A DNA stretch of 55,503 nt, taken from positions 1 to 55,503 of IMG/VR virus record IMGVR_UViG_3300026851_000044, one strand, 5' to 3'. Under the pieces are notes generated by a model that saw only the letters and a program-made list of their open reading frames with translations, made no database searches and was not told the DNA's origin. Of this stretch, positions 1 to 55,503 are shown piece by piece. Numbering within the stretch: the stretch's first letter is position 1; each line of letters opens with the position of its first letter. The stretch is from a virus. Its lineage: Duplodnaviria > Caudoviricetes. Both the position numbers and the translations under genes were made by a program.

Positions 1-798
1 TCACTGAAAGGCTGTGCCAATCCTCGATCGATCGGATGAGTACCAGATTCCGGTGACTTTACCGGTAATGTCTTCGAGTGCGACCTGGCCCATAAAGCGG
101 CTGTCGTTACTGCTGTCGCGGTTATCACCGAGCAGATAAACATGATCTTTCTCGACCACCGTCTGCGGCGTTTGCAGATAACGAGGATCCTTCACGCGAT
201 CTGGCGGTGCAAAGAACAGCCCCATGTTTTCGCCGTTGCGAATGACCTTACCGTCAACAATCGACAAGGTATCGCCACCCACCGCCGCCACACGTTTGAC
301 CGCCTCCGTGCCGTTGTAGCGATAAGTCACAATGTCGCCCACCTGCGGCGCGTCGATGCGCATTTTGGTGACGATATAGTCACCGATCGAAAGGGTTGGA
401 ACCATCGAGCCAGAGGGGATGAAGTAAGTCTTGAACCCCAGCGTCGGGCCTCTCAATGGCCCCAAAAGAATCAGCGTGAGAATGACCAGCGCCACCACGT
501 AAAGCACATGGAAACGGGTGCTGGGGCTGTTCACCGGACGGTCGTTTCTACGCACCGATATCGCAGCCGCCGTGGCCGAGCCGAGTTTCACCAGGACGAT
601 AAACGTAGCGAAGACATACAGGCCCACTGGCGTGGCAGGCACCCCGCAGACACCGAGTAAAATCACACCGAGATAGAGCAAAGCGGCAACACGCACCGCC
701 CACTTCACCTGACCGGCATACACCAGACCCCAACCGGCGACCAGGCACGACATCACAAATGCTTGCAGCGGTAACTTCGGCTTATCAGGAGCAGACAT
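1..798 (-). CDS. Signal peptidase I (S26) with extended N-terminal membrane region
   Basis: PSGSMVPTL catalytic Ser motif, VKRV Lys motif, GDNRDSSNDSR box; several N-terminal TM segments. Confidence 0.9.
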   Translation of the reverse strand: MSAPDKPKLPLQAFVMSCLVAGWGLVYAGQVKWAVRVAALLYLGVILLGVCGVPATPVGLYVFATFIVLVKLGSATAAAISVRRNDRPVNSPSTRFHVLYVVALVILTLILLGPLRGPTLGFKTYFIPSGSMVPTLSIGDYIVTKMRIDAPQVGDIVTYRYNGTEAVKRVAAVGGDTLSIVDGKVIRNGENMGLFFAPPDRVKDPRYLQTPQTVVEKDHVYLLGDNRDSSNDSRFMGQVALEDITGKVTGIWYSSDRSRIGTAFQ

Positions 799-879
799 AA
801 ATTCTCTTCACGTAAATAGCTGACAATCAAGCGCCCGGCCTATTGAGCCAATAGGGCGCTACGGGCAATGCAGAGGGGG

Positions 880-1287
880 TTATTTAGCGGAAAAATAACC
901 GGTCGTGCGCAATTGCAGGCTGTACACCCAGATACCAAACACCAGTGCATATTCTTTGAACATCGGCAGCGTAAGCAGATGCACAACCGAACCGCTGTTC
1001 ATTTGCGACAGAGAGAAGGCGATCCCCAACATCAACGCGAGAATAAAGCACAGAGAGCTGATCTTCTTTCTCGCCAGCAACAGCAAGCCGCCGACAAACA
1101 TCAACAATGCCACCACGCAGACGTTCAACAACATCAGGAACGAAATATCCCCTTCCCGCGCTTGCTGAAACCCGTCATGAGCCACCCACAGACCGGCCTG
1201 AATCAATACGACAAAGCAATAAAAAACGGCCATGAAGACAACGGCGGGACGTGTGTTGTACCAAGCTCGGGACGATGTAGCTTCCAT
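880..1287 (-). CDS. Hypothetical multi-pass membrane protein
   Basis: 135 aa, about 4 hydrophobic segments, GGAG RBS upstream, same strand as the peptidase. Confidence 0.6.
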   Translation of the reverse strand: MEATSSRAWYNTRPAVVFMAVFYCFVVLIQAGLWVAHDGFQQAREGDISFLMLLNVCVVALLMFVGGLLLLARKKISSLCFILALMLGIAFSLSQMNSGSVVHLLTLPMFKEYALVFGIWVYSLQLRTTGYFSAK

Positions 1288-1434
1288 GGTGCGGCGACTC
1301 CTGAGTAAAGGCGCGGAATGCTACTAAATGGCCATCACCCTGTCCATTTCCACGCCCTCCTCCCGGCTGCTTTGCCCAGCGCGAACAGCCCCTCCGTGAC
1401 AACGGCTGAGCCGTTCGCCACAAAGGGGGCTGAT

Positions 1435-1797
1435 TTACGCTTTCACCTCAACGTTATCCAACGCCTGATTCACCGCCAATTCCCCCAACATCACCACCTG
1501 CGCGATGCCCAAAGCGGTTTTTCGGTGCGAGGGTTCGAGTGCGGCGGCGAAGTTGTTGAGCATTTCCGAGGCGGAACTCAGCGTTTCACTGGCATTGGCC
1601 AGCAGGGATTCTGAGTCGTATTTGGGGTTTGCGAAGTACATGCGTTCGGGTTCGTTGACGCTGGACATGATGTGGCCGGCGGGAAGGAGGTAGTGATCGA
1701 GGGCGCGCTCGGCGGCTTCGTGGAGCTTTTTGGAGTTGAGGGATTCGTAGGGGGATGCGGGATCGGTTTCTGGTGGGTTGGGCGTTACTTTGAACAT
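1435..1797 (-). CDS. DUF6124/DUF3077-like small protein (multicopy Pseudomonas family)
   Basis: Characteristic MFKVTPNPP...AAERALDHYL...LANASETL sequence. Confidence 0.8.
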   Translation of the reverse strand: MFKVTPNPPETDPASPYESLNSKKLHEAAERALDHYLLPAGHIMSSVNEPERMYFANPKYDSESLLANASETLSSASEMLNNFAAALEPSHRKTALGIAQVVMLGELAVNQALDNVEVKA

Positions 1798-1854
1798 AGA
1801 TGGAACCTCTAGCGCGATTACTAAAAGAAGCCATCACCCACGCTACCAAACGAT

Positions 1855-1935
1855 GGGTGGCGGCCATACGCGGGTTGGTAGACCGGTCGCACTAGAACCC
1901 GGCGCCCACGAATGGGCCCCACGCATGACCACCAT
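1855..1935 (-). ncRNA. C4-type antisense RNA in the leader of the DUF6124-like gene
   Basis: Three-way-junction layout AUGGUGGUCAUGCGUGGGGCCC...CCGGUCUACCAACCCGCGUAUGGCCGCCACC; its CUACCAA is complementary to UUGGUAG sites at 1841-1852 and 1995-2010. Confidence 0.65.
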
Positions 1936-2162
1936 GAAATCCGAGTCCTAGGGAAGCGACTGAAATTGGTGATGCAATGCATCTAGACACGAAGCGGGCT
2001 ACCAAACCCGATCACTGGTTTTCAGTGATGTTGGGACGATAGAACCTGCGGGCTAGACGCACAAGCCGGGAGATTCTGTCTTAGGTGTAGGGGGAAGAGC
2101 AAGGGAGTGTAGGCTCAAGACTGCAGCAACAGGCTTCATTTAAACAAAAGTGTTTTTTCTGT

Positions 2163-2409
2163 TTGGAAAGGCTCTACGAACAAGGTGATCGATTCAATAA
2201 CGCGTTCCGCAAGATCTTTCAAGCGGGCCTGAACAAGGACAAAGTAGGCAAAGCCAATGACCTCGCCAAATCCACCGGCAAGGGAGTCTCTTTCAAATTT
2301 ACCGATGAAAACGGAAATTTCGCCGGACTGGAAAACCTCTACGCCCAAGTCGAGAAGCTGAAGGCGTTCAACGACGAAGAACGCACGACAATCACCAAAG
2401 AGCTGTTCG
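2163..2409 (+). pseudogene. Internal fragment of a phage tail tape-measure gene
   Basis: NAFRKIFQAGL...FTDENGNFAGLENLYAQVEKLK...KELFGD resembles Pseudomonas tape-measure sequence; no proper start. Confidence 0.55.
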
Positions 2410-2811
2410 GTGACGCTCAGCTACACCTTGGCCATTGGCCGGCCGGACCTGATTCCGGAACTGACCTACACGCTCGAAGGTGTGAAGCCGGAAATTGACG
2501 AAATCATCTGGTATGGCGGGAACGTGCAGCACACGCTCAGCGCGGACAACGGTTACACCGTCGGTTTGGAGCTGGAGAGCAAGCTGCCGGAGGACACTGT
2601 TGAGGGGCTAGCAGAAGAGCATGAGGGGGACTTCACGGGGATCATCGCGTACTACCGCGACAATGAGACCGGGAGGGAAAAGACGGTGATGGCTGGAGAT
2701 CAGAGCAAGCCGAGGCGGTTGCGGTGGTTGTACTCAAGTGACAGGACGGCAAAGCGTGCTGTCGATCGAGAGTGGTCAAAACTCCAATCTAAAAGAACTC
2801 CGGCAAATTAG
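2410..2811 (+). pseudogene. 3' fragment of a phage late control D-like tail gene
   Basis: LSYTLAIGRPDLIPE...VQHTLSADNGYT and AYYRD...RLRWLY...AKRAVDREW gpD-like C-terminus; N-terminus missing. Confidence 0.65.
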
Positions 2812-3382
2812 CTTTCAAAATAGCCAGTGACATCGCCTCCGGCGCACGAAACCATATGTTGTAAGCCATCAGCAGGCCCGTTATTTCCTTGTCTTGGACC
2901 TTCCAATAAAGATGCTCAAAGCCTTGGACCTTGACGAAAAAATTCAGCATTTCATTGCTGAAGGTATAAAACTCGTCGTGATCTAGGCCGAAAGCTTCCG
3001 CTGACTCAAGCAGTTTTAGGTAGTAAAAAGCGACCTCATCTTGATCGTCACCACCTTGTGCCCCTATTGGCAAACTGAAATCAGGTCGCCCATTGAATCC
3101 CTCATGTGCGATCTTGTGACATGCATAACAAAGCGTGATCCCATTGCCGGTTTCGTATCTAGCATGTGGAAGCAAGGTTCTTCTGAACACATGATGCGCC
3201 TGAATCCGATCGTCAGAGCTGCAGACTACACATTGCTGGCCGTCTCTAGCCCTAATAAATCGACTCCAAAGCGACAAACACCACCTGTCAGATCGCTTGT
3301 TTACGACCGCTCTAAGCAATCTTTCCCTGAGCCTCCTCAACTGCTCCTGATCAATTACAGGTCCTCCAGAACAACACATCAT
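2789..3382 (-). CDS. HNH endonuclease domain protein
   Basis: RDGQQCVVC...AHH...NGITLCYACH zinc-finger HNH motif; start uncertain. Confidence 0.8.
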   Translation of the reverse strand: MMCCSGGPVIDQEQLRRLRERLLRAVVNKRSDRWCLSLWSRFIRARDGQQCVVCSSDDRIQAHHVFRRTLLPHARYETGNGITLCYACHKIAHEGFNGRPDFSLPIGAQGGDDQDEVAFYYLKLLESAEAFGLDHDEFYTFSNEMLNFFVKVQGFEHLYWKVQDKEITGLLMAYNIWFRAPEAMSLAILKANLPEFF

Positions 3383-3497
3383 TCACTCCTTAGTCATCAA
3401 ACGCGCGTTACGCCGGCCACGTTCACGAAATGCCCCCCAACCAAAAAATATTTCCGATTGAAACAGCTCTCAAAGGTGACGAGTATGGCAAGTAGCC

Positions 3498-3850
3498 ATG
3501 ACTCAAAGCCATCTAATGAGAGGAAAAATTTTGGAGAGTCAAAAAGCCCCACTTTCTACTTTTGAGCCTAAAAAGAAAAAACGAAATCCTCCATGGACAC
3601 GGGACGAGTTGATTCTTGCTCTTGATCTCTATCTCCGCCATCGACTGTCAACGCCCCACGATGCTCACCAAGACGTCGCTGAACTCTCCGCTTTCCTAGG
3701 CCGAATGGGGAAATTACTCGGCATTGCTAGTCAGGAGACGTTTCGAAATGAGAATGGCGTGACCATGAAAATGAGTAACTTCAGTCGACTTGATCCAGCG
3801 TACACCGCTGACGGTAAAGTCGGCCTGCAAAGAGGGAATCAGGACGAGCA
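3498..3850 (+). pseudogene. Truncated N-terminus of an McrA-like/HNH restriction endonuclease
   Basis: RNPPWTRDELILALDLY...RNENGVTMKMSNF N-terminal motif; protein-like sequence ends near 3850 and no HNH domain follows. Confidence 0.6.
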
Positions 3851-4000
3851 GGGACAAATAGGGGACAGACCACAATATTCAATCGCTACGTCACACCTCA
3901 TCAGCGAGCAAGAGCACGGAGTAACAACGCGTAAGCCTCCGTCCTATCCCAATCCTGATAAACTCCCCCACCTTCGCCCCTCTGATCCAGATTCCCCCAA

Positions 4001-4066
4001 ATGCCTCTACAACCCGCCCCACTCTCCCGCCGCTTCTCCGTCGCCCCGATGATGGATTGGACGTAG
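4001..4066 (+). pseudogene. dusA: Displaced 5' stub of dusA (left att junction)
   Basis: Translates MPLQPAPLSRRFSVAPMMDWT*, the conserved DusA N-terminus, stopping just after the att core CCGATGATGGAT (4046-4057). Confidence 0.85.
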
Positions 4067-4208
4067 TCCCTCGTCTGCACCCCGGACAGCCTGGCCGTGC
4101 CCTCAAAGACACAATGCTTTGTAGCAATCTCTAAGCATGCAGCAATCACCGCCCATAAAAAGACACTACCGGTACTACGCTTGTCCTTTTTCGACAGCAG
4201 TCGATGCA

Positions 4209-4422
4209 ATGTCAGACGGATACTCGTTGCGAGATGTTCTGGAGAGGATCTATCAGAATCAGCTCGGTCTGGAAGCCTCTTATGGAGCTGACGCTGCACG
4301 CAGAACAGCAAGGTTTCACCGAAGTCGCTGATAACGCTCGCGGCGCTTTGTGGGCGATTGGAGAGAACGCCGGGCACATCAGGCAGGGATTGGCTAAGCT
4401 GAAGGGAAAGACTGGCGGCTAG
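4209..4422 (+). pseudogene. Frameshifted small prophage-end protein
   Basis: MSDGYSLRDVLERIYQNQLGLEA / LMELTLHAEQQG...ENAGHIRQGLAKL in two frames; resembles the intact 8603-8821 protein. Confidence 0.6.
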
Positions 4423-4682
4423 ATACGTAACATTTCTGGACGTGTACCTAAGCCTGCTTTCGGCTAGTAGCAGACGCTTGGCGTAGCGATGCTCTCCACT
4501 GAAGCATCCGTGTGTATCTATTGATGGATAGGCCCTCCGGAGCTAGGCTGATGCAATTTTAATGGCTATGCGCCATACTGATTCGATAGGCGGTTCTGTG
4601 ATCCGCAAAATGAATTTCAAATAAGATTAAACGCATCCCTGCTTTTCGACTCTATGTTCACGCAAGTAGTCTAGGGGTTAGA

Positions 4683-6758
4683 ATGTTAAGGACTATTGAA
4701 AAGTATATGGAAGATCGTCGCCTCCTCGCGTCAGCGGCCCTGTTTCGTCAGCTTCATGAAAATAAAAAAGATGTCTATGACGTATTGGCCCAATTTATTC
4801 GCTCTTCGATCAGCTGGAGCTCTTCATGGAGCTTCAATGTCACAGAATGCTCTGACATTCTAGAGAAATATTTCGGCTTTAAGATTCCTGACGCAGTTAT
4901 TCGTACATGTCTGAAAAAACGCCTCAAGCGTGCGGGTGAGTTATCACTAAACAACGGTATCTACGCCACTACCGAAACCTTTATTAGAGCCGACTCGCTT
5001 AAAGATGACTATACAAGCATCCAAAGCGAACAACGCTTCATAATAGACACTTTAACCGATCATGTTGAAAGAGTAACCGAAAGAGCGCTAAGTAATTCTG
5101 AACGCAACCAGCTTTCCGCAGATTTTCATTCTTATTTTTTAGGCGGGCTAAAACCTTGTCAAAACTCACTGCTTATCAGTGAGTTCATTGTTAAGTATTC
5201 TAGTGATGTGGAATTTACTGAGAAGCTCAATCGCGTTGAAGAAGGCCTAATCCTTTACGGAGGAATCTGCCACTCCTCCAGCCTAGCCAATCATGAGCCA
5301 TGGCGGAATAATTTCACAATATATCTCGACACAGAAGTACTATTTTTTTCGCAGGGATTCAACGGCACTCTGCATAAAAGTATTTTTGATGACTTTCATG
5401 CGTTGATAAAAGAGATCAACACGCGAACTTCTAATGATGCAAAAATCGAGCTTCGCTATTTTGATGAAGCGAAACGAGAAGTAGAAGATTTCTTCTATGC
5501 GGCCGAGAGGATAGTTGAGCAGCGACAGGAGCCTGACCCCTCTAAACCCGCTATGGTAAACATTACCAATGGCTGCAATAGCGCCGGTGACGTCTTGCTG
5601 AAAAAAGCCAAATTTTATGAAGCACTTCGTCAGCTCCGCATCCACGAAGAAGTCAGCCAAAACTATTATGACCCACCCACCTATGTTGTTGATGATATCG
5701 GAACTTTTCAATTGCTACAGGCTGAACATCCGGATCTGGATCAAGACAAGATTCCAAGCGTATTGCGATTATTCACCAAAGTAAATTATCTACGTCGCGG
5801 CTTGAGCAATCAAGGCCTAGAGCAGTCCGCAGCCATCCTTGTTTCAGGGAAATACATCACACGCGTCCTGGCATTTTCCAAAGCCGTGTTGCAAGAGCCG
5901 AAGCAAATTCCATTTGCCACTGATCTAGACTACCTAACAGAACGTTTATGGTTCAAACTAAATAAGGGATTCGGGGACGGGAAGTTGCCGTCCACCTTCG
6001 ATGTGGTTGCACGAGCGCAGGTGATTTTGTCCACCCAAGCCGGTAGCAAAGTTGCGGAGGACTATAAGTCGCTACTTAGTCAGATAAAATCTGGTGCCAT
6101 GAGTAACGACAGCGCCGGATATTTGCTCTCCGAGCTCCGCTCGCGCACAACAAAACCAGAAGACTTCCAACCAGAAAACGTCGAGGAAGTAGCAGCGTTC
6201 CTACGCAGCGAATTCATCGAGGATGCTCTCCGCCAAAAGGCAGTTCTTCTTCGTAAGGCAGAAGAAGGCGAGATAAGCCGAACTCAGGTTGGCATATTGG
6301 AGGATCAGCTCAAGGAACAGGAGGATCTATCCAAACAGGAGAGAGATATACACCAACAAGAATTTTTTCAAACTCTAAGTCGACATCAAGAGCAACTGCG
6401 TGCACGGGATATTTCTTTCCACAAGGAAAGACTGAAACCGCTCCGCATTGTCGCTGAATATGAGTTCATAGGTTTTACTTTTCTTGCTTACGCCTTCGCG
6501 ATTATTGCCGGTTTGGCAGTTATTCTTTCCCTCCGTGGCCAAAGTGACACTCCACTTGGCATGCTGTCCGTTGCTTTGGGTATTCTGCCTTTGGTAATTA
6601 TGCTTATTAGCGGAAAAGCAATGTCTTCTTACTTCGCTAAGCGTGTCAGGGCACGCTATCGCCGACGTCAACGTCAAAAGATTACAATTCGGAATCTGGC
6701 CAGCTACTCAGAAGAGCGAGTTAATAATGGTTCAGGCCACGGCGAGGCCTCAAACTAA
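4683..6758 (+). CDS. Large hypothetical protein: PIN-like motif, coiled coil, two C-terminal TM helices
   Basis: 691 aa AT-richer ORF; FTIYLDTEVLF motif; Q/E-rich coil; two hydrophobic helices followed by a basic tail. Confidence 0.8.
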   Translation: MLRTIEKYMEDRRLLASAALFRQLHENKKDVYDVLAQFIRSSISWSSSWSFNVTECSDILEKYFGFKIPDAVIRTCLKKRLKRAGELSLNNGIYATTETFIRADSLKDDYTSIQSEQRFIIDTLTDHVERVTERALSNSERNQLSADFHSYFLGGLKPCQNSLLISEFIVKYSSDVEFTEKLNRVEEGLILYGGICHSSSLANHEPWRNNFTIYLDTEVLFFSQGFNGTLHKSIFDDFHALIKEINTRTSNDAKIELRYFDEAKREVEDFFYAAERIVEQRQEPDPSKPAMVNITNGCNSAGDVLLKKAKFYEALRQLRIHEEVSQNYYDPPTYVVDDIGTFQLLQAEHPDLDQDKIPSVLRLFTKVNYLRRGLSNQGLEQSAAILVSGKYITRVLAFSKAVLQEPKQIPFATDLDYLTERLWFKLNKGFGDGKLPSTFDVVARAQVILSTQAGSKVAEDYKSLLSQIKSGAMSNDSAGYLLSELRSRTTKPEDFQPENVEEVAAFLRSEFIEDALRQKAVLLRKAEEGEISRTQVGILEDQLKEQEDLSKQERDIHQQEFFQTLSRHQEQLRARDISFHKERLKPLRIVAEYEFIGFTFLAYAFAIIAGLAVILSLRGQSDTPLGMLSVALGILPLVIMLISGKAMSSYFAKRVRARYRRRQRQKITIRNLASYSEERVNNGSGHGEASN

Positions 6759-6988
6759 GCAATTGTACGAATGGATACATGAACAAACTATGACGCTAAA
6801 CAGTGCACGCATCGGTGCAATGTATTTATGCACATAGTTGCGGACCAGCCTCGAAGAGGCTGGTCAGTTGTGACTTTGTGCTGCCCGTCGCTAGAAATAA
6901 TTCGACGGTTACTGGAACGCCCGCTCTTGCCCGATAGCGACCTTGCTCAAAGTACATCTCGATCTAATGCAGCGATTCAAACGTACCG

Positions 6989-7005
6989 GATAGGGATTCG
7001 AACCC
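6989..7005 (-). other. tRNA T-arm fragment (tRNA-Ser-like), probable att scar
   Basis: Reverse complement GGGTTCGAATCCCTATC; nearby TGCCCTAAA direct repeat (7099-7107, 7110-7118) resembles integrase arm sites. Confidence 0.5.
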
Positions 7006-7200
7006 CTGCCTAAGTCCGCACAAACCGCTTCAGGCCAGTAAATCAGGAGTGAAACCCGTTAACTGATGGCATGTCGCGGCCTATTCCGGCCCACGATCTG
7101 CCCTAAATTTGCCCTAAAACAATCCGCCCCTACAGATACTCGACCATAACGCGCAGCTCCACGATAGTGCGCAACACTGCTTCGTGAATGCCTTCGCCGA

Positions 7201-7440
7201 TCACTGTGCGTGCTCCAGGCGCCGCGCCGTGGCGGCCGCCTCGAAGGTCTTGTACAAACCTTCGATACTGGCCGCGTTCAGTACCTTGACCGTCTCCAGG
7301 CCCAGCACGAAACCTTCGGCGCGATCACTGGCGCGAAATAGATCGTCCGCCGTGTGCGCCAGCTCGATTTGGTGCAGCAGTTTCTGGGTGTGAACCTCCA
7401 CCGCGTTCGGCAGGTTCAATGCGGACAGTGCCTTATCCAT
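7201..7440 (-). CDS. Small hypothetical prophage protein
   Basis: 79 aa, RAEGFVLGLET motif familiar from Pseudomonas prophage ends; RBS present. Confidence 0.7.
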   Translation of the reverse strand: MDKALSALNLPNAVEVHTQKLLHQIELAHTADDLFRASDRAEGFVLGLETVKVLNAASIEGLYKTFEAAATARRLEHAQ

Positions 7441-7769
7441 GCTGCCCCTCGTTCGACTCAGCGCCGTTCACCGGCGGCGCAAACCCCAGCTCGCCGGATT
7501 CGACGTCGATCAGCAGCCAGCCGTCCAGCGGTTGGTTGCTCCCGCCAACAATCAATCCCTGCACCATCAGCCCGTCCGGCAGGATCACCCGCAGCATGTT
7601 GGCGTCCTTGGGACCTTCCAGAAAGTGCACCAGTTCGACACGGGTGCGATCGGGGGGCAATTTTGCTCAAGCGCACCGGGCATTCGAGCGTCGTTAGCTC
7701 GGCGGGCGGACGCCCTTCGTAGCGGGCAATCACGGCAACGGTGGCCAAGCCTTCAAAGACGTGAGACAT
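7433..7769 (-). pseudogene. Frameshifted hypothetical phage gene
   Basis: ORFs 7458-7769 (N-part) and 7433-7660 (C-part) join near a C6 run at about 7652-7657; C-part overlaps the next start. Confidence 0.45.
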
Positions 7770-8319
7770 GAGTCGGGTTCCTAAGCGAGTCAGTAGGCGT
7801 CGAGGGGAAAACCAGAGGGTCTGTTAATGGTGGACCAGCCCTGGGGGGACTGGTTGCCACGACCACAGAAAAAGGCCCCCATACCGGGGTCAGATGTGGG
7901 GGGCCGATTGAACATAGGCTGGAATTCAATGTACCAGCCTTCAAAGGCCACAAAGCGCCTCTGCATGGCGGTCTGTCGGTTGTGTTCCTTGGATGTGCCG
8001 GTCTGGCTGCCATTTGGCTGGCCTTTGCTGATACGATGCGCTCTCGGTCAAGGCAAAACTATGACTGAGCAAATTTTGTGCCTTGGCTTTTTCGCCAGAC
8101 ACAAAAAACCCCATCCCGCGAGGGACAGGGTCTGGCGTTGTTGTAGGGGGAAGACTTGCCGGTACTAGCCCTGCAACGACTAAACCGATGCCTTAGGCAG
8201 AGGTCGTGAGCGAAGTGTGGGCTATTGGGTATAGTTATACAATACCGTAATAGCTGTTGGCAGATAGCTGGCACTCGTTCTCGACTCTCTTGCGTTGGCG
8301 TCCTTTAAAGGAATCAACA

Positions 8320-8478
8320 ATGAGAGAGACAAAAAATCGACGTGTTCGGCGTCGCACACCGCAGCATCTTAGGACAGTCCACGTCAGTGCCTATAGCCGC
8401 AATCGCTTTGGGCACAGGGAGAGCGTGTGTGAGCATTATCGTAGCCCCCCTTGGACTCAGTTGATATTTGAGTTCTAG
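8320..8478 (+). CDS. Small basic protein (52 aa)
   Basis: AAGGA RBS, MRETKNRRVRRR...VHVSAYSRNRFGHRESVCEHYRS; followed by hairpin AGGGGTAGGAAACTACCCCT-TTT. Confidence 0.55.
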   Translation: MRETKNRRVRRRTPQHLRTVHVSAYSRNRFGHRESVCEHYRSPPWTQLIFEF

Positions 8479-8602
8479 GTGGTAGAGGGGTAGGAAACTA
8501 CCCCTTTCCCACGGAGAGCCAAGACTTTGATCTTCCGCTTCCCCCCAAAAAAATGGGTTGCGTGTCCATTAATGGACCACTGGAGCCTAACAGCGCGACT
8601 CC

Positions 8603-8821
8603 CTACGACTGTCGCAGCCGGGTAATCGCATCTGTAATTGCTCTTGCATTTGTGTCCAGGGTTTCCATAGCCGCGATTGCGTTATCGGCAACACCCTGTA
8701 CGCCATTTTCTGAAAGCCATCTAGTGACCTCTTCTATTGCCGCACCCAGAGCATGCTGGTTGTGCAGAAGCAATGTCAGGGCGTCCGCCGTGGCGATGTT
8801 GGAGTCTGAGTTATTTGGCAT
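8603..8821 (-). CDS. Small hypothetical prophage-end protein
   Basis: 72 aa helical, NQHALGAAIEEV...LDTNA; AAGGA RBS. Confidence 0.7.
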   Translation of the reverse strand: MPNNSDSNIATADALTLLLHNQHALGAAIEEVTRWLSENGVQGVADNAIAAMETLDTNARAITDAITRLRQS

Positions 8822-9024
8822 GGATTCGTCCTTGATCGAGGCGTCTGCAGAGACTAGTCCATTGCAACCGGATCATGCCCAATCAATCAGTCACGACACT
8901 CTGTTTTTCGCACCAAAATAGCGCACCAGTCCCATCTCAGTCCCATATGGCCTTTTTTCGCATGCAAAAAACCACAAACCCCCGACTTTCTCTAGGAAAA
9001 TCAGGGGTTTGCGTTTACTGAATG

Positions 9025-9048
9025 TGGCGGTGAAGGAGAGATTCGAAC
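9025..9048 (-). other. 3' fragment of tRNA-Ser (att scar)
   Basis: Reverse complement GTTCGAATCTCTCCTTCACCGCCA = T-loop, acceptor strand and CCA; followed on the minus strand by a terminator-like hairpin and a CAGTCCCAT direct repeat (8927-8946). Confidence 0.75.
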
Positions 9049-9121
9049 GTTCAACACATAGGCGGCCACGGCAAACACTTAGTCACGCATTCATTCGACC
9101 GCAGCCCAAAGCGCACGCTCA

Positions 9122-10399
9122 TTATCGACAGTTAACTGTCCACAACTGGTCCAAGCGCGTGGTATAGCTTTGGCTCATCATTTCCCGTCGCATGCCCCAA
9201 TCTGGATTGCTCGGCACACTCGCAGCCCGGAGCGTCCCCCTCCCCCACCGGCCATTGATTTCATCCAGCACCGCCATCACTCTTGTCGCCTCAGTAGGCT
9301 GAGAAGTGGCGAACAGATCGTCTGTATATTCACTTGGCTGGCATAGATTCAGTAGGATGACTTCCGCTTTGCTGTAACTGAAACCAAAACGAAATACACG
9401 ATCTAGTGCATTGACGGCTGCAGTGGTCAAAAGCCGAACGTCATCAGTTGGGTAAGGCAGATCCACCACGACACCATTCGCATATTTAGCCTCATCGGGG
9501 TTGAACATTCCGGTGCGGATGCTGACCCGAATCTTCTTGCACAGCGAATTTTGTGCCCGGAGCTTTTCCGATGCCCGCATCATGTAAGTCGCCACCGCTT
9601 CCTTGATTGGGGTCAGCTCCTTCAGCCTTTTACCGAACATCCGGCTGCAGCAGATCTCCTGCTTTGGCGGATCCGGCTCATCCAGCTCCAGGCACGGCGT
9701 GCCGGCCAATTCCCGGGCAGTTTTCTCGATCACCACGCTGAAGTTTTTTCTTAACGTCCACGGGTCGGCCTTGGCCAGATCCATTGCGGTCTTGATCCCC
9801 ATACCATCCAAGTGCATTTTCATGCGCCGGCCTACTCCCCACACCTCCGCTACGTCCGTATTACGCAGCACCCAGTCGCGCTTGATTGGGTCGCAGATGT
9901 TCACAACGCCACCGGTTTGCGCCTGCAAGCGTTTGGCGGTGTGGTTGGCCAGCTTGGCTAGGGTCTTGGTATGCGCGATGCCGACACCGACCGGGATGCC
10001 CGTGCAGCGCAGCACTTGGCTGCGGATCTTGCGGCCGAGGGCGTCCAGGTCATTAATGCCGGTGAGGTCGACGAAGGCTTCGTCGATGCTGTAAACCTCA
10101 ACGGCGGGTACCATCGACTCGATCAGCGTCATGACACGCTCACTCATGTCACCGTAAAGCGCATAGTTCGAGGAAAACGGGACGATGCCATGCTGCTTGA
10201 GCTTGTGCTTGATCTGGAAGTACGGCTCGCCCATTTTCACGTAGGGCTTTGCGTCGTAGCTGCGGGCAATGACGCAGCCGTCGTTGTTCGACAGCACCAC
10301 GATAGGCACCTTGGCGAGGTCAGGGCGAAACACGCGCTCGCAGCTGGCATAGAAGCTGTTGCAATCGATCAGGCCGAATACCGGCGGCACGTTAGACAT
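9122..10399 (-). CDS. umuC: Y-family translesion DNA polymerase (UmuC/RulB)
   Basis: LIDCNSFYASCE, VLSNNDGC, YSIDE motifs; C-terminal W-MRRE...YTT. Confidence 0.95.
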   Translation of the reverse strand: MSNVPPVFGLIDCNSFYASCERVFRPDLAKVPIVVLSNNDGCVIARSYDAKPYVKMGEPYFQIKHKLKQHGIVPFSSNYALYGDMSERVMTLIESMVPAVEVYSIDEAFVDLTGINDLDALGRKIRSQVLRCTGIPVGVGIAHTKTLAKLANHTAKRLQAQTGGVVNICDPIKRDWVLRNTDVAEVWGVGRRMKMHLDGMGIKTAMDLAKADPWTLRKNFSVVIEKTARELAGTPCLELDEPDPPKQEICCSRMFGKRLKELTPIKEAVATYMMRASEKLRAQNSLCKKIRVSIRTGMFNPDEAKYANGVVVDLPYPTDDVRLLTTAAVNALDRVFRFGFSYSKAEVILLNLCQPSEYTDDLFATSQPTEATRVMAVLDEINGRWGRGTLRAASVPSNPDWGMRREMMSQSYTTRLDQLWTVNCR

Positions 10400-10817
10400 G
10401 GCTGCGCACGCTGCTGGTGATCACCCCCCAAATAGACAGCTCGTCACCCTCAAGAACGTACCGTGGCGGGTACTTGGGGTTTTCCGACATCAGGATGACC
10501 TCCCTGCCGCGAAGGCATAGGCGCTTGCATACGGGCTCATTGTTCAACAGCGCAATGACGATGTGGCCGTGGGCGGGCTCAATTGATCGATCGACAATGG
10601 CCAAGTCTCCCTCATAGATCCCCGCGCCCTGCATGCTTTCACCGGCGAGTGACACTAGGTAGACGTGTGGCGCACGAATGTTCAGCACCTCATCTAGCGA
10701 TATCTGCGCTTCAATGTGATCCGCAGCCGGCGAGGGAAAGCCAGCCGGGACTCGGAAGAGACATAGCGGCACCTTCGAACCGCCCTCACTGACCGGACCT
10801 AGAATTGAGTAACTCAT
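10392..10817 (-). CDS. umuD: UmuD/RulA S24 peptidase
   Basis: VPAGFPSPA cleavage site, GESM Ser, CKRL Lys; overlaps umuC start. Confidence 0.95.
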   Translation of the reverse strand: MSYSILGPVSEGGSKVPLCLFRVPAGFPSPAADHIEAQISLDEVLNIRAPHVYLVSLAGESMQGAGIYEGDLAIVDRSIEPAHGHIVIALLNNEPVCKRLCLRGREVILMSENPKYPPRYVLEGDELSIWGVITSSVRSHV

Positions 10818-10835
10818 GACTCACGACTTCCAACA

Positions 10836-10851
10836 CTGTACAAATGTACAG
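10836..10851. promoter_or_regulatory. LexA (SOS) box
   Basis: CTGTACAAATGTACAG = CTG-N10-CAG, 18 bp upstream of umuD. Confidence 0.9.
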
Positions 10852-11758
10852 TTAACTTTTTGAAAGCCTTCCGGTCAAATTTTGCAGGAAATATCAGACC
10901 GACGGAGGTACCTAAGCGTAAGCATTACCACATCAGATAAGAGCTCCCTCTTCCACCTCGCGCTCTGCACCCGCAACCTGGAGACTGTCCGGCAAACGAT
11001 GCATACCCTTCAGACGAGCAATTCGCCCCCCCCACTCAGGCCAGCAGAGCTCATCGTCCAACGCTGTAGGACGCGGAGACGAAGCGCAAAATCGATTCAG
11101 AGCGGGTTTTTTTCAAAAAAAAATATTTTTTTTACGAAGAGGAGGGACTTGAAGAATCTGGATACGAGGAGTGTACGAGAAAATAAACGCTTTGGACAAA
11201 GCTACCGCTAGGGGTCCCAAGAACGTGGGATTGCGTATGGCATAGAAAATGACCAAAGGTAGGTCTTTGAGGCGATTTTGGTCTAAAAAATGCATTTGTG
11301 CAAGCTTTTTAATTTTTTGGATGATTGAGAATGCCTTAGGTGTATATCTAACGAAAGCCAATTACGCTACAAGCCACGGATGACGTGGGCTGCAGCGGAT
11401 CACGAGATTTCAAAATCTACATAAAAAACAAACTAAGCTGTATAGACAAACATTCCGCGTTATTTAAAACACCAGATCAACACAAATACCCCAACATTAA
11501 ATCCGACAACCGGCCATCCCATTTTTTAGATATCAAACTCAGTAGTGTAAGCACAAACACAAACAGAGATTAAAGGCGGCTCTACAATATTAAAATAGGG
11601 TTTTAACAAGCCGTTCTAAAACAGCAAAAAAAACAACAATGAAAACCTTCGAAACCCTTACAAATCAAGGCCTCCAGACATTTCAGAGAGAAACAAAAAC
11701 ATATAAAAAAACTTTTTTTTAGTGTCTCAGTTTTTCCACCATACGTCCGTGGTCGCGA

Positions 11759-11787
11759 TTGACGAGTTTTAAAGCCCGCTCTAAGAT
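11759..11787 (+). promoter_or_regulatory. Putative sigma70 promoter
   Basis: TTGACG-N17-TAAGAT. Confidence 0.5.
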
Positions 11788-12099
11788 CACTCCCATCAGC
11801 CACACAGAACCAAACGCCACGTCTCATTTGAGATTCCGGCGACGGCCCCTGTCGGTTTGATGAAAGGAAAAAACGAAAGTAAGAAAAAAAAGTAAAAAAA
11901 AAGCTGAAGGGCGGCAACCCTCCAGCCTCGCTGCAAAACCACGGATCGTTAACGCTTAGGCCGATCCGGCACCGAAATGATGCTGGCTTCACAGATTCTC
12001 GCGAATCAAAAGTAGCATAGATCATGGATGGTGAGCCATGGCCCTTGGTCGCTTGCGACTAAGGGCTTGGTGACTGAGCATCACGAAGAGGATGCAAAA

Positions 12100-12183
12100 A
12101 TGTCCATTAGCCATTTGATGTTGATCTTGGCAATTGAGGTGGTTCGTCTGCTTCAAGACGTACTGCCACTGTTGCTTGCCTGA
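12100..12183 (+). CDS. 27-aa hydrophobic peptide (type I toxin candidate)
   Basis: GAGGA RBS; MSISHLMLILAIEVVRLLQDVLPLLLA*; followed directly by an intrinsic terminator; too short for the ORF track. Confidence 0.5.
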   Translation: MSISHLMLILAIEVVRLLQDVLPLLLA

Positions 12184-12189
12184 TAGAAG

Positions 12190-12213
12190 AAGCCGGGGAA
12201 ACCCGGCTTTTTT
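12190..12213 (+). terminator. Intrinsic terminator
   Basis: AAGCCGGG-GAAA-CCCGGCTT followed by a T run. Confidence 0.8.
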
Positions 12214-12752
12214 CATTGGAAAGTGATCGCTTTGACATAACCTTGGCACGCAGCCAATGCGATCAGCCCCCGGTCGCCGTCATCGGTGACTCCGATAATT
12301 CGTTGAGCATGCGCTGGGTTAAGTTCGGCTCTTGTGGGGCCATGAACCACGCCGCCGGTGGCGGTGGTGGCTGACAACGATCCGTTGCCGGTGCCGGTGG
12401 TGGCGTCGAGTAGGACTGACAGGCGCAGATCAGCAGTGGCAAGGCGGTCGCGCAGGCGACCTTGATCACGTTGGACATCGCTCAAAGCTCGGTAATGGGT
12501 TTGTTCGCTGGTAGCCAGGCGCTGCTCGAGCGCAAGGCGTTTGTCCTGTTCGGCACGCTGCTGCGCAACCGTGGCCAGGGCCAACTGGTTAAGGGTTTCG
12601 GTGTGGAGCCGGGCCTGCTCTGCGAGCTGTTTGCCGTAGCGCCAATCCTGTACTTGCCAAGTAATGGCAGCGAAACCACTGACCAAGACGACCAGCAGCA
12701 CGCCTTTTGCCAGCAGCCAATACGGGGCCGGGATCAGTTCGCCGAGACGCAT
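12213..12752 (-). CDS. Rz-like inner-membrane spanin
   Basis: N-terminal TM, coiled coil, ALAACQGYV C-terminus; follows the endolysin. Confidence 0.85.
   Translation of the reverse strand: MRLGELIPAPYWLLAKGVLLVVLVSGFAAITWQVQDWRYGKQLAEQARLHTETLNQLALATVAQQRAEQDKRLALEQRLATSEQTHYRALSDVQRDQGRLRDRLATADLRLSVLLDATTGTGNGSLSATTATGGVVHGPTRAELNPAHAQRIIGVTDDGDRGLIALAACQGYVKAITFQ
12263..12478 (-). CDS. Rz1-like outer-membrane lipoprotein spanin (embedded in Rz)
   Basis: Signal peptide with lipobox LICAC, Pro-rich PPPPPAAWFM, nested in an alternate frame of Rz. Confidence 0.8.
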   Translation of the reverse strand: MSNVIKVACATALPLLICACQSYSTPPPAPATDRCQPPPPPAAWFMAPQEPNLTQRMLNELSESPMTATGG

Positions 12753-13297
12753 AGCACCGCCCTCGCCCGCCCCCACAACTCCAGCCGATCCTGCAGGCCG
12801 TTGAGACCGCCGTTGATCCTGCGGGTAATCGTGTTGAATTCATTTTGATCAGCCAGCGCGTTCAGCCCATTCACGGACCAAAACCACGCCGCCGACTCGG
12901 CGGCCCACTGCGGCAGCTCCAGCAGTTCAGGCGTGCGCAGCAATCGCTCGTCACCGAACAGCGCCAAGCTGCAGCGCAGGTAATTGTCGTGGCCGGTGAC
13001 CTGGATCAAGCCGCGACCGCGATAGCGCTGGCCATCACCATCCGCTGCCGGCGTGTTGCCCAGTTTCGCAGCCAGGCTGCCAGTGTCGTACTTGCTCAGG
13101 TACTGGTCGCCGCCCAGTTCCCGGACGTACTGCAACTGCCCCGACTCGTGACCGACTTGCGCCAGAAACGCGGCTTGGCGTTTCGGCGTGTTGATTTGCC
13201 GATTAGCCATGGCTGCGTTGAGGGCGGATACAAAAACGCCCGCTTGGCGGCGGGCGTTGGGCATGATGCTGTGCAGCTGTTGTTCAGTGATGGACAT
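12734..13297 (-). CDS. Glycoside hydrolase family 19 endolysin
   Basis: AAFLAQVGHES, YRGRGLIQVTG, RRINGGLNG motifs. Confidence 0.95.
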   Translation of the reverse strand: MSITEQQLHSIMPNARRQAGVFVSALNAAMANRQINTPKRQAAFLAQVGHESGQLQYVRELGGDQYLSKYDTGSLAAKLGNTPAADGDGQRYRGRGLIQVTGHDNYLRCSLALFGDERLLRTPELLELPQWAAESAAWFWSVNGLNALADQNEFNTITRRINGGLNGLQDRLELWGRARAVLCVSAN

Positions 13298-13345
13298 ACA
13301 AACTCCAGACATAAAATACCGCACTCAGGCGGCGAGGGGATGCGG

Positions 13346-14395
13346 TTACTGTTTCTCGATGTTCACAACCTTGAGGGGTGGTTTCGACCCTTTCTTTTTC
13401 TTGCCTTTGGATTTACCGGCTTTGCCGGCATTGCATTCGACCGTGGTCGACCATCCGGACTGGGTGAACACCTGCTCGACCGAATCCGCCAGGTATTCAC
13501 CATCAAGACCGACCTTGAATCCCTGAGCGATGATGGGACGCTCGGCGAAGATGTCCGTGCGGCCGGGCATCTCAAGCCGCACATCGGCGGTCGAGCGGTT
13601 GAACGCTGACAGACGGGCCTTGGCGGCCGCTTCAGCAGCCGTCTTGTTTGGGTAGATATGGCGGTCGGTATGCACTGCCGGCAGCCCGTCCGGAGCATCG
13701 TCGTTGTCGATGGTGACCACCGCCAACTTGCCGTTCTTTTTGTCCTGATGCTTGGTCGCCACCGCCTTGTGAGAGTTGCGATCACCGAGACTGAATTGCC
13801 AGCGACTGAGATCGCGGCGGGTCAGTGTGATGGCGCCGAATGCTTTGCCGCTGGCCGTCTGGCCTCCTTGGCGCGGCATCACCAACAGCTTGCCGTCGGC
13901 GACCTTGGCCGTGCAGTCGTATTGCTTGGCCAGACGGGTTATGAAATTAAAATCGGACTCGTTGAGCTGGTCGACCCGGGCGACCTTGGTCGACACCGGA
14001 CACACCAGCGTCCAGCCATTGCGCGCGGCCACGTCAGCCACGATCTTCGACAACGGCACGCCCTCCCAGCTTCCGCTACGGATGGTTTTGCCACTGCCAC
14101 GCACGTCGCTGGCCTTGCCCTTGATCACGATGGTGTCCGGCGGGCCTGACACCTCGACGGTGTCCACGGTGTAGCTGCCCATACGCGCCAAGCTCGTTTC
14201 GGCATAACCCAGGTAAATCTCGATAGCGCTGCCACGCCGTGGCAATTGCACTTGCCCATCACGGTCGTCGATACGCAACTCAAACTCGTCAGACTCCATG
14301 CCCGGCTTGTCCGAGGTGCGCAGCAACAACAGCCGATCATTGATCTTGGCCGTGACGTCGGCCCCATCGGCGACGATTCGAAACATCGGTGTCAT
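13346..14395 (-). CDS. Phage late control D (baseplate hub) protein
   Basis: SDEFELRIDD, DQLNESDFNFITRLA motifs; position in the tail module. Confidence 0.9.
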   Translation of the reverse strand: MTPMFRIVADGADVTAKINDRLLLLRTSDKPGMESDEFELRIDDRDGQVQLPRRGSAIEIYLGYAETSLARMGSYTVDTVEVSGPPDTIVIKGKASDVRGSGKTIRSGSWEGVPLSKIVADVAARNGWTLVCPVSTKVARVDQLNESDFNFITRLAKQYDCTAKVADGKLLVMPRQGGQTASGKAFGAITLTRRDLSRWQFSLGDRNSHKAVATKHQDKKNGKLAVVTIDNDDAPDGLPAVHTDRHIYPNKTAAEAAAKARLSAFNRSTADVRLEMPGRTDIFAERPIIAQGFKVGLDGEYLADSVEQVFTQSGWSTTVECNAGKAGKSKGKKKKGSKPPLKVVNIEKQ

Positions 14396-14467
14396 GGATT
14401 TTTCCCAATAAAAAACCCGCACAGGGGCGGGTCATAAAAACAGCGCGTTACTGGGCATCGGCCAGAA

Positions 14468-14674
14468 TCAATCCCATAGGCTCACGCCCTCACTTGTCGG
14501 GCTGGGCAGATCCGGCAGGACGATGATCACGCCCAACCGGAACGGCTGAGGCTCATCGGCTAGCCCCTGATTGGCATCGAGCACGGCCTCGACGCTGCCA
14601 TTCAGGTGGCCGTAAACGTTGTTGCAAATGACATCGAGCATGTCGCCGTCAGACGTCCTGCATGTCGTCGCCAT
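14468..14674 (-). CDS. Tail protein X (LysM-like)
   Basis: GDMLDVIC...VLDANQGLA...VSLWD. Confidence 0.9.
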   Translation of the reverse strand: MATTCRTSDGDMLDVICNNVYGHLNGSVEAVLDANQGLADEPQPFRLGVIIVLPDLPSPTSEGVSLWD

Positions 14675-15494
14675 AGCGCTCAAACTCCAAAGTGAACCCC
14701 TGTTTTCGAGCAATCCCGCCGTGCAGCAGCGCAGACTGGTCCTCGTTGATGTTTTTCAGGCACCACGTTCCGATCACCTCGCCATAACCCGTGGTCAGCG
14801 TCAGCGGCTGCAGCCTGGCACCAATGGAACGTAGGGTGTCGAGCTGTTTCAGTCCACCCTTGAAGCCCGGGTAGATCGTGCCCTTGAGCGTTAACTTTTC
14901 GTCGCCCATACCGATGGCCTGCTTCGCCGGCCGGCGCGTCAACCGCTCCTGAGAAGCCCAGCGGAATTCGGTCGAACGGCTCAGCTCGTCGAAAGCTGCC
15001 GTGTCCAGATTGAAGTAATACGGCTCAATCTTCGGATCGCGCGGCTGAATGATCATCAGATGCGGGAACGGCTTCACCGCTTCCGGCGCCGGCGTGGCCT
15101 CCACGGCAAAGGAACTGGTGGGCACGATGTTGGCCAGCGACGGACTGACCTTGCCGGCGACGTTGTTGATCGCCGTGGCCGCCTTGCCCGCCTGTTCCTT
15201 CAATGTGCCCAGCCGCTCCTGCACTTCGGCCGCCGCGCGGGTGGCGCGCCCGTACACCGCCACCACCTGACCGACCTTGGCCTGAGCCGCGTCGACGCCG
15301 CGCATCACCCGCTGAAGTTTGGCGCCGATGGCCGGACCAACGAACGGGATATTTTCCAGCTCGGACGCGGCGCCGGTCAGCTCGCGAATCGCGCCATTGA
15401 CCGGGGACAGTATGCCGTCAGCACTGCGCCGCCCAGTTTCCGCTGCCTCGACCAAGTACTTCAGGCTCGATTGCATCTGCTCCATGTAAGCCAT
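14649..15494 (-). CDS. P2 GpU-like tail protein with N-terminal helical extension
   Basis: C-terminal RWASQERL...LTLKGTIYP...FTLEFERY GpU domain. Confidence 0.85.
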   Translation of the reverse strand: MAYMEQMQSSLKYLVEAAETGRRSADGILSPVNGAIRELTGAASELENIPFVGPAIGAKLQRVMRGVDAAQAKVGQVVAVYGRATRAAAEVQERLGTLKEQAGKAATAINNVAGKVSPSLANIVPTSSFAVEATPAPEAVKPFPHLMIIQPRDPKIEPYYFNLDTAAFDELSRSTEFRWASQERLTRRPAKQAIGMGDEKLTLKGTIYPGFKGGLKQLDTLRSIGARLQPLTLTTGYGEVIGTWCLKNINEDQSALLHGGIARKQGFTLEFERYGDDMQDV

Positions 15495-15503
15495 GAAACC
15501 TCC

Positions 15504-18143
15504 TTAGACATGGGGTTCGTCGTACAGCTTGGCGGCGTTACTCCTCGCCGCGTCCGCCATCATTCGTTGCATGTGCGGCATCAGATCCTGCGCCAAGGTT
15601 TGCGGGTCTTTGACATCGCCCTGCACGGTCACCGGCATGCTCAGTGAATACTGAAACTGCTGATCCACCTTGGCCGGCTCCGGCTTCGCCGCCTCCTTGG
15701 GCTGGATGGCCATCGCCGCCGACTTGAGCGGCGCCGTCACTGCCATCGAGCGCGCGACATCCCCCAGCACTGGGCCTTGCTGCGCCGCTGATGCCATCAT
15801 GAGCGGCGTGGTCGGCACCGGCGCCTTTGCCGTTTGCTCGGGCTTTTCATCCTCACCGCCGAACAGCGACTTACCCAACGATCCGCCCAGCGCCGCACCG
15901 CCCTGACTGCCCAGGTAAGCACCGATCATGCCGCCGATCGCGGTGCCGATGATCGGCACGACCGAACCAATGGCGGCGCCTGCTGCTGCACCGGCCATGG
16001 TGCCGGCTAGGTTGCCGGCAGCCGAACCGTAACCTTCGGCTTTTTCGTCCTTGGTCTTGGCGTTTTGAAAGGTTTCAAGCGCCATCGCGCCGGACTCCAG
16101 CAGCGTGCCGCCAGGAATGACCTTGGCCACCTTGCCGGCCTTGCCGACGGTTTCGGCGACGACGCCGAGCTTGGACAATGCCCCGCCAGGAACGGAAGGG
16201 ACTGATGGCGACGGGATCGAAACAGATGGACGTGAAACCGGAACAGGTGGACGAGGCACAGACGGACGAGGACCTCTCGAACTCGGCAACAACCGGCGCC
16301 GAGCGCTGCGCCCTGACCCACGCCTACGTCGGGGCGATTCGCCCGATGCATCCACACCGCCACCCATAGCGCCGGCATTGACGACGAAAACCTTCTTGAC
16401 GCCGTCGTTACCTGCACCACTGTCAGTACCAAGGCCGCCGCCTGTTGCCGCTTCCTTCACCCGCGAAACAACATCCAGGCCAGTCGCTACCAGATCAAGT
16501 TCTCCGGGGTTTTTATTTGGGGCTTCGCTCCCATTTCTGCCACCGCGCGCCCCACGCGCAAGGTTTAGCAGCCCCTTGCTGATCTTGATCGTGCTGAAGA
16601 TACCCTTTAAGGCGATCAGCCCCGCCCCGACCGTGGCGATACCGGCAACTACCCCGGGCGCGCTATCAGTCAGCGACGTAATGCCTTTAGCAACCTTGGT
16701 CAACGACTCGGCCACGGTGTCCGTCACCGGGCGCAGCGCATCACCGATGCTGCGCATGGCGTCATCCATCGACTGGGCCATTTCTGCCCATTTCTGCGAT
16801 GACGACTCGCGCCGCTCGGCGAGGTTCTTGTCGAGGATCCCGGTCGCGTCACGCGAATCGTTTTTGAGCTGGCTGTACAGCACCTTGTTCTGCATGTAGG
16901 CCGACAGTGCGGCCTTGACCTGCATGTCGGCGAACAGGTCGCCGGTGCGCAGGGATTCTTCCAGCGAGGCCATCATGGCCTTGGCCTTCTCCGGGTCGGC
17001 TTCCTTGCTGATTTTTGACGTGGCTTCGGCCATGGCCGCCGCACGCTTCGGATCGGTCGCCTGAATGTATTTCTGAGCCAGCGCCATGCTGGTCTCAAGC
17101 GTGGACATACCGTTTTGCAAACCGGTCTGCATCGACCCCTTGTAATCAATCCCGGCTTTTTCGTAGGCCTTGACCGTATCGGTCGAACCGATTTTGCCCA
17201 TCCAGTTTTTCAGGTTGTTGGCCGCTTCGTCCGAACTGCCTGCCTGCTTCATCTGCACCTGCAACATGGCGCCCAGTTGCGTCACCGCATCCAAGCCGGT
17301 GATGCCGTTGCTGGCCATGTTGGCCAGCAGTTCCGGGAACCACTTGGCCATGTCGGCCGCTTCAAAGCTGCCCGCCTGCCCTTGGTAAGCGATCGCCTCC
17401 AGCGCCTGCTGCATCTGCTTGGGGTCGGTGATCTTGGCGTTCTGCCCTAGGGCGTTGATCATCTTCGCCGTGTCGACGCCGCTGGATCCCTGCCCCACGA
17501 CAAACTTGGCCGCGACAGGCGCGTATTCCAGCGCCTTGCTCAGATCCATACCGGCGCCGACCAACTGATTGACCACGTCGGCCACATCGTTGCGCGCCAT
17601 GCCGGTGTCGCGTGAAGTGTCGATGATCTTGCGCGACATCTCCTGTTCTTGCGGCTTATTGGCAATGCCGGCCTTGATCGCGATGTCACGGACAATGGCG
17701 CCAAAATCAGCGCTGACCTTGGCCGGTACCGCCATGGCACCGACACCGACCACCGCCGCACCGACAGCGCCCTTCATGCCCTTTACGCCAGAATCAATCT
17801 GCTGATGACCCTTGGCTTTCAGCTCGGCTTTGTTGGCCGTCTGCCCCATCGAGCGATAGGCTTTTTCCAACCGGCCGACCTCGATCCCCTGCTTTTTCAA
17901 GCTGTCGAGGTTCGAGTTCAAACGGCTGAGTAATTTGGACGCACCGGCAGCGCCGGTGTCGTGAGCCTTCTTCCATTCTTCGCGCAGGCGGATGGTGTCG
18001 CCAATCGTGCGCTGCAGCACCCGCGCTTTGTTGCCTTCTGCCTCAAGGCGCTTGATGCGCCCGGTCACATCCTTGAACGCGGCGCCGACCGTTGAACTGA
18101 CGGCACCGCCGATCACCAGCCCGAGGGCGAGTTTGTTTGCCAT
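15504..18143 (-). CDS. Tail tape measure protein
   Basis: 879 aa Ala-rich helical protein with glycine zipper, downstream of the tail chaperone. Confidence 0.9.
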   Translation of the reverse strand: MANKLALGLVIGGAVSSTVGAAFKDVTGRIKRLEAEGNKARVLQRTIGDTIRLREEWKKAHDTGAAGASKLLSRLNSNLDSLKKQGIEVGRLEKAYRSMGQTANKAELKAKGHQQIDSGVKGMKGAVGAAVVGVGAMAVPAKVSADFGAIVRDIAIKAGIANKPQEQEMSRKIIDTSRDTGMARNDVADVVNQLVGAGMDLSKALEYAPVAAKFVVGQGSSGVDTAKMINALGQNAKITDPKQMQQALEAIAYQGQAGSFEAADMAKWFPELLANMASNGITGLDAVTQLGAMLQVQMKQAGSSDEAANNLKNWMGKIGSTDTVKAYEKAGIDYKGSMQTGLQNGMSTLETSMALAQKYIQATDPKRAAAMAEATSKISKEADPEKAKAMMASLEESLRTGDLFADMQVKAALSAYMQNKVLYSQLKNDSRDATGILDKNLAERRESSSQKWAEMAQSMDDAMRSIGDALRPVTDTVAESLTKVAKGITSLTDSAPGVVAGIATVGAGLIALKGIFSTIKISKGLLNLARGARGGRNGSEAPNKNPGELDLVATGLDVVSRVKEAATGGGLGTDSGAGNDGVKKVFVVNAGAMGGGVDASGESPRRRRGSGRSARRRLLPSSRGPRPSVPRPPVPVSRPSVSIPSPSVPSVPGGALSKLGVVAETVGKAGKVAKVIPGGTLLESGAMALETFQNAKTKDEKAEGYGSAAGNLAGTMAGAAAGAAIGSVVPIIGTAIGGMIGAYLGSQGGAALGGSLGKSLFGGEDEKPEQTAKAPVPTTPLMMASAAQQGPVLGDVARSMAVTAPLKSAAMAIQPKEAAKPEPAKVDQQFQYSLSMPVTVQGDVKDPQTLAQDLMPHMQRMMADAARSNAAKLYDEPHV

Positions 18144-18181
18144 GTCATGGCCCCCATGTGCCCAGCACTACCGATGGCGGC

Positions 18182-18298
18182 TCAATCCGTGAGCCACCAG
18201 ACCATATCCGCGAACGGCATCGACTGGATCTCGGCGGCGGAAAATCCGGTTTCCGCCGCCAGACGTTTCGCCGCCGACTTGATAACGCTGGGGTTAAA
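18182..18298 (-). CDS. GpE'-like frameshift extension of the tail assembly chaperone
   Basis: FNPSVIKSAAKRLAAETGFSAAEIQSMPFADMVWWLTD*, open in the +1 frame from CTT-TAA; no upstream start codon of its own. Confidence 0.65.
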   Translation of the reverse strand, partial: FNPSVIKSAAKRLAAETGFSAAEIQSMPFADMVWWLTD

Positions 18299-18893
18299 GC
18301 CCGTCGTCGTTGTCCATGCGAAAATAGCCGGCCTGCAAGCGGTTAAAATCCACCAGCTTCAGCCCCTCCAGATCCGCCACACGCGCACCGGACAATGCAG
18401 CAAACAACACCAGCTCGCGCTGCTCATCATCGCCACCCACTTCACGGTTGGCCGCCCGCACGTCGCCCACGGTCGGCGAACGCAAGGCCAGCTTGTCGAC
18501 GGTCACGCCATTGATTTCACTCGGACACGACAGCGTCACCAGCACCTGGTCGGTGGTCATCGACAACCACGCCGGCATCGAGTCCGAATAATCAGTTTTC
18601 GGTACCAGGTGCGAATACGCCGTTTGCACGCGGCGATAATCCGTCAGCTTGAGGCCTTCCAGATCCTTCAGTCCGACTTCGGCGAGACCTGCGAACAGCA
18701 TCAGTTCGCGCTGTTCGTCGTCGCCGTTAGCAGCACGATCAGCCGCGCGCACTTCACGCACGGTCGGGTTGCGCAGGTTCAACGTCTCGACGTCGACACT
18801 GTTGGCCTTGCTTGGACGGGTCAGCGTTACGACCGCGCCGAGCGCACTTAGCGACAGCCAGGCCGGCAGGTTTTTAGCGATTACTTGAGTCAT
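18294..18893 (-). CDS. Tail assembly chaperone with tandem-duplicated domain
   Basis: Two copies of LRxPTVxxVRAA...DDEQRELxLFAxL...DLEGLKLxDxxRxQxxY; lies between tube and tape measure. Confidence 0.85.
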   Translation of the reverse strand: MTQVIAKNLPAWLSLSALGAVVTLTRPSKANSVDVETLNLRNPTVREVRAADRAANGDDEQRELMLFAGLAEVGLKDLEGLKLTDYRRVQTAYSHLVPKTDYSDSMPAWLSMTTDQVLVTLSCPSEINGVTVDKLALRSPTVGDVRAANREVGGDDEQRELVLFAALSGARVADLEGLKLVDFNRLQAGYFRMDNDDGL

Positions 18894-18906
18894 CTGGATC
18901 TATTCC

Positions 18907-19410
18907 TTACATGCCGAGTGCTTGGCGCACTTCGAGCAGTTGGTCTTTGCCGTCGATCACCTGAATGCCGGCGACCATGTCGATTTCGTACATCAGGCGC
19001 CCGTCGATTTCGAGTTTGTAGTACGTGACCGAAACGGCGTGTTTAATCTCGGCCGCATCACCGGCTTTCCAGTCACCGAGATCGACCTCTTTGAGGCGAC
19101 CGCGCAGGGTGGCAACGACCGCTGTCACCGCGCCCTTTTGGCCCTTGAAGGCACCTCGGAACGTGGCGTTGAACGCCGTGCCGTCAGCCAAGCCGAAGTA
19201 CTTCAGCGACTCGCGGCGCACGCCTTTGGTGACAAACGAGGCTTCCATTTTTTCAAGCCCCTGATCCATATCGATGGGGCCAGCCATGCCGCCGCCACGA
19301 TATTCGTCAGTCTTGGTGGTCAGCTTGGGCAGCGTGAGGCTAGGCACGTCGCCGGAGAAGTTCACGCCGTCGACGAACAGGTTGGTGTTGTACAAAGTCT
19401 GAGGAATCAT
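18907..19410 (-). CDS. Major tail tube protein (P2 FII-like)
   Basis: LPKLTTKTDEYRGGGMAGPIDMDQG; YYKLEIDG. Confidence 0.93.
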   Translation of the reverse strand: MIPQTLYNTNLFVDGVNFSGDVPSLTLPKLTTKTDEYRGGGMAGPIDMDQGLEKMEASFVTKGVRRESLKYFGLADGTAFNATFRGAFKGQKGAVTAVVATLRGRLKEVDLGDWKAGDAAEIKHAVSVTYYKLEIDGRLMYEIDMVAGIQVIDGKDQLLEVRQALGM

Positions 19411-19423
19411 TTGCTACGCCCCC

Positions 19424-20590
19424 TTAGGCTGCTTCAAGCACTTCGGTCATCCACTGATCGGTGACTTCGAAAAGGAAATTCGGGTTCTCTGCCGGCGGCA
19501 CGTCGGTGAAACGGATGCGCCAATACACCTTGCCCTGGGCGATCTGGCTGGCCGTGTTCAGATCGGTGTCGGCGAACACTTCAAAGTTGATGATCGCGCC
19601 CTGGGCTTTCAGGTCGCGCATGAACGCATCCAGACCGTTGGTGACATCGGTCACGTAGGTCTTGGTGATCGAACGGTCGACGGCCCACTTGTGCCCCGCC
19701 TGCACCGCATCCATGAGGATGAACAGCGTGCGAACGCGAGTAACGAAGGCCCATTTCGGATCGCTCGACAGCGTGCGGTTGCCCCACAGGCGATAACCGT
19801 CATCGCGGATGATGGTGGTGATATTGGCGTTGTTGAGCAGGTTGGCTCGGCACGTCTCGTCGCCGTCCAGGTACTCAACCGCGCGGCCGGTGCCGGTGAT
19901 TCCAGTCAACTCCTTGTTCGATGGCGAGGCCCAGAAACCGTATTCAGCATCCGTCCAGGCAAACAGGCCTGCTGCCCAAGCCGAGCCGGGCGCATCCACG
20001 GTTTTGCTGGTGATGGTGTCCCAATACTTGACGCCCGGATCGACCATGAACAGGTTGCGACTGCCGAAGTTATCGGCGTAGGCCATGGCGGCCTCGTCAG
20101 TGGTGCCAGGGCCGTCGATGATGCCGATGGCGCGCAGTTTCTGCGCCAAGCTATCGAGCGCCGTGGCCACCGCCTGAGTCGCGGTATGACCCGGCGCGAT
20201 CAACAACCGCGGCTGTGCGTTGAACAGGCTTTTGCCGTCGAGCAGCGCCTGTAAGCCAGTACGCTGCCCCGACTCCAACACGCCGCCGATGATCGCAGAG
20301 GTTTGCAGCGCAGGGTCTTCCAGCTTGGCCACGCCGATGGCGACGATCACCGCCTTGGCTTTGACATAGATCGCCTGACAGGCCTTGGTGATTGCCGAAT
20401 CGGCGCCGAAGGCGGCAATGGCTTCGCGCTCGGTGGTGATCAATTTCAGCTCGCCCGCCTTGGCCGTACCACCGCCGAGCACGCCCGGGGTGAAGGTGTC
20501 GCACAGACCGATAATCGACGACGAGGGCAGCGAGATGGTGCGCGCGCCAGTGTCGACCGACGTGGTCGTGACGCCGTGGAAAAAACTCAT
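19424..20590 (-). CDS. Tail sheath protein (P2 FI-like)
   Basis: FFHGVT, GFWASPSN, GYRLWGNRT motifs. Confidence 0.95.
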   Translation of the reverse strand: MSFFHGVTTTSVDTGARTISLPSSSIIGLCDTFTPGVLGGGTAKAGELKLITTEREAIAAFGADSAITKACQAIYVKAKAVIVAIGVAKLEDPALQTSAIIGGVLESGQRTGLQALLDGKSLFNAQPRLLIAPGHTATQAVATALDSLAQKLRAIGIIDGPGTTDEAAMAYADNFGSRNLFMVDPGVKYWDTITSKTVDAPGSAWAAGLFAWTDAEYGFWASPSNKELTGITGTGRAVEYLDGDETCRANLLNNANITTIIRDDGYRLWGNRTLSSDPKWAFVTRVRTLFILMDAVQAGHKWAVDRSITKTYVTDVTNGLDAFMRDLKAQGAIINFEVFADTDLNTASQIAQGKVYWRIRFTDVPPAENPNFLFEVTDQWMTEVLEAA

Positions 20591-20693
20591 AAGGGTCAGT
20601 CTCCAGAAATGAAAAAGCCCCGCATGAGCGAGGCTGTGAGGGTGTTCGTGTTACGCGTAACGGAAAAGAAAACGCCCCGCCAGTGCGGGGCGT

Positions 20694-21116
20694 TTATTGG
20701 ATCTGATCGGCGAGCCAAGAAGGCGCCGGCGGCCGATGATCAACCAGCGGAAATTCCCCCGCTTCTGGCCAGTTGCGCAGCGCCCGGCGATACACCTGAA
20801 GCTCGGAATATTGGTCGACCGTGATTGAGGTCGCGCCGCCCTCTTCAATCTCGTCGCGATGTCGAGAAACCAGCGGATCGGTCAGGACCAGCTGTGCGTC
20901 ACGCCAAGCGCGCTCGATAGTCGCAAGCTCCTCGGAATCGAGTGACGGCGGATCGATCAGCATGGGACAACTGCCCTCCCAGCAAATCACCTGGCCCTGG
21001 CTTTCACCAATCAGCAGCGCCATATGAGCATCAGCAGAGATCTCAACCACGTCATCCGGCATTGAGTCGTGAATACTGCTATCGAAAAAACTACGCTCAG
21101 ATTTTGAAGCGAACAT
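20694..21116 (-). CDS. Tail fiber assembly chaperone
   Basis: ERAWRDAQL...YRRALRNWPEAGEFP...RPPAPSW. Confidence 0.85.
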   Translation of the reverse strand: MFASKSERSFFDSSIHDSMPDDVVEISADAHMALLIGESQGQVICWEGSCPMLIDPPSLDSEELATIERAWRDAQLVLTDPLVSRHRDEIEEGGATSITVDQYSELQVYRRALRNWPEAGEFPLVDHRPPAPSWLADQIQ

Positions 21117-21125
21117 AAAATCCCC

Positions 21126-22697
21126 TTAGCAGCCGATAGCCAACCATTCGAAAGAAAGCTGCTGCGCAGTACCAGCCTGCCCCGATTGCGCTAGCGTCGT
21201 ATAGAAGGTGGCACCCTGGTTGGTGTAACCCCCAACGCTCGCTGTTGAGTTGTAAGCCGCCATATTCCTTGGCGTTGTAAACACCCGTAAGCATGCATTT
21301 GGAAATTTGATAGGGAACGTAACGGCCGCAGTACCTGCCGCATTCGCCGTCCCCATGCCCCACTGCATAACTATGCCGCTCGATGACTTCTTCCAGCCAA
21401 AATCCGACGTCAAGGCAGCGAACAGCGGCGAGTACTTCAACGCCGCATCGCCGCCATCAAGGTTCCATCCGTCACCCGTTACAAGGCGCCGAAACACCGC
21501 ATAGGTTTGCGGAACTAAAACCAGCGTTGCGACTGGGCCGGAAACACTGGAAAGGGTGTCGCCACTACCGGGTTTAGCCTTTACCGTGCAGCCGGATGTA
21601 CCGATAACCGTAATCAATGAACCAGCAGGCACGGTAGAAGCGGCGGGCAGGGTAACCGTCCCAACAGCAGTAATACCAACAAGCTGGCCCACACTGGATG
21701 CAGTTAGAACCGTGTCGCCCGCATAGTTGACTTGGCTCGAATAACTACCCTGCGACCTCTGCGCAAACTCAGTCGTAGCGAGCTTTTGGCTGGCATCAAA
21801 CTGCGCCGGGGTATTGGCCGTCGGATTGATCAGCGCCGGCGAGTTGATCGGCGCGAAGCCTTGCGTCACGTTCTGGAACGTCAACGCCGTAGTGCCCAGC
21901 ACAATCACCCCGTCAGTGATCAATTGCCAACGGGTGTCGGCCAACATAGCACCCTGCTCAACCGACACCAGCAACGCCGACGTCACCTCTGTATTTGAGT
22001 CAGCATCTACCGCACGCGACCAGCCGGCCGGCGCCGCAACCCAAATGCCATTGTCCTTGGCGGCGTTCTGGTTTTTTACCAACACCCGATCACCAGCAGC
22101 CAGCGCCACGCCATCAATGGACTGAAGCCCCGTCAACGCAATGTTGGCCGTGGTCGCAACCCGCACCGACTGCTTGCTGTCGAGCTTGTACAACTCTTCC
22201 AGAATCTTTGCGTCGACATACTCACGCGTCGCCAGCACCACCGACGGGTCAATCTTGAGCTGAATGTTCCCCGTGCTGGTGACAATGAAGTTCATCCGCA
22301 CGATCTGCGTGCGCCCCGAGCCTTGCGACAGCAGCGGCTTGAAGCTTGGCGCGCAGTTGGCCACCGCCACCAGATCGCCATCCGCATCGTAGAGGCCGAT
22401 TTCGCGGATCCACTTACCGCCCTCATCGGCCGGAATGATCTGCTCGGCGATGATCACCGCCGGGTTGACTGGATCGATCTTCAGTTGGTTAAGCGGCTTG
22501 CGGCGCCACTCGTTGAGCAACTTGGTTTGTCCGGCCGCCGGCACCGGGTTGGGCGGATCAGCCAGCCCGTTCGGGTTGGCATCACCCACGCCCATGTGCG
22601 TGATCAGCCAGGGAATGCCGAGCGCGTCGGCATTCGCCTGCTTGGCCATCCCCACGTTCGTGAGGATCGCGAAAAACTGCGAATTCGCATCAATCAT
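21126..22697 (-). CDS. Tail fiber protein (P2 H-like N-terminus)
   Basis: MGVGDAN, EGGKWIREIGL, SVVLATREYVD; C-terminal QWG...FPIKFPNAC...WLAIG domain. Confidence 0.9.
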   Translation of the reverse strand: MIDANSQFFAILTNVGMAKQANADALGIPWLITHMGVGDANPNGLADPPNPVPAAGQTKLLNEWRRKPLNQLKIDPVNPAVIIAEQIIPADEGGKWIREIGLYDADGDLVAVANCAPSFKPLLSQGSGRTQIVRMNFIVTSTGNIQLKIDPSVVLATREYVDAKILEELYKLDSKQSVRVATTANIALTGLQSIDGVALAAGDRVLVKNQNAAKDNGIWVAAPAGWSRAVDADSNTEVTSALLVSVEQGAMLADTRWQLITDGVIVLGTTALTFQNVTQGFAPINSPALINPTANTPAQFDASQKLATTEFAQRSQGSYSSQVNYAGDTVLTASSVGQLVGITAVGTVTLPAASTVPAGSLITVIGTSGCTVKAKPGSGDTLSSVSGPVATLVLVPQTYAVFRRLVTGDGWNLDGGDAALKYSPLFAALTSDFGWKKSSSGIVMQWGMGTANAAGTAAVTFPIKFPNACLRVFTTPRNMAAYNSTASVGGYTNQGATFYTTLAQSGQAGTAQQLSFEWLAIGC

Positions 22698-23298
22698 AAT
22701 AAACGTCCAGGGTATCAATGGTGTGTTCGCGACCGACCACGCCAAAGCTGCCAGTGACCTCAATGTCACGCATGACGGGCGGGTAAACGTCGATTTCGTC
22801 GCCTTCGTAGAGGGACACGGCGATATTCAAATCGCCTTGAGTTTCCAGGCTGATCGCCAGACCGGTCAGTTGCCGGGTGACGGGCTTGGCATCGTCAATC
22901 AGGCGCTCAAGCTCCTGATACATTTCTTCGGTGATGCCGGTATCAAGCACCCCGACCTTCAGCGCGAAGGTGCCCGGCACGCCCTCGGGCACGGTCTGGA
23001 ACCACTCGAGAATCTCGATCAGGTAGCCAAGCGGCTCGACTACCCGGCGCAAAGCGCCGATGGTGCCCTTGTGTTTGTGGATGTAATACGACGCCTTGAT
23101 GGCCGCGCGCTTGGTAGATTCGCTCCACCGGTAATCCCAGCGATCCACCGACCATGCCCATGCGAGGTGCGGCAGCAAATGCACCGGGCAGGTATCAGCG
23201 TTGTAGAGGTCGCGCAGAGGAACAATCGTCTTTTCGAAAAACGCGGCCTCCATGGCCCGTTCCAGTTGCGTGCTGTTGAGCGGTAGGAGACTTTTCAT
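22690..23298 (-). CDS. Tail protein I (P2-like)
   Basis: LLPHLAWAWSVDRWD, HKHKGTIGA. Confidence 0.93.
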   Translation of the reverse strand: MKSLLPLNSTQLERAMEAAFFEKTIVPLRDLYNADTCPVHLLPHLAWAWSVDRWDYRWSESTKRAAIKASYYIHKHKGTIGALRRVVEPLGYLIEILEWFQTVPEGVPGTFALKVGVLDTGITEEMYQELERLIDDAKPVTRQLTGLAISLETQGDLNIAVSLYEGDEIDVYPPVMRDIEVTGSFGVVGREHTIDTLDVYYD

Positions 23299-23299
23299 A

Positions 23300-24181
23300 T
23301 CAACCCGCCAGCCTCACGTTGTATCGCGTACAAAACGCCGCTTGCGCCTTGGTCGGGGCCAGATCCTGCCAGCCGACCAACTCGACTCGGGCAACGCCGG
23401 CAACGTGCAACTGTGCGTCAACAGCGGAGCGGGCGACCTCAACGCCCAGCCGCTTGCGTGGATTGATCCAACCGGCCAATCGGCTTTTCGCTTCGGCCAA
23501 ACTGGCATCCGCTTCGGGTCCGGCGCTGGCCATGTGCAAAATGGCGTCAATCTCGAAACGGATCACCTGCGCGCTTTGCACAGTCACCCGATCACCCACC
23601 GGCCGCACATCATCGTCATTCAGCGCAGCGGCTACAGTGGCCAGCAGCTCCGGCGGTGCTTCGCCTTCCCCGTCCAACCCCAGCACCGTGACCGTAACGT
23701 AACAAGGCGCCGGGCTTTCGGCCGTGGCGTCTGCCACCAGCCCAGAAGCGTTACGCGCATGCAGGATGTAGCTGTTACGTGGGCCGGCTGTGGTCAAACC
23801 CTCATAGGCCAACTGGATGCGTTCGCGAAACGGGTCGTCGTCTTCCATGACCTTGGGCACCGGCGGAACCGCCAGCAGATCCTCGGCCTGAATGACCAGG
23901 CGCTGCAGATTGACGTTGGCCCCCAAGTGATCGAGGTCGCCGCGAATGGCGTGCGCCAGCAATAGCGCCTTGCCGGCGTCATTGACCCGGGCGCGGTTGC
24001 CGACCTTGTTGTAGGCCCCGACCTCAAGCACTTTGACCACTGGATCGCTTTCCAGCGCGGCCGTCCAGTTGCCACCCATGTACCCACGAAAGACGCCTAA
24101 ACCGTCCTGATAAACCTCTTCGAAGTCCAGAGGCTCCAGCACAGTCGGCGCCGGCAGCGACGACAGATCAACGGTACTCAT
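23300..24181 (-). CDS. Baseplate J protein
   Basis: DLSSLPAP, TTAGPRNSY, VRPVGDRVTV. Confidence 0.93.
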   Translation of the reverse strand: MSTVDLSSLPAPTVLEPLDFEEVYQDGLGVFRGYMGGNWTAALESDPVVKVLEVGAYNKVGNRARVNDAGKALLLAHAIRGDLDHLGANVNLQRLVIQAEDLLAVPPVPKVMEDDDPFRERIQLAYEGLTTAGPRNSYILHARNASGLVADATAESPAPCYVTVTVLGLDGEGEAPPELLATVAAALNDDDVRPVGDRVTVQSAQVIRFEIDAILHMASAGPEADASLAEAKSRLAGWINPRKRLGVEVARSAVDAQLHVAGVARVELVGWQDLAPTKAQAAFCTRYNVRLAG

Positions 24182-24513
24182 GCAGCCACCTCCAACGTGA
24201 CGCCGTCGCCCAGGTACTTCCCGACGATTTGCAGATTGATTTGCCCGCCAATGACGGAAATGACGCGAACCTGATCCAACTTCAAACGCGGCTCCCAGCG
24301 TCCCAATGCGCGGGCAACCTCAGCCTGTACGGCGCTTTTCCACCCTTCGTTGATGGGTAAATCGACAAACCGGCGGAGCTTGCTGCCGTATTCCATACGG
24401 TGCCGGCGACTGCCCAGTGGCGTGCTCAAGATGTCGGCAATGGATTGCCGCAGGTGCTCGATGCCGGATATGGGTAGGCCGGTCTGGCGATCCATTCCGA
24501 TCATCGATGTCAC
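24178..24513 (-). CDS. Baseplate W (gp25-like)
   Basis: HLRQSIADILSTPLGSR...YGS...RWEPR. Confidence 0.93.
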   Translation of the reverse strand: MTSMIGMDRQTGLPISGIEHLRQSIADILSTPLGSRRHRMEYGSKLRRFVDLPINEGWKSAVQAEVARALGRWEPRLKLDQVRVISVIGGQINLQIVGKYLGDGVTLEVAA

Positions 24514-24758
24514 TCCTTGAACGGCTCGTATTCTTCGCTGGCTTTCAGGAACTTGACCGCCTCGATGTCGGAGGCCGGCACCACGACCGTCGCCTTCTCC
24601 ACCGGATAGGAACGGTCGGTACCTGGCACGATCACCAGTCGCGACGTGTAGAGCTTGTCGCGGAATTTCAAGGACTCAGGCGATGAGTAAGTTGAGGATG
24701 ACAATGTCGGTTCCGAGGACGTTTGCGCATCGGTTGAGGTCATATCGATCTTGGCCAT
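24510..24758 (-). CDS. Small tail-module hypothetical protein
   Basis: FRDKLYTSR motif; GGAG RBS; overlaps the W gene start. Confidence 0.7.
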   Translation of the reverse strand: MAKIDMTSTDAQTSSEPTLSSSTYSSPESLKFRDKLYTSRLVIVPGTDRSYPVEKATVVVPASDIEAVKFLKASEEYEPFKE

Positions 24759-24813
24759 GTGGTTCTCCAGGCATGAAAAAGCCCGCACTTGGCGGGCTGG
24801 ATGAATGTTTGGG

Positions 24814-25398
24814 TTAATGCTTGTGGTGGTTGTCGCTGTTGCCGGCGGCCATGATGTTGCCAGCGCCGTCGATGTTGCCCGTTACGGATAGCGGGCCGTC
24901 GATATTGACAGGCCCTTTGATATTCACGGCCGCTTCAAGATCAATCGTTCCCGACTTCACCGTTACCGCGTTATCCGTAACGACGACGTCCGTGCCGCCG
25001 ACCTTGATCACCACCGTGCCACTCGGCAGGGTGATGGTGTAAGACTTGGCCTGCCAGTCGTAGACCAGCGAGCCGCCATCGTCAAAACGCCAGACCTCGA
25101 CATGGTCGCGATTATCTGGCGGCGGCCCGGCATTGCCATACAAGCCCGGGACAAACGTGCCTTGTGACACGTCACCGCTGGGACTGATCAAACTGCCCTG
25201 CTCGCCCAAAGACGGCGCCCGCCAGTGCCTGGCCTTGCCGGCGGCGATGCTGTGCCACCGCACCCAGGCGCTGACCCATTCACTGCCATCCGACACGCGA
25301 CATACCGGCGGCGAAGCGGACAGATCCACCGCGACCACGTAGCAAGCCTTTACCGCACCCGCGATCATGCGGTCATGCTGGGCGCTCGCGTAACTCAC
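24814..25398 (-). CDS. Baseplate assembly protein V (spike)
   Basis: WRAPSLGEQ, FDDGGSLVYD, C-terminal HHKH. Confidence 0.92.
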   Translation of the reverse strand: MSYASAQHDRMIAGAVKACYVVAVDLSASPPVCRVSDGSEWVSAWVRWHSIAAGKARHWRAPSLGEQGSLISPSGDVSQGTFVPGLYGNAGPPPDNRDHVEVWRFDDGGSLVYDWQAKSYTITLPSGTVVIKVGGTDVVVTDNAVTVKSGTIDLEAAVNIKGPVNIDGPLSVTGNIDGAGNIMAAGNSDNHHKH

Positions 25399-25907
25399 GG
25401 CAGATCCTCCGGCCTGAATTGCCCGTCACCCGGATCGACTTCCAACACCAACGACCCCGGCGGCTCGTCCGGCCACGGCCATTCCTCAAGGCCGAGATAA
25501 ACCTGCTGAGTCCACTCCACCAGCCACACCGTGTATCCATCCAGGTGCGGCTGGGTCCAGTCCTGCAGCGATTGCACAAACTCGGCGGGTTCAACTGCCA
25601 ACCCCCACGTCTGCGAACGCAGCAGCACCGCCAACTGCGTCGCCAATTGCACGGCCTGTTGATGATGGTGCGCCTTGATCGGGTCAACAATGATCCGAGC
25701 CTCGAACTTGCACACCAGCGAGGTTTCGCCGGTGCCGATATCTTTACCCGGCTCGATCTCGGCCACCTCCAGAAACACCGCTGGCAGCAACACGCGATCC
25801 TTAATGTCTGGCCAGGCTGTGACGGTTTGCACGCCAGGCAAGTGGGTACGCAGATGCTGTTCTACCGCCCGATAAAACTGGTCCAGGCTGAACGGTTCTT
25901 CAGACAT
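25395..25907 (-). CDS. Tail completion/terminator-like protein
   Basis: PAVFLE...FEARII...VWLVEWTQ; position between neck and baseplate genes. Confidence 0.7.
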   Translation of the reverse strand: MSEEPFSLDQFYRAVEQHLRTHLPGVQTVTAWPDIKDRVLLPAVFLEVAEIEPGKDIGTGETSLVCKFEARIIVDPIKAHHHQQAVQLATQLAVLLRSQTWGLAVEPAEFVQSLQDWTQPHLDGYTVWLVEWTQQVYLGLEEWPWPDEPPGSLVLEVDPGDGQFRPEDLP

Positions 25908-26565
25908 TGCCAATCCTCTTGAGGTATTTCTGCAGCTCAAAATTGAGTTCCTGTTTGAGGATCTCCAGCAGGCGCTGATCCGCCTTTTTGACCCAGCTGT
26001 CGAAGTGCGGCCGGGCTTGCTCCAGCGATACCTTGGCCTTGGCCAGCGGGAAACGACTGCCATTTTCGGCAACCCAACCCGAACTCGGCCCGCGACCAGG
26101 TGACACCGTGCTGTCGGGGTAGTCGTCCGCGTTAAAATGCTTGCTGGCCGTTCGGATCCAGATGTCGGGCTTGTTGCCGTAGACCTTCTTGAGGAAAGCC
26201 CCTTGGTAACGCCGCCCCGCTACTGACACGCCGCTGCCGCTTTGCCGCGCCCGGCCGATCCGGCTGGACTCGATGGCATTCAAACCGAACCACAGTTTGC
26301 CGCTCGCGGCACCGCCGGCAACCGGATAGCTGCGCAACCGCTGACGCACCGCCGCAACAGCGATGCGCTCTGACCGGCTGACCGCTCGGGCGATGTGCGT
26401 GCGCAACCAGCCCAACGTCTTGTTGATCGCGCGCCGATGCGCCGCAGCAGCCGCTTTCGGCACCACCTTGGCAAAGTCCTGGAACGCCTGAAAGTCTGCG
26501 GTCGAGGACTGGATGGAGATCATCCCGCCCCCGGCCGAGGGTTTGAAATAGCTGCCGACACTCAT
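25900..26565 (-). CDS. Minor tail protein (lambda gpZ-like)
   Basis: RRAINKTLGWLRT, basic composition, position after the head-tail joining gene. Confidence 0.7.
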   Translation of the reverse strand: MSVGSYFKPSAGGGMISIQSSTADFQAFQDFAKVVPKAAAAAHRRAINKTLGWLRTHIARAVSRSERIAVAAVRQRLRSYPVAGGAASGKLWFGLNAIESSRIGRARQSGSGVSVAGRRYQGAFLKKVYGNKPDIWIRTASKHFNADDYPDSTVSPGRGPSSGWVAENGSRFPLAKAKVSLEQARPHFDSWVKKADQRLLEILKQELNFELQKYLKRIGNV

Positions 26566-26882
26566 GGCCGCAACCTCAGAATCAGGGCGACCAGGCCGTC
26601 GCCGCTCGGTTCGAGCTGAATCAGGTCGTAGTCACCGCCGCCGTCCAAGGCAGGCAAGTCGACACTGACCAACATGCCCTGCTGCAGACCTTGCGAATCG
26701 CTGACGCGGATCTCGAAGCGCGGCTCGCGCAATCCGGTGTTGAGCTTGCCGAACTTAGGTTGCAGCCAGGGCGCGGCGAACATGCCGAACACTGGCTCTT
26801 CGCGACCCTCGATTCGCGCCGTATCGCCCAGCGTTTCGAACACCACCGCGTCGACCTCGGCGATCAGATCGCGAAACCCCAC
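26562..26882 (-). CDS. Head-tail joining protein
   Basis: Small beta-rich ORF immediately downstream of the capsid gene; GTG start inferred. Confidence 0.65.
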   Translation of the reverse strand: MGFRDLIAEVDAVVFETLGDTARIEGREEPVFGMFAAPWLQPKFGKLNTGLREPRFEIRVSDSQGLQQGMLVSVDLPALDGGGDYDLIQLEPSGDGLVALILRLRP

Positions 26883-26884
26883 GG

Positions 26885-27880
26885 TCAGAGTTCCAGCAGG
26901 ACCTGCGCACGCGGTCGGGTGCACAGGTGCAGCGGGTTGGACTGTGCTTCACCGGCCATGCCTTTGTTGAAGGGCAGCGGCTCGATCATGCTGTAGTACG
27001 GAATGCCCTGGGTGTTGACCGTTTCCATGTAGTCAGCCGGGGCAAACACCGAGATGTACAGATCCGGCACGCCTTCAGGGATCAGAAGCGCCTTGTCGCC
27101 ATGCACGAACGACACGCCGGCCACCTTGCCACGGTAGCGCTCCCAGATGATGCCGCCGAACTCGAAGCTTTCACGAGCATCACCGCGCAGAGCCGCTGCC
27201 TGCTGGCTGTTGAGGTAGGTCTCTTTGACCGACTTGTGAACGATCAGCTTGTTCCAGAAGTTCTTGCCGCAGAAGGCGCGAGAACCGGTGCTGGTCACAC
27301 TGCCGAGCGCATCTTCCTGCATGTCCAGCGCTTCACCGCACTTGACCCGCAGCTCCGCGCCCGCATCCGCCAGTCCCATGGACAACTTTTGGCGCTCCAC
27401 ACCGAAGCGATCATAGAGATCCAGCAGTACGGTTTTACCGTCGGCATCGAGGATCTGTCCATTCAGTGCGCCCATACGCTGGAATTCGTGGGTAGCGTCC
27501 AACTGGCGCCGCGCCTTAGCCAAGCGCGCATTCACCACGTCCTGTACCGCCTGCAGTTCAGTGCGCGTGCCGAAGGCACGGATGCCTTGGATCTCATCCG
27601 CCTTGATGGTGAAACGTTCCGGCAGGTGCACGGTGTTGAACGGGATCAGGTTGCGCTTGCTGGCCGCGACCACCAGACCAGAACCACCACGCTCGCCAGC
27701 GGGCACCAGTGCCAGAGTGTCGCCGTCCTTTTCAATCTGTACAGTCAGGGTGGTAATGCCTTCCTCGCGGAACAGTCCCAAGGCGCTGATGCGCCCTGGC
27801 AGGTACGGTTGATCATTGAGTGCAGCGGTGAGCGAAGTAACGGTAAACGCTTCGTCGTCAAAAATGGCGATATCGGCCAT
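26885..27880 (-). CDS. Major capsid protein (lambda E family)
   Basis: THEFQRMGALNG, FAPADY, AQSNPL motifs. Confidence 0.92.
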   Translation of the reverse strand: MADIAIFDDEAFTVTSLTAALNDQPYLPGRISALGLFREEGITTLTVQIEKDGDTLALVPAGERGGSGLVVAASKRNLIPFNTVHLPERFTIKADEIQGIRAFGTRTELQAVQDVVNARLAKARRQLDATHEFQRMGALNGQILDADGKTVLLDLYDRFGVERQKLSMGLADAGAELRVKCGEALDMQEDALGSVTSTGSRAFCGKNFWNKLIVHKSVKETYLNSQQAAALRGDARESFEFGGIIWERYRGKVAGVSFVHGDKALLIPEGVPDLYISVFAPADYMETVNTQGIPYYSMIEPLPFNKGMAGEAQSNPLHLCTRPRAQVLLEL

Positions 27881-27943
27881 GGGTACTCTCCAGAAACGAA
27901 AAATCCCGCACGCGGCGGGATGCAAAAATAAGAGGGAAACGCT

Positions 27944-28288
27944 TTAGCGGACGATCAGCGAATGTGCGGCCAAGGCTTTCTCAGCGGCCAAATCGAGGCC
28001 GGTCAAATGCGCTTCACTGACCTCAGCCAGCCGCACTACAGCGCGACCGCGACGCACCACGTCGGATTCGCCGAGCGGGCCGTAGAGAATGGCGACAGCG
28101 TTTTCAGTGCCGTCCTCTGCCGTCGGTTCGTACGGTGCGAATTCGCCGCTGGCGGTCACCAGCCCGAGAATTTGTCCCGGCCACAATGCTGGACCCGCCG
28201 CGACATTGATCGCTTCGCGCGAGATCGTGCCGGCGCCCTCAGACACCAGGAATTCACCTGCGTGGATCGGTTCTTGTTTGATGGTCAT
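27944..28288 (-). CDS. Head decoration protein (lambda D-like)
   Basis: GEFLVSEG..SRE, GQILG, DGTENAVAIL; between protease and capsid. Confidence 0.85.
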   Translation of the reverse strand: MTIKQEPIHAGEFLVSEGAGTISREAINVAAGPALWPGQILGLVTASGEFAPYEPTAEDGTENAVAILYGPLGESDVVRRGRAVVRLAEVSEAHLTGLDLAAEKALAAHSLIVR

Positions 28289-29439
28289 GCTCGTGCTCCT
28301 TTCGCGCCGCGCGCGGTTCCAGTTTGAGCCGCTTGGCGAGCAGCCCAAATCGAGTTGGGGTCAGGTTGTTTGGCCAGCACCTTGGGTGCCGGATCGTCCG
28401 CCAACGGCAGACTGTTGTCGATTTCAAAGCCCTTGCCGCTGGTGACAATCTTGTCGAACAAACGCGCCCGCACCGCCGCCGCATCCAAACCGGCCGCGAC
28501 ATATTCGGCGCTGAATTCCGGCAGACGTGCGGCCACGCAGAGATCGTTCACCGCCTTGGCACGTGCCAGGCTGGCGAGAACGATTTCCTCGCTTTCAAGC
28601 TGGGTAGACTTGAGCAGCGGCTCGATCAGGTTGCTGATGCCCGCCGCCGTGCAGCGCTGAGTGATCATCAATGCCAACTTGGCAGAGTCGACTACGGGCG
28701 GCACCAGAGGCGGCTCCACAGGTTCCAGTTCAGGATCCAGTTCAGGTGGTTCGTCGAGTTGCGCCACCAACTCAACCGGAGCGTGCTGGAACCGTTGCAA
28801 CACAGCGCCTTGACCGAGGCATGCTTTGACTTTGATGCCGTCTCCGACTTCGTCTGCAAGACCAAGAGCCACCGCTTCGTTAGCAGTCAGCCAGGTTTCA
28901 GCATCAACCATTCGCCGCAGTTCGGCGTCATCGATGTCGGGCGCCTTGGCTTTATAGGCCGCGATGATCGCCTCCAAGGTTTGATCCAATACATCAGCGA
29001 CCCGGCGGAAGTCCTCAGCGCCACCGCCTGCATAGGTGTATGGGTTGTGAATCATCAACATGGCGTTCGCCGCGATGACTACGCGGTGTGCACCGCACAC
29101 GGCGACACTCGCGGCACTGGCAGCAAGCGCATCGATTCGTCCGGTGCAACGCTCGCCCAGACGCGACAGCGCGTTGTGCATGGCCAGACCGTCAAACAGG
29201 TCGCCGCCGATACTGTTGAACGCGGCGATCACCGGTGACACACCATCATCCATGGCGCGCAGATCCTGCACGAACTGGTTGGCAGTGATGCCCCACGCGC
29301 CGATCTCGCCATAGACGAAAACCTCGATCACTCGCTCGGTGGCCTCTCCGCTGGCCTGCAGGGCGTACCAGGTCTTGTCCTGAACTTCGACGCGTTTGCC
29401 TGCGCGGTTGTAAATGCGCGGTCGCGCTTGCTTGCTCAT
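28285..29439 (-). CDS. ClpP-like prohead protease with scaffold extension
   Basis: YGEIG, NSIGGD, AASAAS, MIHNP, ETWLTA. Confidence 0.92.
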   Translation of the reverse strand: MSKQARPRIYNRAGKRVEVQDKTWYALQASGEATERVIEVFVYGEIGAWGITANQFVQDLRAMDDGVSPVIAAFNSIGGDLFDGLAMHNALSRLGERCTGRIDALAASAASVAVCGAHRVVIAANAMLMIHNPYTYAGGGAEDFRRVADVLDQTLEAIIAAYKAKAPDIDDAELRRMVDAETWLTANEAVALGLADEVGDGIKVKACLGQGAVLQRFQHAPVELVAQLDEPPELDPELEPVEPPLVPPVVDSAKLALMITQRCTAAGISNLIEPLLKSTQLESEEIVLASLARAKAVNDLCVAARLPEFSAEYVAAGLDAAAVRARLFDKIVTSGKGFEIDNSLPLADDPAPKVLAKQPDPNSIWAARQAAQTGTARGAKGARA

Positions 29440-30917
29440 GGTTGCTCCTTGTCGTCACTGTCATCGACGGCATAAAGGGTGTTGTAGTTGAGGCCCAGTT
29501 TTGAGGCCCGTGCCAGATCGGCGGCGTTTTCCAGATCGACCGTTTCGGCGTCGTAGCCGGTGCGCAGGACCATCTCGCTGCGGGAAGAAAACCCAGCCTG
29601 TACTTCCATCCGGCGTGCCTGCACGTCCTGTACTGGCTGGATATAGGCCCAGCCTTGTGGAACCCAGCGAGTGCGCAGGTACTGGCGGCGTTTCTGTGCG
29701 TAATCGTCCAGCACCAGAACACCCGACAGCACCGCCATGTCCATCCACGCAGCCCGTACAGGACGGCAAAGTTGGTGTACGTACACGCTGAATTGCAGTT
29801 GCTCCAGACGGCGCCGAAATTCGTTGAGCACCACCCGAAGCGCCCGGTCGTTGATACCGCGCATGTCTCCGGTGAGGATCTCGTAAGGCGTGCCCGACCC
29901 CGCTGCAGCAGCCATCAGCTGTTGCCGCATGAAGTCCGGGTAGTTGTTGCCAGCGTCTGGCGGTTTGGAGAACTCCACCTCCTCACCCGCGCCCAGTTCC
30001 TGCATGGTGCCGGGTTCGAGCGCGACCATCGGGGTGAAGCCATCGCGATCCAGATCGAGCGGCTGACCGGTCACCGGATCTCTGGGAAGAGGCCCCGAGT
30101 CCGGCGCTGGACGCTTGATGAAACCGGCAAAGAGGTTGGCCACTTCCTGGCGGAACAGCACCGCGTCGTCGTAGTTGTCCAGACTGCGCAGGCGTTTGAG
30201 CACCGGCGACAATCGCGGCACACCGCGCAACTGGCCAGGCTCCACCGGTTCGAAGATGTGCAGCACCTGAGTAGCCGGCACGCGGACCAGTTGGCTGTAG
30301 CCAGCGTTCAGCGAGGCTGCATCGCGCGGATGCGACAGGTACATCCAGTACGCCACCCGCTTGCCGCCGGGTGTGAACTCGATGCCAGCGCGGATGACGT
30401 TGCCGTTTTTGGTGGTCTCGAATTTGTCGTGCGGCACAAATTCCGGTGCGAGTATCTGCAGCTGCAGCGGAACGGCCAAGCCTTCATCCAGACCGCGTGG
30501 ACGCAACCGAACGAAGCATTCGCCCGAGGTTTCAACCGTGCGCGCCACCAGCGCCTGCTGGCCGTAGAAGTCGGTGCGATCATCCGCATCCGACTCATCG
30601 ACCCAATCCCCCCACAGCTCCTGCAAAAGTTTGCGCAAAGCATCGTCGTCGGTTGTGGGTCGAGGGGTGATGCCCGTGCCGATCAGGTTACTGACGCGCT
30701 TGTCGATGACATTGAAGGCATACGGATCATTGCGAACCGCCGCCCGGGAGCGCGACCGCAGGTTGCGCAGTGCCGGGGTGTTGATGCTGTTGATCCCGTT
30801 GTCGGGAGCGTCCCAACCGGTGGAGCGGCGCCCTTCCCCAGCGCCCTCGTAGCTGGCCTTGATGTTGGACGGCAGGACAAATCCGTTACGGGTCAACGTT
30901 GGAAAATGTCGGGCCAT
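29436..30917 (-). CDS. Portal protein (lambda family)
   Basis: LRSRSRAAVRND, GQLRGVP, YEILTGD. Confidence 0.93.
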   Translation of the reverse strand: MARHFPTLTRNGFVLPSNIKASYEGAGEGRRSTGWDAPDNGINSINTPALRNLRSRSRAAVRNDPYAFNVIDKRVSNLIGTGITPRPTTDDDALRKLLQELWGDWVDESDADDRTDFYGQQALVARTVETSGECFVRLRPRGLDEGLAVPLQLQILAPEFVPHDKFETTKNGNVIRAGIEFTPGGKRVAYWMYLSHPRDAASLNAGYSQLVRVPATQVLHIFEPVEPGQLRGVPRLSPVLKRLRSLDNYDDAVLFRQEVANLFAGFIKRPAPDSGPLPRDPVTGQPLDLDRDGFTPMVALEPGTMQELGAGEEVEFSKPPDAGNNYPDFMRQQLMAAAAGSGTPYEILTGDMRGINDRALRVVLNEFRRRLEQLQFSVYVHQLCRPVRAAWMDMAVLSGVLVLDDYAQKRRQYLRTRWVPQGWAYIQPVQDVQARRMEVQAGFSSRSEMVLRTGYDAETVDLENAADLARASKLGLNYNTLYAVDDSDDKEQP

Positions 30918-31123
30918 CAGACCCCCTTCCCAGCATGGTACAGCCGGACCACGCGCGAACGTGGCCCGGCAGCGCTTGCCAACGACGAGCGTATTTCTTC
31001 CCGCGCCTTGAGCAGCTCATCGACCGTGCGGTATTCCACGGTGCGGTCGGTGTAGCGCACAGTTTTCTCACCGCGAGCAATGGCCGCCTCAACCGCGTCG
31101 AGGTGCTTTTTTGTAAAGGACAT
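30917..31123 (-). CDS. gpW-like head completion protein
   Basis: 68 aa, AIARGEKTVRYTDRTVEYR; between terminase and portal. Confidence 0.85.
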   Translation of the reverse strand: MSFTKKHLDAVEAAIARGEKTVRYTDRTVEYRTVDELLKAREEIRSSLASAAGPRSRVVRLYHAGKGV

Positions 31124-31124
31124 A

Positions 31125-33149
31125 TCAGCGTCTCTTCAGATAGCCGCTGGCAGAGCTGCGGCGTTGAGGGGGTGCTGCCGGTCGCGCTTGCGTAACCGGT
31201 GCAGCGGGTGATGGTGCGGGCTGGGCTTGGCGTACAGCAGCAGGCGTCGGTGTTTGCTCAACATCAAGTCGCTCGCCCTGAACAGACTTGATGCCGAGGG
31301 CATCGTCGAACAAACCGGACTGGGCCAGCGCCTGCCGCACCCGATCCCAGTCGTGTTCCTGGTAACGGTTGATGCCGAGGTAATGCGCCATCGCGAGGCA
31401 GTAAACCATCAGGTCGAGCGCCTCGTTGCGCTCGGCCTTGCCCTTGACCCATTCGATGCGCTTGTGACCGCGCACGTAGCGCACGACTTTGCGTTCGGCG
31501 ACGCACTGGGCGAAGAACTCGTCCGGCAGGTCGTTGGCAAAGTGCAGCGAGCCGGGGCCGTCCGGGAACGGGTAGCGGTTGTAGATCCAGTCTTTGGCGG
31601 TGTCGGTACCGACGAACCATAGTTCGGCGCCGTTGCGTTCGGTCTGGCCCTTCCACGTCACGTCGACCATGGACGGGCGCTGTGCAATCACCGGGCGGCC
31701 CGGCTTGCTCGCGCCCTTGATGGCGAAGATGTTGCGCCAGCGGCGAACGCGGCAGAACTGGTAGACCTCATCGGTGTGATGACCGCCGGAGTCGACACCC
31801 ACGGCGAGAATCGCCAGACCGACACCACAGGGATGCCGGTAACGGGCCTTGAGTTTCTCGTCCAGTACAGCCCAGGTGCGCTCGTCTGCCGGATCGCCCC
31901 AGATGATCTGGTGATCGACCACCCAGCGCTCCATGCCCACTCCGAAGCCCATCACCATCAGTTCCAGGCGGTTGGCCTGGACGTCGACGGCGCCGGTCAG
32001 CATCAGCACACCGGCCGGCATCGCGCCGAGGGTGTAGGTCTCCTGCCGCGCCCGAGCGATCAGCACTTCCGCCTTGGTCTGTTCGAGCGCGCTGTCCCAG
32101 ACCTTGGCCAGACGAGTGTTGTAGAACACCTGCATCAGGCTCGTGTCGCCTTGAGCCTGCGCTTTTTTGGCGTCTTCAAACTCCTCAGCAAGGCCGGCCC
32201 AATCCATCCAGCCAGTCGGCGAATACAGGGCGTTGAGATGAAAGCCAACGGTTTTGCCGTCGCCACCCGCATGGGCGCGCCACTCGCCTCGGGCGAGCAT
32301 GTCGCTCTTGTGGTGTTCCTCGATCAGCACGTCGCATTCAGGTGCTGCGCACTCGTAATGCACAGTGCTGAGGTCCTTGCTGTAGTGCAGCCGCTCCCAT
32401 TCCAGCACCTGCATATAACCGCAGGTGGGACACGGCACGTAGTAGTGTCGCTGGTCGCTCGACTCGAACAGATCCGCGATTCGCGAGGCGCCCTTAATCG
32501 TTGGCGAACTGGAAAAGTAGATCTTGGCGTTACGGCCGAAGTTGGTCGCCCGCGTCTCCGCCAGCCGGATGGGATCACCCTCTTGGCCGACGTCGTTCTC
32601 CCAGCGGTCAACCTCATCGCCGTAGATATAGCGGGCCGACAGCTCCGACAGGTTGGCCGCAGAACCGGCGGTGGTGACGTACAGCGAGCCACCCTCGAAT
32701 TCCTTGGTGTCCATCGTGTTGCGTGCGTCCCGCGAGCGGGTGGCCGCGACCCGTTCGCGCAAAACGGGGGTGGCCTTGATGGTCTTGCTGATCCGCCCAG
32801 ACACTCGCTTGGACAGGCCAAGGCTGGGGAGCAGCGCCAGAATGTTCGACGGTGCCATGTGGATTAGGCCGCCCATCCAGTTCAGGGCGATCTGCGTTTT
32901 CATCAGCTGCGAGGCCACCATGGTGACTACGCGCCTGCAGGGGTGAGCCGGCGACAGACAACGCATCGGCTCGCGGGCATAAGGTGTTCGAGAGGTGCGG
33001 TACTGGCCGGGTTCAGGGGCGCCGGTGTCACGCGGAATCCGCATGTACTCGTCGGCCCATTCGTCGATCCAGAGATCTGGGTCGGGGCGCAGTCCACGGA
33101 AATAAGCCTCACGGTACACCTCTGCACCGTCAGGAAATTCCGTGTGCAT
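31125..33149 (-). CDS. Terminase large subunit (lambda GpA family)
   Basis: SQLMKT, DEVDRW, SSPT, CPTC, VDVQ, DSGG, RNEALD. Confidence 0.95.
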   Translation of the reverse strand: MHTEFPDGAEVYREAYFRGLRPDPDLWIDEWADEYMRIPRDTGAPEPGQYRTSRTPYAREPMRCLSPAHPCRRVVTMVASQLMKTQIALNWMGGLIHMAPSNILALLPSLGLSKRVSGRISKTIKATPVLRERVAATRSRDARNTMDTKEFEGGSLYVTTAGSAANLSELSARYIYGDEVDRWENDVGQEGDPIRLAETRATNFGRNAKIYFSSSPTIKGASRIADLFESSDQRHYYVPCPTCGYMQVLEWERLHYSKDLSTVHYECAAPECDVLIEEHHKSDMLARGEWRAHAGGDGKTVGFHLNALYSPTGWMDWAGLAEEFEDAKKAQAQGDTSLMQVFYNTRLAKVWDSALEQTKAEVLIARARQETYTLGAMPAGVLMLTGAVDVQANRLELMVMGFGVGMERWVVDHQIIWGDPADERTWAVLDEKLKARYRHPCGVGLAILAVGVDSGGHHTDEVYQFCRVRRWRNIFAIKGASKPGRPVIAQRPSMVDVTWKGQTERNGAELWFVGTDTAKDWIYNRYPFPDGPGSLHFANDLPDEFFAQCVAERKVVRYVRGHKRIEWVKGKAERNEALDLMVYCLAMAHYLGINRYQEHDWDRVRQALAQSGLFDDALGIKSVQGERLDVEQTPTPAAVRQAQPAPSPAAPVTQARPAAPPQRRSSASGYLKRR

Positions 33150-33153
33150 GGGT

Positions 33154-33756
33154 TCAGTCCGTTGTCATGGCGTGTTCAAGGTCTGCTGAAGAGAGGCGCT
33201 CGGCTTCCTCCAGCGTTCGACGGAAAGTGGCGGTCAGGTGTTTTTCGATCAGCCAGGGATCAGTCATGGCGGCGAGATCGTGGGACAGTTGCGGCAAAGG
33301 GCCGAACAGTTGATCGCGCAGCAATCGGCCGGCGTTGTAGGCGCCGGTTTCTACCGCTTCTTTGGAGACCAGCGAACCTTGAGCTTTGCCCAGTTCGATC
33401 TCCGCCAGCTTGGCCATGTTGTGCTCGCGCAGGGCGCGGGCCTTCTGGAAGTCGGGCTGCTTGCCATCGCTGGTGAGAACCTGCGGCGGCGCAGCCGTGG
33501 AAGTCGGCTCGACCGAAGTGGAGAGTTGGCTGTAAACGTCACGCTGAATCCGGTCTTGTTGGTGCCGATCAGCGACGGCGGTTTTGCTTGGGTCAGCGGT
33601 GTCACGAATCAACGCTTCGCTGGCCTGCACGTCTACCAGTTTTCCGTCCGGCGTCAGCACCAGGCGGTTGTTGTTTTTCAACCAGGTGATGTAGCTCGGC
33701 GCCCTGCCGATCCGCGCCGCGAAGGCGCTTTTTGACAGGTAGGTTGGTTCTGTCAT
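33154..33756 (-). CDS. Terminase small subunit (Nu1-like)
   Basis: N-terminal HTH SKSAFAARIG, FQKARALRE coil; directly upstream of terL. Confidence 0.85.
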   Translation of the reverse strand: MTEPTYLSKSAFAARIGRAPSYITWLKNNNRLVLTPDGKLVDVQASEALIRDTADPSKTAVADRHQQDRIQRDVYSQLSTSVEPTSTAAPPQVLTSDGKQPDFQKARALREHNMAKLAEIELGKAQGSLVSKEAVETGAYNAGRLLRDQLFGPLPQLSHDLAAMTDPWLIEKHLTATFRRTLEEAERLSSADLEHAMTTD

Positions 33757-33922
33757 AAGCCCTCCTTTCAACGGCTTTTCAATGCAGACCTTTAAATTTC
33801 AATGGATTGAATTTCAGTAAGCTGGGGGCGCTCCCGCTAACAGTTTCCCGCGGGTTTCCGACCCCGTGTTCTTCAGATACCCCTAGGGTCCCCGGCGGTT
33901 TTCGGGGTGCCGGGGTGGTGCA

Positions 33923-34267
33923 TCACCCCTGCCCGCCGCTGGTTGGCGGGGCTTCGCTGAGGCCCAATCGCTTGGCAGCCCATCGTTCGTACAATCCGAT
34001 GGCAACGTCCGCGCCGGCCATCGCCGTCAGGCAACCCAACGCGCCCGCCGTCCACAGCGACATCCCGGCGGCTATCATCAACATCATCGCCGTCACCCCG
34101 CAGACAATGCAGGCCCCAGACCGAAGTGCCAGTCGGCGCAGCAAGGCCCAACCTCGCGCCCCATCCTTGTCGGCCCGCCACATCTCACCCGATACGCCGC
34201 CGACCAGGGCCAGGACGATCACTAACCAGATCGGCATCTCTGCCAGTGCTTGTTGCTCATTCGTCAT
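33923..34267 (-). CDS. Holin (R-pyocin PA0614-like)
   Basis: MTNEQQALAEMPIWLVIVLALVGG...LYERWAAKRLG, three hydrophobic segments. Confidence 0.88.
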   Translation of the reverse strand: MTNEQQALAEMPIWLVIVLALVGGVSGEMWRADKDGARGWALLRRLALRSGACIVCGVTAMMLMIAAGMSLWTAGALGCLTAMAGADVAIGLYERWAAKRLGLSEAPPTSGGQG

Positions 34268-34375
34268 GTCTGCTCCCCATGGCTTATAGATTCGGAACAT
34301 GTCCAAGTTACTTGGCTGTCACGCCAGAATGTAAGAAGCTCTATCCGACGTTTTCCAACGGATCGGAGCAGAGCA

Positions 34376-34723
34376 ATGAGTGTATTGATCGATGTCGTAA
34401 CCACAGTGGGTGTGGTTGGCTCGCTAATGATCGGATGGGTTCAACTAACAGATCAGAAGCGATTGGAGCTGCGCACATGGGCAATCAAGCTCGCAACATT
34501 TGCCAGTGTTCTGTTGGTGGCGGGCAGCGGGATATGGGAAACGATCAAGTTCGGTAGGAGTGATGCGGCTTTGACGCGCATGGATATCTTGTGGCTCCTG
34601 GCTAACCTGTGGAACACAGTATTTTATCTAGCGATTGGTGTGGCTCTTGCCGCGTACTGGTCTAGCCCCAAGAGTACGAAGGAAAAGCTGGCAGCCTTTC
34701 GAATTCCCACCATCGACAAATAA
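34376..34723 (+). CDS. Small 3-TM membrane protein (moron)
   Basis: Opposite strand to the late operon, three hydrophobic helices, followed by a hairpin at 34722-34748. Confidence 0.65.
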   Translation: MSVLIDVVTTVGVVGSLMIGWVQLTDQKRLELRTWAIKLATFASVLLVAGSGIWETIKFGRSDAALTRMDILWLLANLWNTVFYLAIGVALAAYWSSPKSTKEKLAAFRIPTIDK

Positions 34724-34919
34724 AAAAACCGGCCATTTGGCCGGTTTGTTGTACCGCTCTCTGCGGTCGCACCTATCGAAGATGACTACTTTTTACAGGT
34801 CGATTCCGGTGGCAGCAACCCTGTTTTAATGCCACCCGGTGAATAAGTGGGTAACGCAGGGTGAACGCCTAGCGAATGTCGGCGAATACACCACCACGGC
34901 ATTCTGTTGTTGCGGCGGT

Positions 34920-35195
34920 GTCCCATACGTCCCACTTTTCAGAATCGAAGTGGGACGCCTGAGAGCGCCTAAATTCGGGGCTTCGCCCCACTGTCCTACT
35001 TATCTTTCTTCTTTCTCGTGTAAAGGAAGAATTTTAAAGAACACGCGTTCGCGCGTAAGCGCGTAGTGCTCGCCCGCTACGCTTACACAGGCGGGAGGCA
35101 CTACTAGGCGGGACGGTGGGACAACCCAAAAACGACAAGGCCCGCACCTGTCCCACTGCATCAAAACGCAGCGAGACAAGACGGGCCAGTGGGAC
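34920..35195. repeat. GTCCCAC/GTGGGAC iteron-like cluster, probable phage replication origin
   Basis: About 10 exact or near copies in both orientations (e.g. 34929, 34950, 35116, 35150, 35189) flanking an AT-rich stretch at 35000-35042, downstream of the primase operon. Confidence 0.6.
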
Positions 35196-35221
35196 AACCA
35201 CAACCGGAGCGCTGCATGGGG

Positions 35222-35581
35222 TCACGCAGCCAGCCCCATCATCACGCCGAAGATCTGCAGATGCGCCTCATGCAAACGCTGGTAGTACGTGTCGCGACCA
35301 CAACCGCAGTGGGCATACCGCAAGCGCATATCCACATCGAGCGTGCAGTAATGCTCACGCACCACCGTCACCAGCTCCGGCGCGAGGTGCTTTGTCACGA
35401 TCAGCTCAATGTCCAACGAACTCTCAAGCGGCGCACGGAAGGCACGCCGCCCCCTGATCAGTTGCCCGTTGCTCTCCATCATCATCGCAACCATGTTCCC
35501 CCCAGCCAGCCCTCCTTTCGAATGCTCTGAATGCAGCTCATGCGCCCATAGACGAAGCAGCGAATCGATCTCCTTAATCAA
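35222..35581 (-). CDS. Q-like/PA0613-like late regulator
   Basis: IDSLLRLWA...REHY...CGCGRDTYYQRLHEAH C-terminal HTH; last gene before the late genes. Confidence 0.75.
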   Translation of the reverse strand: MIKEIDSLLRLWAHELHSEHSKGGLAGGNMVAMMMESNGQLIRGRRAFRAPLESSLDIELIVTKHLAPELVTVVREHYCTLDVDMRLRYAHCGCGRDTYYQRLHEAHLQIFGVMMGLAA

Positions 35582-37790
35582 AACAGGGCTCCTCGAACGC
35601 TTCACGCTGTAGCGCCGAGGCACCGCCCCACCCTGCTGGCTTCTTGTAAGCCCAAGGCCGCTGTCCACTCTTCACCAATGCAGGCAACCGCACCCGTCGC
35701 CAACCCAACCGATGCATGATCGCGCCGACGCGCATCTGCTCAGGTTTGCCCCAATGCCCAAAGTCCAACTTAAGCGCATTGGCCAGCACCTCGCTCCCGT
35801 TGGTCGTCTCACCGATCTGCGACTCTTCCAGCCAGGTCAGAATCGGCCCTTCCCATTCATCCACAACAAAACGCTCGTCCTGTTCTTCGCCGAACATTGC
35901 AGCCTCATCGAGCGTCACCCACCAAAGATCGCCCGCGTCGTAACAGAAAACGGCTTCGGCCCACAGCTGATCACGCATCGAGCGCAACAACTCCAGATCC
36001 ACCTTGGTACACGCAACCGGCCAATAACGCCGGTTGCCGGTGGCGTCCTTCAGATACTCGTCTTGGTTGGTCGTACCCACGAAAACACACTGGCGTGGTA
36101 CGTCCATCGTTCTGCGGCCGTAGCTCTCGCGGTAAGTGTCGGTGGACGCCGAAAAGAACTGTTTGGCCTTCGTACTCTCAGCCTTGTTGAAACTGTCCAG
36201 TTCGCCCAGCTCAACGATCCACTTGCCCCGGATCGCCTGAAAGCCGTCCTTGTCACCCAGCGCAAACGGCGTGTCCATGAACCACTCGCCGCCGAGGATA
36301 CTCATCGCCGTCGACTTACCGGCGCCCTGAGCACCTTCCAGAATCATCACCGAGTCAGCCTTGCAGCCGGGCTTCATCACCCGAGCCACGGCCGACAACA
36401 TCCAGCGCTTGCCGACCTTCGACGAGTAGTCGGTGGCCTTAACGCCCATGACATCGGTCAGCCAACTTTCAAGCCGGGGCACCTGATCCCACTGCAGCTT
36501 GCGCAGGTACTGGCGCACTGGATGAAACGCATGGTCATGCGCAACCACGCTCACCGCCTCGATCACATGCGAGGCCTTGACCCGCAAGTTGTACTGCTGT
36601 GCGAGCCACTTCATCACCCGCACATCATCAATGTCCGCCCAATCGCCCGTGCCGCCGCCATAAGGCGCCGCACGCAGCTTGACGATCTTCGAGCTGAACG
36701 CGCTGTAACTGATCACCCCAGCCCAACGTTCGTCATTCGCCAGGATCAGCTCGACGTTCTGCATGTGGGCAATCAACGCCCCGCTTTCACTTCGAGCCAG
36801 CATGTCCTTCCAACCACCAGCAGCCGGTGGTTTGACTACCGCCAACACCTGACGGCGAACCGCCTCCAAACCTTCCGCCACGTGCAGATCGTTGAAGTCG
36901 GTCCACTTCGCTTCCCGCTCACCGGAAAAGATCGGCGCGACCACTTGGCCACCCACGATCAGCGCCGCGTTGTTCGCCTTCTCTTCACCGGGGTTCCACG
37001 CATCACCGTTCGGTTTAGTGGTCTTCCAATCATCGTCGCGGCAGATGATCAGTGGGCAACCGGCAAACCGCTCGCGCATGGCCTTGCACACCACCAACAG
37101 ATTGCCGGCGTCAAACGCAATGGCCACGGTCAACGAGGTCGCCATGTGCAGGCTTGCGCCGGTCGCGTACCCCTCACACACCAGCACCGGCTCACCCGGA
37201 TCAGGGTGCGGTCCGATCAGGTGAAAGGCCCCCTCCTTCGACATGCCGTAAGGCCAGTAGGATTTATCCCGGCCGGTGTCTTCCTGCTTGGTGGGGAACA
37301 CCACCTGCAGGCCGACGATTTCATCGCGCACATTGCTCATCGGTACCAGGAACGCACCGCTACGCGGCGCATACCGAACGCCGAAGCCGACAATCTGCTT
37401 GCGATCCAGATAGTCACTACGGCCCTTTTCCGGCATGCGACTGAACATCCCCGCCGCCCGCTTCGCAGCACGACGTGCCGCGTTGGCCGAGATCTCAGCA
37501 GCACGGCGTTTCGCTTCCTCCTGTCGAGCGCGCATAACCTCGCGCTCTTCCGGCGACATCCGCCCTGCCTTCACCTTGATCTTCTGCGACTCGCCCGAAC
37601 GCCAGTCACCGAACGCACCGAAAATCAGCGTTTCGCCCTTCTCCGTATGCTGTTCGTGAACGACATACCAGCCGTTCTTTTCCTTGCCCTTGTCTTGCGA
37701 AGTTTTGCACCGGGTCAGCTTGCCGAACACCAGCGGCTGCAAAGGCTCAAGGCCGTAATCCGCGAATTGTCCCAACACTTCATCGAGCAT
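35574..37790 (-). CDS. TOPRIM primase fused to VirE/VapE-like helicase-ATPase
   Basis: VCEGYATG and RDDD TOPRIM motifs; LEGAQGAGKST Walker A; GTTN, DATGNRRYWPV. Confidence 0.9.
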   Translation of the reverse strand: MLDEVLGQFADYGLEPLQPLVFGKLTRCKTSQDKGKEKNGWYVVHEQHTEKGETLIFGAFGDWRSGESQKIKVKAGRMSPEEREVMRARQEEAKRRAAEISANAARRAAKRAAGMFSRMPEKGRSDYLDRKQIVGFGVRYAPRSGAFLVPMSNVRDEIVGLQVVFPTKQEDTGRDKSYWPYGMSKEGAFHLIGPHPDPGEPVLVCEGYATGASLHMATSLTVAIAFDAGNLLVVCKAMRERFAGCPLIICRDDDWKTTKPNGDAWNPGEEKANNAALIVGGQVVAPIFSGEREAKWTDFNDLHVAEGLEAVRRQVLAVVKPPAAGGWKDMLARSESGALIAHMQNVELILANDERWAGVISYSAFSSKIVKLRAAPYGGGTGDWADIDDVRVMKWLAQQYNLRVKASHVIEAVSVVAHDHAFHPVRQYLRKLQWDQVPRLESWLTDVMGVKATDYSSKVGKRWMLSAVARVMKPGCKADSVMILEGAQGAGKSTAMSILGGEWFMDTPFALGDKDGFQAIRGKWIVELGELDSFNKAESTKAKQFFSASTDTYRESYGRRTMDVPRQCVFVGTTNQDEYLKDATGNRRYWPVACTKVDLELLRSMRDQLWAEAVFCYDAGDLWWVTLDEAAMFGEEQDERFVVDEWEGPILTWLEESQIGETTNGSEVLANALKLDFGHWGKPEQMRVGAIMHRLGWRRVRLPALVKSGQRPWAYKKPAGWGGASALQREAFEEPCFD

Positions 37791-38007
37791 GGATGGCCTC
37801 CATGATCTCCTCGACCTCCTGGCAGCTCACGCATTGCGTGCAGCCAGGAACAGCTAAACGCCGCCCCTCGGGAATTGGGCTGTCGCAGTTTTCACAGAAT
37901 AGAAACGAATGCGCCGCCAATGCAGGTTTAGCGGCGTTGCGTGCAGCGAGCGCCTGATCGATACGCTCCTGCACCAGGTCATTAGCGAAGTCAGCAATGT
38001 CAGCCAC
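37780..38007 (-). CDS. TraR/DksA C4 zinc-finger protein
   Basis: ADIADFAND...CENC..PIPEGRRLAVPGCTQCVSCQ. Confidence 0.9.
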   Translation of the reverse strand: MADIADFANDLVQERIDQALAARNAAKPALAAHSFLFCENCDSPIPEGRRLAVPGCTQCVSCQEVEEIMEAIHAR

Positions 38008-38518
38008 GATCAACACCCCGCGTCGTCTGGTTGACATACGTGGCGCGGTTGAACAACCCCAGCAGCCCCTGAATCCCACGGAACACCTGCAGGCGAATCG
38101 CGGCGAGCTCCTCATCGGAAACAACCCCGTCGCCAATGCTCTTGGCCCAGGTATCCGCCAGATCCGCCACCTGCCGGAAGTACTCGGCAATCCCGGTGGT
38201 CAACGTCTCGGGCATGTCATTGGTGTACGCCTCAGCCAGCTCCTGCCAAGTCGTGTCACCGACCAACGCATGCACCGCATCCAGAATGCGGCGATCCTTG
38301 GTTAGCTCCAGAATCTCACCGAACTCTTGAATGTTCACAGTGTGGCTAGGATGGGTTGGGGAGAGCTTGTGCTGCAGCGTGGTCGCATTCCGGCCGGTGG
38401 TGGCGGCGATGGCTGCGGCGCCGCCGGGGTAGTCCCGAGCGGCATGGTAAAGCGCGAGATCGAGCGGCAAAACTTCCCGCTGCGCCCGCTCAACAGAACT
38501 CAGAGCGATACGGCTCAT
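38000..38518 (-). CDS. Phage regulatory CII-family protein
   Basis: YPGGAAAIA...TLQHKLSP, DGVVSDEE; downstream of cro. Confidence 0.8.
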   Translation of the reverse strand: MSRIALSSVERAQREVLPLDLALYHAARDYPGGAAAIAATTGRNATTLQHKLSPTHPSHTVNIQEFGEILELTKDRRILDAVHALVGDTTWQELAEAYTNDMPETLTTGIAEYFRQVADLADTWAKSIGDGVVSDEELAAIRLQVFRGIQGLLGLFNRATYVNQTTRGVDRG

Positions 38519-38578
38519 GGCATTAATCCTTGTAAGTTGCCAGTGCCGCGCGACATGCAGTGGTGATACATTTGCCGC

Positions 38579-38846
38579 GTGGCTTGAAGAGGCCCAAACG
38601 CCGGCTAGATCTTAGGGATCGATACCGGCACCGTGCCGGGGCGAGCAATCCATTGCTCACCCCTGGCGCAACAGCTGCCAAATCTGTGGTGGAAGAGGCA
38701 GCAACACCAAGGCTTCCAAGCCTTGGAAAAGCGCGATAAAGAGAGGTGGTTGCATGTGGTGTGCCCGCCTATCTTTATCGCGACCCGACAGCGCTGTGGT
38801 GGTGCGTGCCGGGAGGAACTGGGCGACCTTTGGGTCGCCTTTTTTC
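38579..38846 (+). ncRNA. Putative structured antisense RNA with three UGUGGUG loops
   Basis: Series of hairpins whose G-U pairs favour the + strand, ending in terminator GGCGACC-TTTG-GGTCGCC-T6; TG-n-TACATT -10 at 38564-38572. Confidence 0.55.
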
Positions 38847-38849
38847 TAC

Positions 38850-39083
38850 CTATGCCACGTTGCGAAAAGATTGAGCCTCAGTAACGCCGAAGTGTTCCAA
38901 CACCTCACCAAGAGAGACCTTTCCCTCACTTTCGCGAGCCAAAGACTTGATCAACGACACGCTAGGATCTTTGCTCGCATATTTTATGTGAAGACGCAGA
39001 TAGCTCACGGCAATGCCGCAGCGCTTTGCGTACGCTTTTTGCGCAGCATGGTCTAGGTGATGAATGTAATCGCGAAGCTTCAT
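38850..39083 (-). CDS. Cro-like HTH regulator
   Basis: 77 aa, YAKRCGIAVSYLR HTH, divergent from the repressor. Confidence 0.8.
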   Translation of the reverse strand: MKLRDYIHHLDHAAQKAYAKRCGIAVSYLRLHIKYASKDPSVSLIKSLARESEGKVSLGEVLEHFGVTEAQSFRNVA

Positions 39084-39106
39084 GTGCACCCCCTTACTCG
39101 CAACAT

Positions 39107-39161
39107 TAACCTTTAAGGTTACTTTTTTCAATACCTCCAAGGACATTCACCTTCTAGGTTA
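39107..39161. promoter_or_regulatory. cI/cro operators (ACCT-N3-AGG palindromes)
   Basis: TAACCTTTAAGGTTA (39107), ATACCTCCAAGGACA (39131), TCACCTTCTAGGTTA (39147). Confidence 0.7.
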
Positions 39162-39180
39162 ACCTGCCCAGAATCCACTG

Positions 39181-39828
39181 ATGAAAATTTCTGATACTCG
39201 CCTAAAAAACTTCCGACGCCTCTTAGCCGACAAAAAGCTGAGATTGACCGATATCGCGGATCTATTAGGCAAGGCACCTGCTCAAGTGAGTGCTTTCGGC
39301 GGGAAAAATCCAAGCAAAGGTATCGGCGATCAAATTGCTAGAGAAATTGAGAAGGCTTTGAACTTGCACCAAGGCTATCTCGACATGCCATTTGGTCTTG
39401 GCGAACTCAATAATGCTACGGTATTGACCATCACTGGCCGAAAGCTGCCAGTGATTGGCCCTATCGCAGCAGGAGCATGGTGCGAATTCAAGGGTGAGAT
39501 TGATCCCAGAGAGACTGAAGAATGGATTGATGCGCCCGGTCCAGTTGGCCCTAATGCATTCATACTTCGAGTGCAAGGAATAAGTATGGAGCCTAAGTTT
39601 TTTGAGGGGGATAAGATAGTCGTTGACCCTTCACTTGAAGCCCTACCAGGCCACTTCGTAGTGGCAAAAAGGGCGAGTGATGAGGCTGCAACGCTTAAAC
39701 AATTAAAACAGGAAGGTAATGAGCATTATCTTTATGCTCTCAATCCAGACTGGCCAGATAGAATTATTCGTTTGACGGAAGACTGGAGTATATGCGGAAG
39801 GGCGCGCTGGAAAATTTCTGACCTGTAA
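39181..39828 (+). CDS. CI-like repressor (HTH plus S24 peptidase)
   Basis: N-terminal HTH, IAAG cleavage site, GISMEP Ser, TLKQL Lys. Confidence 0.93.
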   Translation: MKISDTRLKNFRRLLADKKLRLTDIADLLGKAPAQVSAFGGKNPSKGIGDQIAREIEKALNLHQGYLDMPFGLGELNNATVLTITGRKLPVIGPIAAGAWCEFKGEIDPRETEEWIDAPGPVGPNAFILRVQGISMEPKFFEGDKIVVDPSLEALPGHFVVAKRASDEAATLKQLKQEGNEHYLYALNPDWPDRIIRLTEDWSICGRARWKISDL

Positions 39829-39867
39829 CTCATAGAATAACCAGTTAACGCTCTGCTGCATTAATCG

Positions 39868-41187
39868 TTATTGATTTACGACAATCATCGCTGGAGGCCA
39901 AAGCATAAGATTTGCTAACACATGTCTTTTTATCATTGACCTATTAGATGCAATCACGGAATTCCACCGTGCATTCCAACAGGCAAATGCGTCCCACGAG
40001 TAACCATGCATAAATGTATTAGTCATATTAGCCATGGAAGATTGAACAGCAGACAAATAAAGAGCTTCAATTGACGTTCCTTTTATTTCTAAAATACCGC
40101 CCAAGTAAACCAACCATTTTGCCATGTGCGCGTACTGGTCCCAAGCACCAGTAACAGAGCTCAATATTTGCTTCGCTTGGATAATCCTACCTATGCTATT
40201 CACTACTGCTGGGTTGTTAATACTCACCCCTACAGCAGAAAAAGACGAAACAATCTCGTAAAACGAGTTTTCCGCCTGTAAGTGCGCCGGCGTGTACTCT
40301 TGCCCGTGGTATAGAATTTGTCGAATATTGTCCAACGACGGCAGAGCACAGCGTACCGCGACGGGCATGTATTGATTCAGCCTGAAGAAAAAATCGTGTA
40401 CTTGCAAAGAATCTAGGACTCTTATTCCATAACAATGATAGTAATAATCCTTAACATACTGACTTACAGCCGACCGGGACACCAAGAAGATATTAGAGCT
40501 AATTACGTGCGCCTTAGAAAATCCTTTATATTCATTGATGATTGCTTTGAGATTTGTATCTCCAAGCGAATATCCCAATATCACAACCGTATTCTCATGT
40601 AGAACTGTGCTTAGTTTTCTTGAGAAATACGATTCGCCGTTGATGAAACGAAAGTAGTCTTCAGAAGTCACAACCATATGACTAGGTGATACTACAGAAC
40701 CATGAACATGATATATACGCACTCTCGCATCAGAGCGAGGCACAGGGAGTCCTGGTGAAAGGGATTGCCAGTTCGTCCCTGACAGACCTTCTAGAAGCAG
40801 ATCATAATTAGTGGTGACTACTTCCACATGATTATTAGCCATAAAATTACTAATGATGGAATTATCTCCCACCAAAACCAACGACTTAATTAGCTCAGCA
40901 ATTTCGAAATGGAGATTTTTATCAACTTTCTCTAATTCCAAAGCTATAACTTGGGCTGCTTCTTCCAAACTTAAAGGATTTAACCCCGAAGCAGGAAAAA
41001 GCGCTTGTTTTAAGGAAGAAGGATCGGGAGTCGAATCACATACATACTCTAAAAGCTCCTGCCAACTTGGAGCAGAGTTGCCCGTCACAGATTTTGAAAA
41101 TCCGGTTCCCGTAAAAAAGCACAGTCTTTTAGACGCAGCTGCATAGGCAATCTCAAAATACTCACTCACAGAACCGCTCCTTGTCAC
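39868..41187 (-). CDS. SIR2-like domain protein with uncharacterised C-terminal domain
   Basis: FTGTGFS, PSW, VTTNYD, HVHGS, LGYSLGD motifs; AT-rich. Confidence 0.88.
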   Translation of the reverse strand: MTRSGSVSEYFEIAYAAASKRLCFFTGTGFSKSVTGNSAPSWQELLEYVCDSTPDPSSLKQALFPASGLNPLSLEEAAQVIALELEKVDKNLHFEIAELIKSLVLVGDNSIISNFMANNHVEVVTTNYDLLLEGLSGTNWQSLSPGLPVPRSDARVRIYHVHGSVVSPSHMVVTSEDYFRFINGESYFSRKLSTVLHENTVVILGYSLGDTNLKAIINEYKGFSKAHVISSNIFLVSRSAVSQYVKDYYYHCYGIRVLDSLQVHDFFFRLNQYMPVAVRCALPSLDNIRQILYHGQEYTPAHLQAENSFYEIVSSFSAVGVSINNPAVVNSIGRIIQAKQILSSVTGAWDQYAHMAKWLVYLGGILEIKGTSIEALYLSAVQSSMANMTNTFMHGYSWDAFACWNARWNSVIASNRSMIKRHVLANLMLWPPAMIVVNQ

Positions 41188-41280
41188 AAGTGATGCAAAT
41201 AATAGCTCCTAGCGATGACGAATTGCCATCAAGCGATCGCCGATAAAAAGAGCTTATCAAGACAGTCGATGTAGTGATGC

Positions 41281-41307
41281 TTGACAAAAATTAACCTTGA
41301 AGGTTAA
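41281..41307 (+). promoter_or_regulatory. Early promoter -35 with repressor operator
   Basis: TTGACA at 41281-41286 followed by the palindrome TTAACCTTGAAGGTTAA matching the cI/cro operators. Confidence 0.7.
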
Positions 41308-41343
41308 TTTTTGCTTCCTCTCCACCACAGAGCGAAGCAAATT

Positions 41344-41520
41344 ATGCACACCACAGCAACCCTGCACGTCCATCCGGCCGCTGCCAACCCCTTCCAAATC
41401 TTTGAGATCCGACGCCTAGCTCGCGAGTGCGGCTGCGCGTTCGCCATCAGCAAACAGAAGCTGACAGCACGCACCACTCCTGCCCCAGTCAATCCGAACG
41501 GCGGAGGGCATGGAGCATGA
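41344..41520 (+). CDS. Small early-operon protein
   Basis: MHTTATLHVHP...PNGGGHGA; overlaps the next start. Confidence 0.6.
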   Translation: MHTTATLHVHPAAANPFQIFEIRRLARECGCAFAISKQKLTARTTPAPVNPNGGGHGA

Positions 41521-42107
41521 TCAAGTACAAAATCGACAACCGCACCCTGCAGCTGCTCAATGCTCAGGTCAACCTGACCGAAACTTTCAACCACGTTCTA
41601 CGGACCGCGCCCAAGCGCGAGTGCCTGGCGTTTCGCCTCAAGGTTGAACGTGGCATCTCAGAAAGCACCTTCGTCGTGGAGCTGGGCAGCGAACGCCACA
41701 CGCTGACCCTGCCGAACGAAAAGAAGATGCATCTCAAGCTGGCCGACTTCATCGAAGAGATCGCCAACGGCCCGTTCGATGCGAGCAATACCAGCGACCT
41801 GCTGCACCGTCCCCACGCCAGCCGTGAATATGGCCGCTTTGATGTATCGGATAAGCAGCGGGTGTTCGAGCTGGTGCGCACCGGTGGCGTGCTTAACCTC
41901 GACATGGGTTTTGACTACCCGCTAATTGTCGCGCTGCACCGCACTCAATCTCGATCAGGTGTCACCACCATCCTGAGCATCGGTAACAAAAGCCCGCACA
42001 CCCGTTGCTTCACCGTGTACGGCAGCGATGTCGAGATCTACGGCAAAGTCAGCGAGTCCATCAACCACCTTGCAGCAGCGGCAACACCAGCTGCGCACGC
42101 GGCATGA
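41517..42107 (+). CDS. Hypothetical early phage protein
   Basis: GGAG RBS, MIKYKIDNRTL, phage-like codon usage. Confidence 0.7.
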   Translation: MIKYKIDNRTLQLLNAQVNLTETFNHVLRTAPKRECLAFRLKVERGISESTFVVELGSERHTLTLPNEKKMHLKLADFIEEIANGPFDASNTSDLLHRPHASREYGRFDVSDKQRVFELVRTGGVLNLDMGFDYPLIVALHRTQSRSGVTTILSIGNKSPHTRCFTVYGSDVEIYGKVSESINHLAAAATPAAHAA

Positions 42108-42117
42108 GGGGCACACC

Positions 42118-42402
42118 ATGGAACGCACCCTCGCCCAAGCCGCAACCCACCTCGGCCTGACTCGCCCGAAGCTCATCGCACGCATGCGTGAAAAAGGTCT
42201 CCTCAACGATCGTAACCTACCGGCCTATCCCAACCGTGATCGCGACTATCTGCGCATCAAGGACGGCCAGTGGTACCACGATCAGCTCGGTATGCAGTAC
42301 AGCCAATCGACCCGGATCAAACATCCCGGTATCCGTTGGCTGGCTGAACAGTTGGGAATCGACCTACCCGCCATTCCGGCAGACAGCCGTGACGTGGCCT
42401 AG
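42118..42402 (+). CDS. Antirepressor KilAC-like domain protein
   Basis: TLAQAATHLGLTRPKLIARMREKGLL...NLP...TRIKHPGIRWLA. Confidence 0.75.
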   Translation: MERTLAQAATHLGLTRPKLIARMREKGLLNDRNLPAYPNRDRDYLRIKDGQWYHDQLGMQYSQSTRIKHPGIRWLAEQLGIDLPAIPADSRDVA

Positions 42403-42568
42403 GGAATACGCCCGCCAGATCATCGCCATGCGGACACGAGAGGAGCGCAACGCCGCGCTCCTCAAAGTGCCCGAACATCTGCGCGAGCTGACCAGAACGC
42501 ATTGCCTGAACGCCTGGAACCACCCGGCCAGAAAACAACGCAAGGAGGCCCAACAAAGCCATGAGTAA
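42389..42568 (+). CDS. Small hypothetical phage protein
   Basis: WPREYARQII...ERNAALLKVPEHLR; coupled to both neighbours. Confidence 0.6.
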   Translation: MTWPREYARQIIAMRTREERNAALLKVPEHLRELTRTHCLNAWNHPARKQRKEAQQSHE

Positions 42569-42878
42569 CACAGCACAAAACCCGCTACGCCTGCACCCGG
42601 CGCCGGAATCAGCCACCGTCGAATTGCTTTACCGCATCTTCGGCGACGTCCTGATTCCACTCGACAAAGTGCGCGAGCAGTACTTCCGCAACCTCAACGA
42701 GCAATCCTTCGTCGCCGAGATCAGCAGCGGCCGCATCCAGCTCCCCATCACCACGTTGGACACCAGCCGCAAGGCACCGAAGTACGCACACATCCGGCAC
42801 GTCGCCTCACTGATCGACATCCGCGCCTACAAGGCCGACGAAGACATGCAGCGACAGCAGGATGACACCAACGAGTAA
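42561..42878 (+). CDS. PrtN-family DNA-binding protein
   Basis: TVELLYRIFGDVLIPLDKVREQYF...SRKAPKYAHIRHVASLID. Confidence 0.8.
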   Translation: MSNTAQNPLRLHPAPESATVELLYRIFGDVLIPLDKVREQYFRNLNEQSFVAEISSGRIQLPITTLDTSRKAPKYAHIRHVASLIDIRAYKADEDMQRQQDDTNE

Positions 42879-42935
42879 CACCCAAAACCGAATGGCTGCC
42901 ACCACCAGCCGAAGACTTCCTCAGGAGCACACCAC

Positions 42936-43403
42936 ATGACCACAGTTCAAATTTACGCCCTGATAGCAATCGCCATCATGATCGCCGGCGTTTATTGGCT
43001 CGCCTACCGGCACGGCTTCAGCAGCGGCCGAGCCGAGGGACATTCAGAGGGCTACAGCGATGGCTATGACGTTGGCGGCTGTGTTGGGTATCGAGACGGC
43101 CAAGCGAGCCAGAGCGCTGATAGCGCGGAAGAAATCCGCAACTCGCAGCACACCCTTGATCAGGCGCACGACCAACGCAAGAAACTCTACACCCACTACG
43201 AGCGCGCCTTGGCTGCCTCAAAACTTGGCGAACAGGAACGACTGACCCTACTGGAAATCGCCGAGAAACTCCGGATCGCATCCGAAACGTTTAGCGCCTT
43301 CCGCACCGGCAAAAAGCTGGAGCGCGACACCCGCACACTCCGCGACCAGGCGCTCGCCATAGCTGCCCTGCTGGAACCGGCCGAACAGGAGAACGCCGCA
43401 TGA
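42936..43403 (+). CDS. Hypothetical membrane-anchored phage protein
   Basis: N-terminal TM, GxxxG repeats, coiled coil; AGGAG RBS. Confidence 0.7.
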   Translation: MTTVQIYALIAIAIMIAGVYWLAYRHGFSSGRAEGHSEGYSDGYDVGGCVGYRDGQASQSADSAEEIRNSQHTLDQAHDQRKKLYTHYERALAASKLGEQERLTLLEIAEKLRIASETFSAFRTGKKLERDTRTLRDQALAIAALLEPAEQENAA

Positions 43404-44443
43404 GCGAGATCCGTCCCCAATCCAGCACCCACTTCAACCCGGCTAACTCTCAATCAGCGATTGATGCACAAACGCGCACTCAAATCTCGGAGGAAAGCGG
43501 CATGCAAATGGACCAGCACGACACCCAAACCACGACCGCTTTGCTCCGCAAGGAAACCAGCGTCGACACACTAGAAACAAACAGTCTCTGCTGCGCAGCA
43601 GCAGGCATTATTGCTCCTTCCAGCAGCACCACCGAGGCGCTTATACCCCACGAAAAGCTGCGCGAGGCAGCGACCCCCAATGCCACGCTAAACGCTCAGA
43701 ATCGCCCGCCCGCGCAGCCTGTTGAGGGGGATAAAGCTCATCATTGGGAGATGTCATCCTGCGCAAGCAGCATTGATTCGACAGCGAGCCTTTTCAGCCG
43801 CCATAGCAGCTGCCTCCATGTCATAAATAATGAGCATGGAAATGCCACCAGGCTTCCCTGCCTGAATCGACTGAACTCCATGAAGAACATCTCTGACCGC
43901 GGCACGAAGTTCGAGCCAGCCTATAGCGGCTTCAGCTCGGGGAACTTCATTGAACTGTACTTCACGCATCAAGTAGTCACAATCGCGCAAAGAGACCTCG
44001 AACCTAGTCACCATGCGTTTGTCGCTAGAATTGTCAGTAAGGTAGCTACTGGCATTAAACGATACATCAGCGACGAAATTCGCGACGACAAACAACTTAT
44101 CCAAAAGCTCTCTCTCTGCCTGCTTCGCAGCTTTAGAAGCCCGCTGGTTCTGCGAACTGGCGACAGCAATTGCCACGATGATCGCAAGCACAGACCCCAC
44201 CGCTTGCACCCATGCGGCTGCGTCTTTCTTTGCATCAAAAGCATCAAGCAATACAAAAAGAGCCCACCCCAGTGCACCGGTAGCCAAAAACAGCCACACC
44301 ACCCAAATCGTGGCTGTGCTCATAAACGGTGGCAATTTCAAACGTTTCATTCAAGCCGGCCCCTCGCCATCAAAAGATCCGCGAGATTGCCCACTTTCAT
44401 CACTCTCGTCTACGAAAGTCACATGATGGAGGTTGCGGCGTGA
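43400..44443 (+). CDS. Hypothetical early protein overlapping an antisense gene
   Basis: Start and stop are coupled to flanking genes (ATGA, GTGA); the central part is the antisense of 43754-44350. Confidence 0.45.
   Translation: MSEIRPQSSTHFNPANSQSAIDAQTRTQISEESGMQMDQHDTQTTTALLRKETSVDTLETNSLCCAAAGIIAPSSSTTEALIPHEKLREAATPNATLNAQNRPPAQPVEGDKAHHWEMSSCASSIDSTASLFSRHSSCLHVINNEHGNATRLPCLNRLNSMKNISDRGTKFEPAYSGFSSGNFIELYFTHQVVTIAQRDLEPSHHAFVARIVSKVATGIKRYISDEIRDDKQLIQKLSLCLLRSFRSPLVLRTGDSNCHDDRKHRPHRLHPCGCVFLCIKSIKQYKKSPPQCTGSQKQPHHPNRGCAHKRWQFQTFHSSRPLAIKRSARLPTFITLVYESHMMEVAA
43754..44350 (-). CDS. 2-TM membrane protein (moron)
   Basis: AAWVQAVGSVLAIIVAIAVA membrane motif followed by a helical domain. 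Confidence 0.7.
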   Translation of the reverse strand: MKRLKLPPFMSTATIWVVWLFLATGALGWALFVLLDAFDAKKDAAAWVQAVGSVLAIIVAIAVASSQNQRASKAAKQAERELLDKLFVVANFVADVSFNASSYLTDNSSDKRMVTRFEVSLRDCDYLMREVQFNEVPRAEAAIGWLELRAAVRDVLHGVQSIQAGKPGGISMLIIYDMEAAAMAAEKARCRINAACAG

Positions 44444-44709
44444 ACACTCTTTTCCTATTGATGGCACAGTATGATGGCCAAGCAGTCATTCCACTGGACC
44501 GTGTGTGTGCCGATTACATGAACCTGACAGTCGAAAAATTCAAACGAAAATGTTTGGATGGAGAAATTGATATACCAATCGTTCGCCTAGGCGCAGAGAG
44601 TCAGAAGGCTGCACTAGGTATACACTTGAGAGACCTCGCAGATTACATCGATCGACAGCGCGAAAGAGCTACAGTCGAGCAAAAAAAATTCATGGGAAGA
44701 GCCGCTTAG
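44440..44709 (+). CDS. PrtN-family protein, possible recombination directionality factor
   Basis: NTLFLLMAQYDGQAVIPL...SQKAALGIHLRDLADYID; last early gene, near the integrase. Confidence 0.8.
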   Translation: MNTLFLLMAQYDGQAVIPLDRVCADYMNLTVEKFKRKCLDGEIDIPIVRLGAESQKAALGIHLRDLADYIDRQRERATVEQKKFMGRAA

Positions 44710-44742
44710 GACGATTTGAGTCCTTTCTATCGAAGATCGGAC

Positions 44743-46077
44743 TCAACCCACCTCATCACAAAACCTCTCATCATTGTAAATACTCAGAGATCTTGTATAA
44801 CACCCCAGGGCGCTGCCAACATACATATCCTTACTAAACAGCACACCACGATTCCCAACAACACACCTGACATCTTCAGCTTGTGTTAACGGCAAAACTA
44901 AAGGGCTCGGCACTTCGTCAAAAACAATTCTGAGCAGGCTCTCAGCAACCTCTCTAAAGGCATCCTCAGCAGCAACTAAGTCCACTTCGGAATTTACGTT
45001 AAGAACAACCTTCAAAAGCTTTACAACATGCTCTCCACCGCTTACGTAATAAGCAATATTTGACGAATTGAAACCCTCTCCGATCTTCACATATTTTGAA
45101 CTCCCAAACCAATTTTCGTACCCATAAGCAGGTTTATACGAATTCACCTCCAACTGAAAACCATAAAGAAACCTCCGAGCATCTCGCGGCCTCCATCCAT
45201 CAACGCTCGACAGAGGCAATGGATTTTCCTCTCTATGCCTACGATATTTCATAGAAATGATAGAGGCTTTTATTTCCGCTGGGCTTGAGGCCGACCAGTT
45301 ATATAACTCATGAATCCACTGCTGCATTAACTCCACATCGGCCCTAAAATATAGCAGGGCTACACGCTTCGCGTAAGCGGCGACACTTTTATCCTTCAAC
45401 CGCAAATTTATTTGAGCGAAAGCACTATCGTATGCGCCGTACAACCCAAACAAATAAAGAAAAGGAAAGAACAAAAAAGTGAGAATTATTGGACCGAAAA
45501 AATCTTTAAAATTTGAAGCGCTTGCAAAGAAACCGAAGTTTCCAATTATCTCATAGGCCGCATTAGCTAAATACGCAACTCCCACCACAACAATCAAACA
45601 TCCTAATAGCTTTGAAAGCATTGCATTCTTTTCTTCTCGAGAAGAAACCGCAGCAAGCAAGCTCAGAAACACGACAAACGGAACGAGAAAAATCTCTATC
45701 CATAAAGAGAAAGAATAAAGACCAGTAATAAACACCACTATAGCGGTCGGCTTTACTACACCACGAACCAAGTTATTAAAAAAATATTTTTCCGTCCTTA
45801 TCTTAGGCAAACTAAACATGGAGCTGAAGGCGAACATCACCCCCCACACAATAGTAGTCTTGAGATTTTCATAACCCCACAAATCAACTCGGTACAAACC
45901 GTAGACACAGACTGCCATCCACAAAAAAGCAAGCGTAAAAAAGCTCAGAAAATGCCGATTAAGAAACGCCTGAGGCACTTTAATCATAGCACCTCTAATA
46001 TCTCGATTGAGACACATGGCGACCAAAGCCACAAGAGCACAAATTGAAATTGCAAGCTCACGATTGTTCAGCTCCAT
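44743..46077 (-). CDS. Multi-pass membrane protein with soluble C-terminal domain
   Basis: 444 aa, about 7 N-terminal hydrophobic helices, AT-rich, AGGAG RBS. Confidence 0.8.
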   Translation of the reverse strand: MELNNRELAISICALVALVAMCLNRDIRGAMIKVPQAFLNRHFLSFFTLAFLWMAVCVYGLYRVDLWGYENLKTTIVWGVMFAFSSMFSLPKIRTEKYFFNNLVRGVVKPTAIVVFITGLYSFSLWIEIFLVPFVVFLSLLAAVSSREEKNAMLSKLLGCLIVVVGVAYLANAAYEIIGNFGFFASASNFKDFFGPIILTFLFFPFLYLFGLYGAYDSAFAQINLRLKDKSVAAYAKRVALLYFRADVELMQQWIHELYNWSASSPAEIKASIISMKYRRHREENPLPLSSVDGWRPRDARRFLYGFQLEVNSYKPAYGYENWFGSSKYVKIGEGFNSSNIAYYVSGGEHVVKLLKVVLNVNSEVDLVAAEDAFREVAESLLRIVFDEVPSPLVLPLTQAEDVRCVVGNRGVLFSKDMYVGSALGCYTRSLSIYNDERFCDEVG

Positions 46078-46111
46078 GAACTACTCCTAAGATCCAAGTA
46101 ACATCTAAAAT

Positions 46112-47200
46112 TCAATATAGCCGCTTTAACCATGACCAGTTCTCATAACTATTTCCTCGGCCTCTTAAATGCGTATACCGTCTCAACGAATTCCAATCTC
46201 TATGCCCGGAGACGCTCGACACTCTCGGAATATCCCAGTCCATTTCAAACAGCCGGCTCACCCCTTCATGCCGCAAATCATGGAAATGCAGATCCTCAAT
46301 GCCGAGCATAGGGCACGCCCTGGTGAAAGAGGCGGAGACCGACTTTGCGTTGTAGGGAAAGATCTCTCGTTCGACCTTGGGCATGCTCTGCAGAATTGCC
46401 CAAGCCTCATCCGGTAGATGACACCACACGTCATTGCCGATCTTCTGACCGGGATTCTTCATATCGCGCACCAGTACAGCCTGTCGCGAATCGTCGAGAT
46501 CATCCCAGCGAATCCTTGTAATTTCTTCCTGCCGACGTGTCGAAAAGAGCGCGAAAGCGATCACCTTCGGCATGTCGATCTGAGCCTTGCGGCGCTCCTG
46601 CATTTCGAAGAAATGCTCCATGAGCTTGTCCAACTCCTCGAGCGTCGGCCGGCGGTTACGCTCTTTGCTCTTGCTCACCATGCCTAGTTTGCGCAAGACC
46701 TTGCGTGCGTCAGGCATGGCCAGCGGATCCACTTCGTAGCCCCATGCTGGTCTCGCCACGGATAGGACTGCGCCTAGGTGCGAGAGATCATTGCCAACCG
46801 TCTGCGCCTGGACGCCGCCGCCTTCCTTACCCATCCGCCACTGCGCAAACTCCACCAGCTTCTGGCTGGTCAGTGCCGAGTCATCAAGGTCGCCCAACCA
46901 GGTATCTTTGATCGCAATGAGTGTGGCGTTCTTTGTCTTACCCAACGGCCGGATCTTTTCGTACTCGTCCAGGTACTGCTCGATCATCTTCCTGATCGTC
47001 ACACCCTTACGGTTAGCGCGCTCAATCGCACCAGGCTCGGCCAGCTCCGTCTCCCGCCGTTTGATCCAGGCCTGGGCAATCTGCTTGCGATCGAAGGTTT
47101 GGCTTTCCTGATAAACTGTGCGCCCGTCTCGATTGATCCGTATCTGCGCCGTGTAGGCAGTCGAATTGTCCTTGCGCTTGCGTGATGTGATCGTGCCCAT
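46112..47200 (-). CDS. Tyrosine integrase (dusA-associated type)
   Basis: RRQEEI Arg, HFHDLRHEG, SGHRDW, RRYTH; divergent from a replacement dusA 5' end. Confidence 0.93.
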   Translation of the reverse strand: MGTITSRKRKDNSTAYTAQIRINRDGRTVYQESQTFDRKQIAQAWIKRRETELAEPGAIERANRKGVTIRKMIEQYLDEYEKIRPLGKTKNATLIAIKDTWLGDLDDSALTSQKLVEFAQWRMGKEGGGVQAQTVGNDLSHLGAVLSVARPAWGYEVDPLAMPDARKVLRKLGMVSKSKERNRRPTLEELDKLMEHFFEMQERRKAQIDMPKVIAFALFSTRRQEEITRIRWDDLDDSRQAVLVRDMKNPGQKIGNDVWCHLPDEAWAILQSMPKVEREIFPYNAKSVSASFTRACPMLGIEDLHFHDLRHEGVSRLFEMDWDIPRVSSVSGHRDWNSLRRYTHLRGRGNSYENWSWLKRLY

Positions 47201-47206
47201 TTCCAG

Positions 47207-47244
47207 TTGCTACATTGCTGAATTCGCTTGCTACATTGTAGCAA
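47207..47244. repeat. Integrase arm-type/operator repeats
   Basis: TTGCTACATTG at 47207 and 47228; palindrome TTGCTACA-T-TGTAGCAA. Confidence 0.6.
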
Positions 47245-47302
47245 CCGACCTCAGAAAACAAGGAAAAATGGGTAAAAACCGCTGTATAAAAGATCAGTAC
47301 CA

Positions 47303-47404
47303 ATGAATTTCGAAAAAGCTGAAGCGCCCGTAAACACTAACCCTATCCGTTCCGAGCCGTCTCGCCGCTTCAGTGTGGCGCCGATGATGGATGGGGCCGA
47401 CTGA
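47303..47404 (+). pseudogene. dusA: Prophage-supplied dusA 5' replacement, interrupted by a second insertion
   Basis: MNFEKAEAPVNTNPIRSEPSRRFSVAPMMDGAD*; diverges from DusA right after the att core. Confidence 0.8.
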
Positions 47405-47658
47405 AATCGCTACAGGCCACGTCTTTAAAGGGTTGTAGCCTGACATGAGCTTTGTCCGTGTGCACCAGGTGTGCAAATTCAGAACCACCCATCGCATACC
47501 TATCACCATCCTTTGGTGACCTTTTCGTTCCCAACGCCTCAAATCAGTCCAGTCGCAACCTAATCTGAAGCCCCCTTTGTCTGTCCAATACCAAGCACTA
47601 CCGACTGGCACTCCTGACACCCATGGACTATCAGACACTGCTTCACCGCTCCCAGGCA

Positions 47659-47871
47659 GTGCGACAAGGCCACGATGTCACTCTCCGCAACTGTGACAGC
47701 CATAGATCTCGCACTCGATGAGAGTGACATGGTGATATTTCGCTCTCCTAGGCTGTGACACCCTCAGATTTCGCACTAGCTGACTGCGGCGTCCAGCTGT
47801 CCCACACTCACCTACTGTAACAGGCATGATATGTCGCATTGACATTGTGCGAACTACGAAGTATATCGGGC
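47659..47871. repeat. Array of seven degenerate palindromes with 31-32 bp period
   Basis: Left half-sites (approx. SWGYGACA) at 47659, 47691, 47722, 47753, 47784, 47815, 47847, each followed 8-9 bp later by an inverted half-site. Confidence 0.75.
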
Positions 47872-47936
47872 CATTTGAGGCACTAGTGTTGCCAGGGCTG
47901 GCTTCGAAGTTGCCATTTAAGGCACTCTAACTGCCA
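47870..47936. repeat. 25-bp direct repeat pair
   Basis: GCCATTTRAGGCACT-N5-TGCCA at 47870 and 47912. Confidence 0.7.
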
Positions 47937-48074
47937 AAAAAGACCACATCTTTTTGATAAAAACACTTCCCCCACCTAATGCTCCATTTGCATAATAAGC
48001 ATATAGATTGAGTTGGCCAGTTGTGTCTATGATAGACATTTAATGCTGCTCACTCTCCTTCGGAGGTTGCGCTG

Positions 48075-48404
48075 ATGAACAATAACAATAAAAAAGGCAG
48101 GCCAACTCTTGATGCTTCAAAACGTCGAGACAAGCCACTCATCATTCGCTTAAGCGAGAAAGAGCGGGCAATTATAAAAGCCAAGTGCGAAGAAGCAGGC
48201 TACCAAGCTGCAGGGGCATTCGTGCGTGACGTCTTAGTGAGTTCGAAGGTGACGGGCAAGGTGCGCATCCCACTGTCGCACATCCAGCTCTCGGTAGAGC
48301 TACAGCGAATTGCAGGCCTTATTAGCAAAGGCCAAGACATCGAGGTAGTTGTACAGAAGCTGGTAGATATCAATAACCGCCTCTTGGGCATTGGAGAATT
48401 ATAA
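48075..48404 (+). CDS. MobC-like ribbon-helix-helix relaxosome protein
   Basis: KGRP...RDKPLIIRLSEKERAIIKAK...FVRD; GGAGG RBS; immediately upstream of the relaxase. Confidence 0.8.
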   Translation: MNNNNKKGRPTLDASKRRDKPLIIRLSEKERAIIKAKCEEAGYQAAGAFVRDVLVSSKVTGKVRIPLSHIQLSVELQRIAGLISKGQDIEVVVQKLVDINNRLLGIGEL

Positions 48405-48405
48405 G

Positions 48406-49596
48406 ATGATTGGGAAAATCACGGACAAGGGCGTGGGCTCCTTCCGGAACCGTATCGAATATATCTTCGGACTACGGAAGCACGAGCATGCCCTTACAAC
48501 AATTCGAACCATTGGCCGGAACTGCTTTTCGCCTGACCCGCTTCGCAATGGGCACGACAAAGACAAGATCGATGTCGAGGGGATGATTTCAGAGTTTGAT
48601 ACTGTTGAAAAATTAAGAAATAACGCCATCGACTCAGATCGTGTGGTGAAGCCCGTTTGGCACGCCATCCTGGCACTACCTCCAGGTGAGCACTTGGACG
48701 ACCAGCAATGGCGCGAAGCGATCGAGATGTACCTATCCGACCTTGGCTTCAGCGACCTGAACAAGTGGGTTGCGGTGCTCCACGGGGACACAGACCACGA
48801 GCATGTCCACATCGTCGCTAATCGCATTCGTTTAGATGAAGAGTTTTCCATGGTCAAGGACTCAAACGAGCGGTCGCGCAGCTGTGATTCCAAATCCAAG
48901 ATTGAGGATAACTTTGGCCTGAGTAAAGCCCCTGCACCCTCAGAAACGTGGGGAACAGCCATCTCCCGCAACGCCCTGGAAGCCGCTGAACGCGAAGGCA
49001 CGATTGCCCTGAAACACCGTATGATCGCAAAAATCGCAGGTGCCGTAGAAGCCTGCCAGGCCCAAGGCGGCGACATGTTCATGCTCATCCAGCTCCTGCG
49101 CCGGCAACAGATCTACGTCCACTTCACGAAGAACGCCGAGGGTCAGCCGACAGGCATTAGCTACGAATACAACGGCACCATCATCTCAGGCCGCAAGCTG
49201 AAACGCTCCAGGCTCACATTCCAAAAACTGACCCAACAAGAAGGCATCAGCTATGCCCCCGAAACCTTTCCAAGCCTTGAGGCTGAAGCTGCTCGAAGAT
49301 ATAGCGAACACCAAGAGCGAATCCGAGTTTTCTATCTCGTCCTCCGCGCCCGCAATCGTCGAGCCATCCGTCTCAGCATCGCAGTACAAAACCAAAAAGA
49401 GCTCGAAGCCACGATCAAGCTGATCATCGCCTTGCTCCTGAGCCTTCTGGGCATTCGAGCAAATTGGGAGCTTGAAGACAAAAAGCCCGGCGAGACCTAC
49501 TACCAACTGCGAAGCGACTGGATGACGATGCCTAGGGTCGAACAGGAGCAGGATCTGGGCATGGCCTGGGAGAATGACCCGGCGCTGGCTCTGTAA
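48406..49596 (+). CDS. Relaxase/mobilization nuclease (MOB-P-like)
   Basis: MIGKI...IEYIF catalytic Tyr; PVWHAILAL; HGDTDHEHVHIVANRI HUH motif. Confidence 0.92.
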   Translation: MIGKITDKGVGSFRNRIEYIFGLRKHEHALTTIRTIGRNCFSPDPLRNGHDKDKIDVEGMISEFDTVEKLRNNAIDSDRVVKPVWHAILALPPGEHLDDQQWREAIEMYLSDLGFSDLNKWVAVLHGDTDHEHVHIVANRIRLDEEFSMVKDSNERSRSCDSKSKIEDNFGLSKAPAPSETWGTAISRNALEAAEREGTIALKHRMIAKIAGAVEACQAQGGDMFMLIQLLRRQQIYVHFTKNAEGQPTGISYEYNGTIISGRKLKRSRLTFQKLTQQEGISYAPETFPSLEAEAARRYSEHQERIRVFYLVLRARNRRAIRLSIAVQNQKELEATIKLIIALLLSLLGIRANWELEDKKPGETYYQLRSDWMTMPRVEQEQDLGMAWENDPALAL

Positions 49597-49598
49597 TG

Positions 49599-49623
49599 AA
49601 AAATCCCCGCAGCGCGGGGATTC
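49599..49623. terminator. Intrinsic terminator between convergent genes
   Basis: AATCCCCGC-AGC-GCGGGGATT. Confidence 0.7.
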
Positions 49624-49626
49624 TAA

Positions 49627-50772
49627 TTATTTCCACTCAAGGCCTGAGGTGTCGAATTCGAAGACCCTGCTGCCTTCTTGGTAAAAATTGGCCTCGATAT
49701 AGACCTTGTCGGATTTGCGGGCCTGGCTGATAAACGATGAGGCGTTACTGATGAAAAGGAGATTTGAGCTGTGATCGTCTGGTTCGCTCGCTGACATCCT
49801 CTGGGCGTTACCTTTCGAAAACCGCACGCGGACATCGCAGTCATCGTAACCGCAGATAAACTGGCCCTTTTCGATCGCGACGTATACAGACGTCCCCCAG
49901 CGCGGGTGCTTCCTGATCGTCAGTGTGGCTCGTTGAGTCCCGCCGTATGGGAATTTGAAGTCTACTGTGTTGATCGAGGAAACGAACGCTCGGCGCACTG
50001 ACTTTCCTGAAATGCCGTCTTCACTGTCGGTATAGTTCCATGCCAGCCCCATGTTTTGCCGACGGGCCCTCTCCGCTGCTGCCTGCTCACGCAACTTCTC
50101 TTCCTCGGCGCGCTTTTCGTCGAGCTTGGCAAACTTGTCGGCGTTTTGCTGGAATGATGGATCTATAGCGGCAAGCTCGGAGTAAGTCGAAGCCAAGGCC
50201 TTGTAGTCATCCTGCTTGATTTTGCCAAGAGAGTCCAAAAGGAATGCCTTTTTCTGCTTGCTTTCCATCTCGGCTTTCTGTGCTGAAACTTTGGAAAATG
50301 CCTGGTCGATTTCGAAGCTGCCAGCGTTGCTATATTTAGACCCGAGCGCGGAGGCAGCCTCGTAATCTTGCTTCGCTATCAGCGTATTCATTTCAGCCAG
50401 GATCGCACCATTGTTCGCGCTGACGTATTCGCGCCTCTCCTTCTGTGCTTGCTCAGCTTTCTGCTGATTTGCCAAAGCCTCTTGAGCAGCGTGCTCAGCG
50501 CGATCTGCGTCCATTGCCCGGTTGCTGGTGTAGATGAACATACCGAAGCAGACAATGGTCACAACAGCGCGCATTCCAGGGGTCACTGTGATGCCAGTCT
50601 TTTCGTGGATTATGCGATTCAGTCGAGGAACGAAGATGCCGGCTGCGGCTAGCATGATCAGGCCCGACAGAAAGCTGGTGGCCATGGCACCCAAGCCAAC
50701 AATCAAGAGAACCGTGAACAGCAGCCACATCACCACTGCCCCGAACAACCCGCGCACCTTCGAATCTGTCAC
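49627..50772 (-). CDS. Membrane-anchored hypothetical protein with coiled coil and C-terminal beta domain
   Basis: Three N-terminal hydrophobic segments, A/E/Q/K-rich stalk, FKFPYGG...IEKGQFIC...FYQEG domain. Confidence 0.8.
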   Translation of the reverse strand: MTDSKVRGLFGAVVMWLLFTVLLIVGLGAMATSFLSGLIMLAAAGIFVPRLNRIIHEKTGITVTPGMRAVVTIVCFGMFIYTSNRAMDADRAEHAAQEALANQQKAEQAQKERREYVSANNGAILAEMNTLIAKQDYEAASALGSKYSNAGSFEIDQAFSKVSAQKAEMESKQKKAFLLDSLGKIKQDDYKALASTYSELAAIDPSFQQNADKFAKLDEKRAEEEKLREQAAAERARRQNMGLAWNYTDSEDGISGKSVRRAFVSSINTVDFKFPYGGTQRATLTIRKHPRWGTSVYVAIEKGQFICGYDDCDVRVRFSKGNAQRMSASEPDDHSSNLLFISNASSFISQARKSDKVYIEANFYQEGSRVFEFDTSGLEWK

Positions 50773-51087
50773 CGCAATATCTCCCTGAAAATGCCGCTGA
50801 GCCTAGGCGATAGCACTGTGCCAGCGCAATGATCCGGCTTACGAGAGGGAGAGAATTGATGAACTGGCTGAGTTCATCGAATCCAATCTGCTGGATGAGC
50901 TGGCTGACCAGGGGTGCGTCGAAGGGTTTTGCTTGAACGCCAGGGCTGGGCTTGAAAGGGAATTCACGAAATTGCAGGCTTTCAAGAAATCGTGGTGTAC
51001 TGCAGCAGCGAGGCAGATCTGGTACAAGTACAACCACTGATTTAAACTACCAGAAGGAATAACCGGCCAACTAGGCCGGCATCCGGC

Positions 51088-51624
51088 TTACTGATCTGAT
51101 GCGAATTGATCTCTTGGATTGATCGTCCAGGTGTTAATATCTTCGCCAGGCTTGTAAGGAGCTACGAACTCCGGATTTCTACAATGCAATCTTAATATGT
51201 CTATGCCTTCGCAAATCATGTTTGCAGTTTGGCGAGCTTGCAAGATCTGACTATAGTCCATTTCGTGAACATGGCCCGACTTATCGTACTTAATCATCTT
51301 CATATGGCCACCACCAACCATAGCTAAGAACCCATGGGCGATATGGTTCCTTTTATCGAGCAGGCTCTTAATTTGTTTGCACATGTTTATTATTCTTGAT
51401 ATTGCAGGGGATGGCGGTAGTTCCTTCGCGAGCGTACCTATAACTTTTACACGTTCGTCTGTTGTCTTTTTATTCCAATTATCTGGCAAGCTAATTGGGA
51501 GTTCTTGGCCAGTGAGAATTCCATAAACCAATTTTAGCTGAAAATCAATTTCATTAACGGAGTAGATCACCCAGCCCATGCTCATAGCCCATTGGTGTCT
51601 ATCTGCGTGTGGCACTCCTTGCAT
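51088..51624 (-). CDS. HEPN-like protein
   Basis: 178 aa helical protein with RNHIAH (R-X4-H) motif; AT-rich; AAGGA RBS. Confidence 0.65.
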   Translation of the reverse strand: MQGVPHADRHQWAMSMGWVIYSVNEIDFQLKLVYGILTGQELPISLPDNWNKKTTDERVKVIGTLAKELPPSPAISRIINMCKQIKSLLDKRNHIAHGFLAMVGGGHMKMIKYDKSGHVHEMDYSQILQARQTANMICEGIDILRLHCRNPEFVAPYKPGEDINTWTINPRDQFASDQ

Positions 51625-51706
51625 TCCATGTCCTTACGCATTGAATATTTGAAGGTATCCTAACAAAAAAAGCCGGTCAGTGAACGGCCTTTGGGGCTGC
51701 AGGGCT

Positions 51707-52456
51707 TTACGCGTACTCTTCTTTGAACAGCTTCGACAGACCTGTGCCGTTGACAGCCCTAGACGCCAGCAAGGTGCCCTTGATCTCTTGATCTGCCCAA
51801 TCTGCGCTTAAAAGCTGGCGTTGAGCCGCAGGCGAAAGGGCCACTTTGTGGTATGTGACTTTCACGGACTGGTCGTCGTTGCCAAGGTTGAAGCCTTCGA
51901 ACACGATCTGGACGTTCATGTTGCTGTTGATCAGGCCCTCCAGCCGAGTAGCTGCGCGCGTGGAGTAGATGACCGTTGCTTCAGCGCCGTCGACAAAGCC
52001 AGCAGCGGAGTCGAACTCGATGGAGCCGCCAGAGACCCTATACAGATCTTCTTCCAGCGGCTCTCCGCCAACAGTGACTGATGCAACGGCAGCGATCATG
52101 CCTGGCACAACCACACTCCGCCCCAAGAAGACAGAGCCAGTCCAAGTTTTCTCTACTGCAGCAGAGTCCTTGATATCAGCGAACAAGGCCAGCTTCATAA
52201 CTTCGGGGTTGAAGTCCTTGGCGGTGATTGTGAGTTCGCCAGTGTTCTTAATTACCTTGGACTTGGCTGTACTCAGAGTGCCATAAGTGGTGTCTTGCGT
52301 TTCAACTTTGTCACTTGTCAGCGCCAGGACAGCTGAAGACGAGTAAGCCACAGCGTAAAAGCCGCCGATAGGTTTATCGTGGGCATCCAGTTTTGCGATA
52401 AGGATTGCGCCGTTTCCAAGCCATCCGATGGAAGTATCAATTGTTTGTACAGGCAT
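51707..52456 (-). CDS. Siphophage-type major tail tube protein (Mu-like siphophage style)
   Basis: GWLGNGAILIA...GELTIT...LALFA...FEGFNL...KVALSPA; follows neck/terminator genes. Confidence 0.7.
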   Translation of the reverse strand: MPVQTIDTSIGWLGNGAILIAKLDAHDKPIGGFYAVAYSSSAVLALTSDKVETQDTTYGTLSTAKSKVIKNTGELTITAKDFNPEVMKLALFADIKDSAAVEKTWTGSVFLGRSVVVPGMIAAVASVTVGGEPLEEDLYRVSGGSIEFDSAAGFVDGAEATVIYSTRAATRLEGLINSNMNVQIVFEGFNLGNDDQSVKVTYHKVALSPAAQRQLLSADWADQEIKGTLLASRAVNGTGLSKLFKEEYA

Positions 52457-52492
52457 TTTATGCACCTTTGTTGTTTTTATTGTTGGTGAAGA

Positions 52493-52940
52493 TCAGTCAA
52501 AGCCAACCCAGTGTGTCCAGGTAAGAAGATACGAGCTGAAGTTGTTGTTGGAAGAATTAAAACCTGAGGCCGCAGGCTGCAGGCTGCAGCCCATTTACCT
52601 TTGGTAAGCTTAGGGTGTTCCTAGAAGATCCGCGATAGGTTTTCAGGGCTGTTACTAGCTCGTGCACAAGTCGAACCGCCCGCCTGGAAACTCCATATGT
52701 GTCTTGGTCACAAACAGCGATAATGAAGGCGCCGAAGTTAGAGTCACACACAAGCCGTGGGCCATCAGTTATAAAATCACCACCACCGTAAGAAACCAGA
52801 ACATAGCAGCGGTCACTCGACATTTGGAGATTGCCGAGCTTGTCATTTTCTATGACTCCCTCAAACAATCGCACTATCGGCTTTGATGGCAAATTTTCAA
52901 TGAGGGTTTTTTAGGCTTCGAGGGTTTCAGTGATGGCCAT
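52493..52940 (-). pseudogene. Tail terminator-like gene with nonsense and frameshift lesions
   Basis: MAITETLEA*KTLIENLP...; a 7-bp duplication (AGGCTGC at 52574-52587) shifts the C-terminus; product call rests on position only. Confidence 0.55.
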
Positions 52941-52951
52941 TCTTTTTCTTC

Positions 52952-53409
52952 TTATTTTATCACAGGCGGAGTTGTGCTCAGGGCGTTTTCAAGGTTCTGC
53001 AAAAGGATATTTTGGTATTCGGCGAGCCAGGCTTTTGGAAGTCCAGTTTTGTCTGGAAGGTATCGCCTTTGCTTAACGGTAATTCCGTACTGATGGTTGT
53101 CCACGTATATCAAGTTCGATGCTAATTCGAGGTTGGTGCCCCGGACGTTGTGATGCTATTTCTGAGCCTGCCGGTGTCGAGGAGTGGCTGACCCTGGCGG
53201 TGGTGAATAGGCGCCCATGGCTGGCCGTAAGGGTCGACGCTCCGCTGGAAGCAGGTTTTGACACGGGCAATCCAGCGGACACCGATCTGGTTGAGGCCTT
53301 TCTTAACGTGCGGGTTTGCATGGCCGAGCTGCCTGACCTTGCTCACGAGCTCTTGCAACGCTGAGGTGTCGACTTCGAGAGTGATGGGCTGGGTTGCGGC
53401 AGTGATCAT
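52952..53409 (-). pseudogene. Phage virion morphogenesis (Mu gpG-like) gene, frameshifted
   Basis: DPYGQPWAP...LLDTGRLRNSI then, in another frame, GTNLELASNLIYVDNHQYG...RRYLP; shift near 53145. Confidence 0.7.
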
Positions 53410-53664
53410 GAGCGGATGAGCCTCACGTTGTGAAAGCCGGACTTGCGGGACTCCTGGGTTGCTGTGCGGAAGCGGCCATGGGCCTACACGAATCTGGGGC
53501 AATACTTTCGTACAAATCCGAGGCTTGCCCGTCTAGCCAAAGTTTGACCAGTTGCACCATGACACCCCGCCTAGTGGCTGTAGACGTTTCGATCAGCTAT
53601 GCTCGCTAGCATACCCATGACGATATCACTTCGCCAGCAAGCCAATGCATATTTGGAAATAACT

Positions 53665-55503
53665 ATGTACTTGAAACGTGTGCAGATTGATGACGGTTTT
53701 CTAGAAGGACTAGACGTTCAACTTTCAGAAGGCCTTAATACAATAATTGGTGCAAGAGGTACAGGAAAAACGTCGCTTCTTGAATTGATAAGATTTTGCT
53801 TGGGTACTAGTGGGTTTTCTTCTGGATATCATAAAAAGTCATTCGAACATGCGTTATCAGTAATTGGCGATGGAAAAATAACTGTATCCCTTGAGGATAA
53901 CGGCCAAGAGATTTTAGTAAGTAGAGGTGCAGCGGATGCTTCGCCGTACGCTACAGCACCTTTTACACCTCCGATAATTCTTTCGCAGACCGAAGTTGAA
54001 TCGGTTGGGCTGCTGGCACAAGGGAGACTAGAGCTAATCGATTCGTTTATCACCAATCTCAGTGAGTTTGAAGCGTTCGACGGCTACATTGCTGCAGAAG
54101 TACATTCTGTCAGCAAAGAGGTAGATGCACTAATTAAAGAGCGTGCCGATACGTTAGACAGTCTACTTGAGCTTCAGCATATTAATGCCGAGCTAAGCAA
54201 TATCTCCAGCAAAGAGCAGGAAATTGCAAAATTCTCGGTGAGTGCTGCTGAGAAGCAAGCTCAAATAAATCAGCAAGCGAGAGAACTGTCGAAGTTTTCA
54301 ATCCAAGATGCCTATATTGAGCGGTTCGGAGATCGACTGAATGAAGCGCTTGCCAGTATATCGAAAGGTATAAATATGATTGCAAGTGCGGAAAACTGGG
54401 TCGGAGATGGTGGAAGTGATCCTCTTAGCCCTATTCGAGCGGCGTTGAGCGAGAACTCACACCAGCTATTTTCCGGACACGTGAGCCTGCAAAACTTGCT
54501 CCCTGTTATGAATGCGATTCGTGCGGGAATACAGAGCAATAGGGCTTCCATTGAAGAAGCCAACAGGATCTTGCGGAAAGATTTTGAATCGATAGTTGAG
54601 GGTGCTGGGAATATATCTAGGGAAGCTACGCGGATTAGAGAAAGGAAGGCAACGTTAGAAAATTTGGCGATGTTTGCTGCTGATCAAGAGCTGCGAATAG
54701 CTAGTCTGTCAACAAAGCGAAATGAGCTCTTGAATAAAATGGAAGAGTCAAGACGCTCTAGATTCAGTTGGCGTAAGCAGATATGCGACTCTATCAATAA
54801 AGCGCTCGGGCCTAAGATAAAAGTCAAAGTCGATCAATCAGGTCAGATTGACGCTTATACATCTCTACTGTCAGAAGTCTTGCGGGGGAGCGGATTAAAA
54901 TACAATGAAATAGCTAAAGCTGTAAGCGCGCTTGTAAGCCCGAGGGAACTTGGTGAGCTAGTGCAAAGTAGTAATTTTGAGCAGCTATCAACGATCACAG
55001 GCATTACAAGAGATAGGGCTGCGAAATTATTAAACCATCTACGCGATGTAGGCATGGGTGAGTTGTTAACCTGCCAAATCGAAGATGTGGTTACTTTTCA
55101 ATTGCTCGACGGGGCCGCTTACAAGGATCTGTCGCAACTTTCAACCGGGCAGCGTTGCACAGTCGTTTTGCCTATTGTTCTAGAGCATACTAGTCGGGTA
55201 ATAATAGTTGATCAGCCAGAAGATCATATCGATAACGCATTTATCGCTGAAACACTAATAAAATCAATTCGCCGACGATCTAAAAATTCTCAAATCATAT
55301 TTACCACGCACAATGCAAATATACCAGTATTAGGATATGCAGACCGCGTCATTCAGATGGAGTCTGATGGGCGACGGGGATATGTCCAACTCGAAAAGTC
55401 TCTAAATCATCATGACTCCATTGAAGCAATCAGCAATGTTATGGAGGGGGGTAAAGCGGCATTTGAATATAGGGCGAAATTTTACGCGAGCTCTGACGAA
55501 TGA
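53665..55503 (+). CDS. ABC/SMC-type coiled-coil ATPase
   Basis: GARGTGKT Walker A, long coiled coil, LSTGQ signature, IIVDQPEDHIDN Walker B/D-loop, TTHN; start could be 53599. Confidence 0.88.
   Translation: MYLKRVQIDDGFLEGLDVQLSEGLNTIIGARGTGKTSLLELIRFCLGTSGFSSGYHKKSFEHALSVIGDGKITVSLEDNGQEILVSRGAADASPYATAPFTPPIILSQTEVESVGLLAQGRLELIDSFITNLSEFEAFDGYIAAEVHSVSKEVDALIKERADTLDSLLELQHINAELSNISSKEQEIAKFSVSAAEKQAQINQQARELSKFSIQDAYIERFGDRLNEALASISKGINMIASAENWVGDGGSDPLSPIRAALSENSHQLFSGHVSLQNLLPVMNAIRAGIQSNRASIEEANRILRKDFESIVEGAGNISREATRIRERKATLENLAMFAADQELRIASLSTKRNELLNKMEESRRSRFSWRKQICDSINKALGPKIKVKVDQSGQIDAYTSLLSEVLRGSGLKYNEIAKAVSALVSPRELGELVQSSNFEQLSTITGITRDRAAKLLNHLRDVGMGELLTCQIEDVVTFQLLDGAAYKDLSQLSTGQRCTVVLPIVLEHTSRVIIVDQPEDHIDNAFIAETLIKSIRRRSKNSQIIFTTHNANIPVLGYADRVIQMESDGRRGYVQLEKSLNHHDSIEAISNVMEGGKAAFEYRAKFYASSDE

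Follow-up and report, generated by a model that had tools for sequence, protein, structure and literature searches.

A predicted three-loop RNA encoded between cro and cII of Pseudomonas prophages changes together with distant sites in the early-left operon

A conserved, structured RNA element is predicted in the spacer between the cro-like gene and cII of a lambdoid Pseudomonas prophage (positions 38579–38846, plus strand, about 268 nt), and its three loops are complementary to sites on the mRNA of the early-left (pL) operon that lie 2.5–4.1 kb away, beyond cro, cI and a SIR2-like gene. The conservation of the element, its structure, its strand bias and the compensatory changes that link it, loop by loop, to these sites were all observed in related prophages. 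We consider it likely that the element specifies a plus-strand RNA that pairs in trans with the pL mRNA; its expression, its strand in vivo and the direction of any regulation have not been shown. A sequence-only reading of the same DNA had proposed a trans-acting plus-strand RNA directed at the early-left operon, and that proposal is supported by the joint changes of loops and distant sites in relatives.

The stretch of DNA analysed, referred to below as the window, is an IMG/VR provirus record of 55,503 nucleotides that holds the lambdoid prophage. The element occupies most of the 331-bp spacer between the cro-like gene (38850–39146, minus strand) and cII (38000–38518, minus strand), whose product belongs to the 186/CP76 family of CII proteins (PF06892). 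Beside these two genes the minus strand also carries a DksA/TraR-like gene and a primase-helicase gene, and on the other side of cro lies cI, with an S24 domain (39181–39828, plus strand). Between cI and pL there is a minus-strand SIR2-like gene (PF13289, 39868–41187), likely an accessory gene of defence type, and the length of the interval that holds it differs among relatives. The pL operon follows on the plus strand (about 41316–44443) and encodes, in order, a 58-aa protein, a member of PHROG 15582, a KilAC antirepressor-like protein with its true start at 42118, a PrtN/excisionase-like protein, a 155-aa protein and a 347-aa protein. The last of these was ruled out as the integrase, which is encoded at 46112–47200 on the minus strand. 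As a UmuC gene (9122–10399, minus strand) and a MobP-type relaxase gene (48391–49596, plus strand) both fall beyond the prophage core, the provirus record probably extends into neighbouring elements. The non-coding segment 34920–35200 contains GTCCCAC and GTGGGAC motifs repeated in both orientations, which may be late-activator binding sites or an origin.

The element comprises a promoter-like site, eight hairpins, three of which carry a GUGGU core, and an intrinsic terminator. Three hairpins that present TGTGGTG in the loop, followed by a terminator, had been described in the sequence-only reading and all were found at the positions it gave. The 5' domain (38581–38669) consists of hairpins at 38581–38594, 38601–38628 and 38633–38669 and is supported by compensatory pairs, in which GAGCAAT/ATTGCTC is replaced by GAACGAT/ATCGTTC, with further examples in alignment columns 96–106 and 126–150; in relatives of one loop variant, class D (see below), this domain is replaced by a different one. 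Downstream of it lies the loop 1 hairpin (38674–38702), with stem GCTGCC/GGCAGC and loop AAATCTGTGGTGGAAGA, which has TGTGGTG at 38685–38691. A hairpin without a target motif (CCAAGGCTTCCAAGCCTTGG, 38707–38726; compensatory pairs in columns 199–217) separates it from the long-stemmed loop 2 hairpin (38732–38782; apex TTGCATGTGGTGTGCCC, TGTGGTG at 38755–38761), and this is followed by the loop 3 hairpin (38784–38813; apex GCGCTGTGGTGGTGCGT, TGTGGTG at 38795–38801), which ends 7 nt ahead of the terminator. The terminator (38821–38846) has an 8-bp stem with 6 G–C pairs and a run of six T residues on the plus strand only, and both stem and T-run are strong and nearly invariant in alignment A1. This alignment contains 96 sequences, one from the window and 95 chosen from 141 distinct copies in relatives, with pairwise identity capped at about 97%.

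The plus strand of the element folds with an energy of −137.6 kcal/mol (z −7.3), which none of 200 shuffled sequences matched. RNAalifold returned 81 consensus pairs for A1, and 29 of the 81 show compensatory changes on both sides of the pair. When the 61 consensus pairs within the predicted RNA were scored across the 96 sequences there were 781 G–U cells against 82 A–C cells, which bears out the earlier claim that G–U pairs favour the plus strand. The consensus energy likewise favours this strand (−75.2 kcal/mol, against −61.2 for the minus strand), and one terminator stem pair (columns 325–335), which is G–U in 53 and A–U in 40 of the 96 sequences, is compatible with the plus strand only. 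The program-listed open reading frames that overlap the element have a broken frame in 40–69 of the 96 relatives. From the fold, the compensatory pairs, the G–U bias, the terminator and the broken reading frames we conclude that the three-loop element is conserved, structured, non-coding and read from the plus strand.

Related loci were collected through the CII protein, which gave 160 in all (80 of 498 viral-contig and 80 of 89 genome-contig relative stretches). The full element is present in 144 of these Pseudomonas prophage loci, at 80–99% identity; in the others the spacer is cut by a contig end or the sequence is more divergent. Two loci (L082 and L108) come from the type strain of P. koreensis, which carries the element. 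It was also matched in 57 of 401 sampled Pseudomonas species genomes at E ≤ 1e-37. This sample covers the genus only, and three genomes were added to it by hand; it includes one genome (G375) in which the match is limited to 24 nt resembling the terminator.

The five complementary sites listed in the sequence-only reading (41321–41330, 41346–41355, 42111–42118, 42894–42910 and 42927–42938) all have the sequences it gave, and we refer to them as T1 to T5. T1 belongs to a hairpin at the 5' terminus of the pL mRNA (41313–41338) with the loop CCACCAC, the complementary stretch being TCCACCACAG at 41321–41330. T2 (GCACACCACA, 41346–41355) begins right behind the ATG at 41344 and covers codons 1–4 of the first pL gene (41344–41520, 58 aa), a reading frame that is 55–59 aa long in 105 of 106 loci; T2 is part of the coding region, and either loop 2 or loop 3 could pair with it. 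T4 is the hairpin GGCTG-CCACCAC-CAGCC (42894–42910), the stem of which covaries (GGACTG/CAGTCC, GGCCG/CGGCC and CGCTG/CAGCG in relatives), and it stands 13 nt 5' of the Shine–Dalgarno (SD) sequence of T5. T5 itself (42923–42938) consists of the SD sequence AGGAG followed by GCACACCACATG at 42927–42938, which takes in the ATG at 42936 of the 155-aa gene (42936–43403, with the PrtN-like gene upstream). Relatives differ freely in the sequence between T4 and T5 but retain both motifs. The 347-aa gene (43400–44443) starts so as to overlap the stop codon of the 155-aa gene. The 155-aa protein matches only PHROG families of unknown function, with no usable family from Pfam, NCBIfam or the ESM Atlas, and the 347-aa protein gave no match in Pfam, PHROGs, NCBIfam or ESM Atlas clusters.

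The sequence of loop 1 (UCUGUGGUGGAA) complements that of T1, at the extreme 5' end of the pL transcript, in the loop and the 3' side of the stem. Loop 2 (GCAUGUGGUGUGC) complements 12 nt of T5, from SD to AUG, as well as 10 nt of T2, and loop 3 (UGGUGGUG) complements 8 nt in and beside the T4 loop. With equal base frequencies, about 0.007 occurrences of any particular 12-mer would be expected in 2 × 55.5 kb. The predicted duplex energies of loop 1 with T1 (−26.6), loop 2 with T2 (−29.4) and loop 2 with T5 (−28.8) were not reached by any of 500 shuffled targets in each case; that of loop 3 with T4 (−21.1) was reached by 59 of 500 and is not distinct. In a window-wide ranking on both strands, with the element's own antisense excluded, T1 and T5 came second for their respective loops, each being outranked by one unrelated site. 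The motif CACCACA is not enriched in the window as a whole (12 occurrences against 7.2 expected, a number reached in 8 of 100 shuffles) and three of its six plus-strand sites fall in the 41.3–43.0 kb region; CCACCAC is enriched (17 against 7.0 expected, reached in none of 100 shuffles).

One of the proposed targets did not hold up. The start of the KilAC antirepressor-like gene (T3, 42111–42118; GCACACCA, ending in the ATG at 42118) had been put forward as a site of action, and the complement is conserved in only 14 of 131 loci: these have 10 nt complementary to their own loop 2, and the other 117 have 3–7 nt. T3 was rejected as a general target, and on this sequence comparison the antirepressor-like gene start is probably not one. 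The conserved targets, as far as they can be inferred in this way, are the pL leader with the first gene (58 aa), and the 155-aa gene. Another candidate, CCACCACA at 24822 on the minus strand, lies at a gene end ahead of a terminator and not at a gene start, and was set aside.

The evidence that bears most directly on pairing in trans is the joint variation of loops and targets, which the sequence-only reading had proposed as a check. Pair states were scored in the 147 loci with a cleanly delimited element; depending on the site, no target was found in 34–62 of these, partly because flanks were short or gene content differed. For loop 1 and T1 (113 loci in which both were found) the states were GG/CC in 92, AA/TT in seven, GG/TC in seven, GG/AC in five, and GG/CT and AA/TA in one each. 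Loop 2 and T5 (95 loci) gave GG/CC in 87, TT/AA in five, GG/CA in two and GG/CT in one, and loop 3 and T4 (85 loci) gave G/C in 71, A/T in seven, G/A in five, and T/C and G/T in one each. Thus some loci have imperfect pairs, for example the five with GG/AC at loop 1/T1 and the five with G/A at loop 3/T4. A variant loop facing an unchanged partner was never seen for the first two pairs, there being no AA/CC among the 113 loci for loop 1/T1 and no TT/CC among the 95 for loop 2/T5.

Compensatory change of loop and target occurs at six position pairs and in three variant classes (B, C and D, against the common class A). A loop 3 of GTGGTGA, with G changed to A after GTGGTG, accompanies a T4 loop of TCACCAC. 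In classes B and D loop 2 and T5 change together, and T2 reads GCAAACC. Class D, known from three genomes, was found after the other classes, and its loop 2 (GUGGUUU) is matched by AAACCAC at T5 in three of three loci, as predicted; the different 5' domain of this class contains an extra loop with 11–13 nt complementary to the class D T1. Loop 2 has at least 12 nt of exact complement to the T5 of its own locus in 89 of 95 loci, whereas pairs made across classes average 4.1 nt. On a tree of cII, class C forms nearly one clade and class B is scattered; the independent compensatory events are therefore few and their number is uncertain, and each variant class may represent a single evolutionary event. 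With that reservation, the compensatory loop–target changes, which are drawn from sequence comparison alone, support pairing in trans with the early-left operon sites and are the decisive evidence for it.

The same observations bear on the possibility that the RNA acts mainly in cis, as an antisense to the cro–cII spacer of the pR mRNA (through cleavage or convergent transcription interference), with the distant matches being incidental. Given its position, the element is complementary over its whole length to the cro–cII part of the pR mRNA, and the promoter of the element faces pR as pE of phage 186 does. However, an explanation of this kind accounts neither for the change of each loop jointly with its own distant site nor for the retention of T4 and T5 amid variable sequence, and the cII ribosome site lies outside the RNA. 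We therefore regard a principally cis-acting RNA as unlikely. A cis effect may well be a second function, since the full complementarity to the spacer would also allow the RNA to act there.

An inverted repeat, TGGCA-N15-TGCCA (38518–38542, plus strand), abuts the cII start codon and is a putative CII binding site. Its half sites, TGGCA at 38518–38522 and TGCCA at 38538–38542, have centres 20 bp apart and stand near −59 and −39, counted from where the RNA is predicted to start. They are followed by an extended −10 element (TG-A-TACATT, 38564–38572) without a good −35, from which a start at about 38579 is inferred. Both half sites are invariant in the 96 sequences of A1, as are positions T46, G47, T49, A50, A52 and T54 of the extended −10, and in five divergent loci (L181–L185) the half sites are kept with a variable spacer and TGnTACAnT stands at an unchanged distance from the repeat. 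In one of these loci, L185, which comes from the same genome as L158, a partial second copy of the element lies in tandem 5' of the TGGCA-N15-TGCCA site, with loops that resemble loop 2 and loop 3. The TGGCA-N15-TGCCA repeat recurs without mismatch at 34810–34834, within the long interval that separates early from late genes, and at least 132 of 147 loci retain this second copy; neither strand has a −10 there at the distance found in the RNA promoter. A candidate target near it, ACACCACCACGG at 34889, is not kept in relatives that share the same loop 3 and was rejected.

CII of phage 186 binds an inverted repeat with half sites two turns apart at −38 and −58 of the pE promoter (PMC6593788). 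From the GenBank features and the sequence of 186, pE adjoins the cII start and faces pR. The CII protein encoded in the window belongs to the same Pfam family as that of 186, and the site described here has both the geometry of a 186-type CII-activated promoter, with half sites two helical turns apart near −38/−58 of the predicted start, and its placement, at the cII start and firing towards pR. On these two grounds we infer a CII-activated promoter; CII dependence has not been shown, and basal activity from the extended −10 is not excluded. A promoter with the geometry of 186 pE suggests that the RNA may act at the lysis–lysogeny decision and not as a constitutive immunity RNA. The comparison with the P4 CI and P1 C4 immunity RNAs made in the sequence-only reading thus stands for the pairing logic and perhaps fails for the timing.

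What is not shared with pE is read-through into cI, because the conserved terminator at 38821–38846 precedes both cro and cI. This matters for the idea that the element is the leader of a CII-dependent establishment transcript, in which pairing with the pL mRNA would control read-through of the terminator and cI would be the output. 186 pE and lambda pRE share this topology, with cI downstream on the same strand, and only 7 nt separate loop 3 from the terminator. Yet the terminator stem and T-run are strong and nearly invariant, the RNAalifold consensus contains no alternative anti-terminator fold, and pairing over an SD–AUG region is typical of a repressor RNA. Moreover, RNA-library contigs of relatives diverge one or two bases past the terminator (38847/38848), so that leader and cI are not one conserved unit. 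We find the leader explanation hard to sustain.

This point of divergence appears to mark a sharp mosaic joint between a module made up of cII and the RNA and the immunity module next to it. The pL-like promoter (TTGACA-17 nt-TTAATT, 41281–41309, plus strand) overlaps the palindrome AATTAACCTTGAAGGTTAATT, the half sites of which recur in the cI–cro region; the RNA layer therefore lies beside control by CI, in agreement with the earlier suggestion that it acts in addition to CI. Relatives keep the −35 TTGACA of pL and the transcribed T1 hairpin and have at least three operator types. Together with the divergence right after the terminator, this indicates that the RNA circuit is common to heteroimmune phages.

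That the motifs, instead of pairing as RNA, are protein sites on the DNA or merely short inverted repeats in it is very improbable: TGTGGTG and CACCACA are indeed one double-stranded site in two orientations, but a change in the specificity of a protein should shift all sites jointly, whereas here each loop follows its own site or sites alone (T1 for loop 1, T5 and T2 for loop 2, T4 for loop 3), and the motifs sit in hairpin loops, on stems that covary on one strand, and at an SD–AUG. The change of each loop with none but its own partner favours RNA pairing over a shared protein site.

In the mechanism that we propose for pairing in trans, an RNA of about 268 nt would start at the promoter that abuts the cII start and stop just before the 3' end of cro. 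Loop 1 would form a kissing contact with T1, the loop of the hairpin at the 5' terminus of the pL mRNA. Loop 2 would pair at two places, covering the SD–AUG of the 155-aa gene at T5 and codons 1–4 of the first gene at T2, and loop 3 would kiss the loop of T4, whose hairpin precedes the T5 SD by 13 nt. Such pairing would be expected to block initiation of translation and lower expression of the pL operon; silencing is inferred from the coverage of the SD–AUG and has not been shown. If CII activates the promoter as at 186 pE, which is also an inference, the RNA would be an effector of the lysogeny decision.

A broader interpretation is that the loops and targets form a specificity code that is independent of the repressor and acts across heteroimmune relatives, with the classes as incompatibility groups of polylysogens and CII as the trigger at the decision. 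It rests on the sharing of one RNA class by at least three CI operator types and on the rare classes B, C and D with their matched changes, and we offer it only tentatively, as a possibility that remains doubtful. Among genomes with a single copy of the element (n = 46) there were 40 of class A, three of class C, one mixed and two unclassified. Seven of the eight genomes with two copies have two different classes; this set includes one genome (G001) that was picked with its two copies already known. The class difference between co-resident prophages is a hint of compatibility and is suggestive only, as class is confounded with phage lineage.

Evidence of transcription is limited. Part of the window stretch is contained in 17 RNA-labelled runs, and in contigs from two of them, belonging to two studies (X1 and X10), the word depth of 38653–38802 is 10–17 times that of flanking contigs. 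The metatranscriptome evidence (four runs) consists of contigs, which give no strand, start or end, and the parts that they do not cover are uninformative. The higher depth inside the element is a weak hint of a transcript.

The sequence-only reading had not recognised the element as a described family, and our searches agree with it. At the Rfam gathering score the only C4 match in the window is at 1853–1939 on the minus strand, with none at the element, and a search of 38400–39000 at E ≤ 10 gave neither C4 nor isrK; the best match was MicX, whose 17 bits fall short of the cut-off (75). The C4 match is a genuine antisense RNA of that family (RF01695, 79.8 bits) beside tail-gene fragments and an HNH gene, and looks like what is left of a different prophage, with no relation to the cro–cII element. 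No match to the 331-nt spacer was found by blastn in 50,697 phage records, among which near-identical records may be absent. A full-text literature search found no such RNA in temperate Pseudomonas phages, nor do the available passages of a review from 2025 on small phage RNAs (PMC12197685) mention one. The few cases of RNA-based control in temperate phages that we know of are c4 of P1/P7, CI of P4, sar of P22, and OOP and aQ of lambda, none of them, to our knowledge, in Pseudomonas.

Comparison with these systems places the element closest in logic to the c4 RNAs of P1 and P7 (RF01695, clan CL00128), in which exposed loops also pair in trans with separate sites before early genes. In c4, loop specificity is set by a few differing bases, with matching target changes between related phages (PMC12197685), and the element agrees with this in having loops complementary to separate sites and matched changes between related phages. 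It differs in that the C4 covariance model does not match it even at E ≤ 10, whereas the true C4 copy in the window scores 79.8 bits. It is also longer (about 268 nt, against 77 nt), has three loops, and comes with a promoter-like site and a terminator of its own. A further difference is one of position: C4 stands at the head of its target operon, from which it is released by processing, and the element, between cro and cII, belongs to another transcription unit, with its targets past cI. The P4 CI RNA controls the early operon by pairing with repeated complementary leader sites; it is cut from the same transcript that is under its control, and it acts by making that transcript terminate prematurely. 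The element is instead a separate unit and two of its sites cover start codons, and we found no terminator after T1/T2, where the sequence past the hairpin is AAATTATG.

The promoter resembles 186 pE and lambda pRE and paQ in lying by the cII start and being convergent with pR, and CII-activated promoters in general in its inverted repeat (half-site centres 20 bp apart, near −39/−59) and poor −35; its half sites are TGGCA/TGCCA, as against ATGTTTG/CAAACAT in 186. The transcripts of 186 and lambda run into cI or act only in cis, whereas the element stops before cro and has its partners in trans. The product of lambda paQ is a CII-dependent antisense RNA against a lytic gene, and P22 sar and lambda OOP are small phage RNAs that limit the antirepressor or cII by pairing (PMC12197685). 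The last two, unlike the element, are cis-antisense RNAs with a single target each. As expected of a trans-acting small RNA, the element has a conserved single-stranded seed complementary to conserved translation-start sites. In the OxyS–fhlA interaction two OxyS loops contact two mRNA sites, the ribosome binding region and a hairpin loop. OxyS is a host stress RNA of unrelated sequence, and the element has three loops, directed at two target modules within a single operon.

We conclude that this is a real, widespread and previously undescribed phage RNA, which follows the pairing logic of P1 c4 and P4 CI without being a member of either family. What is new about it is that CII is the likely trigger, that it has three loops and that it forms a transcription unit of its own. 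Natural compensatory changes reveal its pairing partners directly, and its specificity classes amount to ready orthogonal pairs of RNA and target that suggest a testable cause of prophage compatibility. The element links the cII side and the pL side of the genome, which are separated by a freely exchanged immunity region, and if its promoter is CII-dependent then CII gains a trans-acting RNA effector of a kind not described so far.
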